Source of the DNA: Escherichia phage vB-EcoP-XT18
Sequence record: OR757434.1
Length of the DNA: 64,000 bases
Reading direction: 5' to 3' (one strand)
The notes below the pieces were generated by a model. The model had not been told where the DNA came from and ran no database searches. It saw nothing but the letters and a program-made list of their open reading frames with translations. A program made the position numbers and the translations under genes. Of this stretch, positions 1 through 64,000 are shown in pieces. Position 1 is the first letter of the stretch, and the number at the start of each line of letters is the position of its first letter.

Positions 1-885
1 GTGTTGCGGCTTCTGTTGAACATTAAGATTCCATATCCGTGGAAGACTCTGAATGAGATGACCTTCGGTATTCGATGGGGGGAGGTGGTAGCAATCGGTG
101 GTGGTGTAGGTAGTGGTAAAACACTAATTGCTCACGAACTGGTTGCTCATCTGTGCTTAGAGCATGGTTTTAATGGGGGTGGCTTCTTCTTGGAAGAGAA
201 GGTAGGCATGTCTGTTAAGAACATCGCTGGTAAGTCAGCATCAATTCCTTTCCACCGACCTGATGTTGAATATGACGAGGAAGATTTGCGTAATGAAGCA
301 CTTCGTTATGCAGACAAATTCTTCTTGTATGACAACTTTGGGCAGAACGAATGGGAAGACATTAAACAGTGTATCCGTTTCTGGGTAGTTGAAAACCAGT
401 GTAAGTTCATCATTCTTGATAACATTACCGCTCTGGTATCTCATTTAACACCTTCAGAGATTAACACTGAAATCAGTAAGATTGCTTCCGAGCTTGCTGG
501 TATGTGTAAAGAATTAGACTTTACCGCTTTCGTGCTATCTCACCTTAATGCTCCGGCAGGTGGTGCTCCTCACGAAGAAGGTGGACAGGTACGTGAAGTA
601 CAGTTCACTGGCTCTCGTTCTCTTATGCGTTGGTGTCAGTGTATCATTGGCTTTGAGCGTGATAAGCAAGCTGACGGCTTAGCTAAGAACCTCTCAGTCA
701 TTCGATTATTGAAAGAACGTAACTACGGTCAGACTGGTGTCTGTTATACTAAGTATATCAGTGAAACCGGTAGACTTGTAGAAAGGGAAGACTTTGAAGT
801 TGATGAAGATAATCCATTCGTTTTAACTAACGGAGAGGATGCAGCTTCTCTCGTCAACCAAGCAGATGGAGCTTCACCGTGGTAA
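1..885 (+). CDS. DNA primase/helicase, C-terminal DnaB-like helicase domain (5' end lies outside the window)
   Basis: Walker [10 protein letters not shown]; ORF open from base 1; layout like the helicase half of T7 gp4. Confidence 0.8.
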
Positions 886-1433
886 AGAAAAAGAAAGTGT
901 TTGCATTTGATATCGAAAGTAATGCACTATACGATGACATAACTAAAGTATGGTGTATTTACATTTTCGATGTTGAAACTGGTGAAAGGTGGGGCTATCG
1001 GCCTCACCAAATTGAAGATGGGATTCGTAAACTTACAGAAGCTGATGTGCTCGTTGGTCATAACATTATTGACTTTGACTTACCTGCTCTGAAAAAGATG
1101 TATCCCTCTTTGATTAAATATAATTTTAACGTCTTTGACACTTTATGTCTTAGTCGATATCTTAAACCTGACCGTATTGGTGACAGTCCTGAGTACCCGA
1201 AAGGTGACCCTAGACATGGCCCAAGAGGTCATGGCTTGAAGCAATGGGGTGAGTTCTTAGAGGAACTTAAAGGTGATTACGGTGAGCAAGAGGAAGCATG
1301 GGATGCTTTCACTGAAGATATGTTTACTTATTGTGAGCAGGACGTTAACTTAACCGTTAAGGTTTATAAATACTTGTGTGAACTCACAGGATTTGATCCT
1401 TACGACCCACCTTCATTATATTGGAAAATGTAA
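879..1433 (+). CDS. Family-A DNA polymerase, 3'-5' exonuclease domain only (part 1 of a split polymerase)
   Basis: [19 protein letters not shown] and YCEQDV resemble Exo I/II/III motifs and the T7 gp5 N-terminus; ORF stops at the exo/pol boundary. Confidence 0.8.
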
Positions 1434-1434
1434 A

Positions 1435-2796
1435 ATGATTGTTATCCCGATTAACCAAATTGAAGATAAGGTTGCTCAACAACCCGATATCACTGTTGGT
1501 CGTCATTTCATTGAACAGTTGATTAACAACAACTTGGTTCCAGACGGTATCTGTCCCATCATTACTGGTGGGGCTGTTCGTGATGCTGTTATTAATAATA
1601 CAGCTCCGCACGACATTGATATCTTTATCGTCAGAGGGCAAACACCAAGAACACAAAACACTTTCACTTCAGTGGGCCGTTGGCAAGCTCTTGGGAGTGA
1701 ACTTGAAAGCAATGTGAAAGAGTGGCTTGAGTCACAAGATATTGAGTATTCATCTCTTCTTGCTGAAGCTACAGATGAGCCATACGCAGGGACTTCTCGA
1801 TTAACATTCACTGATATCATTGAATTTCAGTGGCATGGAACGCGAATCCAATTCATGTTTAACTATCCCACCTCTATCGAAGAGGTTCTAGATAATTTTC
1901 CTATGATGTGTCGTGGTGCTATGACTCTTGATAAGCTATTCATGACCATTCATGGATATTTGGCTATGACTTCTCCAATTCCAGTGGTTGTGACTGATCG
2001 AGAGATTAAATATGTCCACAAGAAGTGGCCTAATTCACAGGTGCTAAGGTTCCAAACCCCGGGAGTTGCTTTTCATTATATGGCACATGCTCGGCAACAA
2101 CCCATACCTCAGATGGTCAGGGATCTGGTTAATAACCAAGGTCAAGTATATCTTATTGGCGACACAGCAAGTCCTCAATATTGTGTTGACCAAGACATGA
2201 GTCGATTCTTTGGAATCCCTTATGAAGAAATTCAGTTAATGTCAAGTGTTAATGGATCTAGTCGGATTAGTGCGTATTGGTCTGAAGGGTTGACAAACCT
2301 GACAACTAACACAGGAGGAGATCTCCTTGGTCGGGAAGAAGAACCTAACCGACACAATGCAATTGAAGGGGTTTTTGTAGCCCCTGCAATGCGCCGAGCA
2401 CAAGAGTCACGAAATCTAAGCTCTACTCGTAGAACATCTTTTGAAGAAACTCTTGGTGTTACTAGCGATTCATTTGAGCGGTGGTTGTCTAGACGTTCTA
2501 ATGGTCAATCAAATGGTTTGACTGTTAGCCGTCACCAGTTCTCTGGTCAGAGTTTAGCTGTTGGTGATAGCAACGCACCTGTTATGGCTGTGTGGACCGA
2601 TGAAGGTGTGGCCCAAGATGTGGTAAGTAGTCTTGATGTCCCTTCTCATGGTGAATTAGCTGAGACCGTCAGCCGCAATCTCGCTGATCGGTTTGTTGCT
2701 AACAACCCTGAAGTATTAGAGCCTCAAACCCGTACAGTTCGGTTTGCCGATGAAGCAGGTCGTGGAATCTCTTTTGACATGGAAACAAACAACTAA
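1435..2796 (+). CDS. Pol-beta superfamily nucleotidyltransferase, CCA-adding enzyme / poly(A) polymerase-like head domain
   Basis: GGAVRD followed by HDIDIF matches the class II tRNA nucleotidyltransferase signature; C-terminal half is S/T/R-rich and looks disordered; start ATG overlaps the exo-domain stop. Confidence 0.55.
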   Translation: MIVIPINQIEDKVAQQPDITVGRHFIEQLINNNLVPDGICPIITGGAVRDAVINNTAPHDIDIFIVRGQTPRTQNTFTSVGRWQALGSELESNVKEWLESQDIEYSSLLAEATDEPYAGTSRLTFTDIIEFQWHGTRIQFMFNYPTSIEEVLDNFPMMCRGAMTLDKLFMTIHGYLAMTSPIPVVVTDREIKYVHKKWPNSQVLRFQTPGVAFHYMAHARQQPIPQMVRDLVNNQGQVYLIGDTASPQYCVDQDMSRFFGIPYEEIQLMSSVNGSSRISAYWSEGLTNLTTNTGGDLLGREEEPNRHNAIEGVFVAPAMRRAQESRNLSSTRRTSFEETLGVTSDSFERWLSRRSNGQSNGLTVSRHQFSGQSLAVGDSNAPVMAVWTDEGVAQDVVSSLDVPSHGELAETVSRNLADRFVANNPEVLEPQTRTVRFADEAGRGISFDMETNN

Positions 2797-2805
2797 GGAA
2801 TAAGA

Positions 2806-3339
2806 ATGAGTTTACTAGGAAGTGTTGAACTGCATGATGTAATTGACAATGGCTATCTGGATGCGGAGCATAAGTATGTTAACGCTGCTAGTGTGGATAT
2901 CCGTATTGGTGATACTATCCTTGTTGAAGAACAGGCTGATGGCATCGTTGATATTGATGCGAAAGAGAATCTTCAGTGGAAGGAAGTAAAAATCCCTGAA
3001 GAGGGCTTGGTTATCACTCCGGGTCAGTTCTTCTTGGCTCACTCTATGGAGGAGTTTAATCTTCCAGATAACATCTCAAGTCTGTTTGTTCTGCGTTCGT
3101 CTATGGCTCGTTGTGGTTTGAACCACCTTCACGCCGGTTGGGCAGATGCAGGATTTAATAGCAGTAAGCTGACATTTGAATTCCATAACGTAACCAAGCA
3201 CCACAGTTTACGAGTTCGTGCTGGTATGCGTGTTGGTCAGATGGTGATGTTTGAGCACTCTCATGCAGGGGAACATTCCTATGCAGTGAAGGGGCGTTAT
3301 AATAACTCTGAAGGTGTAGTTGCATCTAAAGGTGTGTAA
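2806..3339 (+). CDS. dcd: dCTP deaminase
   Basis: ASVDIRIGDT, RSSMARCGL and YNNSEGVVASKG align by eye with E. coli Dcd motifs. Confidence 0.8.
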   Translation: MSLLGSVELHDVIDNGYLDAEHKYVNAASVDIRIGDTILVEEQADGIVDIDAKENLQWKEVKIPEEGLVITPGQFFLAHSMEEFNLPDNISSLFVLRSSMARCGLNHLHAGWADAGFNSSKLTFEFHNVTKHHSLRVRAGMRVGQMVMFEHSHAGEHSYAVKGRYNNSEGVVASKGV

Positions 3340-3546
3340 ATGACTGAAGAAGAGTTCCAAGAACTGAAAGGTTTGACTACCGAGGTTCAATTAAAAGCTA
3401 TGACATTTGGTCGAGCATGTCATCAATTTGATATATGCGTCGAAAGCAGTAAAGAAGCTTGTAAGAGCTATATGGATAAGAAGCACCTTGAATGGGGTAA
3501 AGCCTCTAACGATCTTTATAACTATATGAAGGGTTTAGTAAAATGA
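3340..3546 (+). CDS. hypothetical protein
   Basis: ORF in operon context. Confidence 0.4.
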   Translation: MTEEEFQELKGLTTEVQLKAMTFGRACHQFDICVESSKEACKSYMDKKHLEWGKASNDLYNYMKGLVK

Positions 3547-3740
3547 AAAAGTGGATTGTTCGTGTACATGATGATATGACTGGAGACTTGGTAGCTGTAG
3601 ATTTTATTAACACTCGAGAACACGCCCGTAGGGTCAAAAACCAATACAAGTCTACTTTTAGACTCAATAAGGTTACAATAGGAAAAGCTATTGTGAATAA
3701 CGAAGGTGCTCTTTTTGCCAACAGCAAGGTTTATTATTAA
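3543..3740 (+). CDS. small basic protein, paralog family A member 1
   Basis: shares W..V...TR.EAR..KK...VYY pattern with 3740-3949, 3959-4159 and 6501-6710. Confidence 0.45.
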   Translation: MKKWIVRVHDDMTGDLVAVDFINTREHARRVKNQYKSTFRLNKVTIGKAIVNNEGALFANSKVYY

Positions 3741-3949
3741 TGAGACCAATCACTATGAGACAGTTTTGGTTAGCAAAGATTAAGTGGGCATCAGGTGGTA
3801 TGACTATGACTGCACTTCCTACTCGTCAACAGGCTCGAGATTTTAAAAAGACTATGCTTACTGGTGACGTGGTCAATAGTATCAGTATCCATAAGGCCAA
3901 GGAGTATTCTTCTGGTCGTGTTTATATCAGCGGAAAGGTACATTACTAA
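3740..3949 (+). CDS. small basic protein, paralog family A member 2
   Basis: paralog pattern, ends VHY. Confidence 0.45.
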   Translation: MRPITMRQFWLAKIKWASGGMTMTALPTRQQARDFKKTMLTGDVVNSISIHKAKEYSSGRVYISGKVHY

Positions 3950-3958
3950 TGAAAAAAG

Positions 3959-4159
3959 ATGTGGGCGATTCGTGTTGTTTGGGATCTTGATCAACACACG
4001 AGAAAAGATAGCATCAAATTGTTTGACACTCGCAAAGAGGCTCGTATTGCTAAGAAACAGTTGAAGACTCTGGGCACAATAGTAAAAAGCGCTGATATAC
4101 ATCGCTGGTACGAAGACCCTAACTCGGGTTCTTTTATGTCTAAAGTAATTTATTACTGA
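3959..4159 (+). CDS. small basic protein, paralog family A member 3
   Basis: paralog pattern, ends VIYY. Confidence 0.45.
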   Translation: MWAIRVVWDLDQHTRKDSIKLFDTRKEARIAKKQLKTLGTIVKSADIHRWYEDPNSGSFMSKVIYY

Positions 4160-4183
4160 TTGGTAGTAGATATGGTAACTCTC

Positions 4184-4192
4184 AAATGTATA
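4184..4192 (+). promoter_or_regulatory. AAATGTATA, variant of the recurring TAATGTATA putative phage-sigma promoter motif
   Basis: motif about 40 nt upstream of the 4232 start. Confidence 0.3.
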
Positions 4193-4231
4193 TAGAGTAC
4201 AATAAGAATTTGTATTTTACAGGAGAGAGTT

Positions 4232-4558
4232 ATGTTAGATTTGAGTAAAGTGGCCCCGCCCACTGAAGAGATTACAAAATCCAAGGTGATGCAACAGTTT
4301 TATCATCGTGATATGCTTGGTCGCTTTATCAAGAATCGTGATGTTGTTGCTTGGTCTATTGGTAATCAAGGATATCTGTTGAAGGTTCTTCAGGTTACAG
4401 GTTCAACTGCTAAGCGAGTTAAGGTGTATGACCCTGAAATGGGGCGTTCTAAGTCAGTAGACCCGCAGAACTGCATCGTAATTACCCAGCAGGTGATAGC
4501 AAATCTAGAAAGAAATGTAGCAAACTCTACTGAGTTAGAAGGAGAAGACCCTAAGTGA
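4232..4558 (+). CDS. hypothetical protein
   Basis: ORF with GGAG-type RBS. Confidence 0.45.
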   Translation: MLDLSKVAPPTEEITKSKVMQQFYHRDMLGRFIKNRDVVAWSIGNQGYLLKVLQVTGSTAKRVKVYDPEMGRSKSVDPQNCIVITQQVIANLERNVANSTELEGEDPK

Positions 4559-5049
4559 TTCCAAAGGAATTGGAAGGGAAGATTGATGTAACAGAGGATG
4601 GTAGAGTATTTACTATAAAAAGTGGAAGGTTTTTAACCCTCCACACTAATGGTGCCTATTACAGAGTTACTATTTACTTTCCTGAAGGATTAAAGAATTT
4701 CTATGTCCACAGGCTGGTTGCTAGTAAGTACATACCGAACCCTGATAATCTTCCATGTGTCAACCATAAGGATGGCAATAAACTTAACAATCATAAAGAT
4801 AATCTTGAATGGTGTACCCACCGAGAAAACTCTCAACATGCATCATCATTAGGTCTGATGGTACAGAGGTTTGGAGAAGACAATCCGCAGTCTAAACTTA
4901 CTCTAGAAGATGTAGAGTACTGTAGGAGAGTTTATATCCCTCGAGATAAAGAGTTTGGAGGCTCTGCCCTTGCAAGACGTTTTGGTGTCTCTCAGCAAGT
5001 GATATCAAAAGTTCTACTTAATCAAACTTGGAGGGAATATAATGCATAA
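4555..5049 (+). CDS. HNH homing endonuclease with C-terminal HTH
   Basis: VNHKDGNKLNNHKDNLEWCTHRENSQH; paralog of 41312-41824. Confidence 0.8.
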   Translation: MIPKELEGKIDVTEDGRVFTIKSGRFLTLHTNGAYYRVTIYFPEGLKNFYVHRLVASKYIPNPDNLPCVNHKDGNKLNNHKDNLEWCTHRENSQHASSLGLMVQRFGEDNPQSKLTLEDVEYCRRVYIPRDKEFGGSALARRFGVSQQVISKVLLNQTWREYNA

Positions 5050-5605
5050 GAATGTTTTTGATTTACCTGAGATTGGTCGTGCCGAATATAATATGTTAGA
5101 CCGATCAGAGCTTTCAATCTCTCGCCTTGAAACAATGCAGGGTATGATTAGTGGAAACAGCCTAGAACACATCCTGAGCTGCTTACAAGCTAACATAGAA
5201 CTCTTGCATATCAAAGCTAAAAACTACCATTGGAACGTCTCTGGTGCAGGATTTCAGGGTGTTCATGGTATGTTTGATGAGCTGGAAGATTACGCACGAC
5301 AAGTAGGAGATCGTATTGCTGAACGTATGCGTTACCACTGTGTTAAAGTGGACGCCACAGCAGCCAATTATCTCTCCCATGCTTGGTTCTCAGAGGGTAA
5401 TGCTGACCTAGATATGGACGGTATGCTCTCTGATATGTGCATGACCTTGATGTGTATTATTGAGAAGATGGATGAGTTTGATGGTGATTTAGCCACTTAT
5501 CCAGTTGATCAGAGTATGCTTCAAGAAATTAATGAAGGTCTTGGCAAGTATTGCTACTTCGTCAAGAGCAACATGTCCCACTCAAGTGGCGATGTGTCTT
5601 ACTAA
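5042..5605 (+). CDS. Dps/ferritin-like protein
   Basis: KNYHWNVSGAGFQGVHGMFDELEDYARQVGDRIAER resembles the Dps core HWN..G..F..H..F.E....D.IAER. Confidence 0.6.
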   Translation: MHKNVFDLPEIGRAEYNMLDRSELSISRLETMQGMISGNSLEHILSCLQANIELLHIKAKNYHWNVSGAGFQGVHGMFDELEDYARQVGDRIAERMRYHCVKVDATAANYLSHAWFSEGNADLDMDGMLSDMCMTLMCIIEKMDEFDGDLATYPVDQSMLQEINEGLGKYCYFVKSNMSHSSGDVSY

Positions 5606-5666
5606 AAACCTCCGCCCTGTCTCCTAACCCGAGGTGGGGCGAACTTATTTATAAGGATATAGATAT

Positions 5667-5846
5667 ATGTTATCAGCAATCGTATGGGGTATTTGGGCTG
5701 TCTTTATTGGTGGTGGTATCTATTGGGCTTCTGGCAAGCTTATTGAAGAAACTCCTGACAAGAAAGGTGAGATTCAAACAGCATCAACCATCATGGTTGT
5801 CGTAGCTGTTGTTATCCCATTCCTGCTTCACCTCCTGACTGCATAA
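5667..5846 (+). CDS. small membrane protein (59 aa, below the ORF-track cutoff)
   Basis: ATG with AAGGA RBS; two hydrophobic segments; the overlapping track ORF 5551-5805 is in another frame and less plausible. Confidence 0.4.
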   Translation: MLSAIVWGIWAVFIGGGIYWASGKLIEETPDKKGEIQTASTIMVVVAVVIPFLLHLLTA

Positions 5847-5855
5847 GGGTTTGAT

Positions 5856-6041
5856 ATGATTTCACTGATTGTGTGGGCCGTGTGGTCGTTAATAGTTGGT
5901 ACTGTTATATATAAAGCTCGAAATTTAGCAATTAAAGAAAACCCAGCAGAAGAGGATGTTAAAGCTATCAAGCTAGGCAGTGTTGTTCTGGTACATTTTG
6001 CTATAACACTACCTCTTGTTATTATTCTTTGTATGCTATAA
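5856..6041 (+). CDS. small membrane protein
   Basis: two hydrophobic segments; similar to 5667-5846. Confidence 0.4.
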   Translation: MISLIVWAVWSLIVGTVIYKARNLAIKENPAEEDVKAIKLGSVVLVHFAITLPLVIILCML

Positions 6042-6231
6042 GGAAACCAAAGAGTGAAACTAAACCTACCTGAAGAATTACAAGCACATGCCATTATCGT
6101 TAGTGGCTGTGTGATGGGTCTTGGTCAAACAAAGAAGATTGCTCATGACTTAGCAAAAGGTCAGTATAAATCTTTTATTGTTGTTCCTGCTACCCAACGT
6201 CATATCAACCTGTTTATTAACAAGGAATAGA

Positions 6232-6504
6232 ATGTCTAAAGTGATTAAGTTTTATAGCGATCAGTGTGCTCCATGTAAAGCAATGGCTCCTACCTTTGAG
6301 AAGGTTGTTAAGGAGTTCGATGTAGAAGTAGAAGAGATTAACATCCTTGAAGGTGATGGTCGTGAACAAGCTGTTAAGTATGGTGTAAGAAGCATCCCTG
6401 CTTTCGTTGTACCTGACCGTAATAGTGGTGCACACTATAGTCTCTCTGGTATGCAGACCGAAGCAAACCTGAAAGCATTCTTAACTACTGCCCTAGGTGT
6501 TTGA
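6232..6504 (+). CDS. thioredoxin-like protein
   Basis: CAPC active-site motif in thioredoxin-fold context; ATG at 6232 has an RBS, track start 6178 is probably too far upstream. Confidence 0.65.
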   Translation: MSKVIKFYSDQCAPCKAMAPTFEKVVKEFDVEVEEINILEGDGREQAVKYGVRSIPAFVVPDRNSGAHYSLSGMQTEANLKAFLTTALGV

Positions 6505-6710
6505 TTATGAAAAAATATTGGACGGTGGTATATTACCTCTACCAAGACCCGGCTATACCTGTTACAGAGCACTTTGCTACTCGTAAAGATGCTCGCCGTT
6601 TTAAGAAGGCTCTTAAGATGTCTCCAAAGATTTATAGTAAAGTAAGCTTACATAAATCAACATTGTCAGAGAAGGGAACCTTAGTGGTTTGTTATGTAAA
6701 AGAATATTAA
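6501..6710 (+). CDS. small basic protein, paralog family A member 4
   Basis: TRKDARRFKKAL...VKEY pattern. Confidence 0.45.
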   Translation: MIMKKYWTVVYYLYQDPAIPVTEHFATRKDARRFKKALKMSPKIYSKVSLHKSTLSEKGTLVVCYVKEY

Positions 6711-6725
6711 TAAGGAAATTCACGG

Positions 6726-7217
6726 ATGAATGATATTGATCCATCAATAAAAGAAGCTCTTGATTATGACCCTTTGACTGGAGATTTCCGATGGGTTAAA
6801 ACTTATGGAAAAGGGCGCAAAGGGTCTATAGCTGGTTCTATAAATACCAACGGGTATTTGAGAATCGTTTATAAAGGTGTTAGGTATTATGCTCATCGAC
6901 TTGCTTACTGGTGGGACACTGGATTGCTTCCTGAAGAAGTGGACCATGTAGACCGCAACAGACTAAATAACAAAAGAGAGAACCTTAGAGGGACTACTAG
7001 GTCAGGGAATGGACTCAACAAAATAGCCCAAAGTAACAACTTATCAACCGGAGTGATTGGAGTAACTCTTCATAGAAGGAAAAGTGGCTCTATTGCTTAC
7101 CGGGCGGTATTCAAATCTAAGCACATAGGACTCTTCTCAACTATAGAAGAAGCCTCTAAAGCATATAATAAAGTCAAGGAGACTTATATAAATGACAATC
7201 AAAGCTTCACTAATTGA
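6726..7217 (+). CDS. HNH homing endonuclease
   Basis: VDHVDRNRLNNKRENLR HNH core. Confidence 0.75.
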   Translation: MNDIDPSIKEALDYDPLTGDFRWVKTYGKGRKGSIAGSINTNGYLRIVYKGVRYYAHRLAYWWDTGLLPEEVDHVDRNRLNNKRENLRGTTRSGNGLNKIAQSNNLSTGVIGVTLHRRKSGSIAYRAVFKSKHIGLFSTIEEASKAYNKVKETYINDNQSFTN

Positions 7218-7839
7218 TAACTTCGGTTCCGACCTTACTGTGGTCAATGCTGCTCGTGTGACTATGGGGGTAGAAAGAGAGGAGTTGAAAGAAAGTGATA
7301 CTCGGCTTATTAACTTCCTAGCTCGAGAGCGACACGTAAGCCCTTTTCGCCACCCACAAGCTAGCTTCAGATGCGAAGCCCCTATAGCAATTGCACGTCA
7401 GCTACAGAAGCATCAAGTTGGTTTTTCTTGGAATGAGATGAGTCGTAGATATAAAGATGGAGCAGTGGATATTTTTATACCTAAAGAAATCTTCTCTCGC
7501 CCCGATGATCTACATTCGGGTTCTGGAACACTCCTTGAAGGAGATGAAGAGGTAAAGGCTTTAGCTTTGTTTAACTCTGCATATGAGGCATCTCTTGCTA
7601 GTTATGATGAATTAATTAAGTTCGTAGCTCCTGAACAGGCTAGATTTGTTTTACCTCAAGGTATGGTAACTACTTGGTACTGGACTGGTTCTTTGTATGG
7701 CTGGTTTGAGTTGTGTCGTCAGCGACTATCCTCCCATGCTCAGTATGAAGTTCGAGTGTTTGCTCAATCTCTGGATGAAGAGATGGCTAAACTCTACCCA
7801 ATCTCGTGGGCAGCTCTGAAGAAAACTTTGGAGAGTTAA
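7192..7839 (+). CDS. thyX: FAD-dependent thymidylate synthase (ThyX-like) with variant active-site motif
   Basis: by-eye alignment to ThyX (VNAARVTMG, SHAQYE); canonical RHR-x7-S appears as KHQ-x8-S. Confidence 0.7.
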   Translation: MTIKASLIDNFGSDLTVVNAARVTMGVEREELKESDTRLINFLARERHVSPFRHPQASFRCEAPIAIARQLQKHQVGFSWNEMSRRYKDGAVDIFIPKEIFSRPDDLHSGSGTLLEGDEEVKALALFNSAYEASLASYDELIKFVAPEQARFVLPQGMVTTWYWTGSLYGWFELCRQRLSSHAQYEVRVFAQSLDEEMAKLYPISWAALKKTLES

Positions 7840-8024
7840 TGACACATAAAGTGTGTAGCTTCTGTAAGAAAGAGAAGACTATCATCAACTTCAAACCTAA
7901 TCCTGTAACTGGTCTGTCTCATGTTATGTGTCACTCTTGTAGGATATATCTTGAAACAAAGCACACCATTAACAGGTTGCATTATTATCACCCAACAACA
8001 TTCAAATTTAAGGTTGTTAAATGA
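7839..8024 (+). CDS. small zinc-ribbon protein
   Basis: CSFC...CHSC; ATG overlaps the thyX stop. Confidence 0.4.
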   Translation: MTHKVCSFCKKEKTIINFKPNPVTGLSHVMCHSCRIYLETKHTINRLHYYHPTTFKFKVVK

Positions 8025-8224
8025 AAACATTATGGACTCTTGACTGTCAAGATGATGACGGAGAGCGTTGGACTTGGAAATATTTCCTAGGGAAACCAAC
8101 ACCCGAGAACCCTGCTTTGGATTGTGCTTCATATGAAGATGCTAAGAAGCTGGTAAATGGAGAAAAGGTTTGGTCTCCGGATAATGAAGTTCAGTACTTT
8201 TTAACAGAACGGAAATTTTCATAA
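8021..8224 (+). CDS. hypothetical protein
   Basis: ORF, translationally coupled. Confidence 0.4.
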   Translation: MKTLWTLDCQDDDGERWTWKYFLGKPTPENPALDCASYEDAKKLVNGEKVWSPDNEVQYFLTERKFS

Positions 8225-8547
8225 TGATTGACGGTAATACATTTAGGACTTCAAATGGAAGTGAAATAAGTCCCGCTGAAGTGATTAATCGGCACAGAAG
8301 GCAATTGATCATCCATTCCTATTTGTATTACTGGTTGGATGACCCTATCTGGTCTGATGATAAATGGCAACAAGTTGCTAACGATTTGGTTGAGTTGCAA
8401 GCCTTGTATCCAGAGCCTACCGGAGTCTTTGACAATGAGTTCAAAGATTGGGATGGTTCTACAGGGATGCATCTCCCACATAACGAAGCTGTTGCTTGTA
8501 TGGCGACAGCTGTTTACAGACTTCATAAAGAGGTTAACTTCGCATGA
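8224..8547 (+). CDS. hypothetical protein
   Basis: ORF. Confidence 0.45.
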   Translation: MIDGNTFRTSNGSEISPAEVINRHRRQLIIHSYLYYWLDDPIWSDDKWQQVANDLVELQALYPEPTGVFDNEFKDWDGSTGMHLPHNEAVACMATAVYRLHKEVNFA

Positions 8548-8744
8548 GCGTAGTTTATGTTCTAGAAAGATATGCTGAAGATCACAACAGTATTGTTGCC
8601 ATATTTAAATATGCCCCAGATGTTGAGGATATTTTGAATGTGACTCACTTAACTAATGTTGATAAAATCAAAGACCTCATCAGGAATGACAATGCCCACA
8701 TAGGTGACTCTCTGTGGTCTCTTACCGAATGGACATTGTGGTGA
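8544..8744 (+). CDS. hypothetical protein
   Basis: ORF. Confidence 0.4.
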   Translation: MSVVYVLERYAEDHNSIVAIFKYAPDVEDILNVTHLTNVDKIKDLIRNDNAHIGDSLWSLTEWTLW

Positions 8745-8926
8745 AGTGCTCTAGGTGTGAAGGAACAAACCTTCATTTAAGTAACAAGGTTATCAGAGAG
8801 CTTGCCAAAGGCTCTCCAACCAAAGGGAAGAACAAACGATTTACTAACGTCAGGGTTTATACAGCAATCTGTAAAGACTGCTTAACTACTGAGTGTCATT
8901 ACGAAGAAATTGGAGAGCGTAAATGA
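8714..8926 (+). CDS. small Cys-rich protein
   Basis: CSRC...CKDC...ECH. Confidence 0.35.
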   Translation: MVSYRMDIVVKCSRCEGTNLHLSNKVIRELAKGSPTKGKNKRFTNVRVYTAICKDCLTTECHYEEIGERK

Positions 8927-9660
8927 GTCGTCGTCAATCACGGAAAGAATCACGGAAAGACCTTCGTCGGGAAGCACTTGTCACTCGTAAGGGTAAGCGC
9001 GAGTTTGAAGAGGTGGTTTTAGCAAAGCCTGTAGTCCCTCAGAACCAGTTCCAGTCTGAACTGCTCAATGCTATCAAGACTAAACAAGTTGTGTTCACAG
9101 ACGCTCCTGCGGGCTGCGGGAAGACCTTTGTAATCACTTCCACAGTTATTGATGCACTGAAGAGTGGTAAGATTCAGAAGATCATTCTGAGTCGCCCTTC
9201 TGTTGGCATGGGTAACTCACTTGGGTTGCTTCCGGGAGGAATGCGTGAGAAATTTGAACCATATCTGATGCCAATCATTGATGTTATTACTCAGAGATAT
9301 GGTAAGGGGTTCTATGAATGCCAGCTCGGTAATAGTAACATTGAGTTTGTACCTCTGGAGTATCTCCGTGGTCGTTCTTTCAATGATGCTATCGTTATCG
9401 TTGATGAGTTCCAGAACACCACTAAAGATGAAGCCTTCTCAATCATGACTCGATTGGGAGAAACCTCTCAGCTGTTCTGCATGGGTGATACAAACCAGCA
9501 TGATATGCGTGGTCGTGAGAGTGGTCTTACTTGGGCTACTAACTTTATTGATGAACATGATCTGTATGAGTTCGCTGAGATTGTAGACGGCGAATCAGAT
9601 GACATTGTTCGTTCTGGTTTCTGTAAAGCTATTGTTAAAGCAATGGAAAAGAAAGCTTAA
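8923..9660 (+). CDS. phoH: PhoH-like ATPase
   Basis: Walker A APAGCGKT, Walker B IVIVDEFQN. Confidence 0.8.
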   Translation: MSRRQSRKESRKDLRREALVTRKGKREFEEVVLAKPVVPQNQFQSELLNAIKTKQVVFTDAPAGCGKTFVITSTVIDALKSGKIQKIILSRPSVGMGNSLGLLPGGMREKFEPYLMPIIDVITQRYGKGFYECQLGNSNIEFVPLEYLRGRSFNDAIVIVDEFQNTTKDEAFSIMTRLGETSQLFCMGDTNQHDMRGRESGLTWATNFIDEHDLYEFAEIVDGESDDIVRSGFCKAIVKAMEKKA

Positions 9661-9671
9661 ACAGTAACTTA

Positions 9672-9680
9672 TAATGTATA
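9672..9680 (+). promoter_or_regulatory. TAATGTATA, putative phage-sigma-dependent promoter
   Basis: motif about 35 nt upstream of the 9717 ATG; same 9-mer recurs upstream of other genes on both strands. Confidence 0.45.
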
Positions 9681-9716
9681 CTCCTTAGTGTACACTGATA
9701 TATTAAGGAGTTTTAA

Positions 9717-10040
9717 ATGGCAGACCATGTAGGAAAGAGAGATTATGCACAAGAAAGACGTACCGCCATCGCAAGGGGTGAAACGGGAATTGGTAGCAAG
9801 AGCGGAGATGCTCAGCGCCACCGTGCACGTCGCATCGTTGAAAAGCGCGATGGAAAAGCTGCTGTCAGAGGTAAAGACGTTGGACACAAGCGAGCCATCA
9901 AGTCAGGAGGCTCTAATGCGTCAAGCAACTTACGTGTTGAAACAGTCAGCGGAAATCGTTCAGCTGGCGGCAAAAGTGGAGATCGAGCTGGGAAGGCAGC
10001 TGGCGCTGCTAAGCGAAAAGGAGCTTTAAGCTCCTCGTAA
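9717..10040 (+). CDS. basic Gly/Lys/Arg-rich protein, possibly nucleic-acid binding
   Basis: AAGGAG RBS 6 nt before the ATG; an alternative frame 9745-10029 is also open. Confidence 0.45.
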   Translation: MADHVGKRDYAQERRTAIARGETGIGSKSGDAQRHRARRIVEKRDGKAAVRGKDVGHKRAIKSGGSNASSNLRVETVSGNRSAGGKSGDRAGKAAGAAKRKGALSSS

Positions 10041-10044
10041 TATG

Positions 10045-10075
10045 AGGCTACCCAAATGGGTGGCCTTTTCTTTTA
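10045..10075 (+). terminator. rho-independent terminator
   Basis: 9-bp stem AGGCUACCC/GGGUGGCCU with one G-U, then UUUCUUUUAU. Confidence 0.6.
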
Positions 10076-10108
10076 TATAAACCGAATTAAACTTCTTAGG
10101 TAATAACT

Positions 10109-10357
10109 ATGTCTATTGTAAAAACTGTAACTATTATTGATGTAATGACTGTCCGTCTGGTTAAGTGGAAATTCACCAACAATCATGGCATTGCTAATCT
10201 CATTGCAAACCAGATTGGTCATAACCCAAAAACAGCTCGTACTAACGTAATCCTCCGTGGTGCTGATGGGAAGTTCATTTCTTATAAGAATAAAGATGTA
10301 GAGAAAGAATTCCGTGTTGCAGTAGAAAACCTCATCCCATTCCCTAAAGGAGTTTAA
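10109..10357 (+). CDS. hypothetical protein, tandem paralog 1
   Basis: shares KTART.V.LR...GKFISY....PFPKG with 10359-10634. Confidence 0.5.
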   Translation: MSIVKTVTIIDVMTVRLVKWKFTNNHGIANLIANQIGHNPKTARTNVILRGADGKFISYKNKDVEKEFRVAVENLIPFPKGV

Positions 10358-10358
10358 T

Positions 10359-10634
10359 ATGAATAAATTAGCTATGGTTCAGATTCGAGACATATACCCT
10401 AACCATCCGGAGAAAACTTGGTCTTATCTGTTGACTGAAAGCAAGACTATTGACACATATCTTGCAGGGGTTGACACTATCCCAACCAGTATCACATTGC
10501 TCCCTCACAAAACAGCCAGAACCCATGTGATGTTACGTGACAGCAAAGGTAAGTTTATCTCTTATCGAGATGCTCGAATCAATAGCGAAATTAAATCTGC
10601 TATGGAATCTTTAACGCCATTCCCAAAAGGTTGA
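10359..10634 (+). CDS. hypothetical protein, tandem paralog 2
   Basis: paralog of 10109-10357. Confidence 0.5.
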   Translation: MNKLAMVQIRDIYPNHPEKTWSYLLTESKTIDTYLAGVDTIPTSITLLPHKTARTHVMLRDSKGKFISYRDARINSEIKSAMESLTPFPKG

Positions 10635-10797
10635 GTGATGAAAGAATACATTTACGTAGGAAAGCGCTGGGTCGGTGATGAATGGGAAGGTGGATACAGC
10701 GTTGTGAAAGCTTTTAAGTCTGAAGAAGATGCTAAGGCGTGGGTCTTAAAAGATGACGTTGGTGAGAGAACTTACATTGAAGTAGAGGTGGAGTAGA

Positions 10798-11214
10798 ATG
10801 CCATTACCAGCTAGACATCAAAACAGATTCCTAGTTCTCAAGTGGGATGATATCGAAATGAATCTCACTGAACACGAACTTGATTTGTTCCATGAACTGT
10901 TGTCAGAGATTCGCTCTGGTATCCCTGATCGTCAGTATGTAGTTATCAGTGATAAGCACCCTCAAGAGTTTGAAGAAGTTTGGGGTATGAAGTTAGCTTA
11001 TATCCAGAGAGCTATTCGAGAAAGAGAAGAAGTCGCTAACCAAAGGGTTGTGGCCCATTTAGTACGAGAGCAACCTCGTGAAGCTGGGGCTAACCATGCA
11101 CCACCTCCTCCTCGTACAGTTATCAATGGGATGGTTAGGGCTTATAGTGACGAAGCTACCATGTTAGATGTGGTAGAAGATAACCAAGCATTTACAGATT
11201 TACTTTACCAATAA
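10798..11214 (+). CDS. hypothetical protein
   Basis: ORF immediately upstream of the polymerase-domain gene. Confidence 0.45.
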   Translation: MPLPARHQNRFLVLKWDDIEMNLTEHELDLFHELLSEIRSGIPDRQYVVISDKHPQEFEEVWGMKLAYIQRAIREREEVANQRVVAHLVREQPREAGANHAPPPPRTVINGMVRAYSDEATMLDVVEDNQAFTDLLYQ

Positions 11215-11230
11215 TTTAAAGGAGTATAAA

Positions 11231-13075
11231 GTGAGCAACCCGGACGCTCTCCCATTTTTGACAGAGATGACTGTCGCTGATATAATCTCTAAGCAAGCGA
11301 AGCACGGAGTGAGTTTCAACCGAAGAAATGCTCGGTGGTATGTTCACCTCCTTAAAGAGATTATTGTTAATATTGACAAAGAACTGATTCCTCTCTTACC
11401 TAAGATGCGATTAGATGGCTCTACTTACATGAAACCATTTAAGAAGTCTGGAGCTTTACAGAAATGGCCTCAAGCCTATTGTGATAGAGTTGGACTTAAG
11501 AGAGAAGACATTGGTGGAGCATTCACCTGTGTTGAATACGTAGACTTTGACCCATCGAAAGATGCACGAGTTAAAGAAGCCCTTATGGATGAGGGTTTTC
11601 TTCCTCCAGAGTTTAACGTATCAAAGAAACCTTGGAATACTTTTGAAATCAAGAAAGATATGCGAAAGTATGGAACATACCAAGCATGGTATTCAGCTTG
11701 GATGCGAGGTAATGCTAAACAGAAGCAGACAGCCGAGATGGTTGACGCTGATATTAGGAAGTTCTTAGAAAAGCATTTTAGGTTTAAGACTAAGAACTAT
11801 ATGAAGGCTTATGTATTTGGTTTAGGTTTAAATCCTAACCGACGTAGACCTATCACTTTTGACGAGATTAAGATAGCACTAGCTACCTCAAACAAGTGGC
11901 CTACAGCTCCTACAAACCTCGAGGAGACTCTTGAAGAAGGGTTAGGGGGTGAGTTAGGAAGTGTCGGAAGTTTGCTTAAGAGACGCGTTGTAGCGGCTCA
12001 CAGGCTAGGTCTTATCAGTGGACTAATAGCAAAGGAACGCGAAGATGGTAAACTTTCGGCAGAAGCTAACAGCTGCGCTACGCCGACTTTTCGATTCAAA
12101 CATCGTATCGTGGTTAATATTCCCTCCCGTGGTTTGTTTGGTCATGAGTGTCGCAGTTTGTTTGAGTCTGACTATAACTCAGATGATGATCACTCTCGTC
12201 CTTTCGTTATTACTAACGTTGTTCCTGATGGTTGTTATATACGAAAAGGTACTAACGTAATTTACGAGAAAGGTAAGCCGGGGAAGAAAGATAAGCCTGT
12301 AGGTGCTTACAAATATTACATACCCGCTGGTAAAGAAGTATTCTTAGGGTATGATGGTTCTGGGTTAGAGTTGCGTATGCTGGTACATTATCTAGTAAAA
12401 GAGTGCCTTGATATGATGGAGGAGGCTAAACTAGAAAATGACAAAGTTAAATATCTAAGAGCTGAGAAAGGCTTAGAAGCTGCCTATACATACAGAGATG
12501 TACTGCTGTCTGGTGATATTCATTCCCACAATCAGAAACTCGCTGGGCTTCCAACTCGTGACAATGCAAAAACCTTCATCTATGGATTCCTGTATGGAGC
12601 AGGAGCAGCTAAAATTGGGGAAATAGTTGGAGGGGGTGCTCAAGAAGGTGAAATTCTTAGAGAGCGATTCTTAGCGGAATGTCCTTGTATTCCTATCGTA
12701 CTGGAGAGAGTTCAGGCCCGAGCGGAATCAGGCACTTTGGAAGGTGTGGATGGTCGTAAGTTAACTATGAGACGAGATGCTACTGGTAAGGTTATGGTGC
12801 ATAAAGCACTGAATACTCTACTTCAGAGTGCAGGTGCCATTGTCATGAAGTACTCTATTCTGTTTACAAACAAATGGGTAGAGCAGCAGAATATTAGAGG
12901 AAACAAAGTGATCGATTATCATGATGAAGCACAGTGGTCTGTCAACCGTAACGACGTTGATAAAATGAAGAAGATAGCTGAGACTTGTGTTAAGAAGGCA
13001 GGTGAATATCTAAACATGCACTGTGAACTAGCTTCTGATTGTAAAATCGGATTGAATTGGATGCAAACTCACTAA
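11231..13075 (+). CDS. Family-A DNA polymerase, polymerase domain (part 2 of the split polymerase)
   Basis: GYDGSGLELRML, SGDIHSHNQKLAGLPTRDNAKTFIYGFLYGAG and DYHDEAQ correspond to T7 gp5 motifs A, B and C. Confidence 0.85.
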   Translation: MSNPDALPFLTEMTVADIISKQAKHGVSFNRRNARWYVHLLKEIIVNIDKELIPLLPKMRLDGSTYMKPFKKSGALQKWPQAYCDRVGLKREDIGGAFTCVEYVDFDPSKDARVKEALMDEGFLPPEFNVSKKPWNTFEIKKDMRKYGTYQAWYSAWMRGNAKQKQTAEMVDADIRKFLEKHFRFKTKNYMKAYVFGLGLNPNRRRPITFDEIKIALATSNKWPTAPTNLEETLEEGLGGELGSVGSLLKRRVVAAHRLGLISGLIAKEREDGKLSAEANSCATPTFRFKHRIVVNIPSRGLFGHECRSLFESDYNSDDDHSRPFVITNVVPDGCYIRKGTNVIYEKGKPGKKDKPVGAYKYYIPAGKEVFLGYDGSGLELRMLVHYLVKECLDMMEEAKLENDKVKYLRAEKGLEAAYTYRDVLLSGDIHSHNQKLAGLPTRDNAKTFIYGFLYGAGAAKIGEIVGGGAQEGEILRERFLAECPCIPIVLERVQARAESGTLEGVDGRKLTMRRDATGKVMVHKALNTLLQSAGAIVMKYSILFTNKWVEQQNIRGNKVIDYHDEAQWSVNRNDVDKMKKIAETCVKKAGEYLNMHCELASDCKIGLNWMQTH

Positions 13076-13451
13076 ATTCAGAACTGAAAGATTGGAATAC
13101 AAATGAACTAGTCTTATTGATTAGTTCATAACAAGGAGATTGAAGTGGAAGAGATGCAATCGGATTGGTGTTATCGTCAGAGCGCCATCTGTAATGAACA
13201 AGGACGTCCTGATGAAGCTGAGTTTTATTTAGAACTCGCTGAACTATGGAAAGAGAGAGAGGAAAAGAATGACTGCAACTGAATTGAAAGAAACCATGTC
13301 CACTGAAGAAGGTAAAGCTTTCTTCCTAACTCAAGTACACTCTATGGGTAAAGATGCCCTTCGCCAAGCAGTCGTTGAGCTTACTGGTGTAGTGATTGAC
13401 TTGAGTATTGAAAATGAAACACTTGAAGCTAAAGTAAAAAGTTAAATAAGA

Positions 13452-13476
13452 AGCTGCCTTAGGGCGGCTTTTCTTG
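13452..13476 (+). terminator. rho-independent terminator
   Basis: AGCUGCC-UUAG-GGCGGCU then UUUCUUG. Confidence 0.5.
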
Positions 13477-13491
13477 TCTAAAGGATTTGAC

Positions 13492-13884
13492 ATGAATATT
13501 GGTTTAGATTACGATGATACTTACACCTCAGATAAGAAGCTGTGGCGCTCTGTGGTGGCATTAATGCAAGCTAAAGGTTATGATGTACGTTTTGTAACTT
13601 ATCGCTTTGCAGAGCCTAATGGATATGATAATCACGACATTAAGATTGATGCAGAGTGTTTGCAAATTCCTATCATCTTTTGTAATGGTGTGCAGAAGGA
13701 TGAGGTTTGTCGACAGTTAGGTTTCTTTGTAGATATCTGGATTGACGATTTCCCTGTTGGAATCCCCAAAAAGGACCACCTAGATGGTATGCTGAAGGGT
13801 GTAAGACTTAATGACCTTAGGGCAGCACCTCCTGTAGAAATAGCCGCTCCTGTGTACTCTGAAGAGCCTCTGGTGATTCGATGA
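13492..13884 (+). CDS. HAD-like phosphatase or nucleotidase
   Basis: DYDDT fits HAD motif I (DxDxT); IWIDDFP fits the acidic motif; ATG at 13492 has an AAGGA RBS. Confidence 0.45.
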   Translation: MNIGLDYDDTYTSDKKLWRSVVALMQAKGYDVRFVTYRFAEPNGYDNHDIKIDAECLQIPIIFCNGVQKDEVCRQLGFFVDIWIDDFPVGIPKKDHLDGMLKGVRLNDLRAAPPVEIAAPVYSEEPLVIR

Positions 13885-14048
13885 AAAAGTATAGTGTATG
13901 GTTTAACGAGGTAGAAGAAGGTTTTGATGAAGTTGGTGGATGGGTTAATATCCTAAACACTGATGATATAGAAGAGGCCGAGAAGTGCGCCCTAAACTAT
14001 AACTCTGGATATTATGAAAGAAATTGGGAATACGAGGAAGAAGTATGA
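13881..14048 (+). CDS. small acidic hypothetical protein (55 aa)
   Basis: ATG overlaps the upstream stop (ATGA); below the track cutoff. Confidence 0.3.
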   Translation: MKKYSVWFNEVEEGFDEVGGWVNILNTDDIEEAEKCALNYNSGYYERNWEYEEEV

Positions 14049-14266
14049 TTTGGATTCACACTTATAGAATTGGAAAGAAAGGGCTTACTACTGTTCACAC
14101 ATCTGAAGACAGTGCTAAAGCATCTCAGGCTGTACTGAAAGGAAAGATCACACCTTATGTAGTCGCTGAAGAAAAGAAAAGTCCTCCGGTTCTAGAATAT
14201 CTAGGAACAGGTAAGGCTTACACAGCACTGGATGTTATTAACAACAAACAAGGAGATGTGGTGTAA
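14045..14266 (+). CDS. hypothetical protein
   Basis: ATGA coupling; ORF. Confidence 0.35.
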   Translation: MIWIHTYRIGKKGLTTVHTSEDSAKASQAVLKGKITPYVVAEEKKSPPVLEYLGTGKAYTALDVINNKQGDVV

Positions 14267-14483
14267 AATGGAATACATTGATAAATACTCAAGTGAAGAT
14301 TCAAAAGACGCTGAAGTTTTGTTCGTACTGAAAACAGACTGTTTAGAACATGGACAGCTTATCAACTTTATTGAATTGGCAAAACTTAAAGAAGAAATTG
14401 ATCAACTATACAGTGATGAGCAATCCAGATTACTTTCCTTGTCCCTGCTAGGTGACTTAACCTGTGATGGTTGCATGATATGA
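14232..14483 (+). CDS. hypothetical protein
   Basis: ORF. Confidence 0.3.
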   Translation: MLLTTNKEMWCKMEYIDKYSSEDSKDAEVLFVLKTDCLEHGQLINFIELAKLKEEIDQLYSDEQSRLLSLSLLGDLTCDGCMI

Positions 14484-14953
14484 TAGAAGATCTTCTGGAT
14501 GAGTTCTTTGTTTGTGATTTATCATCTGGGAAAGTGTTCTGGAGAATTCACAACGGAACAAAATGCAGGCGGGGTGACGAGGCAGGAACTTCAAAAAAGG
14601 ATGGAAGAGTGCTTATTCGATTGAAAGGAAGAGCCATTTACAGATACCACATCATTTGGTATTTTGCTAATGGTGTTTTACCTAAAGATCAAATAGATCA
14701 CATTGATCGAAACCCTTCCAACGATTCCATAGGCAACCTTAGAGAAGTTAACAACGAGAATAATTCTTGGAACAAGGGTTTGAACTCTAACAACACATCA
14801 GGAGCTAAGGGCGTATACCTCAATTCAAGAGGGAAGTACATAGCCAACATACATATTAGAGGTAAAACTAAATACCTAGGAACTTTCTCAACCCTAGAGG
14901 AAGCCGTCTCTGTTAGAAACAGAGCGGAGGAAGATCATAAATTAACTACCTAA
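14471..14953 (+). CDS. HNH homing endonuclease
   Basis: IDHIDRNPSNDSIGNLREV HNH core. Confidence 0.75.
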   Translation: MHDMIEDLLDEFFVCDLSSGKVFWRIHNGTKCRRGDEAGTSKKDGRVLIRLKGRAIYRYHIIWYFANGVLPKDQIDHIDRNPSNDSIGNLREVNNENNSWNKGLNSNNTSGAKGVYLNSRGKYIANIHIRGKTKYLGTFSTLEEAVSVRNRAEEDHKLTT

Positions 14954-14962
14954 GAGGTCTTT

Positions 14963-15601
14963 ATGGCTGAAGTTTATTTTGCAGGAGATGGTCACTTAGG
15001 CCATCGAAACATCTGTAGTTTTCGTAAGCAATTTAAAAACATCGAAGAACATGACAAAGCAATTCTGGCTGCTTTTGACCACGTAACCAAACGTGATAAA
15101 GTTTTCTTTACCGGTGATTGGGTGTTTGAAAAGTATGCCCTTGACATCATCGCTGAAGTTAGAGGAGAGAAGCATCTGGTCTTAGGAAATCATGACAGAT
15201 TAGAACTTCTCCCTGATATGATGAAAGTCTTCCGTAGAATCTCTGGTGACTTTAAATATAAAGAGTTTTGGGTAACTCATATTCCTATTCACTCTGATGA
15301 AATGAGAGGAAAGTATAATATCTATGCTCATACTCATAATTCTACTATCAGAGATTGGAGATACTTTTGTACTTCTATGGAACAGATTGATTACAGAGCT
15401 GTGTCTCTGCAAGAAATTCGTAAAGAGTTCGCTGCAAGAAAAAGCATTTTAGAAACTACATTATTTCCAGTGGGAGATAAAAGTAGAGAGCAATTGGATG
15501 AAATCCGAAAGAAGATTCAATTAGAATCTCAAGCAGAATCTAACTTACTTTTTCAGAGAACAGTAGAACAAACTAGTTTTAAAGGTCTTTTAGAATGGTA
15601 G
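14963..15601 (+). CDS. calcineurin-like metallophosphoesterase
   Basis: GDGHLGH, FTGDWV, LGNHD and HTH metal-ligand motifs. Confidence 0.6.
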   Translation: MAEVYFAGDGHLGHRNICSFRKQFKNIEEHDKAILAAFDHVTKRDKVFFTGDWVFEKYALDIIAEVRGEKHLVLGNHDRLELLPDMMKVFRRISGDFKYKEFWVTHIPIHSDEMRGKYNIYAHTHNSTIRDWRYFCTSMEQIDYRAVSLQEIRKEFAARKSILETTLFPVGDKSREQLDEIRKKIQLESQAESNLLFQRTVEQTSFKGLLEW

Positions 15602-15867
15602 AAGTTATTGTTTTAAGTTAAGTTTTCTTTTGATTTTAATAGAGAATCAAAGTCCTAGGAGTCCTCAACCTAAATCAAGGATTTCCTCAATTCTCTATTT
15701 TTATCTCGCAGGTGTCTCCTGCCCTTCGGTACTTGCAAGGGTTACGATGATTGCCCAATATACAAGCCTGCAATAGCTTTACTAGCTATACAATATATAC
15801 ATTACTAGTGTGTTATATCTACTACCAAAGATACTTATATTATATAGTACCCTTATCGGTATAAGCG

Positions 15868-15876
15868 TAATGTATA
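15868..15876 (+). promoter_or_regulatory. TAATGTATA, putative phage-sigma-dependent promoter
   Basis: in the 330-bp intergenic region upstream of 15935; an inverted copy lies at 15795-15803. Confidence 0.45.
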
Positions 15877-15934
15877 CTATACATAACCGCTCAAAGAGAG
15901 CAACAATCTTTCAAATTAAATAAGGAAATTAATA

Positions 15935-16681
15935 ATGAGCATGATCCCAACTATCGCAACTTCTTCTCGTAAATCCAACTACGATATTATCCCTGATGGT
16001 GAATATGAAGCACGTATCGTTCGTGTAGTAGGTTTGGGTGTTCACAATCGTGATCCTTGGGTTGACCCGAAGACCAAAGCAGTAACTCCTAAGAATCCAG
16101 CTTTCCGTATGGATTTGGCTTTCGAGCTGATTGGTGTTGATGCTACTGGTAAAGATTCCGATGGTAAGGCATTAGAACCACGTCCTGCTTGCCAGTTCAA
16201 GAGTTATGATGTAAACCCACGAGCTAAGAACTCTGGTATTCTTGATCTCTGCAAGATGATTGACCCAAGCATTCAAGCACTGAAAGGTGATCTGTCTTGG
16301 TTTAAGGATGTGTTGTTAGGTCAGCCTGTTAACATTCTGGTTAACTCCTACACTAACAAAGCTGGTGAAGTTAAAAACTCCATCAAGACCATTTCTCCAA
16401 TCCCAACCAAATATCGTGCAGCAGTTGGTGAAGCTCGCAGTCCTCTGGTATTCTTCGAACCGTATGCGGAAACCGATGAGAACGTAGCATCCTATCAACT
16501 GATGTTCCCGTTCCAGCGCAACCTGCTTACTCAAGCTAATGACGCTAAGAACATGCCTCTGGCTGGTCGTGAAATTACTCGTGCTTCTGAAACAGAGCAG
16601 AAAGAAGCTACTCCTTCAATCCCTACGATTGATAAAGAGCCTGCTTCTACTTATGAAGATGACAACGACAGCCCATTCTGA
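15935..16681 (+). CDS. hypothetical protein, possibly ssDNA-binding
   Basis: acidic C-terminal tail ending in Phe (YEDDNDSPF), as in T7 gp2.5; promoter-gene-terminator cassette. Confidence 0.3.
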   Translation: MSMIPTIATSSRKSNYDIIPDGEYEARIVRVVGLGVHNRDPWVDPKTKAVTPKNPAFRMDLAFELIGVDATGKDSDGKALEPRPACQFKSYDVNPRAKNSGILDLCKMIDPSIQALKGDLSWFKDVLLGQPVNILVNSYTNKAGEVKNSIKTISPIPTKYRAAVGEARSPLVFFEPYAETDENVASYQLMFPFQRNLLTQANDAKNMPLAGREITRASETEQKEATPSIPTIDKEPASTYEDDNDSPF

Positions 16682-16702
16682 TAACTCTCCTTGTTATAGC
16701 TT

Positions 16703-16726
16703 AGCCACCTTCGGGTGGCTTTTTTC
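16703..16726 (+). terminator. rho-independent terminator
   Basis: perfect stem AGCCACC-UUCG-GGUGGCU then UUUUUU. Confidence 0.75.
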
Positions 16727-16738
16727 GTTGGAGTCAAT

Positions 16739-17089
16739 ATGCAAAGCACTTTAAGTGATAATCTAGGATTTGTTATCTTCTCTGCTCTGGTGTTCTTTGG
16801 TGGTATGAAGTTTAATGAGTACAGAACAGACAGTAACAATCTGGATAAAGAAAAGCATCAACAAGAGTTAGAGATTGAAAGAAGTAAGGCAGCTGATGAA
16901 GTTGCTCAGAGAGTTCTTACCGGTTTATCCAACTGGAAGAAGAACACGGAAACCGTTTATAAAGAGATGCATTATGAGAAAACTAAACCAGTTTTTTATA
17001 ATGTCTGCGCTAGTGATGACTACATCCGCATGTTCAACGAGCGACAGCAGCAGGCAATCGATGCCCTTACCAACAAACCTAAAAGCTGA
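16739..17089 (+). CDS. i-spanin (Rz-like)
   Basis: N-terminal TMD LGFVIFSALVFFGG, periplasmic coiled coil, single Cys; overlapped by the next gene. Confidence 0.55.
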   Translation: MQSTLSDNLGFVIFSALVFFGGMKFNEYRTDSNNLDKEKHQQELEIERSKAADEVAQRVLTGLSNWKKNTETVYKEMHYEKTKPVFYNVCASDDYIRMFNERQQQAIDALTNKPKS

Positions 17090-17230
17090 ATGTAGGGTTG
17101 ACCTGCCTCTTTTAGAGAGTGCTCAAGGAAAGGCACTAGCCACTACGTTGGAGTGGTATCAGGACCAGTACACAGAATGTGCTGCTAATCACAATGGATT
17201 GTTAGAAGCTCTGAAAGAGCGTGGAGTAGA

Positions 17231-17234
<4 letters not shown>
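16974..17234 (+). CDS. o-spanin (Rz1-like lipoprotein), overlapped architecture
   Basis: starts inside the i-spanin gene in another frame; lipoprotein-like signal ending TSAC; Pro-rich with conserved Cys. Confidence 0.5.
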
Positions 17235-18720
<1,486 letters not shown>

Positions 18721-18730
<10 letters not shown>

Positions 18731-19335
18731 GTAATGAGCCTAAACCTTTAGTAGTAATTCTTAATGGGCCTCCGGGTTGTGGTAAGGATACGATAGCTGA
18801 GGAGTGGTTACTAAAATCCCACATTGCGTCTTATTCTCGTTATATTAAATCATTTAAAGAGCCTATGTACAAAGTCGCCTCCGCAGCATTAGGTTTGAAC
18901 TTGGAGGATTTTCTGGAGTTTTATAAAGATCGAAACTGGAAAGAAAAACCTAGGCCTGAATGGGGAGGTAGGTCTGTCAGAGATTTAATGATTTCCACAA
19001 GTGAAGATTACTTAAAACCTATGTTTGGTAAGAACTACATGGGAACCCAAGCAGTAAATAGTATCAAGTCAGAAGGAAGGAATCACAATGATGTTATCCT
19101 GTTTACTGATGGTGGGTTTGAAGCAGAGGTGAGAGAGCTAGAAAAGTCTTTCAATGTAGTAGTAGTTCAAGTTCACAGGAATGGTTGTGATTTTTCTGGA
19201 GATTCTAGGAATTATATTGAAGGGGAGCAGTTAGAAACTTGTACATTATCCAACAATCGAACTATTTCGGAAGCTCGGTACTACTTGGATTGGATTATAG
19301 CTGAAAATAGAGATAAAGTTTATGGAAGAAGTTAA
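18721..19335 (+). CDS. P-loop kinase, probably deoxynucleoside monophosphate kinase
   Basis: Walker A NGPPGCGKDT; resembles T4 gp1 dNMP kinase by eye. Confidence 0.55.
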
Positions 19336-20140
19336 GCTCCCTGAAGTAGCTATAGTGGATGCTGACGTTCTTCGATATGAAGTGGGTGCTCTTACTCAGG
19401 AGCATCCCTTCCTTGACACAGGACGTGTTCCAGTTGATTACAATTTCATGATTGAACGACTTCAGTACAAGATAGATACTATAATTGCTCGATCAGGTTG
19501 CAGTAAGGTTGTGTTCTACTTCAGCGAAGGTGGTAACTTCCGTTTCGATGTTGCTAAGCAGCAAGACTACAAAGCAAACAGACCTCCCGGAGAAAGACCT
19601 TTCCACTGGCAAAACGTTGGTGATTACATTAAAGGTAAGTATGAATACATAGATGTATTTGGGAGAGAGGCTGATGATGCACTAGCTGAAAGGCAACGTA
19701 GGGATAAGAACACTATCATCTGTACTAGAGACAAGGATTTGTTGATAACTCCCGGATGGCACTACCGTTGGGCTTGTGGAGAAAGACAGAAAGAAGTTCC
19801 TCCTCACTATGTATCTGATTTAGTTTCATGGCAAAACTTCTTCTATCAGATGCTGATTGGAGATGGTACAGATAATATCCCCGGATGTGGAGAACGTAAA
19901 GAAGTTATGTGGGGCGGTAAGCTTCAGCTTCGACGTCAAGGTGTTGGGAAGAAGGCAGCAGCTAATCTATTGGCTGGTGTTACAGATAAGTGGACCATGT
20001 ATCATATAGTACGAATGGAATATTATAAGAGATTTGACATTGAAGATGAAGAGAAGATGCTTGAAAATGCTCGTCTGCTCTTTGTTGGTCAGACTCCGGA
20101 AGACCTGTTCGACTGGACATGGTTAAACAAATCTTGGTAA
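19322..20140 (+). CDS. 5'-3' exonuclease / flap endonuclease
   Basis: VAIVDADVLRYEVG, YKANR, READD and TRDKDL match the FEN/T7 gp6 family. Confidence 0.7.
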   Translation: MEEVKLPEVAIVDADVLRYEVGALTQEHPFLDTGRVPVDYNFMIERLQYKIDTIIARSGCSKVVFYFSEGGNFRFDVAKQQDYKANRPPGERPFHWQNVGDYIKGKYEYIDVFGREADDALAERQRRDKNTIICTRDKDLLITPGWHYRWACGERQKEVPPHYVSDLVSWQNFFYQMLIGDGTDNIPGCGERKEVMWGGKLQLRRQGVGKKAAANLLAGVTDKWTMYHIVRMEYYKRFDIEDEEKMLENARLLFVGQTPEDLFDWTWLNKSW

Positions 20141-20153
20141 TAAGGATATTATA

Positions 20154-20345
20154 ATGGGTAAATTTGATTATCGTTCATATGATGAAAACTCCTCCAATCG
20201 TGAATCTCGTAAAGAGCAGCGTATTAAATACAGTCATGAATTAGGAAATCGCTATATTAAAGAAAAGCGTGAAAAAGTATCACATCGAGTAGATAAACGT
20301 GTATGGGAAGAAGATGATATGAGTATAGGTTATGGCGAAGGCTGA
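20154..20345 (+). CDS. hypothetical protein
   Basis: ORF. Confidence 0.35.
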   Translation: MGKFDYRSYDENSSNRESRKEQRIKYSHELGNRYIKEKREKVSHRVDKRVWEEDDMSIGYGEG

Positions 20346-20733
20346 GAAGACACGCTGTAGTGGAATGTGGACTGAAGCTCGTTACAACTCTTTCATCAAG
20401 TCAGGGATTCGTTCTCTGACTAGAAAGTGGAAGCCCATGTTCGATGCACTAGCAGACGCCAAGACAGAGCAGAAGGTTAATCCAAAGACAGGAAGACTGG
20501 CAATGCACTTTAAGTGTGCCATGTGTGGTTCTGACCACCCTGTAAAGGATATGGCTATTGACCACATAGAGCCTATAGTTCCTCTTGACCATGAAGCAAC
20601 TTGGGATGAAATCATCTCTCGTGCTCTGTGTGAGAAAGAAGGTTTTCAGGTTCTGTGTAAAGACCCTTGTCATAAGATTAAAACAAAAGAAGAGAATGAT
20701 GCAAGAAAACAATTCAAAAAAGGAAATGAGTGA
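20332..20733 (+). CDS. HNH-type endonuclease
   Basis: CAMCG...IDHIEPI...CKDPCHK. Confidence 0.55.
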   Translation: MAKAEKTRCSGMWTEARYNSFIKSGIRSLTRKWKPMFDALADAKTEQKVNPKTGRLAMHFKCAMCGSDHPVKDMAIDHIEPIVPLDHEATWDEIISRALCEKEGFQVLCKDPCHKIKTKEENDARKQFKKGNE

Positions 20734-20953
20734 TGATCAAAAATCTACGCAACAAGTGCTTCGCTTTCGCTATCGCAATTGGAGAGGCGAGGTTGCTGAC
20801 CGGTCCGTTATTCCACTCCGAACCTCCGTTGCTAGCTCCCGTTTTCATAACGGTGGCAAACCTTGTTGGATTATGACAGCGATAGATATAGAGAAAGATG
20901 AGATTCGAGAGTTCAAACTCTCTGACATTATTCAGTATTACGATTTAATCTAG
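20729..20953 (+). CDS. hypothetical protein
   Basis: ATG with AAAGGAA RBS inside track ORF 20585-20953. Confidence 0.35.
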   Translation, partial: SDDQKSTQQVLRFRYRNWRGEVADRSVIPLRTSVASSRFHNGGKPCWIMTAIDIEKDEIREFKLSDIIQYYDLI

Positions 20954-21390
20954 GAACTGACATGATCACACAAGCAGATAAAAATAAACTCTTCGACTTA
21001 ATCCACGATCTATTAGAAGCTCAGAGCTTTATTGATAATGTCGAGACTTGGGAGATGGAAGCAGCTGGAAAAGCTTTTGATGAAAGCGAAGAGAAACTTA
21101 CTAATTTTATAAACACAATCTAGGAGGGTGTATGAATGAAGGAGTTGTTATTCTTGGCAGTAAATCAGATTGGTTCTACGGAGGCATCTCAGGATGCTTT
21201 GAAGATGAACATCCAGACTTCTGAAGAGAATTGGGATGTATGACGAATTTGATGGTTTTTGAAAAGATAAAACAGAGCAAAATTGATATGATGAAAAAGT
21301 TCAAAGCGGCTTATGATAAAGCTGTTAAAGAAGGAACTATCACTTACAAGAAAATCTAGAAATAAATAAAGCCCCTTCCAAGGAGGATTA

Positions 21391-21756
21391 ATGGGAACAT
21401 GGAGGTTTAGAAAAACAGAGCCATCTAATGTTCGTGGTCTTTGTGTTTTGTGCAACAAGAACCCTCAGAAATCAAAGGGTGGTGGAAAGTTTGCACCCTT
21501 GTGCTCTCCTTGTAATAAAAGAGAGTATGAGAATATGGATGCACACAGAGAGCGTACTAGAAGGTATAAATCACCATATGTAGACTTTAAGAAAGAAGTG
21601 TGCGAGATGTGCGGTTTCATCCCTAAACACACTTGCCAATTAGATGTAGATCACATAAATGGTAACCACAAAGATAACAGAGAAGAAAACCTTCAAACAC
21701 TTTGTGCGAACTGTCACAGACTGAAAACGTTTACCAATAAAGATTGGGGACGTTAA
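21391..21756 (+). CDS. HNH endonuclease
   Basis: CEMCG...DVDHINGNHKDNREENLQTLCANCH. Confidence 0.75.
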   Translation: MGTWRFRKTEPSNVRGLCVLCNKNPQKSKGGGKFAPLCSPCNKREYENMDAHRERTRRYKSPYVDFKKEVCEMCGFIPKHTCQLDVDHINGNHKDNREENLQTLCANCHRLKTFTNKDWGR

Positions 21757-21762
21757 ATAATA

Positions 21763-21800
21763 AAGCCCTCTTGGATTTCTCCTTGAGGGCTTTTCTTTTA
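21763..21800. terminator. bidirectional terminator at the convergent junction of the plus and minus modules
   Basis: 8-bp stem AAGCCCUC/GAGGGCUU flanked by an A-run and a T-run. Confidence 0.5.
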
Positions 21801-24800
21801 TCACTCCTTAGGTCGAACTCTTACACGGAGTCTCGATTGACGCTTACTGCGTTCAAGCTTCTCTGACAATGAGCCACGTTTAATCTTCGGCTTCCCTTCG
21901 TCATTAAACTTCTCCAAGAACTGCAAGTACTCAGTACGATTCGTTGTCTTGTAAGAAGGAATCTTAACATCAGGGTTCTCTTCAATCACACGTCTCATCT
22001 TCGCTACATCATCCCTGCCAAGCAACTTACTCTTAGCCTGTTCAGCTGTAGAACCAAAGATCTTCTCCAGTGCTCTGGATTTGTTACCACCTGCGGAAGA
22101 AGCACCAAGTTTAGCAATAGCAGAATAATCATCAGCACTAAACCAAGCTACCGGATTATCGCCATACTTCTTCTTGTTTTCAGCAGCAGTCTGCAATGCA
22201 CGTACAAAGCGACGGTTGTTACCAGCCTTATCTGCACCATGAACCCTGTCTAAAACTTCAGCCACACTAGCTAACTCATCCAAGCTCTTCCCACTCAAGA
22301 AAGCTTTCTCTACTTTATCAGCAAAGACTTCTTCCTGCTGCTTAATACTTTCCAAGATATCAGAATTTGCTTGAGATTTTTCATCGTCAGGCAGAGCAGA
22401 ACGAATCTTCTCCATCTCCATCTCTTCCTCTTGCAGTTTCTTAATATCAGAGTCAACCTTCTGAGCTTCCTCAATAGCCTTCCTAGTATCCGAATCCAAA
22501 TTATCAATCTTACCTTCAGTATCTCCAGTAACCTTAACAATCTCTTTCTCGATAGGAGTCATTGATTCGTACTTCTTAGCAAACTTCTCAACATCAGCCT
22601 CGATACGAGAACGAGCATTCTGATGTTCAGTTGGAGTCATAGGCTTCTCAAGAAGTGCATAACGGTTATCCATGTAGGAACCAGCAAACGCTTCAGCATC
22701 CTCTCTAGATATGCCCTTATCTTCCATAGTACGCACCAGACGGCGATGAATGTCATCACGTTGACGTTGTACTGCCATAAGGTCATTCTCACGCTCTTGG
22801 GCCGCTTTAAGCTCTTCACTGCGCTTAACTCTCTTGTCCACATCAAACTTACGGTTCATCTCTTCCGCTTGCTCATACATCTTGTTCCACTTGGCCTGAC
22901 GAGCATCTTCCTCTGCATCAGTTAAACGACGCTGACGATCAAGGTAATCTGACTCGGCGTTGTGGATACGTTCAATGTAACTACGGAACTTCTCTGGAGG
23001 AACTGGAGAGTTCTTGTCATGGTGAGCAGCCAACTGTTTCAATGTACGAGATTCCTGAGCCTCACGAACAGGTTTAGGTAAACCTTCCATCATCTTCTCA
23101 ATCTCACTCTTCTGAGCTGCAATAGCCTCTAGAGTTTTACGTTCATTCTCAACAGCAGCCTTAGCATCTGAACGAGCCTGAGCTTTGTTTTTCAGAGTGG
23201 CAAGACGTTCTTCACGAGCCTGTAAATGCTTAGCAGCAGCTTCATACTGAGAGTTCTTGTTAGCTTTGTTGAAGGCATTCACTTCTCTGTTATAGGTGTT
23301 AATAAACCCATCCCAAACATCCTTCATCTGACCAACTTCCAAAGCCTCTTCTCTACCAGCCTTCTCTGAAGATTTAAACTTCCCATCTACATAATCATTC
23401 ATCAGCTTACGCATAGCATCTTTCTGAGCAGGACGTAAAGGTTCTGAATCAATCAAAGTGTCAATCTCAGACTGAAGCTCTTTCTTCTGGTCAACCAGTT
23501 TAGGAGCATCTTTCTTATCAAAAGCTTTGTTCTCTTCTAGAGCTTGTTGATACAGTCTATCAAACTCATCCTCACGCTGCTTCTGATACAATCTTTCAGC
23601 ACGACGTTTCAGACTATCCAAGTTAGTAACGTTCCCACCTAAACCTTTCTCTTCAGCACGTAATGCCTTAGTAGCAATATCTTCTGGCAGACCACGTTCC
23701 TTAACCCATTCAGCAAAATTAGTTCGTACAGTGTTGTTCTTAGCAGTAGCAATACCTTGCTGAGAAGACAACTGGTTACGAGCCATTTCTTCATGACGTT
23801 CAGTGTTGATAGCATTATCTTCCTGACGAATACGACGCATCAATTCCTTAGGATCACCTTTATAAGCCAAGAAGTTTTCAGCAGTAGCTTTAGCCTTAGC
23901 AGCCTTAGAGTACAGAGAACGAGCAAAGCGTTCTGCACGATCTTTAGTAGCCTGACGAGCAGCACTAGACATAGCAGCTAAACGTTCTACACCACTTGCC
24001 GGTTTAACGTCCTGTACAGCTTCCTTAGGAGCTTTAGGAGCACGGGCAGGTAATGGCTCAGCTTTGACTGTTGGTTCCTCTACGGTTGGTTCTGGAGCCT
24101 GTGCGGCCTCTTCTTGAGCACGTTGCTGTTCCATTGCACGACGTTCCTCTAAAGGGTTACGAGCAGGGAGAGGTTCAGCCTGTGGAGCTTGTTCGACCGG
24201 AGCTTCTTGAGCCTGTGCTGCCTCTTCTTCAGCGCGACGCTGTTCAGCCTGACGGATAGCACGTCTTTGCGCAACTAAATCACGAGCTGTAAGAGGGGTT
24301 TCTTGAGGAGCAGAAGAAGAAAGATTTTCTTCCGTCACAGTACTAGAAGAAGGCTCCCGAACCGGTTCGGTTTCTACGTCATTTTGCGTCTTAAATTTAA
24401 TGTCACCAACAACTGGTTCTTCTTCCATTTTAGCACGAGCTTCATCAGCAGTAGACTTAGCACGAGCAACTTCCAAATCACCACGAGCCAGAGAGCGGAT
24501 AGCTTCACTGTTAGATTCTTGTTGCTTAACACGTTGAGAGCGAGCACGCTGAGAAGAGAAGCGATTCAGAGCATACTTAGCAGCACCGAGTGTGTTCATA
24601 ACCAGACTAGGAGAAGAAGCCTCACGGAATCCATCATCAGTCAGGGACGTCCAACCACGGTCTTGGTTGCTCATGAACTTAGCTGTATTATTCAGAGTGT
24701 AAGCATCTTGAATAGGATTAAAACCTTCAGGCATACCTTTCAGTTTCTTCAACCCACCAATAGCTTTCTTCATCTCTGGAGAAACATTATCAGCCATCTT

Positions 24801-26222
24801 CTGTAGTTCAGCAGCTTTCTCTACAAAGTTATTAAAGTCTTCACCATCACGAGCTTTGAATCGATTTGCTTCATTGTAGAAAGTCTTGTAAGCATCAATG
24901 AAATCACGGTCAGCTTGTGTACGGTTCTTAATGTCAATCGGACTACCAGTAAAATCACCAGAAGCTCGGAGAGAAACTAACTCACGATCAAGATTATCCA
25001 GAACATCTGTAAGAGCTTTAGTGTTATCCTTTGTGTAATCAGCCATTGCATCTTTCATAGCAACAGCTTGCTTCTGGTTGTGCTCGTTATCAGCGAATGC
25101 TTTACCACGAACTTTAGAAGGAGAAGCCAAAGGATTGAGGCCAGGAATGTTAGAATGTTCTTTCTGAACAGAAGCAGCTTTCTCGGCACGAGCTTGGTCT
25201 GTATTAAGGATGCGCTGAGCAGCAGGAGAGTCTACAGCAACAGCATCTGTGATACGGAATCCGTTCTCATCCAGAAGGTTAAGGGCAGAAGCGGCGTTAG
25301 CAGTTTCAGCTTTAGAGTATGCTTCTTTCAGCTCATCAATGTTCTTAGCACTACGAATTAATTCATCATCAGCAGCAATGTCAGTCTTTGCATACTCTGG
25401 AGTATTCTTAAAGACAGCAGAATCTGGACGACTAATCAAACCATGGACACCACCAACTGCACCACCGAATGCAGCACCCATAGCGCCTTCTTCAATAGCA
25501 CCTTCTAAGACATTAGAAAAGGTTGTGTCATCACCATGTTTGTTCTGAGCTTCAGCAGCACCTACAAGAGCACCACCTTTAGCACCAGCCACTGCGTTAC
25601 TAGCAACGTTCTGACCAATACGACCAAGTGTAGACTCAGCTGTACCAACAGCACCCGGAAGGATTCTCTGAGCTGCATAGTTAGCACCACCAACTAGAGC
25701 GGCATCCAGAACAGACTTATCTTCTCCCTCTTCAGGAGTTTGGTCTGCATATGCACGACCTGTCTCACGACCTGCAATGATAGCAGCGGCAGCTAATGGG
25801 TTAGCAACAGTCAAACCAATATCACCAACAACGCCAGCATATTGCCCAGCAGTTTTACCAATCCCATCCTCAATCTTATCCATACGATCTTTCAGAAGGT
25901 TCTGAGAGTTCTCTTGGATACGCTTACCATAACTAGTTTGTGCTCCAGCTAGATTCTCACCAATCTCAACTAAACCACCAATACCTTTAGCAGCACTAGC
26001 TGCAATGTTTGCACCACCAGATTGAAGAGCATTTGACACACCTTGAGCAAACTCACCTATAGCACCACGTTCTTCTTGTTGTGGTTGTGCTACTGGTTGT
26101 TCCTCAGGAATAGAGCCACCTGCTGCCTTATATTGTTCTCTCATTTGAGCTTGACGCTCCGGAGAGGCATTCAGATACGCAGGAGCTTTGGAAGCTTCTT
26201 CCCACGGTTTAATGTTAGCCAT
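21801..26222 (-). CDS. large internal virion / DNA-ejection protein (about 1473 aa)
   Basis: long Ala/Gly-rich N-terminus then extended coiled coil; start reassigned to the ATG at 26220-26222 with AAGGAG RBS (track start 26267 lies inside the promoter motif). Confidence 0.5.
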   Translation of the reverse strand: MANIKPWEEASKAPAYLNASPERQAQMREQYKAAGGSIPEEQPVAQPQQEERGAIGEFAQGVSNALQSGGANIAASAAKGIGGLVEIGENLAGAQTSYGKRIQENSQNLLKDRMDKIEDGIGKTAGQYAGVVGDIGLTVANPLAAAAIIAGRETGRAYADQTPEEGEDKSVLDAALVGGANYAAQRILPGAVGTAESTLGRIGQNVASNAVAGAKGGALVGAAEAQNKHGDDTTFSNVLEGAIEEGAMGAAFGGAVGGVHGLISRPDSAVFKNTPEYAKTDIAADDELIRSAKNIDELKEAYSKAETANAASALNLLDENGFRITDAVAVDSPAAQRILNTDQARAEKAASVQKEHSNIPGLNPLASPSKVRGKAFADNEHNQKQAVAMKDAMADYTKDNTKALTDVLDNLDRELVSLRASGDFTGSPIDIKNRTQADRDFIDAYKTFYNEANRFKARDGEDFNNFVEKAAELQKMADNVSPEMKKAIGGLKKLKGMPEGFNPIQDAYTLNNTAKFMSNQDRGWTSLTDDGFREASSPSLVMNTLGAAKYALNRFSSQRARSQRVKQQESNSEAIRSLARGDLEVARAKSTADEARAKMEEEPVVGDIKFKTQNDVETEPVREPSSSTVTEENLSSSAPQETPLTARDLVAQRRAIRQAEQRRAEEEAAQAQEAPVEQAPQAEPLPARNPLEERRAMEQQRAQEEAAQAPEPTVEEPTVKAEPLPARAPKAPKEAVQDVKPASGVERLAAMSSAARQATKDRAERFARSLYSKAAKAKATAENFLAYKGDPKELMRRIRQEDNAINTERHEEMARNQLSSQQGIATAKNNTVRTNFAEWVKERGLPEDIATKALRAEEKGLGGNVTNLDSLKRRAERLYQKQREDEFDRLYQQALEENKAFDKKDAPKLVDQKKELQSEIDTLIDSEPLRPAQKDAMRKLMNDYVDGKFKSSEKAGREEALEVGQMKDVWDGFINTYNREVNAFNKANKNSQYEAAAKHLQAREERLATLKNKAQARSDAKAAVENERKTLEAIAAQKSEIEKMMEGLPKPVREAQESRTLKQLAAHHDKNSPVPPEKFRSYIERIHNAESDYLDRQRRLTDAEEDARQAKWNKMYEQAEEMNRKFDVDKRVKRSEELKAAQERENDLMAVQRQRDDIHRRLVRTMEDKGISREDAEAFAGSYMDNRYALLEKPMTPTEHQNARSRIEADVEKFAKKYESMTPIEKEIVKVTGDTEGKIDNLDSDTRKAIEEAQKVDSDIKKLQEEEMEMEKIRSALPDDEKSQANSDILESIKQQEEVFADKVEKAFLSGKSLDELASVAEVLDRVHGADKAGNNRRFVRALQTAAENKKKYGDNPVAWFSADDYSAIAKLGASSAGGNKSRALEKIFGSTAEQAKSKLLGRDDVAKMRRVIEENPDVKIPSYKTTNRTEYLQFLEKFNDEGKPKIKRGSLSEKLERSKRQSRLRVRVRPKE

Positions 26223-26260
26223 AACGTCTCCTTTTATAAATAAAAATGTCCTACCCCCTA

Positions 26261-26269
26261 TATACATTA
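26261..26269 (-). promoter_or_regulatory. TAATGTATA, putative phage-sigma-dependent late promoter
   Basis: minus strand reads CTATAATGTATATAG about 35 nt upstream of the 26222 ATG. Confidence 0.45.
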
Positions 26270-26289
26270 TAGAAGGCAGGACTTAGGTC

Positions 26290-27945
26290 TTATTGAGCGA
26301 ACCAGCTGGTGTCTTCAACAGCTGATAAAGCACCGTTTAGTTTAGGATTGGTTGCTGCACCACCAACTGCCTCTTCTGCCTGTTCAGAGAAAACACCGAG
26401 TGGGTCATAGAAACCACCAGAAGGAATTGCACGGTTAACCAATGCAGTAGCCCTCTTCTTATCCATACCTGAACCAATGTACGCTTCGATAGTAGCTCTC
26501 TTAGCATCAGCAACACCTTTCATTGCAGATGTATGACCAACATTAGCCTGCTTACGGGCATAAGAAAGAGCAGAGTCAGTAGGACGCCATCCTGACTTAA
26601 GAGCAAACTTGTTGCCAACACGAATGAAGATTGATGGGTCTTCTGCGAAGTGTCCCAAGTCTTCTTCGGTAAGGGAACGAGTAGCACCGATTTCAGCCCT
26701 TGCGGAGTTCATGATAGCCTGCATGTAAGCAGAACGAGCTGTCTGGTAGTCTTTATCTTTAACTGCTTTGTCAGCCAAATCCAAGTCTTTGTTGGACTGG
26801 TTAAACAGACCACCTTTCTCTGCCCACTGCTTAGCAACTGTACCTTCAGCTGTGTTCTGAGCAAGACGAACTTCTTTCGGGTTAAAGTTAAAACTCTGAG
26901 CAACTTGTTCAGCACGTTCAGCCTTAACTTTATCACGATAACCAATCAACTCTTTCTGACGTTCAAAGTTCATGTCAGTTCTCTTTTCAGCAGCACGACG
27001 AGTTTCCTCAGCACGTTCACGCATAGACTGCTCTTGAATCTGTTGACGTCTATCCCATTCAGCATTCTGACGTTCTTCACGAGCAGCATACAGAGCTTCC
27101 TGTTGAAGAGGGTCTTTAGCTTTCATCTTCAGAAGAGAAGGATCACCCTGAGCTATAGCAGCTGCAATTGAGTCTTGAGAGAAACCTTGTTCAATCAGAG
27201 CATCACGGTTAGCTTCCAGTTGCTTTTTAGTCTCATCTTGATTAGCCATCCCCTGACCAATCTGGAATGCTTCGATAGGAGATTTACCTGACATGATAGA
27301 AAGACCTACACCCATTAAACCTGTATAGAAACTAGAGTTCTGATAGAAAGGTTCTTTCTGTAACTTCTTCCAAGCTTCTGAAGGATCTTTAGCTTTTGCA
27401 ACTTGCAAGATATCATTGTTAACACGCTCTTGATCTTTAGTACGAGTAGCAGCAGCCATTCCGTCACCGGTGTCTTGTCCTTGAGCAAGAGTATTAACAA
27501 CACCTTGTGCTTGTTCAACCTGAGAAGGAGTAAACTCCATAGGACCAGTTTCTAGTGGCTTGGCAGGAGGTGTCACCGGAAGAGGGTCACTAGGCATAAG
27601 TCCAGCATCCTGCAAACCTTGATCAGTAGATAAATTAGGATTAGCTGCTACAGGGGCTGGTGCTCCAATGTCAATACCCTGAAGACTTGTTGGGGTTCCT
27701 TGATTCTGTTGTTCCATAAGACGTTGCTGGAATCCCGGATTCATCATAGCATTCTGATCTTCTTCTGCCTGAGAGACAAGACCTGCGAGAGATGAAGGTA
27801 CAGCAGGACGCTGGTACATAGAAACATCCGCTGTCTGAGTAGGTCTAGCCATATAAGGAGAGGCCGAAGCCGCTCCCGGATTAACACCGTAGAAAGTATT
27901 TCTCGGGTCACGACTTCTGACCTGAGCGTAAGTTGTCTGTTGCAT
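26290..27945 (-). CDS. internal virion protein
   Basis: 551-aa ORF in the late operon, coiled-coil rich. Confidence 0.4.
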   Translation of the reverse strand: MQQTTYAQVRSRDPRNTFYGVNPGAASASPYMARPTQTADVSMYQRPAVPSSLAGLVSQAEEDQNAMMNPGFQQRLMEQQNQGTPTSLQGIDIGAPAPVAANPNLSTDQGLQDAGLMPSDPLPVTPPAKPLETGPMEFTPSQVEQAQGVVNTLAQGQDTGDGMAAATRTKDQERVNNDILQVAKAKDPSEAWKKLQKEPFYQNSSFYTGLMGVGLSIMSGKSPIEAFQIGQGMANQDETKKQLEANRDALIEQGFSQDSIAAAIAQGDPSLLKMKAKDPLQQEALYAAREERQNAEWDRRQQIQEQSMRERAEETRRAAEKRTDMNFERQKELIGYRDKVKAERAEQVAQSFNFNPKEVRLAQNTAEGTVAKQWAEKGGLFNQSNKDLDLADKAVKDKDYQTARSAYMQAIMNSARAEIGATRSLTEEDLGHFAEDPSIFIRVGNKFALKSGWRPTDSALSYARKQANVGHTSAMKGVADAKRATIEAYIGSGMDKKRATALVNRAIPSGGFYDPLGVFSEQAEEAVGGAATNPKLNGALSAVEDTSWFAQ

Positions 27946-27958
27946 ATTTATCTCCTAA

Positions 27959-28927
27959 TTAAGAACTAGCCATCCCGCCAATCACCCCTCCAGCCAAGGC
28001 ACCCCAAGGACCAAAAGAAGAGCCAGCTGCTGCACCACTCATAGCTCCACCAAGGAAACCACCTTTGCCACCAGATGTTTTAGTAGTTGTAGTTTGTCCG
28101 AGAGCACCGTTAAGTACACCTGCTGCACCTAGTTGGTTGTTAATGTCCTGCCATCCCCAGTTAGCTGCGTTCTGAGCATTCTGGTAGGCATTATCATATT
28201 CATTCTGTTGTTGCTGTTGTTGCTGCAACCCTGCATTCCATTGATTCATCATTTGCTGTTGAGACAAATTAGCACCTTGCTGGCCTAAGTTAGAAAGATT
28301 AGAACCGATAGTAGAAAGACCTGAGAGAGCAGCTGCCTGATTCTGCCTATTACCAGAGAGGATGCTTTCAGCTTGACTAATAGCTGAGTTATAGGCGCTA
28401 TTGGTAATATCTGTTGCTTGTCCTTGCATCTGATTCAGAGCATCGCCTTGAGCGAAAGATTTAGCCATACGAGCACCTGAACCCTGCTGACCAGCATACT
28501 GTTGAGCTAACTGAGGCAAAGCATTACGTGCTAGGTTCTGTTGAACTTGTTCGTTATTAGCTGTAATAGCTGCTTGCACAGCATCGTCATCATACAATTG
28601 ACCAGCAAGAGCACCAATCTGTTCTCCAGTAACCCCACCTTGTCCAGAAAGGCTCTGGTAGCCTTTATAGGCATTATCTAGATAACCCAACCCTTGGCCT
28701 GCTGCATCCATGTATTGTTGTGAGAGAGTCCCTAGAGCACCAGATTGTGCCAAGTTGTTAAGAGCTTCTGTCTGGTTGTTATTAAACCCTACATTGTCAC
28801 GATAAACATAATCCCCTGAACTAGTATTACCAATCTGCTGGTTAAGCTGGTCAATATACTGTTGAATGTATTCAGGGCGAATCATTTGAGAAGTAGTCTT
28901 ACTACCCCCGCCTCCGAAAAGTCCCAT
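27959..28927 (-). CDS. Gln/Asn/Gly-rich virion protein
   Basis: low-complexity Q/N/G-rich ORF in the late operon. Confidence 0.4.
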   Translation of the reverse strand: MGLFGGGGSKTTSQMIRPEYIQQYIDQLNQQIGNTSSGDYVYRDNVGFNNNQTEALNNLAQSGALGTLSQQYMDAAGQGLGYLDNAYKGYQSLSGQGGVTGEQIGALAGQLYDDDAVQAAITANNEQVQQNLARNALPQLAQQYAGQQGSGARMAKSFAQGDALNQMQGQATDITNSAYNSAISQAESILSGNRQNQAAALSGLSTIGSNLSNLGQQGANLSQQQMMNQWNAGLQQQQQQQNEYDNAYQNAQNAANWGWQDINNQLGAAGVLNGALGQTTTTKTSGGKGGFLGGAMSGAAAGSSFGPWGALAGGVIGGMASS

Positions 28928-28939
28928 ATTAAATCTCCT

Positions 28940-29992
28940 TTAGTTTGCTCCGAATGCCCCTAAGACCCCACCTAAGATATTATTACCCGTTGTGGATAAC
29001 CAGTTAGACTGACCTTTCTGTTGAGAAAGATTAGAACCTCCAATCATAGGACCAGCCATTCCAGATTGCCCACCTGAGTTGTTATAGGAACTCCAAGCAT
29101 TCTGAGTCTGTTGGTTAGGAGAGAAAACTCCCATACGACCTGCAATACCCAAACCAGTGATACCAGCACCTAGGAGCTGTTGTCCAGTATTAATCCCCGG
29201 AGCAGCATTCTTAATCGTGTATCCAGCCATAGGACTTACACTATTTAGTACATTAAGCTGATTGTTAAGCTGATTCCATCCATACTGCTGAGAGCCGATA
29301 GCATTCTGCCAATTAATATCAGCCTGAGCTTGGGCTTGTTGCTGTTGCAGATTGCCAGCCATGAGTTGATTCTGAATGGCCTGTTGAGTTGCCTGAACAC
29401 CTTGAGCACCTAGGTTGAGGTTCTGTCCAGCTAGACCGGATTGAGCACCAAGTAACCCTCTCTGGAAGTTCTGATCTTGTTGCAAAGCACTTACACCCAT
29501 ATTCTTGCCACTGATAGTACGAGACAGGTTTGTATTAGCACCATTCAAAGCAGCCCCTTGAGCCGCAGCCCTACGGAGAGAACCAGAATCAGAGCCATTG
29601 CCAAGAGAGACATTAGAAGCTGCTTTGCTAGTAGCTTGTGCAAGAGCTGAGTTGTTTAGTCCTTTACTAAAGTTATTAACACCCTCAGCCGTAACTCCAC
29701 CACCATTGACAATATTCTGATACTGTTGAGCAAGAGAGTTGAGTTGGTCCAAACCTTGCTGTGTACGAGGTGTGTACATATCAGCTAATTGCTTTTGAGT
29801 TGTAGAAGCTGCTAAGTTATTCAGAGCACCTTGTTGGTTGCCATTAAACCCAGCCAGCTGTTGGGAAATAAATCCCTGATCGTTGTTCTGCATATTCTGA
29901 GCATTAGCAACAATCTGCTTCAGCAGGGCATCAACCTGAGAGGAAGGAGCCACTGTGGTTTTGCTAGAAGCTGATTTTCCAAATAAAGACAT
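28940..29992 (-). CDS. Gln/Asn/Gly-rich virion protein
   Basis: low-complexity Q/N/G-rich ORF in the late operon. Confidence 0.4.
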   Translation of the reverse strand: MSLFGKSASSKTTVAPSSQVDALLKQIVANAQNMQNNDQGFISQQLAGFNGNQQGALNNLAASTTQKQLADMYTPRTQQGLDQLNSLAQQYQNIVNGGGVTAEGVNNFSKGLNNSALAQATSKAASNVSLGNGSDSGSLRRAAAQGAALNGANTNLSRTISGKNMGVSALQQDQNFQRGLLGAQSGLAGQNLNLGAQGVQATQQAIQNQLMAGNLQQQQAQAQADINWQNAIGSQQYGWNQLNNQLNVLNSVSPMAGYTIKNAAPGINTGQQLLGAGITGLGIAGRMGVFSPNQQTQNAWSSYNNSGGQSGMAGPMIGGSNLSQQKGQSNWLSTTGNNILGGVLGAFGAN

Positions 29993-30011
29993 AAGTCCTC
30001 CTTAACGATTA

Positions 30012-30794
30012 TTACTTAACACCAATGCTAGCCAAACGTCTGAGCACTGCTTGTGTTTGTGGACTGTACTGAGAACCTGCTGCATGAGGTGTACTCACTC
30101 TCTGAACTGTTTGAGAAGTAGGAGGTTTACCAGCAAGCATAGCAGCTACTCCTAATACTGCATTACCAAAGTTCTGTTGAGGCTTCTGGTCTTCACCTTC
30201 CTGTACTTCATCAGAGTAAAACTCTACCGGATTACCACCTAAAGCACCTGTCTTAGAAGCAGAAATCTCTGCCTGAGTTGGAGCTTGTGCAGCCTTCTCT
30301 CTATTTAGATTTTCTGGATTAAACTGGTTGACCGGTTGGACAGCTTGCAAAGCTCCAATAGGGTTAGCAATCTGAGAAGCTGCATCACCATAGAAAGGGA
30401 GAAAATGTTTGTTGTTCATTGAATCAAGAGCCTGAGGGGTAAACCCTCTTTTACCAGCGAACATCTGCTTAGCACCACCTATACCTTCTGAATAACCAAC
30501 CATTGCTTTCTTAACATCACCATTAAAAGCCTTTAAGTTATCTCTAATATAACGAGCACCCATGTCAATATTTTTTGCTGGGTCCAGTCTATCTTCCAGC
30601 TTATATCCATAGTCTTTAGCCAACCCTTTACTGATCTGCATTAAACCTACAGGACCAGTTCCAGAGGCCACTTTAGGACGTCCACTAGACTCTCTTTGGA
30701 TTACAGCATGAATCAAAGCAGCTGGTATTCCATACTTCTTTGAAGCCTGTTGAACCATTGGGTCTAGTTCTTCAATACCCATTTTAATTGCCAT
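30012..30794 (-). CDS. virion-associated lytic transglycosylase (SLT domain)
   Basis: ESSGRP...GLMQI resembles the SLT catalytic motif. Confidence 0.65.
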   Translation of the reverse strand: MAIKMGIEELDPMVQQASKKYGIPAALIHAVIQRESSGRPKVASGTGPVGLMQISKGLAKDYGYKLEDRLDPAKNIDMGARYIRDNLKAFNGDVKKAMVGYSEGIGGAKQMFAGKRGFTPQALDSMNNKHFLPFYGDAASQIANPIGALQAVQPVNQFNPENLNREKAAQAPTQAEISASKTGALGGNPVEFYSDEVQEGEDQKPQQNFGNAVLGVAAMLAGKPPTSQTVQRVSTPHAAGSQYSPQTQAVLRRLASIGVK

Positions 30795-30806
30795 AATATC
30801 TCCTTG

Positions 30807-31838
30807 TTATAGTCCAGCAAAAACCTTAGCTGCATTCATTACAGGAACTGATAGATTAACTACAGTGTCAGCTCCTAGGTCGTAATTTTGATCCCACTGA
30901 AATAGGTATCTTCCATAGCCAGTTCCTATGCTAGAGCCGCTCATTGTGTGAGATCTCATTTGCTGATATCTCCATCCACTACCTTGGCCTTTTATTGCAC
31001 CTATTCCAGAAGTAAGAGGTATCATAGGATACGACATTCCAGTGTTACCACCACCTGAACCTATAAAAGTATCTACAGTGAAAGGTGTTCTGTTAGTAGA
31101 GAAGACGCACTGAGTGGTGCCCGGAGAGTAGATATTCAAACCCCCGTTATGCTCAGGAACGCCAGCTCCGTTGCAGAATACGGCAATCCTCACAAAGACG
31201 GACCCTCCTTCATTAGTGTTTCCGTTGACATAAGGCCTATTCTGATAGACTCGAATAATCCTGTCATCAGATGTGTAAGATAAACCAACCCCTCCATCAG
31301 ACCAATTAGCAAATACAACAGCATTGGTCATATTGAACCCACCAATATTTGGTATCTGAAGGGAGTTGTTTATGGTCCCCTGCCAAGCCCAAATACATTG
31401 ACCAACAACCCCACTATCCGATATTGAGAAGTAGTCTGCTGTATTGGAAAAGGTAATTCCATAATTCCTATCCGCTCTAGGCCATATTTGGTATACGTTG
31501 AACCCACAGTCGAACAGAGGGTTACTACCTGGGTTCTGATTCAGAGTGACTCTAAAAGAGGAGTTGTTTTCTACGTAGATATCATTCACACAATAAACAT
31601 CAGGAACTAGGTTAGGAGGGACTTCCCATTGCCAGCATAAAGAACCAGTAGGAACAATAACTATCTGACCACTGCCATCCCACCCACTAATAGGGAAAGA
31701 CCTCCCTGCCCCGTTAAAGTTAAAACTTCCTCTTATACTATTCTTGAACTGAGGGAAAGTACTTCCACTGTCTATGAAAAGAGGGGCTGGTGTAGCTGGT
31801 CCCGGCCCTACCGGTTGTGTCCAAATTCCATATGCCAT
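30807..31838 (-). CDS. structural protein
   Basis: ORF in the late operon. Confidence 0.4.
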   Translation of the reverse strand: MAYGIWTQPVGPGPATPAPLFIDSGSTFPQFKNSIRGSFNFNGAGRSFPISGWDGSGQIVIVPTGSLCWQWEVPPNLVPDVYCVNDIYVENNSSFRVTLNQNPGSNPLFDCGFNVYQIWPRADRNYGITFSNTADYFSISDSGVVGQCIWAWQGTINNSLQIPNIGGFNMTNAVVFANWSDGGVGLSYTSDDRIIRVYQNRPYVNGNTNEGGSVFVRIAVFCNGAGVPEHNGGLNIYSPGTTQCVFSTNRTPFTVDTFIGSGGGNTGMSYPMIPLTSGIGAIKGQGSGWRYQQMRSHTMSGSSIGTGYGRYLFQWDQNYDLGADTVVNLSVPVMNAAKVFAGL

Positions 31839-31839
31839 A

Positions 31840-32808
31840 TCACCAACTCCCTATCCTAATTCTCAGAGCACCACTTCCATCATAGAAGTCTATCCTGTTT
31901 CCATTCATCCATAATTGTGCCCCACCTGTGCCACCCATAACGAAATCACCTCCAACAGTAAACCTCCAGTTAGTACCTGACATTGTACCAGCAGTTATTT
32001 TATCAGCAGACAAACTTTGAATCTGAGCATTGGTGATTGATACGTTGGTAATCTGCCCCCACTCAATAGTAGCAGTTGCAATTTGAGCAGAGGTGATAAC
32101 TACGTTAGTGATATCAGCAAACTCCATAACAGCTCTACCGTTCTCAACTCTGAATGGGGTACTTCCTGACGTGCCATCAGATACCACAAACTTATCAGCT
32201 GTTACTTGGAACTGGCTTATAGTGCCATTGTTTGTTAGCTTTACCCCTGCTGTCTTGCCGTTTACTGTGGAATTAACACCCCAAGTAGCCTCATACTCGG
32301 TGAGCTTCATATACTGAGATGCACTTCCTGTGCCATTAGTGAGATCAGATTGAATAAGAGCTATCTCTTGTCCTTGGTCGTTAACAATCCCTTCGACAGT
32401 TTGGATAGATGCTGTATTTCCTTCTATAGACGTTTTGATACCGGACACAGTTGAATCCAGCTTGACAGGAGGACTAACAGAATTATCCCAAATGTCATCA
32501 GTGGATAGATTACCCATTTGTGTTATGATATCTGCAATGGCAGTCTCAATCTCTGTAGTAACACGGTTCTCTAGTTCATCGAATTGTAAATTCATAGCAT
32601 GAAGAGCTTTAATACGAACATCAATCTCCTCATGGATTTCATCTATAGCTTGGAACATTTGATTAGTTGCAGTACTGATATTCTGGAGTTCATCATATAT
32701 TGCAACGTTGTTAGTTTCTACACTCTCAGAGGTGTTTAGAAAACCCACACTATAAGGTTGTGTTGTGTTGTTTCTTCCGGTATTCTTACGAAAGCCACCA
32801 GCACCCAT
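31840..32808 (-). CDS. tail-fibre-like structural protein
   Basis: ORF in the late operon; C-terminal Thr/Gly-rich repeats. Confidence 0.4.
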   Translation of the reverse strand: MGAGGFRKNTGRNNTTQPYSVGFLNTSESVETNNVAIYDELQNISTATNQMFQAIDEIHEEIDVRIKALHAMNLQFDELENRVTTEIETAIADIITQMGNLSTDDIWDNSVSPPVKLDSTVSGIKTSIEGNTASIQTVEGIVNDQGQEIALIQSDLTNGTGSASQYMKLTEYEATWGVNSTVNGKTAGVKLTNNGTISQFQVTADKFVVSDGTSGSTPFRVENGRAVMEFADITNVVITSAQIATATIEWGQITNVSITNAQIQSLSADKITAGTMSGTNWRFTVGGDFVMGGTGGAQLWMNGNRIDFYDGSGALRIRIGSW

Positions 32809-32820
32809 ATAACCTCCTTC

Positions 32821-32852
32821 TTATAAACAAGAAAAGGGAGCACGAAGCTCCC
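32821..32852 (-). terminator. rho-independent terminator (minus strand)
   Basis: GGGAGC-UUCGU-GCUCCC then UUUUCUUGUUU on the minus strand. Confidence 0.55.
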
Positions 32853-32858
32853 TTAGTA

Positions 32859-35816
32859 TTATCTTCGCCCGCCAACAGCAAATTCAATAGTTAGGCCATT
32901 GATAGCTGCATTACTGTTAACATCATTATCTATAACATTATAGAATAGATACGGATGGTTCAGTCGGACACCTACATGTCTGTCCACACCAATCGTATAA
33001 GACTTTTCACTGTGAATATGTCTATCTTCCTGATCAGAATACTGACTACCGCCAGCTTGGAATATATAGGTACCTGACCCTGTTACTTGTGGACGGAATC
33101 GGTTTATGTGCTTCTGATTCCATTCGTTAGTTACATTGTCAAAATCTATACCAGTTCTTTCCAGTTTCATCTCTAAAGGCTTCCTGACAACAATATCATT
33201 CAACCTATCGAATGAGTAGTCATAAGGACCTACATCCACTTGGTAAAAGCCTTTCATCCAAGAACCTACTACAGTGACTCTCTGACGGAAGTTAGTAGAA
33301 TCCTTTCTCCACACAAGTTCACTGATTGAAGGGTCATCCCAAGTATACTCTTGGAAATCCACCCAAGTAGGACCTTTCTCTAGAGTTGGAGGATCAACTA
33401 AACCGATACAATGAGAGAATGGGATTGTACGGAAAGACCATGTATCAAACTCATAGTTCCATACAGCGGCTTTAGTACAAGCAAAACTCCCAGCAGGCTC
33501 TCCGGGTCCAACATAGAGAATCCACACTTCCTTCTTATCTTGATGTAAGTGAACCTTAGTGGCTAAAGGGTTTACTAAACAGATTTCGTTGATAAGCATG
33601 TTCTTGACCCTGTTGGATGCAATAGATTTCTTAGTTGCACCATTGTGTAGAATAACATCATTCTGAGTAACAACAAAGTGACTGCTCTCAACTTCAACCA
33701 CACACTCAGGAGCTAAGATTCCAGAATCGTTGAAGAGCTTCTTGAACATTAGTGGTTGATATGTGTTGTTAGTTGGGGATCCGATGTAAGTCTCAAACTC
33801 TGTGTAGATAAATAAGTAATCCTTAAGAGGAAGAATCTCAACTAAACTACCGTTTGAGTCAGCTAAATCTATATACCCAGCATATCCATTTTCCAGAGCC
33901 TCAGTCTGACCTACAACGTTTGCCGCTAAGTCTGAAGTCACATATCTATCGTAAGCAAAATCATCCCATAAAGTAGGTGCCTTATTCTCATTAGCGTAAT
34001 TAGACCAGCGAAGGCGAAGAGGATAGTGAGTGGTAACCCCTGATGCATTAGACTCTCGCATATTAAGAGCAAATAGGCGATTATTAAATGCACGAATCCT
34101 TTCGCACTTCCAGTTATATTTTACAACAGATGGGTTTCCGTTAGCATCAACTATCGTCTGCTCCCCCCACCCCGGAAGATCTGTGAAGTACTCAGAGGCA
34201 AACTCTTTTACTTGAGGGGTTTCGTAGTGAGTGGTGAATACTGCGCAGTTAGAAATAATCGTATTGTACCAAGGATATTCCTCAAACGCTTCATAGTCTC
34301 TACGAGCTACCTGACTAGCAGTACAGGTTATCTTCACTTTGCCAGTCTTAATAGCAGTTAAGGTAAAGGAAGGCCCAGTAGTGGAAGTAGAGGATACATA
34401 TCCCGGCTGATCTACCACCCAATTATAAAGATAGTCTCCTTCAGGGAATGCCGTTGCAGTTATTACTAATTCATCTCCAACATCAATTTCAGTATCCACA
34501 ATGTCAAGAGTTAAAGTTTCAAGTTGAGCTGACCTTGACATAACTGCATTTAAAGAATAGGCTTCGACTCCATCAACCATAGAATAGTCATAAAAAGGGT
34601 TGCCCTCTGACATAGCCGAAGTGTCGATACCTGAATCCGTAGAACTCGGTTCTTCAGGAGGAGCTGATGCAGCAGCAAAAAGGGTTCTACTTGACAGCTC
34701 AACTCTAACACTACAGGTAGCTGTCCTCTCACCTTCTTCCGTAGTTGCTGTTATAACTGTGAACCCAGCTGTGAGTCCAGAGATAGTACCTTGAAGACCT
34801 GTTCCAGAAACAGTAGCAATATTTGGATTAGAGGAGGTCCAAGTTATTTTCTGATTTGCAGCATTTGATGGGATTAAACTAGCATACAAGACATATGACG
34901 CCCCACGGTTAATTTGTAAATCTGTTTGACTCAAAGATATACTGTCAATTTGATTAATAACACTAACAGAACATTCTGAGGTCTTAGACCCATTGCTTGC
35001 AGTTATTAGTGCATTACCTACTCCTTGAGCGGATAAAACTGCTGTAGTAGTATCACCGTTAGGAGCTACAGAAATAATGGCTGGGTTAGAAGAAGTCCAT
35101 GTTAGAGGGGTCTTACTGGATGTTGCTGTAAGTGTGGTTGTTCCGCCTTTACGGAGTTGGACAGAGTCCCGGTTAAGGAAGATACCAGAATCAGAATCAA
35201 CAACCCTTACGGAGATGCTGGCAGTCACAGAATCATCTTCATTAGAGACAGTGACAGTAAAGCTGCCCTCATTAGATAAGACACTCAATGTAGCTTTCTT
35301 ACTATCATCAGGATCAACTAGTATTGAACCATAAGAAGGATTACTAACCTCCCACACAAGAGATGGTGTAGTAACACCCTCCGGAAGAAGAGATACCTCA
35401 AGAGTCTTGCTTTCATTAAAATTCATAATGACAGACGTTTCTTTAGGGATGATCTCCGTTAGTACAGGATTTATCTTAACATAAGACACAGCTTTTTTGG
35501 TGACTGTAGCCACTCTTCGACTAACATCAATCATAGATTCGTTGTTCAGTCTAAAAATACTCTTATCTGTACCTACCAGCAAGAAGCTATTGTTAGCGCT
35601 AAAGTAGTCAAAAGGCATTGAAGCGAATGATAATGGTTTTATTTCTTTATCACTCTCAACGTAAGAAAGAGGGGCAGAGCCCCCCGTTTTAAACACACGC
35701 TGTTCTACAAACCGAGCATTGATTGCATTAGTGAATGCATTAGGAGCCAGATCTGTAGGAGATTGGTCGGCAATAACACCAACCGCACCCAAAGATTTTA
35801 TTGGGTAGAGAGCCAT
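32859..35816 (-). CDS. large structural protein with three Big_2-like Ig domains
   Basis: repeats of the form ITWTSSNP..ATV......G...ITA typical of bacterial Ig-like group 2 domains. Confidence 0.5.
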   Translation of the reverse strand: MALYPIKSLGAVGVIADQSPTDLAPNAFTNAINARFVEQRVFKTGGSAPLSYVESDKEIKPLSFASMPFDYFSANNSFLLVGTDKSIFRLNNESMIDVSRRVATVTKKAVSYVKINPVLTEIIPKETSVIMNFNESKTLEVSLLPEGVTTPSLVWEVSNPSYGSILVDPDDSKKATLSVLSNEGSFTVTVSNEDDSVTASISVRVVDSDSGIFLNRDSVQLRKGGTTTLTATSSKTPLTWTSSNPAIISVAPNGDTTTAVLSAQGVGNALITASNGSKTSECSVSVINQIDSISLSQTDLQINRGASYVLYASLIPSNAANQKITWTSSNPNIATVSGTGLQGTISGLTAGFTVITATTEEGERTATCSVRVELSSRTLFAAASAPPEEPSSTDSGIDTSAMSEGNPFYDYSMVDGVEAYSLNAVMSRSAQLETLTLDIVDTEIDVGDELVITATAFPEGDYLYNWVVDQPGYVSSTSTTGPSFTLTAIKTGKVKITCTASQVARRDYEAFEEYPWYNTIISNCAVFTTHYETPQVKEFASEYFTDLPGWGEQTIVDANGNPSVVKYNWKCERIRAFNNRLFALNMRESNASGVTTHYPLRLRWSNYANENKAPTLWDDFAYDRYVTSDLAANVVGQTEALENGYAGYIDLADSNGSLVEILPLKDYLFIYTEFETYIGSPTNNTYQPLMFKKLFNDSGILAPECVVEVESSHFVVTQNDVILHNGATKKSIASNRVKNMLINEICLVNPLATKVHLHQDKKEVWILYVGPGEPAGSFACTKAAVWNYEFDTWSFRTIPFSHCIGLVDPPTLEKGPTWVDFQEYTWDDPSISELVWRKDSTNFRQRVTVVGSWMKGFYQVDVGPYDYSFDRLNDIVVRKPLEMKLERTGIDFDNVTNEWNQKHINRFRPQVTGSGTYIFQAGGSQYSDQEDRHIHSEKSYTIGVDRHVGVRLNHPYLFYNVIDNDVNSNAAINGLTIEFAVGGRR

Positions 35817-35825
35817 ACTTCCTCC

Positions 35826-36629
35826 TTAACTAATACGTCTCCAGATATATGCTGCACGGAAAGGTGGTAGCGTATTTATAGGTTGACGAGATACGTCATC
35901 ATAGCCAAATGTTGCATTGCCAGTGATAGAGTGGGTGTGGGTATCAGAACTTGTTACAGCAGAATATCCACTACCTGGACTGTACCAGTTAGGTGAGCTA
36001 TTATGACCACTTGCATCTCCACGTCCAAATGATGTAGTGTGTGAGTGTGTATAGTTAGAAAGAGAAAAACTTGAACCAGAGATTGTAGTCAATGGCAGGT
36101 TCTCTGTCTTAACTGTGTTGTAAACACGACCACCTGTAGCACCAGCAGTAAACTCCACACGCTGAGCATTAGGGACTGTCCCATCAGGGTTCACAACCCC
36201 AGCACCCATGATAACACCAGTAACTGCTGTCCAGATACCAAACCCTAAAGATGTAGAATCTCCAGGGTTAATATCTTCCTCAGTGATGTAATAAGACCCA
36301 ACCCTGTAAATCTTATTCTGCATCCAGTTGAGCATAAAAGATTCCATTTGAGCTTTGGTGGTAAAGTCGCTATTACCAGTACCTGCTGTACCGTTCTTAA
36401 TCATCAGACCACCAACATCCATATAGTCACCAGCAAAAGAGATCTTGTCAGAGATGGCGGCTAGTGTATCAGAATCTACTGTCATAGGCTCAGTTAAGTT
36501 GGGGAATGTGTTCTGTAATACTTGCTTAACTAGGCGCAGCTGGGCTGCACCTTCATAGATATAATCTCTATCACGAGGATAGAGAGGGTTTAAGTCGGTA
36601 ACTACTACCGCATTAGTTTCAATAGCCAA
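35826..36629 (-). CDS. tail-fibre-like structural protein
   Basis: ORF in the late operon; Gly/Ser/Thr-rich C-terminus. Confidence 0.4.
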   Translation of the reverse strand: MAIETNAVVVTDLNPLYPRDRDYIYEGAAQLRLVKQVLQNTFPNLTEPMTVDSDTLAAISDKISFAGDYMDVGGLMIKNGTAGTGNSDFTTKAQMESFMLNWMQNKIYRVGSYYITEEDINPGDSTSLGFGIWTAVTGVIMGAGVVNPDGTVPNAQRVEFTAGATGGRVYNTVKTENLPLTTISGSSFSLSNYTHSHTTSFGRGDASGHNSSPNWYSPGSGYSAVTSSDTHTHSITGNATFGYDDVSRQPINTLPPFRAAYIWRRIS

Positions 36630-36641
36630 GAGGCACCTCCA

Positions 36642-37133
36642 TTAATATTTACCTTCGGTATAAAGATCAGCTTCTGCAACCCTTCTGTTATGAAGACCCT
36701 GACTTCTCTGCTTCACTCCCTTGACCGTTATCTTATCCCAACGAAGAAATTCAGAATATACATCCCCTTTAACGTCTCCATTGATAACCTTCCTTAACTT
36801 AGATGTGCTCAAAGCCCCACTACCAACATTAAAGTTGAAAGAGGTGAGTGCATCAAACTCATGAACTAGCAAAGGAACCTTTATGTTCTTCTGAGTAGCA
36901 CGAACAGAGTCTTGTGTGTCTCTATCTAGCAGAGCTAGACAATCCTCTATAGAATACGTTAATCCTTGTCTAACCGGATAACCATTCATATCGCGCGTAG
37001 CCCCTACACATATCGTCCAGATACCTGCGGAATCTTTATAAGCCTTAGTTCTCATACCCTCATGCTTCATGATAAATTCAATTCCAGCTGGGCTTAAGTT
37101 TAATTGTACAGGTGGCAATGCGGCGTTATCCAT
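36642..37133 (-). CDS. lysozyme (T4 lysozyme-like, GH24)
   Basis: FIMKHEGMRTKAYKDSAGIWTICVG matches the GH24 catalytic region. Confidence 0.75.
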   Translation of the reverse strand: MDNAALPPVQLNLSPAGIEFIMKHEGMRTKAYKDSAGIWTICVGATRDMNGYPVRQGLTYSIEDCLALLDRDTQDSVRATQKNIKVPLLVHEFDALTSFNFNVGSGALSTSKLRKVINGDVKGDVYSEFLRWDKITVKGVKQRSQGLHNRRVAEADLYTEGKY

Positions 37134-37162
37134 TTCTAACCTCCTTTTGTAGTCCCTTTAGA

Positions 37163-37381
37163 TTAAGGTAATATCTTTCTCAGAGCGTTAGATTCAGCAT
37201 CAGGACAAATAACAACTAAGTTATTTTGAATTATTCTCTGCTTACATTGAGAACTAAGTTTCTCTACTGGAGCAGGGATATTTACTAATGGGTGAACTGC
37301 ACCTACAGGAACTGCGGTCGACACCACAACACCTGCACCTAAACACACCAAACCATATGCAGCTTGTTTCATCATTTTCAT
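37163..37381 (-). CDS. small membrane protein, possible holin
   Basis: single 23-aa hydrophobic segment; directly upstream of the lysozyme. Confidence 0.3.
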   Translation of the reverse strand: MKMMKQAAYGLVCLGAGVVVSTAVPVGAVHPLVNIPAPVEKLSSQCKQRIIQNNLVVICPDAESNALRKILP

Positions 37382-37496
37382 TTAAGTGTCTCCTATATAT
37401 TAACCTCTTGAGATATATTAGTTTCATTACCCATCAAGAAAAGGTACTGCTAAAAATTCTTGATGGGCTGTTCTTATCACATATAGAGTATCAAGA

Positions 37497-39569
37497 TCAT
37501 ATCAATCCATAGATGATGTTGTGAAGAACACACCCCCCAACTGCGCCACCTATGTTGAAATTAATTTCAGCCTTACTGGACCCTGGAGGAACTGAATCAA
37601 TAACAGCATAGAAACTGAACGAGTTGTTACTAGGTATGTAATATCCAATAGACTCAGAAACTGCATTACCTGCTGAATCTAGAAACCTAATAGATGCTAG
37701 TGTAGTGGTTGTATTCTTAGCCCAAAAACCAAACTGAAAGTATCTTCCGGGATGACACTCACTCACTGATTGGGTGAAGTTTGCCGAGCTAGTCGTATCT
37801 GGGACACCAAAAGAGAATGATGTGTTAAACATAGGAGACGAACTCGGAACATCATTGGGTTGAGAAACTGACACTACCCCTGATCCTGTTTGACTAAATG
37901 TCCAGTTAGATGTATTTAAGAATTGCCCGGAACCATTACTAAGACTATTAATGTAAGGGCTTACAATAGATCCAAGATCCCACCTACTTAAGACAAAACC
38001 AGCTCTAGGGTAACATCCGTTAGACACAACTCTCTTACTATCACCGCCGATGAGTTGGCGAGTAGGGAAACCAGTGGCTAGAGTATTGTTGCCATACAGA
38101 GGTAGAGAGCAGTTTGTCAGAGAAACAAAACCATCCCCATTACTTACTATAGGGACAGAACTAAAACCTACAGGGACCAAAATTGTCGAATCTTTTATGC
38201 TCAATCTCGAACTACCATTAACAGAAAAAGAAACAAAAGACTGATCCGGTTGATACTCAATGTTCCCATTAGAAAAAACAACTGTGGCGTTGTCTGTCAT
38301 TATAATGGTTGGGTCAAAATATCCAGACTTTTTCCCAGCAGGAAGTGAACACGTATCAAAGATGAATTGTCCATTCTCAAAAGTAAAAGGTCCTCCGTTA
38401 TCCACGCACCAGCAGTGATTGAACTTTATAACTTCTCCAGAGTTCGCTCTTGATTTAAAAACAACCGTGTCCGTAAAGCTTCTACTTATTGCACATTTGT
38501 CAAAAAGGATCCTATATGAATTATCAAGGAATTCAAGACCAGCTGTTGAGATAAAACCACAATTTTCTATCCGAACTTCCGACACCTCCCCACTATCAGT
38601 CCCTCCAATTACAACCTTTCTGGCACCTAGACCAACAAAGGACACTCCTGATATCTTAGCTGTTGAAGAAATCGAATCTCTAAGCCCATAATCTGTGTTT
38701 GAATTTATAATCTTCAAGAAATATTGACCTGTTGCTCCAGCCCCTTCCTGAAGCTTACAATTATTATAGCCTATCAAGGCTCCTTTAGAAACGTCAATAG
38801 CTATCTCAGATAATACGGATCCAGAAGTTGGAACTATACAATCGTAACCAGAGGAGTTCACTTTGTTGATATAAACAGCAATATCCCCGCTGCCAGTGTA
38901 GCCTGCATCAAACACAGAAGCTTCTCCAGAGAATAGCAACCTCTTCCATTTTACAGAAACTCCACTGAAAACCACCACCCCATCAGCTGTTTCTGAATTG
39001 TCTATTGCTACAAACACACCCCCTCCCATATTAGCCCCTTCGACATAAGATCTTACAAAGACTTTGTCACCTACAGAAGCTCCCTCTAAGGTCTGAAGTT
39101 GTTCAATAGAGGGGAGATCTCCAATAAGATTAAACCCTGTAGGCAGGCCTAGTTCTTGAGAGACCACATTAGATACCTGACCTAATGCCACTGCTTCGTC
39201 ACTCTCAACGGCGTTTGGTATACGTATAGGTTGAGAAAAAGTTACCTTATTTGTCATCGAAGTAATATCTGAGTTAGCCCCACTCTTAGCCGCAACCAGT
39301 GCGAGCCTTGCCGTGTCCGGAGAAGAGGCTCCTGTACCACCTTTCGAAATAGGAACAATATTTTCTACAGAAACATCACCTAATCCTAAATTAGATCTAG
39401 CAATAGTAGTATTAATTGCTCCTGTACCACCTTTCGAAATAGGAACAATATTTTCTACAGAAACATCACCTAATCCTAAATTAGATCTAGCAATAGTAGT
39501 ATTAATTGCTCCTGTACCACCTTTCGAAATAGGAACAGGCTCCTGTACCACCTTTCGAAATAGGAACAA
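37497..39569 (-). CDS. tail fibre, C-terminal portion (gene appears split by a frameshift in the repeat array)
   Basis: begins with identical 30-aa tail-fibre repeats (SKGGTGAINTTIARSNLGLG); overlaps the upstream ORF by 68 nt. Confidence 0.6.
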   Translation of the reverse strand: MFLFRKVVQEPVPISKGGTGAINTTIARSNLGLGDVSVENIVPISKGGTGAINTTIARSNLGLGDVSVENIVPISKGGTGASSPDTARLALVAAKSGANSDITSMTNKVTFSQPIRIPNAVESDEAVALGQVSNVVSQELGLPTGFNLIGDLPSIEQLQTLEGASVGDKVFVRSYVEGANMGGGVFVAIDNSETADGVVVFSGVSVKWKRLLFSGEASVFDAGYTGSGDIAVYINKVNSSGYDCIVPTSGSVLSEIAIDVSKGALIGYNNCKLQEGAGATGQYFLKIINSNTDYGLRDSISSTAKISGVSFVGLGARKVVIGGTDSGEVSEVRIENCGFISTAGLEFLDNSYRILFDKCAISRSFTDTVVFKSRANSGEVIKFNHCWCVDNGGPFTFENGQFIFDTCSLPAGKKSGYFDPTIIMTDNATVVFSNGNIEYQPDQSFVSFSVNGSSRLSIKDSTILVPVGFSSVPIVSNGDGFVSLTNCSLPLYGNNTLATGFPTRQLIGGDSKRVVSNGCYPRAGFVLSRWDLGSIVSPYINSLSNGSGQFLNTSNWTFSQTGSGVVSVSQPNDVPSSSPMFNTSFSFGVPDTTSSANFTQSVSECHPGRYFQFGFWAKNTTTTLASIRFLDSAGNAVSESIGYYIPSNNSFSFYAVIDSVPPGSSKAEINFNIGGAVGGCVLHNIIYGLI

Positions 39570-39701
39570 TATTTTCTACAGAAACATCACCTAATCCTAA
39601 ATTAGATCTAGCAATAGTAGTATTAATTGCTCCTGTACCACCTTTCGAAATAGGAACAATATTTTCTACAGAAACATCACCTAATCCTAAATTAGATCTA
39701 G
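39328..39701 (-). repeat. perfect 90-bp tandem repeat array (about 4 full units plus a 31-nt partial unit) inside the tail-fibre gene
   Basis: units at 39328, 39418, 39539 and 39629; truncated 30-nt unit plus one G at 39508-39538. Confidence 0.85.
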
Positions 39702-40563
39702 ACCCCTCTGCCGTGGAAGAACCCGTACCGCCTTGGAGCAGAGAGAGAGGTGTGGTTAGACCTGAGAGGGAGGTAATATCTGAGTTAGAGCCACTCTTAG
39801 CTGCACCGGTAATCTGCTCAACAGTATAGTCTCCGGCCTGCGGTGATACAACACCTGTCCGTGAGTTAAAACTGGAAACCACCTGTAAAGAAACTTCTCC
39901 TGTTTGAGCAACACCTCCATTAAGAGATACTGACCGAACAGAGGGGATTAGATTAGCAATGTCAACCATTGAGGTTCTATACAGCCCACCAGAGTCCTTA
40001 TCTACGAAAAAACCATAATCATCCGACACAGGAATACCAACAGGAGTTTCCCCAATGTCTGAAATTGTACCATCTGTTCCGTCACGACCCGGCTTCCCTT
40101 CTGGAATACCAAAAGAGAATACACCAGTTGTATTGTCATAGGAACCCGTTGCCAAACTACCTGGGGGTAGTAGCGTCGTCTGTACCGTCATATTAGAAAT
40201 AATATCAAGCTGTTCTAGGACTTGCTGCGTTGCTTCTCTTGAAAGATCTGTAGCTGCATTTGTATTGTCAATAGCCTGTCCCGTAGACTGAATAAGACCT
40301 AGAAGAGTCTGATTCTGTGCTTCAAAGTCTTCTTTAAGTTGCTTAATGTCAGACTCTAGCAGGAACCCTTGAGCGTATAGACGTTCTACCTCAGCAAGAA
40401 TCTCATCTACTGAAGAATATTTAGTCTGGGATAACAGCGCCCAATATTTAGCATCAGCTGCATACTCAGCCGCTGATTTATAAGCACCAATTGATCCTTC
40501 TGTAGCACCAAATTGGCCTACATTATTCACCGCTGTAGGTGCTGAATTGTTGTAACTGATCAT
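39502..40563 (-). CDS. tail fibre, N-terminal portion (ends 20 codons after the partial repeat)
   Basis: same 30-aa repeats at the C-terminus; reading frame leaves the repeat frame at 39538. Confidence 0.6.
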   Translation of the reverse strand: MISYNNSAPTAVNNVGQFGATEGSIGAYKSAAEYAADAKYWALLSQTKYSSVDEILAEVERLYAQGFLLESDIKQLKEDFEAQNQTLLGLIQSTGQAIDNTNAATDLSREATQQVLEQLDIISNMTVQTTLLPPGSLATGSYDNTTGVFSFGIPEGKPGRDGTDGTISDIGETPVGIPVSDDYGFFVDKDSGGLYRTSMVDIANLIPSVRSVSLNGGVAQTGEVSLQVVSSFNSRTGVVSPQAGDYTVEQITGAAKSGSNSDITSLSGLTTPLSLLQGGTGSSTAEGSRSNLGLGDVSVENIVPISKGGTGAINTTIARSNLGLGDVSVENIVPISKGGTGACSYFERWYRSN

Positions 40564-40572
40564 ATTATCTCC

Positions 40573-41349
40573 TTATACACGAGAAGTACGAATACCATAA
40601 ATATCAGGCAAGCTGCTCTGAAGCCGAGTCATGTTATTCGGAATTGCGATAGGTGAACCTGAGTACTCTTGTTTCTTATTCTGCTCTACCATTTCATCAA
40701 GGATAGCTTTTCCTAATGCTGACCATTTCTGAACTCCGTTGTCATCTTGAACAAACAAGCAAGCATGACGTAGAGTAAAGTACAGAAGAAGTTCTGGTGC
40801 GATAGTAAGAATAGCACTAGTGTCTGTGTCTTCATGGAATTCCGGTGGGTCTGCATAATAACTAAGAATTACTGAGTTTTCTGCTGGAATCAAAGGACTT
40901 CCATCATCAGGGTAATACGGAGTGTCTGCTTCGATGCTAGGATAGAAAATGAAACGACTACCGAAACGAGCAAAGTTAACAGGTTGATTGTTCCAATGAG
41001 ATGGGTTAATTGTTCCATGCTGTCTACGATAGCTAATCTCTTCAGGAGATGTTACTTGGAAGATTGTACCATCTTTGGCTCTCATCATCCATTGAGCTTC
41101 TAAGTAATCAGGAGGAATGTAAGCTACTCCATCTTTAATATCTAAATACACTTCTTTTTCCAGAGGAGGGATACGTAAATTACGATAAATCTCTTTCTCT
41201 GCAAAGTTAATAAAGTTTGGAATTTGATTAACAAATTCGTCATCGTCCCTATCTGCCCAGAGGGCCACGGCCTTCTTTAGCCACCCATAGGTATTGATGG
41301 GGTATTGAACGTCAGGCAACATAGGATACCTCCTTCCAGTTTGTGCCAT
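40573..41349 (-). CDS. structural protein, possible head-tail adaptor
   Basis: ORF between the capsid region and the tail fibre. Confidence 0.35.
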   Translation of the reverse strand: MAQTGRRYPMLPDVQYPINTYGWLKKAVALWADRDDDEFVNQIPNFINFAEKEIYRNLRIPPLEKEVYLDIKDGVAYIPPDYLEAQWMMRAKDGTIFQVTSPEEISYRRQHGTINPSHWNNQPVNFARFGSRFIFYPSIEADTPYYPDDGSPLIPAENSVILSYYADPPEFHEDTDTSAILTIAPELLLYFTLRHACLFVQDDNGVQKWSALGKAILDEMVEQNKKQEYSGSPIAIPNNMTRLQSSLPDIYGIRTSRV

Positions 41350-41824
41350 TGATTATCAGGCTTATTGTACTTGAAGAGACTCCAAACTTCCTAGCTAAAG
41401 CTCTAGCTCCGAACTGTCTGTCCCTCGGTTTATAGTTCTCTAAACAGAAAAGAACTTGTTCTTTAGTAAGTTTGGAATTAGGGTTATCCTCAAGATTTCT
41501 TGGTGTTGAGAGTTTTGTTTCATAAGCATGTACACAGTTTTCTTGTTGAGTACACCACTCTAGATTCTCAATCCTGTTATCATCTTTTATTCCATTCTTA
41601 TGGTTGACATAATCCTTCCCTTCTACTTTAGGAAGAAAGAGTTCAGCTATGACCCTGTGCTCTAGGTACGATTTCTTCTTGAAGGTTAGTACACGATATC
41701 CCTTATTATTAATACATCCAGCACGTTGCCCTTTCTGTTTATTGAATATGTTACTCATAGACCAGAAAAGATGCCCTGTATTTGGGTTATATGTAAAAGC
41801 TCCTCTGAAATCTGGCATTGCCAT
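41312..41824 (-). CDS. HNH homing endonuclease with C-terminal HTH, free-standing inside the late operon
   Basis: VNHKNGIKDDNRIENLEWCTQQEN; own promoter motif upstream. Confidence 0.75.
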   Translation of the reverse strand: MAMPDFRGAFTYNPNTGHLFWSMSNIFNKQKGQRAGCINNKGYRVLTFKKKSYLEHRVIAELFLPKVEGKDYVNHKNGIKDDNRIENLEWCTQQENCVHAYETKLSTPRNLEDNPNSKLTKEQVLFCLENYKPRDRQFGARALARKFGVSSSTISLIINGTNWKEVSYVA

Positions 41825-41857
41825 AGGTTGTCCTCCTTGTTATATGTAGACAAAGAA

Positions 41858-41866
41858 TATACATTA
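41858..41866 (-). promoter_or_regulatory. TAATGTATA, putative phage-sigma-dependent promoter
   Basis: minus strand reads GTGTAATGTATATTC about 35 nt upstream of the HNH start. Confidence 0.45.
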
Positions 41867-41889
41867 CACACTAGCTTGTATAGGTCTTA

Positions 41890-41920
41890 AAACGAAAAAA
41901 CCCCGCCCGAAGGCAGGGTC
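41890..41920 (-). terminator. rho-independent terminator (minus strand)
   Basis: CCCUGCC-UUCG-GGCGGGG then UUUUUUCGUUUU on the minus strand. Confidence 0.65.
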
Positions 41921-41925
41921 TAATT

Positions 41926-42474
41926 TTAAGCAGCAGGTGTTACACCTGTGAATTCACAAGTGGCTGTTACAAGAGGTTTAGTCTCGTGTGTAGCTGTAAC
42001 AGAGACTGCACCCGTAGCAGTATCAGCAAGAGTCAAAAGACCAGCTGCACTAACAGTGCCCGCTTCCGGAGGAGTTACCTCAAAAGTATAGTCACTTCCG
42101 GTAGAGTTTGTTGCTGTAAACATAGTAGAGAATGCGGTTGTTGATCCACCCACCTTCCCTGAAATCGGACCTCGGCTAACAAGGGTAGGTTCAGGGTCAG
42201 CAATAGCTGAGATCGTAGATGTACCGGATTTACCACCTTTAGTAGCTTTCACTGTAATCGGGGTTTCTTGCGACGCACTCGGTGCAGTATACAGTCCAGA
42301 AACAGAAATAGCCCCACCACCCTCAACGGACCAAACAAATCCAGTTGTTGATGTGGAGCTATCACTCATTTGTGCTGTAGCTGTAAACTGCTGAGTAGCC
42401 CCCGTCGGAAGGCTTGCAACCGACGAAGGACTAACAGTTATGGTATCTACTGTTACGCCGCCACTGCCTTTCCC
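41926..42474 (-). CDS. Ig-like (Big_2) C-terminal extension of the capsid protein, reached by -1 frameshift
   Basis: -1 frame is open from the slippery site to the stop at 41926; the Big_2-like sequence VTVDTITVSPSSVASLPTGATQQFTATA begins upstream of the first Met. Confidence 0.6.
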   Translation of the reverse strand, partial: GKGSGGVTVDTITVSPSSVASLPTGATQQFTATAQMSDSSTSTTGFVWSVEGGGAISVSGLYTAPSASQETPITVKATKGGKSGTSTISAIADPEPTLVSRGPISGKVGGSTTAFSTMFTATNSTGSDYTFEVTPPEAGTVSAAGLLTLADTATGAVSVTATHETKPLVTATCEFTGVTPAA

Positions 42475-43514
42475 GCAGCAGTGAACAGAACACCGGAAGC
42501 ATACGGGTTGCGGTGACGCAGACCAACTTCCATCTCAATCATCCATTTTTCGTAAGAACCATCTTTAGCCAGTTCAGTACGTTTCGGAGCACGCAGAACC
42601 ATCTGAGTCCAGTCAGCGCTACGGAAGAAGTAAACTGCATCGGTAGGCATCCAACGGTTAACGATGATTTTGTAGCTCTGGCCCAGCGGGTCAGTGATGC
42701 TGTTAACTTCGTAAATGAACTGCTTGGTGTTTTCAAAGATACGCTTACGTGAACCCTGAGTATTTTCTTGCAGACCAGCGAAGATCTTAGCATGAGCCGG
42801 GTTAATCATGATGATATCTGCTTCAGAACCAGCGGTGTACAGTTGCAGAGTCATATCAAAGATATCTGCTTCATCAAAGCCGATGTTAGTAGCCGGGTTA
42901 GAAGCGTTCTGTGCAACTTTAACAGTGATTGCACCAGTATCCGGGTCAGCAGGACCATTCTTGGTCTTGTCAACAACGCCGCCAGCCAGACCACCGTGAG
43001 CACACAGGAACTGGAATGCACCAGTCTTACGAGCTGCATGGGTGTCGTTCTTGCCAATCTGATCTGGGTCAGCGGCAGAGTTAGTCAGGTATTGGTCAGC
43101 CAGAACGTCGGTACGAGCCTGACCAGACAGAAGGATTTTCTCGAGGTCACGCTTGATCTCTTTACCTTTCTTCTCCAGCTGGTACATCAGTTCGCGACCA
43201 CGACCGTAGTTAGCGGTGGTGTTAGCAGTGTCAGAAACACGAACAACCTTACGCAGAATCTGAGTAACGTTAGACTTGATAACAGTCGGTTTCATTTCGC
43301 CGTCTTCAGCACGAGAGCCTTCGACGTGTGCGTTATTACCATCAACGCTTGCCAGTGCATCGGTCTGCCAGCTAAAGATAGTCTGGTTGATAGACTCTTT
43401 ACCGGTCATGGATACGAACGGGGTATCCTGAGGGGACAGAACAGAAATCCAGTTAGCAAAAGAAAGTTTTTTACCATTCTGGTCATACGATACAAATAAA
43501 GTTGGATTAGCCAT
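42453..43514 (-). CDS. major capsid protein
   Basis: 353-aa ORF directly after the scaffold gene; gene order and size. Confidence 0.7.
   Translation of the reverse strand: MANPTLFVSYDQNGKKLSFANWISVLSPQDTPFVSMTGKESINQTIFSWQTDALASVDGNNAHVEGSRAEDGEMKPTVIKSNVTQILRKVVRVSDTANTTANYGRGRELMYQLEKKGKEIKRDLEKILLSGQARTDVLADQYLTNSAADPDQIGKNDTHAARKTGAFQFLCAHGGLAGGVVDKTKNGPADPDTGAITVKVAQNASNPATNIGFDEADIFDMTLQLYTAGSEADIIMINPAHAKIFAGLQENTQGSRKRIFENTKQFIYEVNSITDPLGQSYKIIVNRWMPTDAVYFFRSADWTQMVLRAPKRTELAKDGSYEKWMIEMEVGLRHRNPYASGVLFTAAGKAVAA
42468..42474 (-). promoter_or_regulatory. -1 ribosomal frameshift slippery heptamer G_GGA_AAG
   Basis: GGGAAAG lies 5 codons before the capsid stop; same heptamer as the lambda G/GT frameshift site. 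Confidence 0.55.
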
Positions 43515-43555
43515 GTTATGTTAGCTCCTATACTATTAAATAATTAATTTGTCGA

Positions 43556-44641
43556 TTAATCTACGAGGAATTTGAATGCGTCTTCGTGACTAACGCGACC
43601 CTCTGCGAATGCCTTGGCAACCTTAGCGTTGTCTGGCTTATTGGAAGTACGAGACTTTGCAGCATCAGACTTCACAACCTTGCGTGGAGCACCGGGACGT
43701 TTAATCTTAGCCATCACCTGCTGCTTACCTTTATCAAATTGGTATGCTTTATGGAGAGCTAGGAAAATAGACGGACGGTTTTCCTTCAATACTTCTTCTT
43801 CAGTAGCACCTAAGTCAATTGCATATTGCATTAAGTTTTGATATAAGTTTTCATCCCAATTTGGAATCTCACGTTTCAGAATATTAACGCACTCAATACT
43901 TTTGGCTTGGAAAGCTTCCTGTTCTTTAGCTGCTGCTTCCTGCTTAACACGCATCTGAGCCTGTTCAAGCTGGTTACGACGAGCTGTGTACTTCTCTAGG
44001 AAACGTTTGTTTTCAACATATGCTTGAGGATCTTCTACTGCAAGCTTGTCCCAATCAAATCCGTTGTAATCTTCAATTACTCGGTCTGCTTCTAAAGACG
44101 CTAATTCTAATACATCCTTCAAACCTACTACACGTTCCTCAAATGCTTCCATGTGACGCTGAAGAGTTGATTCTCGTTCGGTCATGTCAGCACCAGTAAG
44201 ATAGCCATTGGAGAGTTCTTCAATAGTCATCTCACGTCCATCAGGAAGGGTGATAACGGTTTCGTAGTCTACATCAAAGACCTCACCATCACCGTCAGCA
44301 GAATCATCTTCATACCCTGCATCGCTTGAGTCTTCCTCTTCTGCTTCAGTGTTTTCATCACCTTCATCAGAGTCATCCCCATCTTCTTCGACTTCGCCTT
44401 CCTCATCATGATCTTCCCAACCATCTTCATCTTCGAACTTAAGCTCATCGCTTTCACCGAGAAGGTCGGTATCAAAGTCGAAATTGTCACCGGTATCTTC
44501 CGGGAACTCATCGTCAATGTCCACTTCTGGTTCTTGTTCAGATTCTAATCGACCAAGTTCTTCTTTAAAAGAACCTTTCAGGTCATCCAGTTGGAGGAAA
44601 GATTTAAAATCGTTCGGGTCAATATAATTATCTTGTGGCAT
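43556..44641 (-). CDS. scaffolding protein
   Basis: highly acidic Asp/Glu-rich N-terminal half, helical C-terminus, between portal and capsid. Confidence 0.6.
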   Translation of the reverse strand: MPQDNYIDPNDFKSFLQLDDLKGSFKEELGRLESEQEPEVDIDDEFPEDTGDNFDFDTDLLGESDELKFEDEDGWEDHDEEGEVEEDGDDSDEGDENTEAEEEDSSDAGYEDDSADGDGEVFDVDYETVITLPDGREMTIEELSNGYLTGADMTERESTLQRHMEAFEERVVGLKDVLELASLEADRVIEDYNGFDWDKLAVEDPQAYVENKRFLEKYTARRNQLEQAQMRVKQEAAAKEQEAFQAKSIECVNILKREIPNWDENLYQNLMQYAIDLGATEEEVLKENRPSIFLALHKAYQFDKGKQQVMAKIKRPGAPRKVVKSDAAKSRTSNKPDNAKVAKAFAEGRVSHEDAFKFLVD

Positions 44642-44877
44642 TATGAAACATCTCCTGCACTATTGATAGCAGCTTTTATGACCTCTTTTAAGCTACCCAC
44701 CATTTTATACTTTTGATAACAATCTTCGCGTTTCTTATTCTCATGAGGTTCAGTTTGAACTATCTCTGTCATGAGTCTTTCTTTCAATGCCTCTAATGCT
44801 GCGTCAAGACTGCCGTTAAGATTGAGAGCCGCCAAAGCGGCGGCGTGCTCTTTATTGAATTGATGCCTAATGTTCAT
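44641..44877 (-). CDS. hypothetical protein
   Basis: small ORF between portal and scaffold. Confidence 0.35.
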   Translation of the reverse strand: MNIRHQFNKEHAAALAALNLNGSLDAALEALKERLMTEIVQTEPHENKKREDCYQKYKMVGSLKEVIKAAINSAGDVS

Positions 44878-44886
44878 TCGACGTCC

Positions 44887-47130
44887 TTACTTTTTACTTC
44901 CAAGACGTTTGCCTGGAATCCGTGAATCTTTGAGAGAAGCTTGTTGCTCTTTCTTAGTTACATTTGCTTCTTTCTTCTGGAGTTCCAAAGTTTTATCCTG
45001 AACACGAGATTGCTGAACAATCTTCTCTTGGTCAACCTGATGTTCCATAACCATCTGCAATTCTTTCAGTACAGACTCATACTGACGGACCTGCTGTTGC
45101 ATAAGAGCTAACTTGTGCTTAGCTTGTTCCAGAGTTGCATTGTTATCTTCTTTACGGTTTTCCAGAGTCATAGCATCTGCTGCATTTTCTTGCTTGAACT
45201 GCAACTCTTCCTGACGCAGACTTAATTCATCCGCAGCTTTCTGCTGTTCGAATGTAGTACGTTCACGCTGGTCGAATGCATCAGCAATCATCTTCTGAGA
45301 AGAAGCCTGTACGTTCTCAACCTGTGCTTTAGTCATCTCGAGCTGGAGGATTTCCATCGGAGACGGCTCAGGAGGCTGATACTGTTCCAGAGGCAGTAGG
45401 TATTTGTGAGTGTCTTTAATACCCATCAACTCAAAGATCTGTGCAGTCATGTAACGGTCTTGCTCCAAACCGAAGAGAGGTGCTAACTGTGCATCTGCTG
45501 CAATCAGCTGCTTCAAGCTAATCAGTTTCTGTGCACGTTCTGCTTTTTCATTAGGAGAGATAGCTACAACAACTTGAAGATTGTGACGAGCTGGTAATTG
45601 TTTCGGATTTACCTGAACCATACCACGAGGGGTTTGTACCTCAATAGGAACTTCACCATTTTCTCTGATAAGGCTATAAATACCACGCATCAATTCAACC
45701 ATACCATTGTGAGCAATGTTACGACATACCATACGGAGACGGTTCTGTGCAGCATTCATCATCAAGCCTACGGTTGCATAAGCGTTATCGTTCTTAAACA
45801 CATCAGGGTTGATACCCATGCCAAGTTTAGTTACACCAGTACGTGTCTCTTTAAGCTCCTCAGACATACCTAGGAGGCCATCAATACCTTGAGGTAGGTT
45901 ATGGTATGGGAACAGGTCGATAGCGTCCTGACGTTCCATTTCAACCACTCCACCGGGACGGTTATCAAGCAGAGAGCGACGATCGTATGCACCAACAAGA
46001 GCTTTGTATCGACCATAGTTAGCATTGTTGACGTTATCAATATAACCACGAACTAACGCGGTACGTAAATCCTGAATATCTTTCGTAATGTCATAGACTG
46101 ACTGACCATAGAAGGAACCCGGAATCGGATACGGACAGAAGGTTACAAACGGAATGTGAGTTACTTCTTCAGTGTGAAGGATATGCTCACCAGCTTGAAT
46201 AACCTGATAGAGTTTAGATTCTTTATTCTTATCTAGAACACCAGTACGGATGTAGTGCTCATAAACCCAAACCATAGTAGCGATATCTTCAGTATCTGTG
46301 CCAATGTCAGCATCAATGTCCTGACGCCAGTCAGTACGAGACCAAGCAACTGTAGATTGAGTGGTATCCATCGTGTCTGTCCAGTCATTAAATGCTTCAA
46401 TCTCATCTTTAGGGAAGCCCATAGCAACCAGATCTTCTTTAGAACGACGTACACGATGACAGAAATATTGTGCATCTGCAAAAGAGGTAGCATGTTCATC
46501 AACAAAGATTTGCTCTGAAGGAACATATTCAACTTTCACACGTTTAACAGTTTGTTCATAAGTAACTTTAACATCTACTGTACCGTCTTCATTTTCTTCA
46601 GTGAAGATTTCCAGATTCTTGAGTCCACCAGCTTCTAATCCCTGAACATATGCAGCCAACGCTTCCGGTGGTACACCTTCAGCTTCTTCAGTTTGAGTAG
46701 AAGTGTGCTCATCCCAATAATACTTGATAAAAGAGTTACGAGTAACTAGACATTCTTGTGCAGCAGAGGAGATAATATTGTATCCCGGATTGTCACGCAG
46801 AAGAATTTGGTTAACTAGTTTAGTTGCTACATCAGCAGCATCAGAGTCCTGTTGGTTATCAGCTACAAAAGTAACTGCTTCATCACCAGAACAGAATACG
46901 TTAATAATATCTTGCAATGTACCGTTAACGGATTCCCAAACAGTACGATCTACCCAACTAGAGCTGCCAGCAGTTACTGGTGCAGGTAAGTTACCATAGA
47001 AATATTCCCAAGCTTCACGAGCATAGCCCTTAACAGCCATGTCAACGTAACCTTGAGCGTAATTAAAACGACGTTGAAGGTCAACACGTAACTCGTCCAA
47101 CACCTCTTCACTATATTTTTGCTTAGCCAT
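44887..47130 (-). CDS. portal protein
   Basis: 747-aa ORF after the terminase; long C-terminal coiled coil as in the P22 portal barrel. Confidence 0.7.
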   Translation of the reverse strand: MAKQKYSEEVLDELRVDLQRRFNYAQGYVDMAVKGYAREAWEYFYGNLPAPVTAGSSSWVDRTVWESVNGTLQDIINVFCSGDEAVTFVADNQQDSDAADVATKLVNQILLRDNPGYNIISSAAQECLVTRNSFIKYYWDEHTSTQTEEAEGVPPEALAAYVQGLEAGGLKNLEIFTEENEDGTVDVKVTYEQTVKRVKVEYVPSEQIFVDEHATSFADAQYFCHRVRRSKEDLVAMGFPKDEIEAFNDWTDTMDTTQSTVAWSRTDWRQDIDADIGTDTEDIATMVWVYEHYIRTGVLDKNKESKLYQVIQAGEHILHTEEVTHIPFVTFCPYPIPGSFYGQSVYDITKDIQDLRTALVRGYIDNVNNANYGRYKALVGAYDRRSLLDNRPGGVVEMERQDAIDLFPYHNLPQGIDGLLGMSEELKETRTGVTKLGMGINPDVFKNDNAYATVGLMMNAAQNRLRMVCRNIAHNGMVELMRGIYSLIRENGEVPIEVQTPRGMVQVNPKQLPARHNLQVVVAISPNEKAERAQKLISLKQLIAADAQLAPLFGLEQDRYMTAQIFELMGIKDTHKYLLPLEQYQPPEPSPMEILQLEMTKAQVENVQASSQKMIADAFDQRERTTFEQQKAADELSLRQEELQFKQENAADAMTLENRKEDNNATLEQAKHKLALMQQQVRQYESVLKELQMVMEHQVDQEKIVQQSRVQDKTLELQKKEANVTKKEQQASLKDSRIPGKRLGSKK

Positions 47131-47164
47131 CTATTCTCTCCCTCGGTTGATAGCTTAAATAAAA

Positions 47165-47200
47165 GAAGGGAGGACAAACCTCCCCTCTTGTTTTTCTTTC
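47165..47200. terminator. hairpin terminator between terminase and portal genes
   Basis: GGGAGG-ACAAA-CCUCCC with U-rich flanks on both strands. Confidence 0.45.
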
Positions 47201-47356
47201 TAGCTGCACTTAAGGTAGCAAATCACCTGAATTTCTTAACCATAAGACTAAAAGGGAGGTCGTAGCCTACTCTCCCCAACAAGCCGCCAGAATGCTTGTC
47301 CCCTACACTAGAAAGACCAATTTCTGGCCTAAGTCTCTCTAGAAACTCTTAGGATT

Positions 47357-48898
47357 TTAGTAGCTCTGATTCCATCTGCTTACGTTTGCCTCATACAAAG
47401 AAGCGCTTCCGTAGCTAACATCATGCTTAGAGCGACCACGATGTGTAACAGAGCACGCTGAATAGCGCATTGCATCCATTAAGTCATCATGTTCTTTAAT
47501 AATCTTACCAACCTTACGGTGATATCTAGCTTTCTCTTCGAATAGCTTAGCGTTAGCGGCTGTGTTAAAGACTTTAAAGCGTCCACTCATCATTCTTTCT
47601 CGGATATCTGTGATTCCCGGTTCTACAAAGAAGTTCTTTTTACCATCCATTCCAATTTTGTTGTAGAAGGTCTCACTCTGTACGTTAACTCCTGCATTCT
47701 TATAGAATTGAGCAACAGATGAGCCACTACCTTTCTCAGTATTGTCCGCATCATGCGGTAGGATGACAGGAATCCACTGACCACGACCATTAATAGCTGG
47801 AGCATGATACACTGGAGTAAAGCCACCTTCTTTATATGAGTCGTAAACATAGATAGTATCCGTGTTTGCATCGTAAGCTGTCCAAACAGCAGCAGTTGGG
47901 TGATCAATACCAATATCAATTGCACAGACACGTTTCCACGTATCAGGAATTTCGAATGGTTCACATTTAATTGTGTCATCCGATACATCATATATCAAAC
48001 CACTTCCTAACAATGGCATACCTTTTGAACGCATCTCTAACTGCCACGCTGGAATACCTTCAGTCATATCTTTTATATCTTGGTCAGTGATGTGTCCACC
48101 TAGGTCTGCATGAGCATCCCACCAAGAAGCATTCTGGAAATACAGAGAACCTGTGTTCTCATCTCCTTCACCTTTCATAAATTTATCTACCAGTTCAGTT
48201 AAACCGTTCTCTGGTGTAGCTGTAATTGTAACTAGACCTTTAGTTGTGAGTGTACGTGTGACGCACTGTGCGAATATAGCCATAGACTCGTATGGATCTT
48301 CTTCGTCTAACCAAATGTAGTCAACTGTTGCACCCATCAATGTGTGTTCACCCTGTTGGGTTGAACGGAATTCTAATGTACTTAAACCGTCAAACTCTCC
48401 TCTCTCATTTTGATGTTTGATTTGTACGATTTGAAGTTTGTTACCATCTCGTTCTATCGTATCAATGACGATAGCATCACGAGGAATGACACCTGTCCCT
48501 AATAAATTTGTATCCTTTCCGATAGGTGTACCAAACAATTCCTTTTGCAATACTTTCCTTGTGGAATCCCCTGTAATACCAACTGCCCATGCTAAGATAG
48601 GTCTTTTAAATTTATATCCTGTCCACCAAGTTGGGTAGCGACCTGTGACATGACAAGCAAACTCGTATGCCTCGCTATAAGATTTACCAACACGGTTCGC
48701 TGCACACAAGAATCTAAAGCGATGCTTCAATCCTGCTGCATAAAATTTCTTTTGGAAGTCATACGCCTTGAAAGACAAAATCTTATTATACTTCCTCCAT
48801 TGGTCACGCTCTTTCAACATATTCAATAGTGCTTTCTTTTCGTCTACACTAAGGTTGTTACCAGTTAGAGCTTCATAAATTTGTTTATCTAATGACAT
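47357..48898 (-). CDS. terminase large subunit
   Basis: Walker A-like AANRVGKS; size and position upstream of the portal. Confidence 0.75.
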   Translation of the reverse strand: MSLDKQIYEALTGNNLSVDEKKALLNMLKERDQWRKYNKILSFKAYDFQKKFYAAGLKHRFRFLCAANRVGKSYSEAYEFACHVTGRYPTWWTGYKFKRPILAWAVGITGDSTRKVLQKELFGTPIGKDTNLLGTGVIPRDAIVIDTIERDGNKLQIVQIKHQNERGEFDGLSTLEFRSTQQGEHTLMGATVDYIWLDEEDPYESMAIFAQCVTRTLTTKGLVTITATPENGLTELVDKFMKGEGDENTGSLYFQNASWWDAHADLGGHITDQDIKDMTEGIPAWQLEMRSKGMPLLGSGLIYDVSDDTIKCEPFEIPDTWKRVCAIDIGIDHPTAAVWTAYDANTDTIYVYDSYKEGGFTPVYHAPAINGRGQWIPVILPHDADNTEKGSGSSVAQFYKNAGVNVQSETFYNKIGMDGKKNFFVEPGITDIRERMMSGRFKVFNTAANAKLFEEKARYHRKVGKIIKEHDDLMDAMRYSACSVTHRGRSKHDVSYGSASLYEANVSRWNQSY

Positions 48899-49059
48899 AC
48901 TTCCTCCAGTTTAAAAATAGAAAAGGGAAAGTCCCTTCGTCAAAGAACCTCCCCTCTCCACTACAAGGGTACACTGCAAAAGAACATCGTGGCAATAAAA
49001 CTATAACAACCCTTAGATTGCTAATCAGATGATCTTCGACAGCTCCCTGTTTCCTTTAA

Positions 49060-49533
49060 TTAACTCTCGTCCGCTTCCTCCCCCTTTTCAGCGTCCTCAG
49101 AGTTGTCTTCTTCTGGAGGCATAACGTCGATACCAAGTGCTCCAGTCAAGAAGTCCTTGATTTGTGCATTCAATGATTCTTCGTTAATTACATTCTCTTC
49201 CTCAATCTTAACTTCAACAGAGGCCGCCTTAGGATATACCAGATCTGCAACTTTTGATGCAGCCTTGAATCTAAGATCAGGTGGAATATTAGGATCTTCG
49301 TAAATTTGAATTAACACTTCATCAGGAGACAAATGACTTGCAGCAACACGGTCCAACATTAATTGTGTCAGTTTACCTCTACTACCTCTGGGTCGTCCGA
49401 ATTTATTTCCCTTTTGAAACTTCCCATTGCTTGGGTTCATACCACGGCCTTCAAGTTCTTCCGTTACTCCGGGTAATCTTCCTGTAATCTCAGCTACCTG
49501 TGCAGGTGTGAGTTCTCCGTTTTCTCCAAACAT
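49060..49533 (-). CDS. putative terminase small subunit
   Basis: directly upstream of the large subunit; basic GNKFGRPRGSRGK segment and acidic C-terminus. Confidence 0.4.
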   Translation of the reverse strand: MFGENGELTPAQVAEITGRLPGVTEELEGRGMNPSNGKFQKGNKFGRPRGSRGKLTQLMLDRVAASHLSPDEVLIQIYEDPNIPPDLRFKAASKVADLVYPKAASVEVKIEEENVINEESLNAQIKDFLTGALGIDVMPPEEDNSEDAEKGEEADES

Positions 49534-49555
49534 TTTATACTCCTTCTACATTATC

Positions 49556-49585
49556 AACAACACAAAAAGCCTCCCAAGGGAGGCA
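49556..49585 (-). terminator. rho-independent terminator (minus strand)
   Basis: GCCUCC-CUUG-GGAGGC then UUUUUGUG on the minus strand. Confidence 0.55.
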
Positions 49586-49589
49586 AACA

Positions 49590-50222
49590 TTACTTACAAT
49601 CACCAACGGACAGGTTAAACATCTTACCTAAAGTAACTATCTCACCCTCCCACGGAAGTTCTACACCCTTCTCTTCCTCTAAAAGAATAGAGCCGTCGAC
49701 CAAAAATTTTTCGTAGTCTCGCAGTGCGTCGTCTACTAACTCACTCTTGTGAATCCACGTAATTGTTTCTGTACCATCTTCTTCGATTCGAACATCACGA
49801 TGCCATTCATCTTTAGAGGTAATGTAATCATGGAGCATTTCATATTCAGCTTCTTCAATCATCTCAATCATTGCACGAGCATAGTCAGGAAGGTGATCAT
49901 GTTTAGTAGATTCATATTCAACTACTTCCAGAGTAGATGGTTGTGTTTTAGTTTTAGAGTTAGGGCGAGTAGTATGAATCAAATCTAACATGTTTTTGTT
50001 CTCCGTAATATTTGGTTTAAGAATACTTCCACTATACAAATCTTGTACAGCCAGTCCTGAGATGTTTCCCATAGTTTCTAAATGTTGTAAGCTACAACCA
50101 GAGCGACATAGCTGTGAATTATACTCGTTAAGGTCCATCGCTTGGGTGTGGAAAGGAGAGCCAGAAGGGAAACTACCTCCATAAATACCTTCCATGTTAC
50201 GTGCGATTATTTGATTATTCAT
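49590..50222 (-). CDS. hypothetical protein
   Basis: ORF at the head of the late operon. Confidence 0.45.
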   Translation of the reverse strand: MNNQIIARNMEGIYGGSFPSGSPFHTQAMDLNEYNSQLCRSGCSLQHLETMGNISGLAVQDLYSGSILKPNITENKNMLDLIHTTRPNSKTKTQPSTLEVVEYESTKHDHLPDYARAMIEMIEEAEYEMLHDYITSKDEWHRDVRIEEDGTETITWIHKSELVDDALRDYEKFLVDGSILLEEEKGVELPWEGEIVTLGKMFNLSVGDCK

Positions 50223-50469
50223 CTGTCTCTCCCTTGCTGTAATCTTTATACGTTTCTACTTTGTAAGTGCAGAATGCTCTAAAGAAGAGCCAACCTAAGC
50301 TACTCACATCAATGGTAATATCGAAATCTGTTTCATCATCTAGGTCAACAAGACGACCTAAGCATGTAGCTTCCATCCCATCTTCAGAGTCACTATTGAC
50401 TACGAAAGCGTATGTCTCCGTTCTGAACCGAGGCACTATCTCTGATAAAAAGTCTAATACTAAATTCAT
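50215..50469 (-). CDS. hypothetical acidic protein
   Basis: first ORF of the minus-strand operon, with AGGAG RBS. Confidence 0.45.
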   Translation of the reverse strand: MNLVLDFLSEIVPRFRTETYAFVVNSDSEDGMEATCLGRLVDLDDETDFDITIDVSSLGWLFFRAFCTYKVETYKDYSKGETDE

Positions 50470-50495
50470 AACTCTTCTCCTCTGAATAAGAGTAT

Positions 50496-50622
50496 AAAGG
50501 GCTAGTCATATCTAACCCGTAAAGGCCACGTCATCAAAGATGACTACCTCATACTAACAACCCGTGTACTCTGAAGTAAAGGGCATGTCATAAAGGCACC
50601 CTCATGTTAAGGCCATGTCATT
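50496..50622. repeat. four iteron-like direct repeats, AAAGGSCAYGTCAT
   Basis: copies at about 50496, 50521, 50578 and 50608, just upstream of the late operon. Confidence 0.6.
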
Positions 50623-51009
50623 AGTCATACTTGATACATCTTGCTATAGAGAAGCAGATGAATAAACAGAAGACTATTACTAACCAAAAGATTATTTCCA
50701 TTAAGACCTATCCACCCACGTACTGAATCTCAACTTACCACATTCCTTACACTTCCATGTTGATAGGTAGAGACCGTGTATTCTTTCATCCCCGTAAGCT
50801 TTACGAAGAAGGTAGTAATTGTGCTTACACTTCATCCGTCTAAATACTTTAATTAGATTCATTAAGTTCTCTCTTAAGCTTATATATAACAGTTCAAAAT
50901 TCTGATTTGACCGAGTGGGGCTAGGCCCTCTGCGGCGAATTGTTAAAAAGGGGGAGTCCTCAAATAAAAAATGGTTATTGGCAATGCCTTTACACCTTCT
51001 TCCACGTTC

Positions 51010-51450
51010 CAACCTTTCCCCGTGCCTACTCCCCGTAATTATTCCCCCGTGTATACTACCCAATACATTACCTACCCGTTTATTTAGTTCCCCTTTACTG
51101 AATGGATGAAAGGCTAGCACTGTATAGGCCAACTGATTAGTCTGCTAATAATGCCATTAATGATGGTCACCACTCCCCATAGTTTGAGTGTAAATAGTTT
51201 CAATAGTGATTGTTATGAGTGCAATAATGATGTATGTATTAATTAAGTGGATGATTGTGTTTCTTTTAATAATTTCTTTTAATTACTTTCTTTTTCAGCG
51301 TGCATGAGCGTAGCGAATGGTCTTTGATGTTTGAGTTATACAATTATTTAAGTGGTATATTATTACCGCACTATCTGGCAATGTTCCCCCGTGGTCTGTC
51401 CTGCGGTTGTATGTTCCCCGTCCTATAGAGATAGTAGAAATATTTTACCC
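51010..51450. repeat. dispersed YCCCCGT short repeats in an ORF-poor AT-rich region
   Basis: at least seven copies (51014, 51028, 51041, 51070, 51393, 51415, 51443). Confidence 0.45.
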
Positions 51451-51725
51451 GTAGGACTTGCTTTCTTTATTAAGAAGTAGTAAATTGTATTCATCGAAGC
51501 GAAGCAGTGATGCAAAGTAGCTAGATGGTAGTAAGCTCCATGAAGGATAATCGTCCTAAGTAGTGGAGAATGTTTAAAGATAAGGACTCTGCGATTGACT
51601 GGTGAAAGCTGGAACACTATCGAGTCAGTGAAGAGGCCAACTGAGCAATGGCCCTACGTATAAAAGAGAAATACGTGCTATCTTGTGAAACATGAAACCA
51701 AATACACATCAATGAGGATTCACAA

Positions 51726-52217
51726 ATGGCTAAGGTAATGCAGGTAGTTAATCTGGCAAGCTATGTACTGGTTGCCGCGATCGGTGTTAGTGCACTGGTA
51801 ACATCTCTTTCTGATAAGGCTATCGCTAGTCCAGCTCCTGCAACTAATGCCGCTGATGTTTTCGCTAGTTCCATTAATAAAGGTTGGATGATTTGCAACG
51901 GTGCGGATAGTGACGGCAATACCATCGCGTTAAAGATGAAATTTAGTAACGTAACAAATGAAGGCGTTCTCTTTCAATCTAAGACGTTGGACGGTCAGCC
52001 TAACAGTGATCTGGTACTCAAGCGTGCTGATAATGATGCGGATATGGTGACGTTCGGCACTGTACAACGTTATGAAGACGTTAAAGCTGTTACCAATCTT
52101 GTGAGCTACGGTCCGGTCAATGAGTCGATGATTGCTACCACTGTTTACAATAACGCTGATAATGCTGTTTACACTGTTCACGTTAATCTAGCCAACTGCA
52201 TCAAGGCCAGTAAATAA
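51726..52217 (+). CDS. secreted protein with signal peptide
   Basis: hydrophobic N-terminus followed by an A-x-A-like cleavage context. Confidence 0.45.
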   Translation: MAKVMQVVNLASYVLVAAIGVSALVTSLSDKAIASPAPATNAADVFASSINKGWMICNGADSDGNTIALKMKFSNVTNEGVLFQSKTLDGQPNSDLVLKRADNDADMVTFGTVQRYEDVKAVTNLVSYGPVNESMIATTVYNNADNAVYTVHVNLANCIKASK

Positions 52218-52243
52218 ATAACCTATTCTTGGGAGTGTAAAAC

Positions 52244-52495
52244 ATGGCTATCAAAGAAGTTAAATTATCTAGCGGGTTTTCTTGTTTTGTTTGTGATACT
52301 TTTATTGCGTTCAGCTTGAAAGAAGATGATGTGATAATCCCTGCCGTTGCTTTTTGTTCCATGAGTTTTAACGAGGCCAAAAAATGGCTTCAATTGGTGC
52401 GCATTGATATTAATCGCGATGACTTCCGATCAATCTATGTTGACGGTGATTTGTCGCTTTCTGGTCTTCTTGAGATTGATTTGCCTAAATGGTGA
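52244..52495 (+). CDS. hypothetical protein
   Basis: ORF. Confidence 0.35.
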   Translation: MAIKEVKLSSGFSCFVCDTFIAFSLKEDDVIIPAVAFCSMSFNEAKKWLQLVRIDINRDDFRSIYVDGDLSLSGLLEIDLPKW

Positions 52496-52506
52496 GGGAT
52501 TGATTC

Positions 52507-52716
52507 ATGGTCAATGGCGTTGTTGTTAATGATAGCGTAACTATCTTTGATAATGTTGTGTCAGTTGCAAGTAGTCGCGGTGAAAGTCGTGTACCGCTTG
52601 CCATATTGTGCAACCTTTCGGAATTTAGCGCACGAATTACGGTTGCTTATTTAGGCGGCACTTTATCCGGCCCTGAATATGTATCTATGCTCAAATACAA
52701 TAAGGAGTGGTCTTAA
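52507..52716 (+). CDS. hypothetical protein
   Basis: ORF. Confidence 0.35.
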   Translation: MVNGVVVNDSVTIFDNVVSVASSRGESRVPLAILCNLSEFSARITVAYLGGTLSGPEYVSMLKYNKEWS

Positions 52717-52979
52717 TGGCTAAAGAGTACAGCTTTACCATCCCGACTCATAACTATGGTGAGATTGATTTCTCATACACTGATAACTCTGACATGTGTT
52801 TAATCCTGTTTACTAGTGGCGATAAGACTAATGCGGTTGAATTTCCTGCCGTTGCTCTAATCATGGATGACGTTATAGCAGGTCAGTATCTGGCGCAACG
52901 TGGGATTCTCCTTTCTCTGGAAGAGATCGAACTACTTAGCGTAGCAGTTTTTGGTGAGGGTAACAGTGATGATTCATGA
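52707..52979 (+). CDS. hypothetical protein
   Basis: ORF. Confidence 0.35.
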   Translation: MVLMAKEYSFTIPTHNYGEIDFSYTDNSDMCLILFTSGDKTNAVEFPAVALIMDDVIAGQYLAQRGILLSLEEIELLSVAVFGEGNSDDS

Positions 52980-53159
52980 CTATTTTTGGCGGTGCTTATT
53001 CGTTGTTACAGTGGCGTCATTCGTCGCTGATATGCTTTATTCTTACATCCTTTGAGGTCCGGTTGTGTTATTTCTGTTTTTGTTTGTCGTTGGCTTCATT
53101 TCTTTAAACTATTTATTGATTGTTGCCGCTTTCGATATTCTTAAACTTATTATTGAAGG

Positions 53160-53534
53160 TTGATTACTATGTGGTTTATTAAATTCGTCGTTAAAACGGT
53201 TGTAGGCTTTTTTCTGGTTGTTCTTCTGTTGGGTGTCCTGCTATCAGCTATGGGTAGCGTTAAGGCTGCAACATTTTCCCCTGCTACGGTTGACGGCTTG
53301 CAATGTACCTACCTTGTAGAAAACTATTCGACTGGTAAAAAGTCACCTAAGGTTATTATTTTACATGTAAATGATTTCGAGCATGTACAATCATACGCTA
53401 AGACTATTCAGCTAGTGAATGAAACCACTGGCAAACAAATCACGGTCGATCACTTGATGCGCTCGTCGTTGACGCTCTTTGACGAGTCTATGAATGAAGT
53501 AGAATCCGGTAACGGTCAGTGTGTAAATCCTTAA
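53160..53534 (+). CDS. membrane-anchored or secreted protein
   Basis: N-terminal hydrophobic segment. Confidence 0.4.
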   Translation: MITMWFIKFVVKTVVGFFLVVLLLGVLLSAMGSVKAATFSPATVDGLQCTYLVENYSTGKKSPKVIILHVNDFEHVQSYAKTIQLVNETTGKQITVDHLMRSSLTLFDESMNEVESGNGQCVNP

Positions 53535-53613
53535 TCCTTGTGGGCCTGTTCTTTTTGACCATTGTCGGTGCAATGGGCCTTTTCTATGCTGTCATAATGT
53601 TAGGAGTTTAAAA

Positions 53614-53937
53614 ATGAAGAAGTTAATCGTTGGCTTGGCTGTTGGTTTGTCTTTGTTTGCTGGTAGTGCTAGCGCATACATGAAATGCGGAAGCATTGGA
53701 GTGGTCACAGCCTCTAATGGTGCTAAAAATCTCACCGCTTTAGGTAAGACTTGGTCCGCTACTGAGGTTATCACTTTAGAAAATGGCTTAAAGGCTGTAA
53801 TCTATGATAACCGGAAAGATGGTTCAATTCTTCGGGTTGTTCCTACGGAAGATGGGAAAACGGTTGCCATTATCTATTATCGAGATGCGGAATCTAATCT
53901 TAATGGTAATCCTGTGCTTTCCGGTATGTGCCGATAG
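53614..53937 (+). CDS. secreted protein with signal peptide
   Basis: MKKLIVGLAVGLSLFAGSASA signal peptide. Confidence 0.45.
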   Translation: MKKLIVGLAVGLSLFAGSASAYMKCGSIGVVTASNGAKNLTALGKTWSATEVITLENGLKAVIYDNRKDGSILRVVPTEDGKTVAIIYYRDAESNLNGNPVLSGMCR

Positions 53938-53965
53938 TCTATCTGATGCTCTAAATCCTTCCTAT

Positions 53966-53990
53966 AAGCCTCCTAGTGAGGCTTTTCTCA
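53966..53990 (+). terminator. rho-independent terminator
   Basis: AAGCCUC-CUAGU-GAGGCUU then UUCUCAUUU. Confidence 0.55.
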
Positions 53991-54149
53991 TTTCTAAGGT
54001 GATTGTATTCCTTACCCTCCTTTAGCTCATTGTGATGCGTCTGAGAGCGTCAAATAGTGCTTTACAAGCCTGTTTTAGTATGTTATTCGCGTGCGCGTTC
54101 CTTTACCTACTCCTCTACGAAAAAGTTTAAAATAATTTGCTTTGCCCTA

Positions 54150-54177
54150 TTGCATTACTCACTGGTTGGCGTATACT
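54150..54177 (+). promoter_or_regulatory. sigma70-type early promoter (TTGCAT-16-TATACT)
   Basis: -35 at 54150-54155, -10 at 54172-54177; boxA-like element about 50 nt downstream. Confidence 0.45.
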
Positions 54178-54224
54178 TCAATTCATCGGGTACGATGAAA
54201 AACATACAAGGCAAGAAATTGCCC

Positions 54225-54234
54225 CGCTCTTTAA
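54225..54234 (+). promoter_or_regulatory. boxA-like element CGCTCTTTAA
   Basis: identical to the core of rrn and lambdoid nut boxA. Confidence 0.5.
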
Positions 54235-54273
54235 AAATCAGGCTAGAAAGTGAAAAAATACTTGAAAAAGTAT

Positions 54274-54301
54274 TTGACAACTGGAAAGCCTAACCTATAA
54301 T
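54274..54301 (+). promoter_or_regulatory. strong sigma70-type early promoter (TTGACA-16-TATAAT)
   Basis: consensus -35 at 54274-54279 and -10 at 54296-54301; A/T-rich upstream region. Confidence 0.7.
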
Positions 54302-54333
54302 GAGCATAAGTCAGCGATGACGTGAAACATCCC

Positions 54334-54343
54334 CGCTCTTTAA
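54334..54343 (+). promoter_or_regulatory. boxA-like element CGCTCTTTAA
   Basis: about 35 nt downstream of the promoter. Confidence 0.5.
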
Positions 54344-54420
54344 AAACTTATCATCTTGCCCTTTCGCATAGATTCAAGCGAGATAAGGGAAAAGAATAAA
54401 AGAAGATGATAAAAAAGAGG

Positions 54421-54449
54421 TTGCAAACGTGGTTAAGGTAGTTCATACT
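54421..54449 (+). promoter_or_regulatory. sigma70-type promoter candidate (TTGCAA-17-CATACT)
   Basis: -35 and -10 hexamers with 17-nt spacer. Confidence 0.35.
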
Positions 54450-54610
54450 AACCACAAGTTAACAAAACAACGTTAACTAGTTCCCAAGTCAACGTATCGC
54501 GGGAAAGGTGGCACATAGTGCAGCGAGTAGTTCGGGAGTAGGCGCCCCGTTAATGAATAAGTAAGCCTTTAATGATGCAGTGATTAGCAGACACTATAAA
54601 AGGCTAAAAA

Positions 54611-54620
54611 CGCTCTTTAA
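54611..54620 (+). promoter_or_regulatory. boxA-like element CGCTCTTTAA (full context ACGCTCTTTAACAA)
   Basis: closest of the four copies to the rrn boxA sequence. Confidence 0.55.
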
Positions 54621-54726
54621 CAATATGGATCATAAGTTTAAGCCTTATCGCTTAATCTTCAATCAAATAAAGCTGGTTGATATATCCTCCCAATAGCGGG
54701 AACGACGAAAAAGATTAAAAAAGCGG

Positions 54727-54755
54727 TTGACAGCAAAAACATCATGGTCCATAAT
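54727..54755 (+). promoter_or_regulatory. strong sigma70-type early promoter (TTGACA-17-CATAAT)
   Basis: -35 at 54727-54732 and -10 at 54750-54755; A-rich upstream region. Confidence 0.65.
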
Positions 54756-54847
54756 GAGCGTACTCACTAGGCAAATCACCGCTTCAGTGAAAAGCGAAAC
54801 AACGGCTTACAGTTGCGTAGCGTGAGAAAGCACGCTGACAGATTTAC

Positions 54848-54857
54848 CGCTCTTTAA
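54848..54857 (+). promoter_or_regulatory. boxA-like element CGCTCTTTAA
   Basis: about 95 nt downstream of the promoter. Confidence 0.5.
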
Positions 54858-55530
54858 TAATTTAAACGTCCCCATATATCGGTTAAATATGCTGGAAGAT
54901 AATAACCATCGGAAAGCATACCAGATAAAACGGCGTAAAACTCCCTAAACCATCAGGGTAAACAGTTTTACAATCCCTTAACTGGAAACGTCACCACTGA
55001 TAAGCGGATTCATTGAGTACACGCAACGGTTTAAGCTAATCGCCCACGGTTAAGGGTAGCGGCGGCCATCGCTAACACGGTGCTACAGTGAAATAAGTTA
55101 ATCAGGGCAGACAAGTCCGACGAAATAACGCTCAATTGAGAGCGGCGGGGGATGGTTAAAGGGTAGCAAATTGCTATTTAACAATAAGGTTTAGTGTGAA
55201 CGTTTACGATGCGAACGGCTTGAGATTCGTCTTATGATGAAAGTACATAGTCGGTTTATGTAGTAAACTCGCCGAAAGATATAAAACGCCGGAATAATAG
55301 GCGGTTAGTGACTCTTTCGCAATAGTATCCCATAGTGGGCGATGACTAGCGAAAGAGAGCTGATATAAAAGGATAGGCGGGAGCGAAAGCAAAGTAAACG
55401 ATATTGCCGACGGTTACATCAATGTAACTAATTAGAGTCGGACGCACTGCCTTATTGTGGTGATTGATCATCGCTATCAGGTCGGCTTGGTTTATAGCGA
55501 CTAATTAAAGATACCAGTTGAAACACCACG

Positions 55531-55578
55531 GATAAGGGGGCGGCAAGGTTAACTCCTGACAAGACCGCCCCCCTTATC
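55531..55578 (+). other. long GC-rich hairpin (13-14 bp stem, 21-nt loop) in the early leader, possible RNA processing site
   Basis: GATAAGGGGGCGG ... CCGCCCCCCTTATC inverted repeat. Confidence 0.4.
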
Positions 55579-55679
55579 AATAATTACTTAACAATGAGTG
55601 ATTATCGATAAGTCAATGGCGACTTAAAAAGCTCATAGAGAGCGGGGCATAGTGCCCTTACAATTGAAAGGTGAATATC

Positions 55680-56579
55680 ATGGCTAAAATTTTTAATCTG
55701 GTTAAAGAATCTGGTTTTAACGCACTGGCTAACAACATTCGCAGCAATAACGCGGCGATCAAACAAGATGTTTCTAATTTTCTGTTAGGGCACTTGCAGC
55801 ACTTCCGTAGCAATGGTAAAAAGCTGGACGTATTGCAGGCGGCGGTCGATTTTCTGTTAACCGAACGTTTCCGCGATATGGATGTGATTGCCACTGCAAT
55901 TACTTTCCTGACTCCGATCAAGTTTAACACCGATGCGGCAAATGGGCGTAAGAAGTGGATTAATCTGGAAGGTGAAGCGAAAGCGAAAGAAGATGCGAAA
56001 GAAGCGCAAATTAAGGCCAAAATGGAACAAAACCGAGCTCGCTGGTCAAATGCTTTCGAAAATTTTGCCCTCGGTCGTGAAATTGAAGTCGATAATCCTA
56101 ACTTTTACAAAGGTTGCAATGACAACGTGGCGGCCCACCTTCAAATCCCGGCGAAAAATAAGGAAGATTTTAACCAAGATATTTACGCCTTAGTTGAACG
56201 CTTGAATGCAATCCGTATTGAAGCCAAATTGCTGGCTGATGAGCGCAACGGCGCTACCAGTGATAATACTATTGCCTTGAGTGAAGAAGTGGGGAAAGTT
56301 AAAAAGTCCTTTGATTCACTCATCAAGAAAGTCACGGCTTCAACGGTAGCGATCTCTGACGACTATCTGATGAACGCATCAAGCAAGGAGCTGGAATCAC
56401 TTGATTCATATGCCGATGAAATGGAATCAACCATCGCAAAAATGCAGGAAAAATTGGATAATCTGCGCGGTCGTATCTCTTCAACAGTTGCAATCCGTAC
56501 CGAACAAGCTGCGAAAGAAGAAGAGGAAGAAGTATTGCGTAAAGCGGCTGAGATTATGGCGGCACGTCAGGCGGCATAA
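55680..56579 (+). CDS. first early protein, helical, unknown function
   Basis: ATG at 55680 with AAAGG RBS; E. coli-like codon usage; terminator follows. Confidence 0.5.
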   Translation: MAKIFNLVKESGFNALANNIRSNNAAIKQDVSNFLLGHLQHFRSNGKKLDVLQAAVDFLLTERFRDMDVIATAITFLTPIKFNTDAANGRKKWINLEGEAKAKEDAKEAQIKAKMEQNRARWSNAFENFALGREIEVDNPNFYKGCNDNVAAHLQIPAKNKEDFNQDIYALVERLNAIRIEAKLLADERNGATSDNTIALSEEVGKVKKSFDSLIKKVTASTVAISDDYLMNASSKELESLDSYADEMESTIAKMQEKLDNLRGRISSTVAIRTEQAAKEEEEEVLRKAAEIMAARQAA

Positions 56580-56601
56580 GTAAGACAATCTAAATAAACA
56601 T

Positions 56602-56636
56602 AAGGCGCTATCTTAACGGGTAGCGCCTTTTCTTTT
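56602..56636 (+). terminator. rho-independent terminator
   Basis: 9-bp stem AAGGCGCUA/UAGCGCCUU then UUCUUUUAU. Confidence 0.6.
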
Positions 56637-56681
56637 ATCAGTGCATTGATTCAGTGCATTAATCAAAGAATCTAATCAAAG

Positions 56682-56909
56682 GTGATGATCATGTTAATTA
56701 CGCATACCACGATTTATAGGAATCTTGTCAACGGTCAACATTACCGCCTATCTAAAAAGTATGGCGTTGAATGTAAATGTGTTATTACCGGTGAATGGTA
56801 TCCGTCGCCAATGAAGATTGAAACGTTGGAACGTGACGCTGTTAGTTATGTTATCACGCAAGAAACAACGTTAGGCCGTATCTTAAGAAAGCTGGGATTA
56901 AGAAAATGA
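56682..56909 (+). CDS. hypothetical early protein
   Basis: ORF. Confidence 0.4.
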   Translation: MMIMLITHTTIYRNLVNGQHYRLSKKYGVECKCVITGEWYPSPMKIETLERDAVSYVITQETTLGRILRKLGLRK

Positions 56910-57130
56910 TATTCAGTAGCAATTTTGGCAAGTGTCCTATTTGTGAGAAACATCGCAGCACGGGAAATCATCGAAAATGTAGTAAGATATTACAGCGTCA
57001 ACGTGATAACAATCATTGGGATACTGTACACACTAATCAGCGTAAAGAAGAAGTTAGAAAAATGGCTGTTAAAGCATCATTTGCTCAATCCACCCGTATT
57101 GAACACATTCAAAGGTATCAAGCATTATGA
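56906..57130 (+). CDS. small Cys/His-rich early protein
   Basis: CPICEKH...H..C; overlapping frame 56925-57137 is less likely. Confidence 0.35.
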   Translation: MIFSSNFGKCPICEKHRSTGNHRKCSKILQRQRDNNHWDTVHTNQRKEEVRKMAVKASFAQSTRIEHIQRYQAL

Positions 57131-57336
57131 TCACTAACATTTCAGAATTTAAGAAAGCACCTTCCCGCTTGTTAGGCCGTCGTGTAGTATATCTTTATAG
57201 CAACAAAGGTAAATGTACAACCGGAAGAATTACAACGGTGAGTAGTGCCAATAAGAAACTACTAAAATTATGTGTAGCTATGGATGACGGTACAATCCTG
57301 CTACGCAGTTGGAAGTCATTTAGTTTACTCGATTAA
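57127..57336 (+). CDS. hypothetical early protein
   Basis: ORF. Confidence 0.4.
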   Translation: MITNISEFKKAPSRLLGRRVVYLYSNKGKCTTGRITTVSSANKKLLKLCVAMDDGTILLRSWKSFSLLD

Positions 57337-57405
57337 GTTATTTGTTCAAGCCTATCGACTTGATGGGCTTGCCCGATATAACTTATCACTGAAAGGAATA
57401 AGATT

Positions 57406-57849
57406 GTGGCTAAATCTAAAATCAGCATGAAGGGCGGGCGTTGTTTTTCTATCTCTGAACTGGAGAAAGAGAAGCCGAAGGCAACCAATCACGTCAGTAA
57501 GCGCAGTTTAAAACGTCGTGCTGCAAAGGCTGAAGCTGAATCTCATATCCCTTCTAGTGTGGCAAAACGTGTAGGCCATCGCGTCCATCGTGCTGATGCG
57601 TTATTGTTAGCCGATCACAAACGTTCTTTATTACAGAGCGGGGGAGCTAAAACAGAAGAGGAGAAGAAGTTAGAAATCTTCTGTAATGGTCGCACCCGTG
57701 GTAAACAGAAATTTAAAGGTAGCACGAAAGACCCGCAGGCTTTTCCTAAGACAAGTCAGTGTGCACCTGATGTATTCTACGCAGATAGCAAACACAAATG
57801 GGGAGTTGAAAAATACATTGACCCCATCAAAGAGGCAAGGGTTAAGTAG
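57406..57849 (+). CDS. basic early protein
   Basis: Lys/Arg-rich ORF with RBS. Confidence 0.45.
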   Translation: MAKSKISMKGGRCFSISELEKEKPKATNHVSKRSLKRRAAKAEAESHIPSSVAKRVGHRVHRADALLLADHKRSLLQSGGAKTEEEKKLEIFCNGRTRGKQKFKGSTKDPQAFPKTSQCAPDVFYADSKHKWGVEKYIDPIKEARVK

Positions 57850-57929
57850 TAGGAATATAGTCCCCTCTTTTAGTACTATGACGCTCTTTCTATCGCGTCG
57901 TGCCTTCTCCCCATTTGAAGCTTCCGCAT

Positions 57930-57955
57930 AGCCGCCTTTGAGCGGCTTTTGTCGT
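57930..57955 (+). terminator. rho-independent terminator
   Basis: AGCCGC-CUUUGA-GCGGCU then UUUGUCG. Confidence 0.5.
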
Positions 57956-58014
57956 TGCCGTAAGCGCATTTACGAGTGTTTTTACTGCAATAGTCATGTA
58001 TTGCTTTCAGGTTT

Positions 58015-58042
58015 GCCCCGGCTACGGCTGGGGCTTTTTTAT
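58015..58042 (+). terminator. strong rho-independent terminator
   Basis: 8-bp stem GCCCCGGC/GCUGGGGC then UUUUUUA. Confidence 0.7.
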
Positions 58043-58089
58043 GCCCGTAAAACAGGAGGTAGCAAGTTCTGATAACAACGGCCCAGCTA

Positions 58090-58479
58090 ATGTTGACATT
58101 GACTATTTATTATGAGGCAGGGGACCAGCCAACCGCATGTAAAGCTATGGTTGCGGATACCGTGATAAATAGAATGGCTCAACGAAAACTGACCGCTGAA
58201 CAGGTGATAAGACAAAAGAACCAGTTTGAGTGGATTCCGGTACTATTAAAACAGGAGAAACCTTATAAACGTTATGTAAAGCTGGTTCGTGATAAAAATC
58301 CGATGACTAGGCAAACCATTGGAGAAAGCGAGCGACTTGCTAAACGTGCCCTTAAGAAGAATTATGTTCCTCTGTATAGTGGGACTTACTTTCAGAGTAA
58401 GAGCGAAGGGGTGCCAAAATGGTATGCCAATCCTATGTATTGTGGTGATTTAGTGTTCGATAATAGCTCTAGGGAATAA
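58090..58479 (+). CDS. SleB/CwlJ-like cell-wall hydrolase domain protein
   Basis: YYEAGDQPTACKAMVADTVINRM ... QFEW resembles the Hydrolase_2 signature. Confidence 0.45.
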   Translation: MLTLTIYYEAGDQPTACKAMVADTVINRMAQRKLTAEQVIRQKNQFEWIPVLLKQEKPYKRYVKLVRDKNPMTRQTIGESERLAKRALKKNYVPLYSGTYFQSKSEGVPKWYANPMYCGDLVFDNSSRE

Positions 58480-58678
58480 TCACTAGTGCCAGATTTGACA
58501 AACTAAATTCCTTTATAAACCAACCACTTAGTAAATTTATTGAAAAAGATGGTAGTATTCTGGGACTATGGGTAATGCTCTGTATATAGACCCTTTGAAA
58601 ATTTCTTAGAAAATAAGTTTACTAAATATAACTTACTTAAATAATATTACTTTTAATCTCTGATAAAGGGTAAATAAT

Positions 58679-58975
58679 ATGACTTTAGAAGTATATAAAT
58701 TCCTTTTTGTAAGCTGTTTAACTATCAGCGTTATAGGATTTATTGTTCTCAGAAACAAAGCAGCAAGCTGGGAGAGAATGTATAGATCTCTAGTCCGAGT
58801 GGATGAGATGTATAATGAGAAAGTTAAAGCAACGCTTAATGATCTTATTATGCAAGTAGAGGACAGAAACAAGCGTCTTCAGAATCTCAACCATGAAGTA
58901 TTGCGCCTTGCTCGTGCTAATGAAGACTTGCGAGTAGCTATTGCTAAACAGCAGGAGATTAACAGTGAAAGTTAA
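58679..58975 (+). CDS. membrane-anchored coiled-coil protein
   Basis: N-terminal TMD then heptad-rich segment. Confidence 0.4.
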   Translation: MTLEVYKFLFVSCLTISVIGFIVLRNKAASWERMYRSLVRVDEMYNEKVKATLNDLIMQVEDRNKRLQNLNHEVLRLARANEDLRVAIAKQQEINSES

Positions 58976-59198
58976 TATTAAGCCTGATCATACTACACTT
59001 CGTTTAAATAACATGAGGCCGGGTGCTCTGTTTCATTTTAAAGGTTCTCTCTATATCAGAACCGGATTAACAACTGACTATCACGTCAATTGTGTTAACG
59101 TGGTTTCTGGAGAGCTTATTGTTATCAGCAAAAACGAAGTCTGCCAAGTGCGCAATGATCTCCACATAACTAACATCGAGGCTAAAGATGAAGATTGA
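58941..59198 (+). CDS. small early protein, paralog family B
   Basis: shares L..G(D/S)(V/L)F core with 59188, 59446, 60419 and 62457 ORFs. Confidence 0.4.
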   Translation: MLNSRRLTVKVNIKPDHTTLRLNNMRPGALFHFKGSLYIRTGLTTDYHVNCVNVVSGELIVISKNEVCQVRNDLHITNIEAKDED

Positions 59199-59445
59199 TC
59201 TTGAATTAAAAGACCCAGACCTTACAGTGGGTGATTTAAAGCTTGGAGATGTGTTCCAAGTTAAAGCTACACGCGTCGATCATTATTTGGTTGTTAGTTT
59301 ATTCACTCCACACGTAACCGAGTCGAACAGGAAAGATTCTGGAACAGTTGTGCTTGGTTTAAGAACTAATCAGGTTATGAAGCTCAATTCAAAACTTCCT
59401 GTAATCCTTATCCCAGATGCAGTAATTACTAATAAAGGTAAGTGA
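59188..59445 (+). CDS. small early protein, paralog family B
   Basis: DLKLGDVFQVK. Confidence 0.45.
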   Translation: MKIDLELKDPDLTVGDLKLGDVFQVKATRVDHYLVVSLFTPHVTESNRKDSGTVVLGLRTNQVMKLNSKLPVILIPDAVITNKGK

Positions 59446-59664
59446 ATGGAAATTAAAGTGGTTGATTATCCTAAATATGCAAATGCAGAAGACGTTAAGG
59501 GTGGTGATGTTTTCTCTTACGATAAACGTTTCTGGCTGATGCTAGAAGATAAAACCCTTGATGGTTTGTGTAAGGCTGCTAACTTGAGCAGTGGTTATGT
59601 TGAAGTCTTCGGTCTATCAACCACTATTATGCCACGTCCTGATCTGTGTTTATCCCAAAAGTAA
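59446..59664 (+). CDS. small early protein, paralog family B
   Basis: DVKGGDVFSYD. Confidence 0.45.
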   Translation: MEIKVVDYPKYANAEDVKGGDVFSYDKRFWLMLEDKTLDGLCKAANLSSGYVEVFGLSTTIMPRPDLCLSQK

Positions 59665-60171
59665 CACCGACTTATAGCCCTTGTGTTTACCAGAGGGCTA
59701 TGTGAGGGTGTTCCTCATTAACTTATTAATTCAGGCATATGCCACACCGCTAGGGAGAGCTTGCTCAAACATCCGGTGCTAGACTAAAACCTGTTAATTT
59801 TCGAAAGACTTTCCGGTATGTAGGGGTACGTATTGGTTTGGGATTCAGGAGACTTCCTAGGGGTAGGGAGTCTTCACCAGTTGGAATAAGAGATAGCTCT
59901 AGAACCTGAACTCTTAGGCAGAGAAGGTCGGCAATGAGTACGCGGTCAGGATTAGTCTACTGACTAGGGCTATCCCTTATATCAACTGGCAATAATGCCT
60001 CCACTAACAAAGAGAGATAGGTATGAAAGTATCAACCAAACGTATGAACCGCCCTGAGCGTATGGATGCAGTAGCTAACGGTGCTCTGAAACTGGAAGGC
60101 TTCTGGGTTCATGCAATGTCGGCTATTCGTAACAAGCAAGGTAATTGGACATATAACAGTTAATAAATAAA

Positions 60172-60200
60172 AGGCTGCCTTCGGGCGGCCTTTGTTGTTT
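60172..60200 (+). terminator. rho-independent terminator
   Basis: AGGCUGCC-UUCG-GGCGGCCU then UUGUUGUUUU. Confidence 0.65.
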
Positions 60201-60245
60201 TAATTAAGGGACAACTCTTACTTAAACTAACAAGAGGAAGCTCAA

Positions 60246-60419
60246 ATGTCTAAGCAAACAATCAAGAATACACAAGCTGGTTACTCTTATGTTAACTCTC
60301 CTTGCTGTGGTGCTCGTGTTAATCTGGTTAAGGAAGAGGTTCGTATCGTTCAGCGTGGCGCTACTGTTGTTCGTTCATGCTGTGTCTGTGGTAATGATAT
60401 TTTTATCAAAGGTAAAGTA
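60246..60419 (+). CDS. small zinc-ribbon protein (57 aa, below the track cutoff)
   Basis: CCGA...CCVCG; RBS present. Confidence 0.35.
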
Positions 60420-60643
60420 TGATTATCGTCCACTCTGAACCTAAAGATAATACTTTTGGTAGTCTACGTAATGGTGATGTATTCTCTCTAGAAATAGACG
60501 GGGATACAAAACCTCCTTTATACATGAAGGTTATGCACAGACATGCTATCTGTATAAAGAATCCTGAAACAAGATTCACCTTTGATAGAACTTGCCCTGT
60601 CAAATACTATCAAGCTACCCTAAATGTTAGGAGAGTAGGATGA
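60419..60643 (+). CDS. small early protein, paralog family B
   Basis: SLRNGDVFSLE. Confidence 0.45.
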   Translation: MIIVHSEPKDNTFGSLRNGDVFSLEIDGDTKPPLYMKVMHRHAICIKNPETRFTFDRTCPVKYYQATLNVRRVG

Positions 60644-60891
60644 AAAACTTCCAAGCTGCACCAATAACTAAAGCGATCGCAGTTAGTGATGTGATGATGA
60701 CTGTTCCTCTGAACACTCGTTACATTGCAATTGACAAGATGGGTTATGTATGGGCTTGGAAGATTAAGCCTAGCTATAACGCATTGTTTGACGAGTTTGT
60801 TTGTACTGGTACTTACAGTCCTACATTCTTGGGTTTATTTGGAGAGTTTGAAGGTCAGTATAAAATCATTACTCTCCCTGCTTGTGTTTGA
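60640..60891 (+). CDS. hypothetical protein
   Basis: ORF. Confidence 0.4.
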   Translation: MKNFQAAPITKAIAVSDVMMTVPLNTRYIAIDKMGYVWAWKIKPSYNALFDEFVCTGTYSPTFLGLFGEFEGQYKIITLPACV

Positions 60892-60896
60892 GGTTC

Positions 60897-61132
60897 TGGT
60901 GAAGACTAAAGAGGTTAAATATTTTGGTGAAGTTATTAAAATAGGTAACTCTATAAGATATTTAGCAACTGATAGCAACGGCGAAGTGTATGGGTTTACT
61001 CATAAGCCAGAAATTCGTGGGTATGCTTGGGCACTCCCTTATGGAACTCCATTCGAGACTGGAGGGGCTGTTTATCTTAATGATAATGGACCTCTGTTTG
61101 GGTGGAAAACATCTCTCGTTGAGGTGGTATAA
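60897..61132 (+). CDS. hypothetical protein
   Basis: likely GTG start within track ORF 60725-61132. Confidence 0.35.
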
Positions 61133-61307
61133 TTATGTTCAAGTGGTTTAAATATCTCTTCCATCTCCATGAGTGGGAGACAATCAAAGCGGTTAGTTTA
61201 AATACATACAATGAGTTTGGTAAACTGGAAAGTACCGGAACTCGTTACATACTTCGATGTAAAACATGTGGTCATATCACTAAGCGGGATATGATCTAAG
61301 AGGTGTT

Positions 61308-61517
61308 ATGTTCTTTCGTAAGAAAAAGCCCGAAGATTCTGGATGTAAACATGAGTGGGTGATCACTGAAAACTTACATATCACTCACGCTAAAGACACT
61401 CCAGTTGAAGCGAAAGAGTCTCGTGTATCTCGTGTCTGTAAACGCTGTTTGAAAATAGAACAGCATAAAGTCCCCGGTCATATAGGTCATGATGTGGCCT
61501 TGCGTATCTTCAGTTAA
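61308..61517 (+). CDS. hypothetical protein
   Basis: ORF. Confidence 0.4.
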   Translation: MFFRKKKPEDSGCKHEWVITENLHITHAKDTPVEAKESRVSRVCKRCLKIEQHKVPGHIGHDVALRIFS

Positions 61518-61535
61518 ACAAATTCAGAGGTTAAT

Positions 61536-61844
61536 GTGAAACAAAAGCATTTTATCATCTCAACCTTACTACTAATGACAACCATTGGTATCATCTCTGT
61601 TAATAGTGCAGAGATTGGGGTTAAGTATCAGAGTGTTCAGCAATGCACTCTTAAAGAGCATAGCTTAACTGGTATCAAAGAATCTCATGGTATGGTAAGA
61701 GATGGGCTTCTGTTTGTAGAAACAACTTCTGGTAATCGTGTCATGGCTACTGATGGCAAAGAAACAAAGTATGCCTACTTCCCTGATACAACAGGCTACT
61801 ACACTTTTGAAGAGAAGGATTGTAAGAAGTCTTTCTCTTTATAA
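61536..61844 (+). CDS. secreted or membrane-anchored protein
   Basis: N-terminal hydrophobic signal-like segment. Confidence 0.45.
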   Translation: MKQKHFIISTLLLMTTIGIISVNSAEIGVKYQSVQQCTLKEHSLTGIKESHGMVRDGLLFVETTSGNRVMATDGKETKYAYFPDTTGYYTFEEKDCKKSFSL

Positions 61845-61853
61845 ATAAATCAA

Positions 61854-61928
61854 GTCCCTATAGTTAAAAGGATATAACAGATTTCTTCTAAAAATCCATT
61901 CTAGGTTCGAGTCCTAGTGGGGACGCCA
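61854..61928 (+). tRNA. tRNA-Arg (anticodon UCU) with encoded CCA
   Basis: hand-folded cloverleaf: 7-bp acceptor stem with one G-U, D arm GTTA/TAAC, anticodon stem GATTT/AAATC with loop CTTCTAA, T arm CTAGG-TTCGAGT-CCTAG, discriminator G. Confidence 0.8.
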
Positions 61929-61948
61929 AATCAAATAGGAGGTGTGTT

Positions 61949-62248
61949 ATGAGTTGGGGTGGTGTAATATCCTTAATCTGTATCTTCCTTGTCTGTGTGG
62001 CCCTTACAGGCTGCGTACAGAGCCGTCCTGATAGATGGTGTGCAGTAGCAGTGGATGGTATTTGTGTATCTCGCTGGCATAAAGGTGAGAAGGTTCCTTC
62101 TGGTGAAATTGATATGCGCTGGAACGGAGCAACCTGCTCTAATGCTAACCCTTCTATCAACGAAGAGAAGTCTACGCCAGACAATGTTGTGATTGATACA
62201 GCGTTGTGGTGTGGTGGCTCTACGACTACAACCGGTAAGGAGTGGTGA
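61949..62248 (+). CDS. lipoprotein, candidate superinfection-exclusion protein
   Basis: signal peptide ending in lipobox LTGC. Confidence 0.45.
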   Translation: MSWGGVISLICIFLVCVALTGCVQSRPDRWCAVAVDGICVSRWHKGEKVPSGEIDMRWNGATCSNANPSINEEKSTPDNVVIDTALWCGGSTTTTGKEW

Positions 62249-62249
62249 T

Positions 62250-62447
62250 ATGAATTACACGTCTACAAAGGTGTTAATTGATTCGATTAATAACACCTCA
62301 GAAGCTGTACAGGAGCGTTTAATACAAGATGTAAGCAATGATATTAAGTTCTTTGTTAAACGCCGCCTGTTAGGTTCTAAGGCTTATTACAGAGCTAAAG
62401 CTGAGTTAACTAAGAGAGTGTTTCTCTTACACGGCTTGGTGTATTAA
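62250..62447 (+). CDS. hypothetical protein
   Basis: ORF (track 62193-62447, first plausible ATG at 62250). Confidence 0.35.
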   Translation: MNYTSTKVLIDSINNTSEAVQERLIQDVSNDIKFFVKRRLLGSKAYYRAKAELTKRVFLLHGLVY

Positions 62448-62456
62448 GGAACTCGT

Positions 62457-62678
62457 ATGAAATTAGATTCTAAACAATCCCTTAAAACTGTTGAACTGTC
62501 CACACTGCCAAACGGAAGTATTTTTGGTCATGATAAACACTTCTGGATTAAAACAGACTACTTGAACGATGGGTATATTACCTGCGTCAACCTTTGGAAT
62601 GGTTCAGTGGATGGCTATCGCCCTAGTGCAAAAGTAGTCCCTCAGCCTGATGCAAAGGCTATAGGTTTAGTTTATTAA
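62457..62678 (+). CDS. small early protein, paralog family B
   Basis: TLPNGSIFGHD. Confidence 0.45.
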   Translation: MKLDSKQSLKTVELSTLPNGSIFGHDKHFWIKTDYLNDGYITCVNLWNGSVDGYRPSAKVVPQPDAKAIGLVY

Positions 62679-63213
62679 GGAGTTTATATGAGCTGTTTTG
62701 GTGGTGGTGAAATAGATGACGATTATGACATGGAATCCAACGGTACATGTCCTGATTGTGGGTGTGAAACATTTGATGGAGTGTCAGTATATCCTGCCTG
62801 TAGTTATTCACCAGTAGTTTGTAAAACATGTGGAGATCAACCTTGTGATCAGTCCTGTTAAGAGGTTTTATGACTGAAGAATTTTTAAAGTGGTTTGGAA
62901 ATACCTTCAAAGAATATCTATTCTCTCCAGAAGACTTTGAAGAGCTGAAAACCTACACTTGGTTGGCTTGGAGAGATAGCCGACGAGAGATGAATAAGTA
63001 ATATCGTGAAGGATTCTTACGAGAGTCCTTTGAGATAGGACTTCAGATCTCCTATCAAACTAACATTCACGTAACTAGCCCATAAGGGCGTTACCCTTTA
63101 ATAACCCAGCCCACTAAGGGGGCGGGAGTTTAGTGCTGGATTTAGCATAACGCTTATTCCTACAAAGGCATCCGATTGTTAGATCTTACATGCAATATTA
63201 ATTAATAGGATAA

Positions 63214-63240
63214 GGGAGGATTCGTCCCCTCCCCCTATTT
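63214..63240 (+). terminator. weak hairpin terminator
   Basis: GGGAGG ... CCUCCC then CUAUUUAU. Confidence 0.3.
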
Positions 63241-63650
63241 ATAAATTATCAGGAGGGTGCATTAGCTGATTAGCTGTAGAAGGGAGGCTGATATCTACAG
63301 CGTGGCCCAGAGTTAGTGTACTCTCCTGATGAGTAGATACCTCATCACGGTAAGCTGTGGAATAATCTTTACAGAAGTTACTTAAAGTAGCCTGTACGGC
63401 CCTCAGCAAAGAGTCCGGACGATATCTGAGTGACTTTAAAAACAGATGGAGCCAGGTGGAATCCCTGGCAATCAATTACAGGTATAGCTTATGAGGCTAA
63501 TTAATGCAGAGCCTATGGTAAAGCAGTCGCCCGTGGTCAAATGACCGTATGCCCATTGGGTGCATCCCTTTGGTGATGGCTAGGGAGTCCGAGCGTAGGT
63601 CCGAACCCTACACCTGTAACCAAATCAAACAATATCTAATTGGAGGATGT

Positions 63651-63962
63651 ATGAAAGCTCGAAGAACTATATGGACTCCGATGCAGATTGAAAATCTTCG
63701 GAGACTAATCAAAGAGTACTCTGTTCAAGAGGTTGCTCAGATTATGAATGTAACGGAGAATGCAGTTAATACAGCTTGCACTAAGTTTGGTATATCAAGA
63801 GCTGCAATCCGAGTCAAGTGGTCTAAAGAAGAAGACCAGTTCCTTATCCGTAATGCTGGGTTCATGTCTATTCAGAGAATGGCTGACATGCTCGGTAGAA
63901 GCTATGCTGCTGTACAGAACAGGGCATGTATGCACCTTAACATTAGCCTTAAACTTAAATAG
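63651..63962 (+). CDS. Myb/SANT-like double-HTH DNA-binding protein
   Basis: two W...EE/Q..L.......Q.MA..LGRS..AVQNRA-type repeats; ATG at 63651 with GGAGG RBS inside track ORF 63549-63962. Confidence 0.45.
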   Translation: MKARRTIWTPMQIENLRRLIKEYSVQEVAQIMNVTENAVNTACTKFGISRAAIRVKWSKEEDQFLIRNAGFMSIQRMADMLGRSYAAVQNRACMHLNISLKLK

Positions 63963-64000
63963 GAATCAATATGAAAGTTAACGAGTTAAATAGAACTACC

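Follow-up and report, generated by a model that had tools for sequence, protein, structure and literature searches.

Among the closest described counterparts of the RNA considered here are the leader of the phage lambda N gene and the early hairpins of phage T7. The lambda N-leader stem is a known RNase III site, at which cutting regulates the translation of N. In T7, the early RNase III hairpins are thought to cut the polycistronic RNA and to leave protective 3' hairpins behind, each gene junction having one such hairpin, roughly 60 nt long. In PMC5725501 (and in its ref. 29), the lambda N leader is described as highly structured, with N translation modulated by RNase III, and PMC5371410 (its refs 19 and 20) gives both this leader and the T7 early RNAs as processed by RNase III.

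The window, by which is meant the whole 64,000-nucleotide stretch of DNA that was analysed, is that of a phiEco32-like phage (Kuravirus) and matches Escherichia phage XT32 at 100%. As the initial annotation had proposed, it contains a true non-coding gap of 357 bases (59665-60022) between two early genes, both on the + strand, the upstream ORF ending at 59664 and the next ATG ORF running from 60023. The upstream gene (59446-59664, + strand, 72 aa) is a phi32_113 homologue of unknown function (PHROG 6570), and its own stop codon, TAA (59662-59664), sits within a conserved block, AAGTAAC, that opens the first hairpin of the gap; the gene is different or absent in Bas94 and SDYTW1. The downstream gene (60023-60163, + strand, 46 aa) is conserved as a phi32_112 homologue (PHROG 13305) whose product gave no Pfam match, and in all relatives examined it lies directly 3' of the structured region. 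Its own ribosome-binding site is the purine-rich stretch GAGAGAUAGGU, followed by the ATG at 60023 (together 60012-60025, + strand), and beyond the gene comes an intrinsic terminator, AAAGGCUGCC-UUCG-GGCGGCCUUU then GUUGUUUU (60170-60193, + strand), the variant stem sequences of which still pair in the seven relatives where it was found. Within the gap, neither a sigma70-like promoter nor the phiEco32 sigma-type motif TAATGTATA was found, and no boxA or boxB lies upstream of the structured region in the window. Among the phage records listed, the region is unannotated save for scattered short "hypothetical protein" and ribosome-binding-site calls. The only ORF of at least 30 aa in the gap, a 33-aa frame opening with TTG (59681-59782), is disrupted in the SU7 clade by indels of 2+2 nt and is therefore not a conserved coding sequence.

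Seven hairpins, H1 to H7, are formed on the + (gene-sense) strand of this gap and are maintained through compensatory changes, and the region is far more structured and conserved than chance. RNAalifold applied to 11 relatives gave 76 pairs, 13 of them compensatory. When 68 pairs were followed through 19 relatives, 99.1% of pair cells were paired, against 35-46% when the partners were slid, with double (compensatory) changes at 12 pairs and a covariation score of 0.212 as opposed to 0.126 in shuffles (0/500 shuffles reached it). The strand could be assigned from 128 G-U cells, as pairing fell from 99.1% on the + strand to 89.6% when read on the - strand. Nucleotide identity to the SU7 clade was 81.5-82% for the leader, 54-57% for the upstream gene and about 70% for the downstream gene; in EP335 the leader was 92.5% identical and the flank 73%, and in L094 very few positions of the leader differed from the window, the 46-aa protein being 72% identical. 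Distant relatives sought by way of the flanking proteins (IMG/VR, metagenomes and a set of 5.8 billion proteins) came from the same phage group only, and the depth of the covariation is therefore limited. A search of Rfam 15 with cmscan, using permissive filters and E≤10 over 59400-60300 and 59640-60040, returned no family of any kind; the whole-window scan at gathering thresholds returned only a tRNA-Arg. The expectation that a region without an Rfam hit would be a simple spacer thus proved too strict, since this region, although unmatched, has clearly been selected as an RNA. The RNA is new and unannotated, but the general kind to which it belongs is known.

The first hairpin, H1 (59664-59711, + strand), is an ACACC...GGUGU structure of 16 pairs around UAUAGCCCUU/AGAGGGCUAUG, of which 100% of cells are paired in 19 sequences; its pair 17-58 occurs as C-G, U-G or U-A. 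The inverted repeat TAGCCCT (59675-59681)/AGGGCTA (59694-59700) that had been noticed at the outset is indeed present, forms the core of this larger hairpin and is kept in 19/19 relatives. Just past H1, a UCCUC (59712-59716) was paired by RNAalifold with the GAGAGA of the ribosome-binding stretch, a long-range pairing of which both sides are invariant, so that no covariation is available. The small hairpin H2 (59734-59743, + strand; GGC-AUAU-GCC) shows a G-C to C-G switch of its middle pair in the SU7 clade (13 versus 6 sequences). H3 (59744-59779, + strand) is a CACCG...CGGUG stem with a variable closing pair (U-A, A-U or G-U) and an inner GAGAGC/GCUC hairpin, aligned as GAGAGC-UU-GCUC in one clade and GAGAC-UUG-UCUC in another; of this inner hairpin, only the invariant GAG/CUC pairs entered the 19-relative count. 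It is followed by the conserved, A/U-rich and mostly unpaired linker UAGACUAAAACCUGUUAAUUUUCGAAAGACUUU (59780-59812, + strand), within which UAGACUAAAACCUGU is invariant across 19/19 relatives and which may possibly serve as a site for a single-strand nuclease or for partner binding. Two hairpins with the same tip, UAGGGGUA, then follow. H4 (59813-59836, + strand, 9-10 bp) is 100% paired with one-sided variation at 4 pairs, while H5 (59848-59875, + strand, 10-12 bp) is 100% paired with compensatory double changes at 3 pairs (A-U/G-C, G-C/A-U and C-G/U-A). The sequence TAGGGGTA has only two copies in 64 kb, both in this region. The last hairpin, H7 (59988-59999, + strand; GGCA-AUAA-UGCC), has an invariant stem and a loop that reads AUAA, AUCC, AACC or AUAG, and its first two bases overlap the base of H6, making those pairings mutually exclusive.

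The largest hairpin, H6 (59877-59989, + strand), has a stem of 26 layers, CCAGUUGGAAUAAGAGAUAGCUCUAG / CUAGGGCUAUCCCUUAUAUCAACUGG, of which 24 are paired when G-U is counted, and the stem ends 33 nt before the start codon of the 46-aa gene. Its folding z was -4.6, none of 200 shuffles folding as well, and double changes were found at 6 pairs. The tip varies between clades, with four different upper-stem versions that are all still paired, and relatives that carry a plain tip keep a stem of about 24 layers. To our knowledge, a sequence by itself does not suffice to identify an RNase III site; H6 does contain the at least 20 bp (about two turns) of largely continuous double-stranded RNA expected of RNase III hairpins, and may be regarded as a candidate RNase III-type processing hairpin. 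The G-U usage of the whole region, the + strand flanking genes and the lack of a promoter motif in the gap fit a position in the sense strand of what would be a polycistronic or leader transcript.

In the window and its clade, the tip of H6 is occupied by a three-way junction of about 60 nt (59890-59978 with its closing stem, + strand). This module consists of the helices P1 (59892-59902/59964-59974), P2a (59904-59906/59926-59928), P2b (59910-59914/59920-59924) and P3 (59946-59950/59959-59963), all on the + strand, with a near-invariant core formed by the 17-nt junction strand CGGCAAUGAGUACGCGG (59929-59945, + strand). Only four point variants of the latter were seen, namely A to G in phiEco32, G to U in phage L, G to A in mg83/mg85 and C to A in EC.W8-1. 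The outer stem covaries, with double changes at 7 of its 11 pairs; single-sequence MFE folds of the interior differ between homologues. The module is absent from about 37 of about 97 related phage records, in which a plain hairpin tip takes its place. It is, however, common to the N-gene leaders of P22-like and lambdoid phages (96.7 bits; 80-84% identity between the window and P22-like phages by blastn), and IMG/VR held it at 45 loci, 44 of them lambdoid. The lambdoid copies are placed 21-26 nt upstream of the N antiterminator gene (PF25694, N_peptide), and in P22-like and lambdoid phages the module tops a hairpin with a base matching the stem of the lambda N leader. Neither the window copy nor the BTP1 copy matched Rfam at E≤10, a collection of plasmids yielded two Salmonella records only, with a P22-like copy, and a literature search with the literal sequence of the invariant core returned no paper. 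Eighteen matches to a 20-mer of the core in a scan of representative genomes were set aside, as their flanks and phyla were unrelated and their number was about that estimated by chance. The tip module of the window's Kuravirus clade was probably obtained by horizontal exchange with P22-like temperate phages.

Our preferred reading, held tentatively and at a little under an even chance, is that the gap acts in cis as a leader and processing element, containing an RNase III-type hairpin, in a rightward (+ strand) early operon. The segment would be transcribed by read-through from upstream early promoters, and the 26-layer stem of H6 would serve as the processing hairpin. Cleavage there would separate the upstream message, giving it a structured 3' end (H1-H5), and would release the message of the 46-aa gene with a short 5' hairpin, H7; the processed ends would then set the stability and translation of both messages. 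The tip module might tune the cleavage, bind a host factor or act after excision. An RNase III hairpin nevertheless leaves unexplained about 200 nt of further conserved hairpins, the UAGGGGUA loops and the unpaired UAGACUAAAACCUGU, and the conservation of the other hairpins, of the two UAGGGGUA tips and of UAGACUAAAACCUGU therefore points to extra partners or functions.

Those same features would be accounted for if the block, or the stem-loop and module excised from H6, were a stable trans-acting non-coding RNA acting on a host or phage target, maybe as a decoy or sponge. Loops and single strands are conserved as well as stems, the two UAGGGGUA tips being found nowhere else in 64 kb, UAGACUAAAACCUGU being invariant and the 17-nt junction of the module nearly so; the block is kept while the genes on either side are replaced or diverged, and the same module occurs in two unrelated phage types, one of which is without an N protein. 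However, no promoter was found at the start of the block and no terminator at its end, it adjoins a ribosome-binding site and resembles no Rfam sRNA, and blastn against complete E. coli genomes found neither the module nor H1-H5, giving at that level no hint of an antisense target or of host mimicry. We consider a trans-acting RNA unlikely. A similarly low likelihood is given to the wider proposal that the module is a self-contained RNA domain moving horizontally between virulent Kuraviruses and temperate P22-like phages, possibly as an aptamer that binds a metabolite or host factor, or as a trans-acting RNA released by RNase III, and that the surrounding 300-nt RNA with its twin UAGGGGUA hairpins is a new host-directed phage non-coding RNA.

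The shape of the module could alternatively mean that it binds a metabolite or host protein and thereby alters expression of the next gene (the 46-aa gene here, N in P22-like phages), in the manner of a riboswitch. Its three helices meet at a junction whose joining strand, of 17 nt, is nearly invariant; it is always found in a 5' leader near a start codon, and has a possible contact between loops L2 and L3 (59916-59919 with 59955-59958, + strand), a layout that recalls the "tuning fork" of purine riboswitches. Pairing in the proposed 4-bp loop-loop helix amounts to 97.4%, with G-U to G-C changes and one C-G/A-U switch, but this switch coincides with the split between Kuravirus and lambdoid phages, so that the covariation depends on a single lineage split. 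Moreover, no expression platform is evident, the 26-layer Kuravirus stem insulates the module from the ribosome-binding site, the many module-free records show that related phages manage without it, and no Rfam riboswitch was matched. A sensing leader is accordingly rated as rather improbable.

Less probable again is an antitermination RNA of the processive, HK022 put-like kind, a folded RNA that would modify the polymerase and let it read through the terminator about 150 nt downstream and later ones, so that distal early genes are expressed. A conserved strong terminator does follow the unit, the next co-oriented genes are without a consensus promoter in the 50-nt gap past it, and past the strong promoters at 54274 and 54727 the early region is interrupted by several other + strand terminators; for the related phage 7-11, an undefined antitermination strategy was considered likely by authors who work on it (PMC8948821). 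Yet about 5 kb separate the region from the strong early promoters, two earlier terminators come before it, nothing sets the arrangement apart from an ordinary attenuating terminator, and in P22-like phages the module would be redundant because nutL and N are present.

It is very doubtful that the conserved core is kept as the mini-ORF of a short leader peptide (ATG 59934 to TGA 59963, MSTRSGLVY). An ATG does lie within the invariant junction, GGAGG is found 9 nt upstream of it in lambdoid copies, and the BTP1-type ORF has 24 aa with its stop in an ATGA overlapping the N start codon. Against this, two metagenomic Kuravirus copies have ATA in place of the start codon, substitutions are mostly non-synonymous (Arg to Leu, Gly to Glu, Val to Ala), the ORF varies from 9 to 24 aa in length, and the GGAGG, which makes up one side of the covarying P2b stem, reads AGAGA in Kuravirus.

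A plain intergenic spacer with incidental hairpins would fit a region with no database match and no known function, but is scarcely credible given conservation above that of both flanking genes, 12 compensatory pairs, 99.1% of cells paired and strand-specific G-U usage. Least credible of all is a group I intron or its remnant, a lead that had been drawn from two stretches resembling the R and S elements of the P7 helix. Both stretches, GCTAGACTA in the linker (59778-59786) and ATTAGTCTAC (59951-59960), are present in a highly structured region and contain an exact 8-nt complement, TAGACTAA/TTAGTCTA, about one of which is expected by chance in 357 nt by our own estimate. Their pairing, however, does not covary, as TAGACTAA is invariant even in phages without its partner, which lies on a module missing from many relatives, and in EP335-type loops (TTAGCCTC) two of the eight pairs are broken and uncompensated. 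With no Rfam match of any kind at E≤10, and with flanking ORFs that are complete and unrelated, the upstream one differing in Bas94 and the SU7 clade, the intron was abandoned, and the small RNA or regulatory leader that the initial annotation had preferred to it was borne out by a conserved, + strand structured RNA directly upstream of a ribosome-binding site.

Several further candidates were rejected. The prophage sRNA svsR, described in a paper that mentions phiEco32, is unrelated and is located at the 3' end of cI. For a CsrA-type sponge of GGA motifs the AGGA sites are not conserved, and for a G-quadruplex the loops are too long and the structure conflicts with the covarying hairpins. A replication origin is disfavoured by the G-U asymmetry, which favours RNA, and no repeated iteron-like motif was seen on reading the sequence.

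As the isolation of phiEco32-like phages with a view to phage therapy is widespread, it is of some consequence that a segment mostly unannotated in their records is among the best-conserved stretches of this part of the early region, above the surrounding proteins, and likely matters for early gene expression. The shared module ties a virulent coliphage to the P22-like N-gene leader, which suggests that unrelated phages exchange folded RNA domains as well as genes, and it offers a concrete handle on the upper part of the lambdoid N-leader hairpin, which has been little studied. Should the preferred processing model be true, the element would provide a second well-defined case for the RNase III punctuation paradigm of T7 and lambda, as well as a new RNA family for annotation pipelines.

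When set against known systems, the module shares with purine-riboswitch junctions its three helices, a conserved junction and the possible pairing of both hairpin loops, but differs from them in having no Rfam match, no known ligand and no expression platform, and a 17-nt joining strand on one side only. The put RNAs of HK022 offer an analogy, being likewise folded phage RNAs in an early operon upstream of terminators and dispensing with a dedicated phage protein, and the adjacent H4 and H5 may recall their two-hairpin layout; neither the spacing nor the hairpin sequences nor the placement with respect to the promoter agree, and the resemblance would be one of context only. As at the T7 sites R0.3 to R1.3, the hairpins of the window lie between small early genes in a virulent coliphage and would be transcribed by the host polymerase, whereas in the window one 357-nt junction contains seven hairpins with conserved loops, and no sequence similarity to T7 was seen in the region. 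In lambda as in the window, a 5' leader holds a long, imperfectly paired stem, the end of which is a few tens of nt short of a start codon. Unlike lambda, the Kuravirus lacks both a nut site and an N gene, the 46-aa gene following instead, and its lower stem (CCAGUUGG.../...CAACUGG) is unrelated in sequence to lambda's; RNase III cleavage is proven only for the lambda leader and is predicted for the Kuravirus H6. The covariance model of the module (R1) did not match lambda itself, whose apical domain is thus not detectably homologous to the module, and the link to the proven RNase III site therefore runs only through the lower stem that lambdoid leaders share. The hairpin that the module caps in P22-like phages lies between nutL and the start codon of N, and the leaders that carry the module have lambda's lower stem, GGCUUUGGGGUG / CACCACCAAAGCU, within a frame, GGCUUUGGGGUG...CACCACCAAAGCUAAC..GGAG..AUG, that is common to lambda and the module-bearing lambdoid leaders.

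Over 59300-60400 the window matched Escherichia phage vB-EcoP-XT32 at 100% identity, with values of 93-98% for phiEco32, SU10, KBNP1711 and other Kuraviruses, and the gap between the 72-aa upstream gene (a phi32_113 homolog) and the 46-aa gene (60023-60163) corresponded in phiEco32 to the unannotated interval between phi32_113 and phi32_112. As the initial annotation had claimed, no credible coding sequence was present in 59665-60022, the sole open reading frame of at least 30 aa being a 33-aa TTG frame. This frame (59681-59782) was rejected, as it starts within a stem and its frame is shifted in the SU7 clade by two 2-nt insertions. Conservation of the gap exceeded that of its neighbouring genes. 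With the ~60-nt module at the tip of hairpin H6 excluded, the gaps of SU7, ECBP2 and HC25922 were 81.5-82% identical to that of the window, against 54-57% for the upstream gene and about 70% for the downstream gene; for EP335 the values were 92.5%, 92.2% and 73%, respectively. The gap of Logan contig L094 differed at a handful of positions, while its encoded 46-aa protein was 72% identical. This protein belongs to PHROG 13305 and had no Pfam match. In a comparison of 60023-60163 with sequences L053, L057 and L094, its C-terminal half diverges sharply (61-72% identity between clades), whereas residues 1-23 are nearly invariant, with exceptions at positions 3, 4 and 18, as is the RNA leader. Such a pattern points to mosaic recombination at the boundary between leader and gene, or to selection acting across it.

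An initial alignment of the gap covered 11 phages, drawn from three genera (Kuravirus, Nieuwekanaalvirus and Suseptimavirus) and from unclassified relatives; eight metagenomic relatives were then added to give 19 sequences. RNAalifold predicted seven hairpins (H1-H7) with 76 pairs, 13 of which showed compensatory double changes in the 11-phage alignment. Across the 19 sequences, 68 local pairs were 99.1% paired, a fraction inflated by derivation of the structure from the same alignment, compared with 35-46% when the 3' partners were slid by 1-3 columns; the double changes of H2, H5 and H6 are unaffected by this circularity. Both-sided changes were seen in 12 pairs, and the covariation score of 0.212 (0.126 for shuffled alignments) was reached in 0 of 500 shuffles. 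G-U cells numbered 128, and only 89.6% of cells paired when the opposite strand was read, which assigns the fold to RNA of the + strand. Both repeats named in the initial annotation were found in the sequence, and its TAGCCCT/AGGGCTA repeat proved to form the central part of a longer, conserved hairpin, H1 (59664-59711). The tips of H4 (59813-59836) and H5 (59848-59875) were both UAGGGGUA, an 8-mer absent elsewhere in the 64 kb, and the unpaired stretch UAGACUAAAACCUGU was invariant. RNAalifold also predicted pairing of UCCUC (59712-59716) with GAGAGA of the ribosome-binding site, where both sides are invariant and hence uninformative. The 8-mer AGGGCTAT occurs in the 3' arms of both H1 (59694-59701) and H6 (59966-59973), so that the H1 5' arm ATAGCCCT (59674-59681) could pair with either, and an alternative long-range fold joining the H1 5' arm to the H6 3' arm is possible. 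We consider it very probable that the gap constitutes a conserved functional structured RNA.

Hairpin H6 (59877-59989) had 26-nt arms and a folding z of -4.6 relative to shuffled sequence, and its 26-layer stem ended 33 nt 5' of the start codon of the conserved 46-aa gene. The lower stem, CCAGUU/AACUGG, was invariant; the upper stem occurred in four versions, with pairing kept in all. A plain loop of 4-5 nt formed the tip in 7 of the 11 first-aligned relatives, and an insert of ~60 nt, the module, was present there in the window, phiEco32, EcoN5 and EP335. The insert was carried by 60 of roughly 97 Gordonclarkvirinae phage records and, as its distribution cuts across the clades of the neighbouring 46-aa gene, recombination appears to move it. 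The gap also matched 27 P22-like Salmonella phages by blastn (BTP1, ST104, ST64T, L and others; 80-84% identity over 55-67 nt), and scanning IMG/VR for the module core as an exact pattern returned 45 loci, 44 of them lambdoid. Lambdoid copies sit 3' of nutL boxA/boxB where these are annotated and 21-26 nt 5' of the start of an N-type antiterminator (PF25694); in phage L-type genomes, the module precedes a 60-aa ORF that comes before gene 24.

The 19 distinct module copies aligned without gaps. In the model built on them, stem P1 closes the module, P2a and P2b together make up a hairpin in two parts, and a joining strand of 17 nt (CGGCAAUGAGUACGCGG, 59929-59945) leads to a hairpin, P3. Pairing in this model reached 97.1%, compared with 30-52% for slid partners, and nine pairs showed double changes; 7 of the 11 P1 pairs covaried, and one P2a position showed G-C, C-G and U-A. 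A predicted 4-bp contact joining the loops of P2 and P3 was 97.4% paired. Lambdoid and Kuravirus copies differ there by a C-G to A-U switch, which counts as one evolutionary event and makes the contact no more than suggestive. Single-sequence minimum free energy folds of the module interior were mutually inconsistent, and P1 is the only one of its helices on firm ground. With a covariance model of the copies, the window copy scored 96.7 bits; the model found one copy per genome and none in lambda. The module was not found in 5,426 complete E. coli genomes, and matches in species-representative genomes approximated our estimate of the chance number, all with unrelated flanks. The invariant junction holds an ATG that in most copies opens a 9-codon ORF, MSTRSGL.. 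(59934-59963 in the window). As a leader peptide this ORF was rejected: most substitutions are non-synonymous, and the ATG is ATA in two Kuravirus copies, so the ORF is probably incidental. A TGA to TGG change in BTP1-type phages lengthens it to 24 codons (comparison sequence L002, ~2534-2608), with GGAGG 9 nt upstream and a terminal ATGA overlapping the N start codon; it could be translationally coupled to N in that lineage.

In this part of the window, every gene lies on the + strand. Two + strand sigma70-consensus promoters, at 54274-54301 (perfect, 12/12 consensus matches) and 54727-54755 (near-perfect, 11/12), probably serve as the phage's strong early promoters, and intrinsic terminators follow them on the same strand at 56602-56629 and 58015-58034. 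The gap itself contained neither a sigma70-like promoter nor the phiEco32 sigma-type TAATGTATA motif. An AT-rich intergenic stretch (58480-58680, GC 24-27%) includes a promoter-like site, TTTACT-16-AATAAT (58618-58645), just 5' of the gene block ending in the structured region, and this may be an internal promoter for the unit. A further + strand terminator (60170-60193), followed by GUUGUUUUAA, lies directly 3' of the 46-aa gene and was recovered, conserved, in the window and in seven relatives (copies include L057:1333-1358, L054:1337-1362 and L001 ~4066-4089); in phiEco32 it comes after an extra gene, 111, instead. Its stems differ in sequence across genera, with pairing kept and GUUGUUUUAA always next. 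The only Rfam (release 15, gathering thresholds) or ARAGORN match in the whole 64 kb was a tRNA-Arg with anticodon TCT (61854-61928; Rfam span 61854-61925), annotated likewise in phiEco32.

The gap would be transcribed by read-through, and H6 is a candidate RNase III-type processing hairpin that would part the upstream message from that of the 46-aa gene. Cleavage would leave the former with a structured 3' end and the latter beginning with hairpin H7 (59988-59999), and might thereby set the stability and translation of both. We hold this mechanism tentatively, at somewhat below an even chance, and the conserved loops and linker are unexplained by an RNase III hairpin alone. A processed trans-acting RNA was also considered, as was a leader sensing a factor or ligand through the three-way junction. 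Another reading considered was that the RNA is a put-like antiterminator whose target is the terminator at 60170-60193, past which the next co-oriented genes lie without an obvious promoter, implying read-through or antitermination. The group I intron raised in the initial annotation fared worse. The proposed P7-like partners TAGACTAA and TTAGTCTA are indeed an exact 8-mer complement, although by our estimate 357 nt would yield about one such pair by chance, and their pairing fails comparison among relatives: TAGACTAA is invariant even in phages without TTAGTCTA, and EP335-type phages have TTAGCCTC, losing two pairs uncompensated. At E<=10, Rfam 15 gave no credible match of any family within the gap or its surroundings, both flanking ORFs are intact, and some relatives have another gene in the upstream position; an intron was therefore rejected. 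A plain spacer was dismissed because the gap outconserves its neighbours and holds a covarying sense-strand fold.

Neither the ~300-nt Kuravirus RNA nor the module was present in Rfam 15, and a literature search with the literal core sequence found no paper. The phage records inspected carried no RNA annotation on the gap, a few having short 'hypothetical protein' or ribosome-binding-site calls. Non-coding sequence also fills another long gap (63002-63548, 547 nt, + strand), which looks, from its matches, like a further RNA-like module common to unrelated phages. Conservation among Kuraviruses covers its first ~240 nt; about 63397-63487 is up to 91% identical to N4-like Gamaleyaviruses, where two records annotate tRNA-Thr or 'tRNA-Undet', with further matches to Klebsiella phages, Salmonella 9NA and Shigella DS8; 63349-63402 matches jumbo phages. 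ARAGORN and Rfam made no call there, the best Rfam match being sub-threshold (Clostridiales-2 RNA, E = 0.18).

The lambda leader from nutL to the N ribosome-binding site is highly structured, with N translation modulated by RNase III (PMC5725501), and this enzyme processes T7 early RNAs as well as the lambda N leader (PMC5371410). Module-bearing lambdoid leaders share the lambda frame, in which GGCUUUGGGGUG (5') pairs with CACCACCAAAGCU (3'), followed by AAC..GGAG..AUG. RNase III reportedly cuts the lambda N leader, at a site that we take to be this lower stem, and the cutting relieves N-mediated translational repression. As module-bearing leaders share that stem, the module forms the apical domain of a hairpin whose base, in lambda, would be the RNase III site. 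The RefSeq lambda N CDS (NC_001416, 35037-35438) is annotated from 35438, 78 nt upstream of the ATGGATGCACAA start, presumably the authentic one, so that the annotated CDS overlaps part of the structured leader hairpin. In Kuravirus, sequence comparison places the module as a graft on a different long stem at the same position relative to the start codon. Folded intercistronic or leader RNAs in phage early operons are a well-known general kind; the unusual aspect here is that virulent and temperate phages share an RNA domain horizontally.

Follow-up and report, generated by a model that had tools for sequence, protein, structure and literature searches.

The window, i.e., the whole 64,000-nucleotide stretch of DNA analyzed here, contains a single tRNA gene detectable with ARAGORN, a 75-nt gene for tRNA-Arg with the anticodon tct and an encoded CCA, located at 61854-61928 on the + strand. 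When the window was searched with all 4,227 Rfam families at gathering thresholds, the only match was that of RF00005 to 61854-61925; this match covered model positions 1-71 of 71 and scored 57.0 bits compared to a gathering score of 29 (E = 1.1e-9). A custom covariance model assigned the gene a score of 80.3 bits, and the covariation described below supports the same gene call. The original prediction, made from the sequence alone, had proposed a canonical tRNA-Arg(UCU) with an encoded CCA at these coordinates; ARAGORN returned exactly this interval, and both predictors accept the fold.

The gene product fits a 7/4/5/5-bp cloverleaf without a non-standard pair among its 21 stem pairs, one of which is G-U. 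The acceptor stem (GUCCCUA/UGGGGAC) comprises seven pairs, among them U6-G67, and is followed by UA at positions 8-9, a D arm with the stem GUUA/UAAC and the loop AAAGGAUA, an A at position 26, an anticodon arm with the stem GAUUU/AAAUC and the loop CUUCUAA, a 4-nt variable loop (CAUU), and a T arm with the stem CUAGG/CCUAG and the loop UUCGAGU. The anticodon TCT (tRNA positions 34-36), as read from the sequence and by ARAGORN, maps to 61887-61889 (+) inside the loop CTTCTAA at 61885-61891, and the discriminator G73 at 61925 immediately precedes the encoded CCA 3' end at 61926-61928 (+). The conserved nucleotides U8, A14, G18, G19, A21, U33, G53, U54, U55, C56, A58, and C61 are all present. 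Energy minimization of the bare, unmodified RNA (−18.5 kcal/mol; z = −2.0) reproduced two arms, the acceptor and T arms, but no cloverleaf, which fits with an A-U-rich anticodon stem consisting of four A-U pairs and one G-C pair. In E. coli, the identity elements for ArgRS are A20, C35, U36, and a purine at position 73, of which C35 and U36 are the major ones. Based on our own assignment of the numbering, A20, C35, U36, and G73 are present in the window tRNA, and an A directly follows G18-G19 in the D loop (compare GGAUA in argU).

To place the gene in its genomic context, we used the region 60500-63500 in a megablast search against GenBank phages and obtained 172 records, of which the best was Escherichia phage vB-EcoP-XT73 with 98.2% identity over 96% of the query. 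The matched records are classified as Gordonclarkvirinae, and Kuravirus comprises the phiEco32-like prolate podoviruses; an N4-like/Gamaleyavirus affiliation was ruled out by this record taxonomy (Gordonclarkvirinae; Kuravirus) together with the phiEco32 locus. The genome layout fits that of the phiEco32-like group with a replication block on the + strand (1-21.5 kb), a structural block for the major head, scaffold, portal, and tail-fibre proteins on the − strand (21.8-50.3 kb), and a block of small early genes on the + strand (50.4-64 kb). A 75-nt tRNA sequence that does not differ from that of the window is present in NJ01, KBNP1711, XT73, and pEC-N1203-2Af.1 and carries a tRNA-Arg label in the pEC-N1203-2Af.1 record. 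One tRNA apiece, with the anticodon TCT, has been tabulated for 36 Kuravirus-like phages, including NJ01 and KBNP1711 (PMC9965538). The window shares its slot, its anticodon, and the single-tRNA genome with the Kuravirus-like phages phiEco32, SU10, YF01, NJ01, and KBNP1711. Because the same sequence is annotated in GenBank and a tRNA-Arg(TCT) per phage has been published (PMC9965538), the gene described here is already known and represents the rediscovery of a published, annotated feature.

The tRNA gene is closely flanked by ORFs on both sides. The upstream ORF at 61536-61844 (+) encodes 102 amino acids with a signal-like hydrophobic N-terminus, matches phrog_23590 (unknown function; E = 2.5e-62) but none of the Pfam families, and ends with a stop codon 9 nt from the tRNA start; this ORF is also located ahead of the 172-1-type tRNA in 172-1 and PE006. 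On the downstream side, the Shine-Dalgarno sequence AGGAGG is located at 61937-61942 (+), 8 nt past the CCA, and is followed by an ORF of 99 amino acids for a phage lipoprotein at 61949-62248 (+) (Pfam PF24052, Phage_lipoprotein; 114 bits), which forms the conserved downstream edge of the slot. The distance from the CCA to the lipoprotein ATG is 20 nt in the window and 19-20 nt in 12 of 16 loci. Because the gaps to the neighboring genes are only 9 and 8 nt and all three genes are on the + strand, maturation of the tRNA would require its excision from a polycistronic RNA.

A promoter scan identified three near-consensus sigma-70 promoter-like sites on the + strand at 54274-54301 (12/12 matches), 54727-54755 (11/12 matches), and 55556-55584 (10/12 matches). 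The early promoters of SU10 (Table S2 in PMC4281155) are located at the same relative distance of ~7 kb, and the sites in the window correspond to them in sequence too; moreover, the stretch corresponding to the tRNA region has been assigned to the early genes in SU10 (PMC4281155). By homology to the SU10 and phiEco32 maps, the tRNA gene is predicted to belong to the early transcription region, a temporal class that is based on the homology-derived SU10 map and the promoter table. The three sigma-70-like sites are likely candidates for the early promoters of the transcription unit of the tRNA and may drive its expression across three intervening terminator-like hairpins at 56602-56629, 58015-58034, and 60170-60193. 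Perfect copies of the phage sigma-factor motif TAATGTATA were found at 26261 and 41858 on the − strand, where late promoters are expected from the SU10/phiEco32 maps, and at 9672 and 15868 on the + strand, where middle promoters are expected; a copy with one mismatch is located at 49545 on the − strand. This motif scan of the window returned no copy near the tRNA gene.

To assess the demand for a tRNA of this specificity, we compared the codon usage in 92 non-overlapping phage ORFs on the expected coding strands with that in 63 annotated genes in a 50-kb sample of MG1655. AGA and AGG were used at 11.9 and 4.8 per 1,000 codons, respectively, in the phage and at 2.3 and 1.3 per 1,000 codons in E. 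coli, i.e., in total 16.6 versus 3.6 per 1,000 codons. AGR codons thus make up 33% of all Arg codons in the phage and 5.6% in the E. coli sample, in agreement with the original statement that AGA and AGG are rare in E. coli. The 292 AGR codons of the phage are spread over 64 of the 92 ORFs, and their density is 21.7 per 1,000 codons in the middle/replication block (+ strand), 14.2 in the early small-ORF block, and 13.8 in the late block; the difference between the middle and late blocks is significant (p = 3e-4). Within the late block, the genes for the major head, scaffold, and portal proteins have 0, 0, and 1 AGR codon, respectively, corresponding to 1 of 71 Arg codons, compared to 120 of 322 Arg codons in the other late genes (Fisher p = 1.5e-11), and AGR codons account for 51-92% of the Arg codons in the tail and tail-fibre genes. 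The ORFs at 14480-15601, 30807-31838, and 37497-39257 are examples of genes for AGR-rich proteins. The suggestion that the tRNA supports late-gene translation is, therefore, only partly borne out. The tail and tail-fibre genes are AGR rich; however, the tRNA gene is located among the early genes, the highest AGR density is that of the middle block, and the head genes are nearly free of AGR codons.

Base composition predicts that AGR codons should constitute 45% of Arg codons in the phage (observed, 33%) and 34% in E. coli. Because the latter value compares to an observed 5.6%, the host strongly avoids AGR codons. The phage has no preference for AGR codons but merely fails to avoid them, and its avoidance is confined to the most abundant proteins. 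Because the phage AGR share is below that expected from composition, a benefit from the tRNA is plausible but unquantified. Strong avoidance in the host alongside restricted avoidance in the phage is what a phage tRNA that lowers but does not remove the cost of AGR codons would be expected to produce. The phage also makes frequent use of further codons that are rare in E. coli (ATA, 9.1; CTA, 8.5; and GGA, 17.5 per 1,000 codons), and ARAGORN and Rfam detected no phage tRNAs for ATA, CTA, or GGA in the 64-kb window. Frequent E. coli-rare codons without a matching phage tRNA have also been pointed out previously (PMC9965538). Similarly, the codon-usage argument for AGA has already been made for the tRNA of Kuravirus-like phages, based on an AGA share of Arg codons of 20.2% in phage YF01 versus 3.6% in E. 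coli K-12, i.e., a 5.6-fold difference (PMC9965538).

Approximately 170 records share the region around the tRNA gene, but a blast search with the 75-nt window tRNA returned only seven kuravirus records. We sampled 17 kuravirus loci; in all but two of them, ARAGORN identified a tRNA-Arg(tct) that occupies the same slot directly ahead of the lipoprotein gene. The 17 loci contain nine tRNA sequences, which form ~7 deep types with 56-90% mutual identity, represented by (i) the window, NJ01, KBNP1711, and XT73; (ii) Ptacy1532; (iii) 172-1 and a metagenomic contig; (iv) phiEco32; (v) Bas90, MN03, and WFI101126; (vi) EcoN5, MN05, and PAS59; and (vii) O18-011. The window has a clean copy of the rarest and most AT-rich type, and the tRNA bodies of phiEco32, SU10/Bas90, EcoN5, 172-1, and O18-011 are only 56-68% identical to it, a divergence for which we saw no mention in the papers examined. 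An 81-nt variant in XT32, at the end of a partial record, was not accepted as a real allele: it includes an N as well as a local duplication and is probably an assembly artefact. Every sampled kuravirus with an intact tRNA gene has kept the anticodon UCU in this slot, as would be expected under selection for the function; A20, C35, and U36 are kept in all kuravirus alleles in our alignments, and the anticodon loop CUUCUAA is the same as that of argU in eight of the nine alleles. The variable loop is 4 or 5 nt long depending on the allele, and the 19:56 elbow pair is altered in two alleles, the near-universal G19-C56 being replaced by U19-A56 or C19-G56 in the type represented by 172-1 and the metagenomic contig.

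We analyzed covariation in a covariance-model alignment of ten sequences comprising the distinct kuravirus alleles and host argU; an alignment generated with MAFFT was set aside because the variable-loop gap was misplaced into the T stem. Cloverleaf pairing was present in 99.5% of the cells compared to 34-51% in slid controls. Compensatory double changes were observed at 17 of the 21 pairs, including four of the five pairs of the anticodon stem, and none of 500 shuffles had as many. Because the alleles are paired in 99.5% of the cells and covary at 17 of 21 pairs, they all appear to be maintained as working tRNAs.

Between the window and 172-1, the slot flanks are ~99% identical, with a difference at 1 of 86 upstream positions and identity from the RBS onward, while the tRNAs are 65% identical, suggesting that the exchange of the tRNA is base-precise. 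NJ01 and KBNP1711 have the same tRNA as the window, while the downstream 900 nt are only 67-69% identical. Thus, the history of the alleles and that of the flanks appear to be uncoupled. In PE006, the tRNA gene is deleted except for 23 nt, and this stub is fused directly to the RBS; because PE006 was nonetheless isolated as a viable phage, infection of at least some hosts does not require the gene.

In E. coli, argU and argW are minor tRNA species cognate to AGA/AGG. The window tRNA and argU have the same anticodon, the same 7-nt loop CUUCUAA, A20/C35/U36/G73, and an encoded CCA. However, their global identity is 59%, and all four stem sequences differ, including those of the acceptor and anticodon stems; the variable loop differs as well (5 nt in argU versus 4 nt), as do total length (77 versus 75 nt) and G+C content (61% versus 40%). 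In a blastn search of 5,426 E. coli genomes (E ≤ 0.01), we found no match to the window tRNA. These data support that the window tRNA is not derived from host argU. For comparison, the EcoN5 and phiEco32 alleles are 79-83% identical to argU.

With a G+C content of 40%, the window tRNA type combines a variable loop of 4 nt with the D arm GUUAAANGGAUAUAAC. The pattern of this D arm and the anticodon loop is present in >120 IMG/VR viral contigs and in >120 bacterial genomes, mostly of Saccharibacteria and Paceibacterota. These environmental-phage/Patescibacteria (CPR)-type tRNA-Arg(UCU) sequences have the D arm, the anticodon loop, and the 4-nt variable loop in common with the window tRNA, and the nearest non-kuravirus sequences are 78-81% identical to it; 44 of 232 extracted sequences of this type encode the CCA. 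Because the type is common in this phage/environmental tRNA pool and was not found in the E. coli genomes, the window allele probably came from the former and not from the host. No particular bacterial donor was assigned, the pattern being too widespread and the best non-kuravirus identity being 81%.

In several relatives, the slot contains traces of inserted cassettes. In Ptacy1532, an insert that comprises an ORF annotated as an HNH endonuclease and a new tRNA-Arg(UCU) separates the 5' half (L016:969-994) of a Bas90-type tRNA from its 3' half (L016:1445-1490). Among the kuravirus tRNAs, this new one is most closely related to the window allele, with 74% identity and the same D arm. In 1-6bf, an HNH_3-like ORF and an odd tRNA-like element come after a 19-nt remnant of an EcoN5-type tRNA, and in O18-011, an HNH_3-like ORF overlaps the start of a distinct tRNA allele. 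The two HNH_3-like ORFs gave Pfam HNH_3 scores of 24.7 and 24.2 bits, just under the curated cut-off of 24.8, and the HNH-annotated ORF of Ptacy1532 had no Pfam match. In the window, Pfam detected no HNH or GIY-YIG match in the ORFs neighboring the tRNA gene, and searches with ARAGORN, Rfam, and the covariance model detected no second tRNA or tRNA remnant. Based on these sequence comparisons, turnover in the slot is best explained by recombination together with, in some relatives, insertion of a putative HNH homing-endonuclease gene and a new tRNA. A precedent is phage T4, in which SegB reportedly drives the preferential inheritance of the tRNA region (PMC2330249). The T4 region is a locus under endonuclease-driven inheritance, and the ORFs annotated or scoring as HNH beside or inside the slot of the kuravirus relatives may act likewise. 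Compared to the tRNA loci of T4, T5, and T6, the window is different in that it has no endonuclease gene and a single tRNA instead of a cluster.

The observed gene, fold, anticodon, allele covariation, and codon statistics lead us to favor, as the probable explanation, that 61854-61928 encodes a functional elongator tRNA-Arg(UCU) of a virulent Kuravirus that adds AGR decoding capacity; its transcription class, processing, charging, modification, and benefit are what we infer from these observations. The gene would be transcribed on the + strand together with the other small, closely spaced genes of the early block, and the polymerase is probably the sigma-70 RNA polymerase of the host. From the resulting polycistronic RNA, the tRNA would be released by host RNase P (5' end) and by RNase E plus exonucleases (3' end). 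Addition of CCA would be unneeded because it is encoded, and charging by host ArgRS is expected because A20, C35, U36, and G73 are present. The charged tRNA would read AGA and, with lower efficiency, AGG. Because AGR codons are ~5 times more common in the phage and argU and argW are minor species, the phage tRNA would raise AGR decoding. The beneficiaries would be the replication, tail, and accessory genes with their many AGR codons; such codons are avoided in the most abundant head proteins, which would not depend on the tRNA. At least seven tRNA-Arg(UCU) cassettes would be interchangeable in this kuravirus slot, among them the AT-rich allele of the window. As a tentative extension, which we regard as possible but not probable, the slot may be a hypervariable cassette site at which deeply divergent tRNA bodies with one common anticodon are exchanged at base-precise borders, in some cases by homing-endonuclease cassettes that disrupt the resident tRNA and supply a substitute. 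The alleles may be kept in the population by host factors that recognize the tRNA body (immunity, toxins) or by endonucleases that act on the DNA, and the AT-rich, non-enterobacterial window allele may be an "escape" version instead of a neutral variant.

Among the alternatives to a tRNA that adds decoding capacity, an anti-defense tRNA would sustain AGA/AGG decoding when a host immune nuclease, a toxin, or phage-induced shut-off removes host tRNA-Arg(UCU), and the diversity of the tRNA bodies would reflect an arms race with nucleases whose targets are the stems, the variable loop, or the elbow and not the anticodon loop. Phage tRNAs have been shown to rescue infection from PARIS/AriB, which cleaves the anticodon stem at 40/41, and the T5 tRNA-Lys escapes it by two nearby changes (PMC12409363). 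The parts of the kuravirus tRNA that vary among alleles include the anticodon stem with its four doubly changed pairs, the length of the variable loop, and the 19:56 pair, and the window allele, at 59% identity to argU, resembles nothing in the 5,426 E. coli genomes. On the other hand, the loop, identical to that of argU in eight of nine alleles, has none of the mutations that have been proposed as a signature of phage tRNAs evading cleavage. Moreover, a literature search identified no anti-phage nuclease or other defense system that targets tRNA-Arg(UCU), in which this tRNA differs from the anti-defense tRNAs of T5 and T6, although absence from a text search is no proof. The nucleases described in the literature target tRNA-Lys, -Thr, and -Asn (PARIS/AriB), tRNA-Tyr (retron-Eco7 and Septu), or U-rich anticodons (Cas13a), and colicin D, which does cleave tRNA-Arg, is a bacteriocin and not an anti-phage system. 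In the BASEL study, Kuravirus phages were sensitive solely to Fun/Z among the systems it tested. Finally, homing cassettes and recombination are a simpler account of the allele diversity. The original proposal that the phage tRNA replaces cleaved or depleted host tRNA, therefore, has no specific support. Because the anticodon loops are identical, a loop-directed nuclease would not distinguish the phage tRNA from argU; the replacement idea retains some probability because everything outside this loop differs from argU, but we consider an anti-defense role unlikely.

Alternatively, the gene could be a selfish or hitch-hiking element, in which case divergent copies would travel with, or resist, homing endonucleases that cut the resident tRNA gene, and the window allele would be the residue of a cassette after loss of the endonuclease; the phage would merely regain what the insertion had destroyed. 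The split tRNA in Ptacy1532, the remnant in 1-6bf, and the overlap in O18-011, all associated with HNH-like ORFs, as well as the T4 SegB precedent (PMC2330249), are consistent with this scenario. However, there is no endonuclease-like ORF or tRNA remnant near the window gene, the HNH_3 scores are below the cut-off, and the Ptacy1532 ORF has no Pfam match. As a full explanation, this scenario is rather improbable; instead, it complements a decoding function because it explains which allele is present but not why an intact UCU tRNA is retained everywhere.

In a third alternative, the tRNA would serve as RNA-processing punctuation, i.e., as an RNase P/RNase E site that divides the upstream message from that of the lipoprotein gene and thereby determines where the lipoprotein mRNA starts, how stable it is, or how well it is translated. 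The location of the CCA 8 nt from the Shine-Dalgarno sequence and 20 nt from the lipoprotein ATG, as well as the 19-20-nt spacing in 12 of 16 loci regardless of allele, would agree with such a function. Yet, a processing signal needs neither a strict UCU anticodon nor ArgRS identity elements, both of which are retained; the spacing is broken in Bas90, Ptacy1532, O18-011, and PAS59; and in PE006 the tRNA stub is fused straight to the RBS, making this alternative very unlikely. Least credible is a pseudogene or a chance cloverleaf, for which the non-cloverleaf minimum-energy fold, the A-U-rich anticodon stem, and the loss of the gene in one relative (PE006) could be cited, since the Rfam score is 28 bits over the gathering score, all universally conserved tRNA positions are present, pairing is present in 99.5% of the cells and 17 of 21 pairs covary among the alleles, and the tRNA is 100% conserved in five phages despite differing flanks.

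The presence of just one tRNA-Arg(UCU) has been published as a hallmark of phiEco32-like phages, and the gene in the window is, as such, a case of routine annotation. Its practical relevance is slight and concerns the therapeutic use of, or gene expression by, these phages, in which about one-third of the Arg codons are poorly read by E. coli. The part of research interest is solely the turnover of alleles with homing-type cassettes, for which we found no report in the literature examined. Near-identical phages that have tRNA-Arg(UCU) genes as unlike as those of distant bacteria represent a compact natural system. This slot could tell whether homing endonucleases or host immunity that targets tRNAs is the driving force behind phage tRNA diversity, and whether a tRNA can serve as the "immunity" allele of a homing cassette.

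At least seven deeply divergent tRNA-Arg(UCU) genes, sharing 56-90% identity, occupy a single slot immediately upstream of the lipoprotein gene among otherwise near-identical kuraviruses, as seen when the window gene (61854-61928, + strand) was compared with the sampled kuravirus loci L001, L006, L008, L010, L013, L014, L016, and L019, each of which is numbered in its own coordinates. The exchange boundaries are base precise, and the flanks are ~99% identical between kuraviruses. All alleles in the slot keep the cloverleaf, with covariation in 17 of the 21 pairs. The near-universal tertiary G19-C56 elbow pair is replaced by U19-A56 in the tRNA-Arg of 172-1 (L010, 1532-1608) and by C19-G56 in the L006 allele (2405-2481). 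Both are compensated changes of the tertiary pair and could alter recognition by elbow-binding factors.

In Ptacy1532 (L016), a resident tRNA of the Bas90 allele type is cut into a 5′ half (969-994) and a 3′ half (1445-1490) by an insertion that contains an ORF annotated as an HNH endonuclease (980-1255, - strand) and a new, divergent tRNA-Arg(UCU) (1337-1411). This arrangement looks like a homing-type replacement that carries its own functional tRNA copy. In 1-6bf (L018), a 19-nt stub of an EcoN5-type tRNA (1127-1145) is followed by an HNH_3-like ORF (1140-1580) and an 82-nt tRNA-like element (1592-1673). The latter combines a T arm with a CUUCUAA loop and has a terminal stem of 12 bp; it was not called by ARAGORN and scored 24 bits with a custom covariance model. 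Bas90 (L001) has a conserved 124-nt element between its argU-like tRNA and the lipoprotein gene (4745-4868); this element is present in 30 phage records. It terminates with a T arm followed by an acceptor-like strand and CCA, and a UUUCUUA loop may lie within it. Neither ARAGORN nor Rfam called a tRNA in this element, and its covariance-model score was 20.5 bits; it could represent a tRNA-like RNA, either degenerate or unusual.

In PE006 (L011), a 172-1-type tRNA has been reduced to its first 23 nt (877-899), which are joined directly to the lipoprotein RBS. Unless this junction is an assembly error, PE006 is a natural tRNA-less kuravirus. In the XT32 record (L004, 73-153), the tRNA matches that of the window except for an N and a duplication of 6 nt, and it lies where the partial genome sequence ends; a true variant is disfavored here, and the difference is probably a sequencing or assembly artifact.

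Immediately upstream of the slot, kuraviruses differ in the copy number of a small-ORF family, represented in the window by two adjoining + strand ORFs of 54 and 69 aa (61135-61299 and 61308-61517). HEW and C-x2-C motifs are common to both, and the two look like paralogous zinc-ribbon-like proteins. Three good intrinsic-terminator-like hairpins on the + strand of the early block (56602-56629, 58015-58034, and 60170-60193) may split early transcription into smaller units before the tRNA is reached; none appears among the four terminators that Table S2 of PMC4281155 gives for SU10.

With regard to codon usage in the late block, only 1 of 71 Arg codons is AGA or AGG in the genes for the major head, scaffold, and portal proteins (42453-47130, - strand), whereas these two codons make up 51-92% of Arg codons in the adjoining tail genes. 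This contrast is a strong expression-linked codon split inside one late transcription block.

What the first reader, a model, noticed from the sequence alone, without database searches (positions are those of the whole stretch)
61949..62248. Early lipoprotein, candidate superinfection-exclusion factor
A 99-aa protein with a signal peptide and LTGC lipobox is encoded among early genes. Small early lipoproteins such as T5 Llp block the phage's own receptor to prevent superinfection.
Basis: inference. Interest (0 to 1): 0.4.

Follow-up and report, generated by a model that had tools for sequence, protein, structure and literature searches.

The report
Phage lipoprotein that probably blocks LptD
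This small early phage gene encodes a lipoprotein related to Rtp45, a protein that shuts the bacterial LptD channel to incoming phages, and it hints that this group of short-tailed E. coli phages uses LptD as its unrecognised final receptor.

Summary
ORF 61949..62248 (+) encodes a 99-aa protein with a hydrophobic leader and an L-T-G-C lipobox. It sits in the early small-gene block of a Kuravirus (phiEco32/SU10-like) podophage, 20 nt after tRNA-Arg.

The protein is a firm member of Pfam PF24052 (114 bits, cutoff 27). Its only credible PDB relative, by sequence and by predicted fold, is Rtp45 (9RPS chain D), the superinfection-exclusion lipoprotein of siphophage Rtp. Rtp45 binds the periplasmic face of the LPS translocon LptDE. 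The lipid cysteine and the Cys30-Cys38 disulphide of Rtp45 are conserved here (C22, C31, C39). T5 Llp and T1 Cor are not detectably related.

The same genome also encodes a homologue of the LptD-binding receptor protein Rtp44/RBP-Oekolampad: window 30807..31838 (-), the SU10 gp19 ortholog, Pfam DUF6453. It lies directly after a tail needle that resembles the tip of siphovirus GpJ.

Best reading: an early outer-membrane lipoprotein that blocks LptD. By implication, LptD is the Kuravirus terminal receptor, which no searchable paper states.

Main caveat: gp19 was not detected in SU10 virions in two mass-spectrometry studies.

It is a new member of a known kind, with a new and testable implication.

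The parts
61949..62248 (+). CDS for the 99-aa prolipoprotein, an Rtp45 / PF24052 family member. The mature form is 78 aa, 8.5 kDa, pI 5.2, with 5 Cys.
   Evidence: ORF listing. Pfam PF24052 at 114.4 bits against a cutoff of 27. phrog_4281. PDB 9rps_D at E 1.4e-12. Fold match to 9rps_D with TMt 0.74. Mature-protein properties.
61937..61942 (+). Shine-Dalgarno sequence AGGAGG, 6 nt upstream of the ATG.
   Evidence: Read directly from the sequence.
61949..62014 (+). Signal peptide (residues 1-21) and lipobox L19-T20-G21-C22. C22 is the predicted lipidated first residue of the mature protein. Val at +2 (not Asp) predicts Lol sorting to the outer membrane.
   Evidence: Pattern and hydropathy script. 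C22 is invariant in the family alignments. The +2 sorting rule comes from established knowledge of E. coli Lol sorting.
62024..62128 (+). Conserved family core, residues 26-60 (RPDRWCAVAVDGICVSRWHKGEKVPSGEIDMRWNG). C31 and C39 align with the Cys30-Cys38 disulphide of Rtp45. Residues 31-36 align with the Rtp45 segment (30-35) that forms a beta-sheet with LptD 318-323.
   Evidence: BLASTP and HMMER alignments. Structural description of Rtp45 in PMC12685063. AF2 pLDDT of 92-93 for residues 31-60.
62135..62212 (+). Subfamily-specific insertion, residues 63-88, bracketed by an extra cysteine pair (C63, C88). In the AF2 model it sits at the tip of the long C-terminal hairpin. It is followed by the family C-terminal motif T-G-K-E-W (Rtp45 has GSKEWN).
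   Evidence: Alignments A1, A2 and A4. AF2 secondary structure E52-65 and E86-98, with lower pLDDT in between. The C63-C88 disulphide is an inference.
61854..61928 (+). tRNA-Arg (anticodon TCT), 20 nt upstream of the CDS on the same strand. The same arrangement occurs in phiEco32 (tRNA, then gene 106).
   Evidence: ARAGORN. phiEco32 annotation.
54274..55584 (+). Three near-consensus sigma-70 promoters (12/12, 11/12 and 10/12 matches) at the head of the early block that contains the CDS. Terminator-like hairpins at 56602, 58015 and 60170 lie in between.
   Evidence: Consensus scan. The SU10 paper describes three sigma-70 promoters between CDS 120 and 121.
30807..31838 (-). Presumed partner gene: a 343-aa DUF6453 protein, the ortholog of SU10 gp19. 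It is a homologue of the LptD-binding receptor-binding proteins Rtp44 and RBP-Oekolampad.
   Evidence: tblastn of Rtp44 into the window, E 1e-10. Pfam PF20051 at 92.4 bits against a cutoff of 25. phrog_1265 matched over its full length. Its only PDB sequence hit is 9rpt_C at E 7.6e-11. The AF2 model (pLDDT 85, pTM 0.86) matches 9rpt_C alone, at E 2.5e-13 and TMt 0.81. End-to-end alignment A5.
31840..32808 (-). Tail needle, the ortholog of SU10 gp18 (322 aa). It is a stand-alone homologue of the C-terminal tip of siphovirus GpJ and lies immediately upstream of the DUF6453 gene.
   Evidence: Pfam PF09327 Phage_Tail_Tip, E 9e-22. BLASTP to T1 GpJ residues 925-1166 and Rtp43 residues 905-1068. PF09327 lies at the C-terminal end of Rtp43 and Oekolampad GpJ. 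SU10 gene order.

Best explanation
The ORF encodes an Rtp45-family phage lipoprotein.

Mechanism, with shown and inferred steps marked:
- Timing (inferred from position and homology): it is made early in infection from the sigma-70-driven early block.
- Export and anchoring (inferred from sequence rules): it is exported by Sec, lipidated on Cys22, cleaved by signal peptidase II, and sent by Lol to the inner leaflet of the outer membrane, because residue +2 is Val rather than Asp.
- Target (inferred from homology to Rtp45, for which the cryo-EM structure shows it): its disulphide-stapled beta core docks on the periplasmic rim of the LPS translocon LptD-LptE. A long hairpin pushes up the LptD lumen and displaces extracellular loops, so LptD-specific phage receptor-binding proteins can no longer engage.
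- Consequence (inferred): exclusion of superinfecting phages that finish adsorption or eject DNA through LptD, and protection of progeny from being wasted on cell debris.
- Self-exclusion (inferred from the genome's own content): the genome carries a DUF6453 homologue of the LptD-binding proteins directly behind a GpJ-tip-like tail needle. The excluded phages therefore most likely include the Kuravirus itself, which would make LptD the Kuravirus terminal receptor.
For: Family membership:
- Pfam PF24052 at 114.4 bits against a gathering score of 27. Rtp45 itself scores 128 bits.
- The only meaningful PDB sequence hit is 9rps_D (Rtp45), at E 1.4e-12 with the single sequence and 5e-26 with the family profile.
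- 38% identity and 57 bits to Rtp45. This is more than Rtp45 shares with SE-Oekolampad (33%, 46 bits), the exclusion lipoprotein assigned to Oekolampad, whose receptor-binding protein was solved on LptDE.
- Family invariants are all present: the lipobox Cys, the two cysteines that form the Rtp45 Cys30-Cys38 disulphide, G60, and the C-terminal GKEW motif.
- The AF2 model (pLDDT 80, core above 90) finds 9rps_D as its only hit, with probability 1.00 and TMt 0.74. The next hit has E 2.8.

Function of the family:
- In small siphoviruses the LptD-type receptor locus pairs a DUF6453 protein with this lipoprotein. That protein family tracks LptD specificity (PMC8594841; bioRxiv 10.64898/2026.04.02.716166).

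Partner in the same genome:
- Window 30807..31838 (-) is DUF6453. Its only PDB hit by sequence is the Oekolampad receptor-binding protein bound to LptDE, and it is the only significant hit by fold.
- It follows a needle that is homologous to the GpJ tip.

Co-distribution:
- Lipoprotein and DUF6453 hits have near-identical taxonomic profiles in the phage collection. The counts are Escherichia 258 vs 276, Klebsiella 52 vs 64, Shigella 25 vs 30, Campylobacter-labelled 7 vs 7.
- The two genes are adjacent in Rtp, Shfl1 and Oekolampad.
- They are unlinked but both present in Webervirus and Kuravirus.
- For both proteins the nearest non-Kuravirus relatives include the Klebsiella Webervirus versions.
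- The FhuA-type Cor of T1 is not related beyond its leader.
Against: - No experiment on any Kuravirus lipoprotein was found.
- The signal-peptide n-region lacks the usual positive charge, so export efficiency is uncertain.
- The gene is about 30 kb from the DUF6453 gene and on the other strand, unlike the classic adjacent pair.
- The DUF6453 protein is only 22-25% identical to proven LptD binders. This is below the >30% within-family identity by which the cited study defined each receptor-specific family, so its receptor could differ.
- SU10 gp19 was not detected in virions in either mass-spectrometry study, although gp16-18 and gp20-24 were. It is also not mentioned in the SU10 cryo-EM model.
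- The published model for these phages invokes O-antigen for the long fibres and a surface or LPS-core receptor for the short fibres, with no protein receptor.
- SU10 tomograms show many particles ejecting into one cell. Exclusion, if any, is therefore not immediate or absolute at high multiplicity.
- The roughly 22-residue insertion could change the target or the effect.
Confidence: 0.6

Rival explanations
1. Heterotypic exclusion only. The lipoprotein blocks LptD exactly as Rtp45 does, but its role is to keep competing LptD-dependent siphophages out of an infected cell. The Kuravirus itself would enter through O-antigen, LPS core and its short fibres, and gp19 would have another role.
For: - gp19 was not detected in SU10 virions.
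- The published entry model has no protein receptor.
- The lipoprotein gene is unlinked to gp19 and lies among early accessory-type small genes.
- Multiple SU10 particles eject into one cell.
Against: - gp19 sits in the tail/ejection operon, directly after a GpJ-tip-like needle.
- It is conserved across Gordonclarkvirinae but variable (46-100% identity), as receptor-binding proteins tend to be.
- Lipoprotein and gp19 co-occur in each lineage examined and share Webervirus-type proteins among their nearest outside relatives.
- A protein present at one to three copies per virion is easy to miss in gel-band mass spectrometry.
Confidence: 0.17
2. Same fold, different job. The lipoprotein has diverged from Rtp45 in its uncharged leader, its 22-residue insertion and its extra disulphide. 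It might bind another outer-membrane protein. Alternatively it might bind LptDE to modulate LPS or O-antigen export, for example by thinning the O-antigen layer that the long fibres need, rather than by sterically blocking a receptor-binding protein.
For: - The insertion and the extra Cys pair are specific to the Kuravirus-type subfamily.
- These phages depend strictly on O-antigen.
- Only residues 6-67 align with Rtp45 by BLAST.
Against: - The segment that contacts LptD in Rtp45 (residues 30-35 and the disulphide) is the best-conserved part.
- The protein is as close to Rtp45 as the Oekolampad exclusion lipoprotein is.
- No evidence was found that Rtp45 alters LPS export.
- The cited study describes four mutually unrelated protein families at the receptor locus, one each for FhuA, BtuB, LptD and YncD.
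Confidence: 0.15
3. A lysis lipoprotein (o-spanin or u-spanin), or simply a non-functional or mis-called ORF.
For: - It is a small outer-membrane lipoprotein encoded by a phage.
- The leader lacks K/R.
- Spanins are not annotated in the SU10 lysis cassette.
Against: - It is about 25 kb from the position syntenic with the SU10 holin/endolysin genes (window about 36.6-37.4 kb).
- No i-spanin partner overlaps or adjoins it, and it has no C-terminal membrane helix.
- It shows strong, specific homology to Rtp45, not to Rz1.
- It is conserved with a strong ribosome-binding site in about 80-90 genomes.
Confidence: 0.03

Closest known systems
Rtp45 of Escherichia phage Rtp (UniProt Q333D9; PDB 9RPS chain D), Pfam PF24052 'Phage_lipoprotein'
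   Same: - Same Pfam family, well above threshold.
- 38% identity.
- Lipobox Cys, the Cys30-Cys38 disulphide pair and the C-terminal G-x-K-E-W motif are all conserved.
- The predicted fold matches the solved chain.
- The genome also carries a DUF6453 homologue of Rtp44.
   Different: - 99 aa against 76 aa: a roughly 22-residue insertion with an extra Cys pair sits at the predicted hairpin tip.
- The leader has no K/R.
- The host virus is a prolate podovirus, not a T1-like siphovirus.
- The gene sits in the early block, about 30 kb from the receptor-binding-protein gene, rather than adjacent to it.
- Binding to LptD and exclusion are untested.
SE-Oekolampad (bas18_0026) and the lipoproteins of LptD-type receptor loci in Dhillonvirus, Tunavirus and Rtpvirus (e.g. 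Shfl1p52)
   Same: Family members at 35-39% identity to the window protein. They are paired with DUF6453 receptor-binding proteins.
   Different: They are short (73-76 aa), have MKK-type leaders, and lie immediately upstream of the receptor-binding-protein gene, downstream of gpJ.
Webervirus (Klebsiella T1-like) 'receptor blocking protein', e.g. phage Solomon gp32
   Same: - Among the nearest non-Kuravirus relatives, aligning over the full length (34% over 93 aa).
- Also unlinked from its DUF6453 gene, by about 10 kb.
- Webervirus DUF6453 proteins are likewise among the nearest outside relatives of the window's gp19.
   Different: 75 aa with no insertion; siphovirus context, between a VRR-NUC nuclease gene and a Dam methylase gene.
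T5 Llp (FhuA-blocking lytic conversion lipoprotein) and T1/phi80/N15 Cor
   Same: Same logic: a small lipoprotein that blocks the phage's outer-membrane receptor from the periplasmic side. It is expressed before lysis (PMC9586334 as cited).
   Different: - No detectable sequence relationship. Llp is absent from the PDB profile hits at E<=10.
- T1 Cor scores 17.7 bits, below the cutoff of 27, and only over its leader. BLASTP against the window protein finds nothing.
- The target is FhuA and the mechanism is allosteric, whereas Rtp45 displaces LptD loops physically.

Membership tests
PF24052 / Rtp45-type superinfection-exclusion lipoproteins | Sequence matches the family HMM above the curated gathering score. 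| tested here: met
   114.4 bits against a cutoff of 27, E 2.3e-33, covering profile positions 1-80 of 80.
PF24052 / Rtp45-type superinfection-exclusion lipoproteins | N-terminal lipoprotein signal peptide with a lipobox cysteine. | tested here: met
   LTGC at residues 19-22 after a 14-residue hydrophobic core. The Cys is invariant in the 20-sequence alignment. The n-region lacks K/R, which is a deviation. No dedicated LipoP or SignalP tool was available.
PF24052 / Rtp45-type superinfection-exclusion lipoproteins | Conserved intramolecular disulphide pair (Rtp45 Cys30-Cys38). | tested here: met
   C31 and C39 align with Rtp45 C30 and C38 and are invariant in the family. Actual disulphide formation was not tested.
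PF24052 / Rtp45-type superinfection-exclusion lipoproteins | Fold like the solved Rtp45 chain: a small beta core plus a long hairpin. | tested here: met
   The AF2 model (mean pLDDT 80) gives 9rps_D as its only hit, with probability 1.00, TMt 0.74, TMq 0.41 and E 2e-3. This is moderate evidence, because the protein is small and the published paper notes that AF3 mispredicts Rtp45 itself.
PF24052 / Rtp45-type superinfection-exclusion lipoproteins | Encoded next to a DUF6453 receptor-binding-protein gene, downstream of gpJ. | tested here: not met
   The DUF6453 gene is at 30807..31838 on the other strand, about 30 kb away. Co-occurrence in the same genome is met. Webervirus shows the same unlinked arrangement, so adjacency is common but not universal.
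PF24052 / Rtp45-type superinfection-exclusion lipoproteins | Binds the periplasmic face of LptD/LptE and prevents receptor-binding-protein attachment and infection. | not testable with these tools
   This needs co-purification or cryo-EM plus plating and adsorption assays. The published authors report that AF3 complex predictions for this system are wrong.
T5 Llp family (FhuA blockers) | Sequence or profile similarity to Llp. | tested here: not met
   No Llp chain appears among the PDB hits of the single sequence or of the family profile at E<=10.
Cor family (T1, phi80, N15; FhuA blockers) | Sequence similarity to Cor. | tested here: not met
   BLASTP of the window protein against T1 Cor finds no hit. 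Cor reaches only 17.7 bits on PF24052, confined to the leader region.
Spanins (Rz1-type o-spanin or T1 gp11-type u-spanin) | Located in the lysis cassette, with an overlapping or adjacent i-spanin or a C-terminal membrane helix. | tested here: not met
   The ORF is in the early block. The position syntenic with the SU10 holin/endolysin genes is at about 36.6-37.4 kb. Neighbouring ORFs are small, unrelated proteins. The C-terminus (TTTTGKEW) is polar.
DUF6453 (PF20051) LptD-type receptor-binding proteins: membership of the partner protein, window 30807..31838 | HMM match above threshold, full-length alignment, and fold like the Oekolampad receptor-binding protein. | tested here: met
   92.4 bits against a cutoff of 25. 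9rpt_C is the only PDB hit by sequence and the only significant one by fold, at E 2.5e-13 and TMt 0.81. End-to-end alignment including the N-terminal M-x-x-G-I motif. Identity is only 22-25%, so receptor specificity is not established.
DUF6453 (PF20051) LptD-type receptor-binding proteins: membership of the partner protein, window 30807..31838 | Present in the virion at the tail tip. | tested here: not met
   The literature check is negative. SU10 gp19 is listed 'no/no' in Supplementary Table 1 of PMC9509320 and is absent from the 2014 proteome table. Low copy number or loss during purification is not excluded.

The most novel reading that the evidence does not exclude
Gordonclarkvirinae podoviruses (Kuravirus and relatives) may use the essential LPS translocon LptD as their terminal receptor.

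They would have acquired a three-part module from small siphoviruses:
- a GpJ-tip domain, re-used as the detachable tail needle (gp18);
- a DUF6453 receptor-binding protein riding on it (gp19, so far unassigned and unseen in virions);
- the Rtp45-type exclusion lipoprotein, relocated to the early region.

On this reading, the lipoprotein's longer, disulphide-stapled hairpin reaches further into the LptD lumen than Rtp45's. Needle release and genome ejection would be triggered by LptD engagement rather than by the short fibres alone.
Probability: 0.4. Interest if true: 0.7.

Novelty: new member of a known kind. Interest (0 to 1): 0.55.

Why it matters
Kuraviruses are common, broad-host-range phages of avian-pathogenic and uropathogenic E. 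coli, and they are being considered for therapy. Their entry is described structurally (the SU10 nozzle), but no terminal receptor has been identified.

An Rtp45-family lipoprotein and a DUF6453 protein in the same genome give a concrete candidate: LptD. LptD is essential, conserved and hard to mutate without cost. That bears on resistance evolution and on the design of phage cocktails.

- A Kuravirus and an LptD-dependent siphophage might exclude each other and share resistance mutations.
- The work assigns a testable role to SU10 gp19, an unassigned gene in a structurally well-studied virion.
- It extends a newly solved exclusion mechanism from siphoviruses to podoviruses.
- The insertion variant offers a natural probe of how far a periplasmic lipoprotein can reach into the LptD lumen.

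If the lipoprotein turns out to act only on competitors, it is still an ordinary but useful example of inter-phage warfare.

Tried and rejected
No hit appeared in the single-sequence or profile searches of PDB sequences.
- T1 Cor relationship is rejected. It is sub-threshold on PF24052 and gives no BLAST hit.
- The armadillo-repeat PDB hits come from summed weak repeats over the low-complexity C-terminal part, with no stretch significant on its own. I treated them as artefacts.
- P0013 (1775 aa) and P0024 (577 aa) in the representative search are repeat proteins matching spuriously.
- NCBIfam has no model for the lipoprotein, for gp19 or for the neighbouring ORF.
- The word-indexed homologue search returned only close Kuravirus relatives. 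The exhaustive profile search was needed to reach the wider family.
- The phiEco32 middle/late promoter motif TAATGTATA was recalled from memory. Exact copies occur only in the middle and late parts of the window and none lies near the ORF. The total count is no higher than chance, so this is weak support for 'early'.
- I could not read the phiEco32 temporal-expression paper (PMC3275717) or the phiEco32 proteome paper (PMC2587145), because neither is held. Early timing and the virion status of the phiEco32 ortholog of SU10 gp19 therefore rest on SU10 data and on gene position.
- The residue-level Rtp45-LptD contact table (Fig. S16) is an image and was not retrievable. Conservation of individual contact residues could not be scored.
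I reran it without them.
- I could not produce a record-by-record co-occurrence table of lipoprotein and DUF6453 across all phage genomes, because only 60 rows per search are listed. I relied on matching taxon counts and on individually inspected genomes.
Full report
**1. The observation**

- A consensus AGGAGG lies 6 nt upstream. The stop codon is 1 nt from the next ATG.
- A tRNA-Arg(TCT) gene ends 20 nt before the start codon.
- The N-terminus, MSWGGVISLICIFLVCVALTG|C, has a 14-residue hydrophobic core and an L-T-G-C lipobox.
- Of 253 six-frame ORFs of at least 50 aa in the window, four match the PROSITE-type lipobox pattern. Only this one has a real hydrophobic core.
- The one irregularity is an n-region without Lys or Arg.
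- The predicted mature protein is 78 aa, 8.5 kDa and acidic, with four cysteines besides the lipid-attachment Cys. Val at +2 predicts outer-membrane sorting by the established E. coli Lol rule.

**2. Where the window comes from**

The window is from a Kuravirus, a phiEco32/SU10-like prolate podovirus of the subfamily Gordonclarkvirinae.
- The nearest records are the APEC phages XT32 and XT73. Both proteins discussed here are 100% identical in XT32.
- The layout is: + strand replication and middle genes up to about 21 kb; − strand structural and ejection genes from 21.8 to 50.2 kb; and a + strand block of small ORFs from about 50.5 kb to the end of the window.
- That last block starts with three near-consensus sigma-70 promoters at 54274, 54727 and 55556. 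It matches the early region described for SU10 and phiEco32, CDS 69-125, with 'three promoters between genes 120 and 121'.
- The phiEco32 ortholog is gene 106, already labelled 'putative phage lipoprotein', and it too lies right after the tRNA-Arg. SU10 carries the same label.
- 'Early lipoprotein' is therefore correct by position and homology. Terminator-like hairpins lie between the promoters and the gene, and timing was not measured.

**3. What the protein is**

It is a clear member of Pfam PF24052 'Phage_lipoprotein' (114 bits, cutoff 27) and of phrog_4281.

Against all PDB sequences, the only meaningful hit is 9RPS chain D (E 1.4e-12; 5e-26 with a family profile). That chain is Rtp45, the superinfection-exclusion lipoprotein of siphophage Rtp, solved by cryo-EM on Shigella LptDE-LptM (Dunbar et al., PNAS 2025, PMC12685063).

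According to that paper:
- Rtp45 sits on the periplasmic side of LptD near strands 5-8.
- It pairs residues 30-35 with LptD 318-323 and carries a Cys30-Cys38 disulphide.
- It sends a long hairpin up the LptD lumen, which displaces extracellular loop 4 by up to 20 Å and so prevents receptor-binding-protein attachment.

In the window protein:
- C31 and C39 align with Cys30 and Cys38 of Rtp45. The surrounding core (RPD-WCA-G-CV-W-G-VP-GE-D-R-G) is the best-conserved part, and the C-terminal GKEW matches Rtp45's GSKEWN.
- Across a 20-sequence family alignment the invariant positions are the lipid Cys, these two cysteines and one glycine. All are present here.
- The protein is 38% identical to Rtp45 (57 bits). 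That is more than Rtp45 shares with the exclusion lipoprotein of Oekolampad (33%, 46 bits). Oekolampad is the phage whose receptor-binding protein was solved on LptDE.
- An AlphaFold2 model (mean pLDDT 80; above 90 across residues 31-60) finds 9rps_D as its only PDB match: probability 1.00, TM 0.74 on the target, next hit E 2.8.

T1 Cor reaches only 17.7 bits on PF24052, over its leader, and gives no BLAST hit to the window protein.

The analogy was right. The relative is Rtp45, and the implied target is LptD rather than FhuA.

**4. What is particular to the Kuravirus version**

- All Kuravirus-type homologues share the unusual uncharged leader MSWGGVISL….
- They also share an insertion of about 22 residues bracketed by an extra cysteine pair (C63, C88). 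A few metagenomic relatives have the same feature.
- In the model the insertion lies at the tip of the long C-terminal hairpin (strands 52-65 and 86-98), with lower confidence.
- If this is the hairpin that enters the LptD lumen in Rtp45, the Kuravirus protein would reach further into it. This is inference only. The residue-level contact table of the paper is an image and could not be read.

**5. The surroundings that matter are 30 kb away**

In small siphoviruses the Rtp45-type lipoprotein is encoded next to the receptor-binding protein (Rtp44 in Rtp), downstream of gpJ. This locus type tracks LptD specificity (PMC8594841; bioRxiv 10.64898/2026.04.02.716166).

A tblastn search with Rtp44 unexpectedly hit Kuravirus genomes at 22-25% identity over 85-90% of its length. 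In the window the match is ORF 30807..31838 (−), 343 aa. For this protein:
- It is Pfam DUF6453 (92 bits, cutoff 25), the family of Rtp44 (379 bits) and Shfl1p51 (420 bits).
- It matches phrog_1265 over its full length.
- Its only PDB sequence hit is 9RPT chain C, the Oekolampad receptor-binding protein bound to open LptDE (E 7.6e-11).
- Its AF2 model (pLDDT 85, pTM 0.86) has that chain as its only significant structural match in the PDB: E 2.5e-13, TM 0.81 on the target, next hit E 0.07.
- It aligns end to end with the siphovirus proteins, including the N-terminal M-x-x-G-I motif.
- It is the ortholog of SU10 gp19 (96% identity).

The gene just upstream, 31840..32808 (−), is the SU10 gp18 tail needle.
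- It carries Pfam PF09327 'Phage_Tail_Tip'.
- It aligns with the last ~250 residues of T1 and Rtp GpJ, where the same domain sits in siphovirus GpJ.
- According to the BASEL study, that J-like tail tip is where siphovirus receptor-binding proteins are thought to attach.

The Kuravirus tail operon therefore reproduces the siphovirus order 'J tip, then DUF6453 protein', with the lipoprotein relocated to the early block.

**6. Co-distribution**

- Hits to the lipoprotein and to Rtp44 have near-identical taxon profiles in the phage collection. The counts are Escherichia 258 vs 276, Klebsiella 52 vs 64, Shigella 25 vs 30, Campylobacter-labelled 7 vs 7, Veterinaerplatzvirus 4 vs 4.
- Within Gordonclarkvirinae both genes occur in roughly 80-90 records.
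- Klebsiella Webervirus phages also carry both genes unlinked, about 10 kb apart. Their versions are among the nearest outside relatives of both Kuravirus proteins.
- The two Kuravirus proteins do not co-vary in identity across strains. KBNP1711 has 98% lipoprotein and 63% gp19 identity; SU10 has 73% and 96%. This fits partners that bind opposite faces of the receptor.
- I could not build a full record-by-record matrix.

**7. Mechanism proposed**

- Shown here: family membership, the conserved lipid Cys and disulphide cysteines, fold similarity, and the presence of a DUF6453 partner behind a J-tip needle.
- Shown by others for Rtp45: binding to periplasmic LptDE and displacement of EL4. The exclusion mechanism was inferred from that structure.
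- Inferred for this protein:
  - early synthesis;
  - Sec export, lipidation and Lol sorting to the outer membrane;
  - docking on LptD;
  - block of LptD-dependent phage entry, including that of the Kuravirus itself through gp19.

I put about 0.6 on 'LptD-directed exclusion lipoprotein'. I put about 0.4 on the stronger corollary that LptD is the Kuravirus terminal receptor.

**8. Evidence against**

- gp19 was not detected in SU10 virions by shotgun mass spectrometry in 2014, although gp16-18 and gp20-24 were.
- It is listed 'no/no' in Supplementary Table 1 of the 2022 cryo-EM paper, and the main text never mentions it.
- A monomer or trimer at the needle tip could be missed in gel-band mass spectrometry and in a 10 Å, C3-averaged needle map. 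Even so, this is a real gap.
- The current model for these phages is O-antigen for the long fibres and a surface or LPS-core receptor for the short fibres.
- gp19 is far more diverged from proven LptD binders than the lipoprotein is from Rtp45.
- SU10 tomograms show many particles ejecting into one cell.
- The leader lacks a positive charge.
- No paper in the searchable library links Kuravirus with LptD. The only one containing both words treats them separately. DUF6453 occurs in a single unrelated paper.

**9. Rivals**

- The lipoprotein excludes only competing LptD-dependent siphophages (0.17).
- It has drifted to another target, or it modulates LPS or O-antigen export (0.15).
- It is a spanin or a non-functional ORF (0.03). 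This is rejected on location, lack of a partner and specific homology.

**10. Novelty and verdict**

The family, its structure and its mechanism are known (2025), and the gene has been labelled 'putative lipoprotein' in phiEco32 and SU10. The finding itself is therefore a new member of a known kind.

New as far as the searchable literature shows:
- the placement of the Kuravirus protein in the Rtp45 family;
- the recognition that SU10 gp19 is a homologue of the LptD-binding proteins;
- the observation that the tail needle is a GpJ-tip homologue;
- the resulting hypothesis that LptD is the receptor.

That makes the finding more interesting than a routine annotation, but it remains untested.

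Scores: interest 0.55. The novel reading has probability 0.4 and an interest of 0.7 if true.

Noticed in passing
window 30807..31838 (-): The ortholog of SU10 gp19 is a DUF6453 protein. Its only PDB relative, by sequence and by predicted fold, is the LptD-binding receptor protein of phage Oekolampad (9RPT chain C). It is unassigned in the SU10 virion structure and was not detected in two virion mass-spectrometry studies.
   Followed up: yes
window 31840..32808 (-): The tail needle (SU10 gp18 ortholog) carries Pfam PF09327. It aligns with the C-terminal ~250 residues of siphovirus GpJ (T1 925-1166, Rtp43 905-1068). It looks like a free-standing J tip placed directly before the DUF6453 gene.
   Followed up: partly
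window 61536..61844 (+): A 102-aa ORF just upstream of the tRNA has a classical cleavable-looking signal peptide (MKQKHFIISTLLLMTTIGIISVNSA|E) and two cysteines. It has no Pfam or NCBIfam match (phrog_23590) and occurs in only 11 Kuravirus records. It is a second exported accessory protein next to the lipoprotein, of unknown function.
   Followed up: partly
window 61854..61928 (+): tRNA-Arg(TCT) lies 20 nt before the lipoprotein start codon on the same strand, as in phiEco32. Processing of the tRNA would cut the early transcript just ahead of the lipoprotein's ribosome-binding site. In phage PE006 most of the tRNA seems to be deleted while the lipoprotein ORF is kept.
   Followed up: no
L002 (PQ812250.1, phage PE006) 3359-3655 and 3660-3857: There is an annotation slip in a public record. 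The true lipoprotein ORF (95% identical to the window protein) is unannotated. The label 'lipoprotein' sits on the following 65-aa ORF, which has no cysteine.
   Followed up: yes
L005 (Klebsiella phage Solomon) 4995-5222; Webervirus genomes generally: Klebsiella T1-like phages carry the Rtp45-type lipoprotein between a VRR-NUC nuclease gene and a Dam methylase gene, about 10 kb from their DUF6453 gene. This suggests that LptD may also be the terminal receptor of Webervirus. Their versions are among the closest outside relatives of both Kuravirus proteins.
   Followed up: partly
window 54274-55584 (+) and 9672, 15796, 15868, 26261, 41858: Three near-perfect sigma-70 promoters head the early block. 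The five exact copies of TAATGTATA (the phiEco32 middle/late promoter motif as I recall it) lie only in the middle and late regions. The total number of near-matches is no higher than chance.
   Followed up: partly
proteins P0013 (1775 aa) and P0024 (577 aa) from the representative search: Two long tandem-repeat proteins from metagenomes match the lipoprotein profile in 11 and 6 stretches. By inspection they are low-complexity repeat artefacts, not multi-domain relatives.
   Followed up: partly
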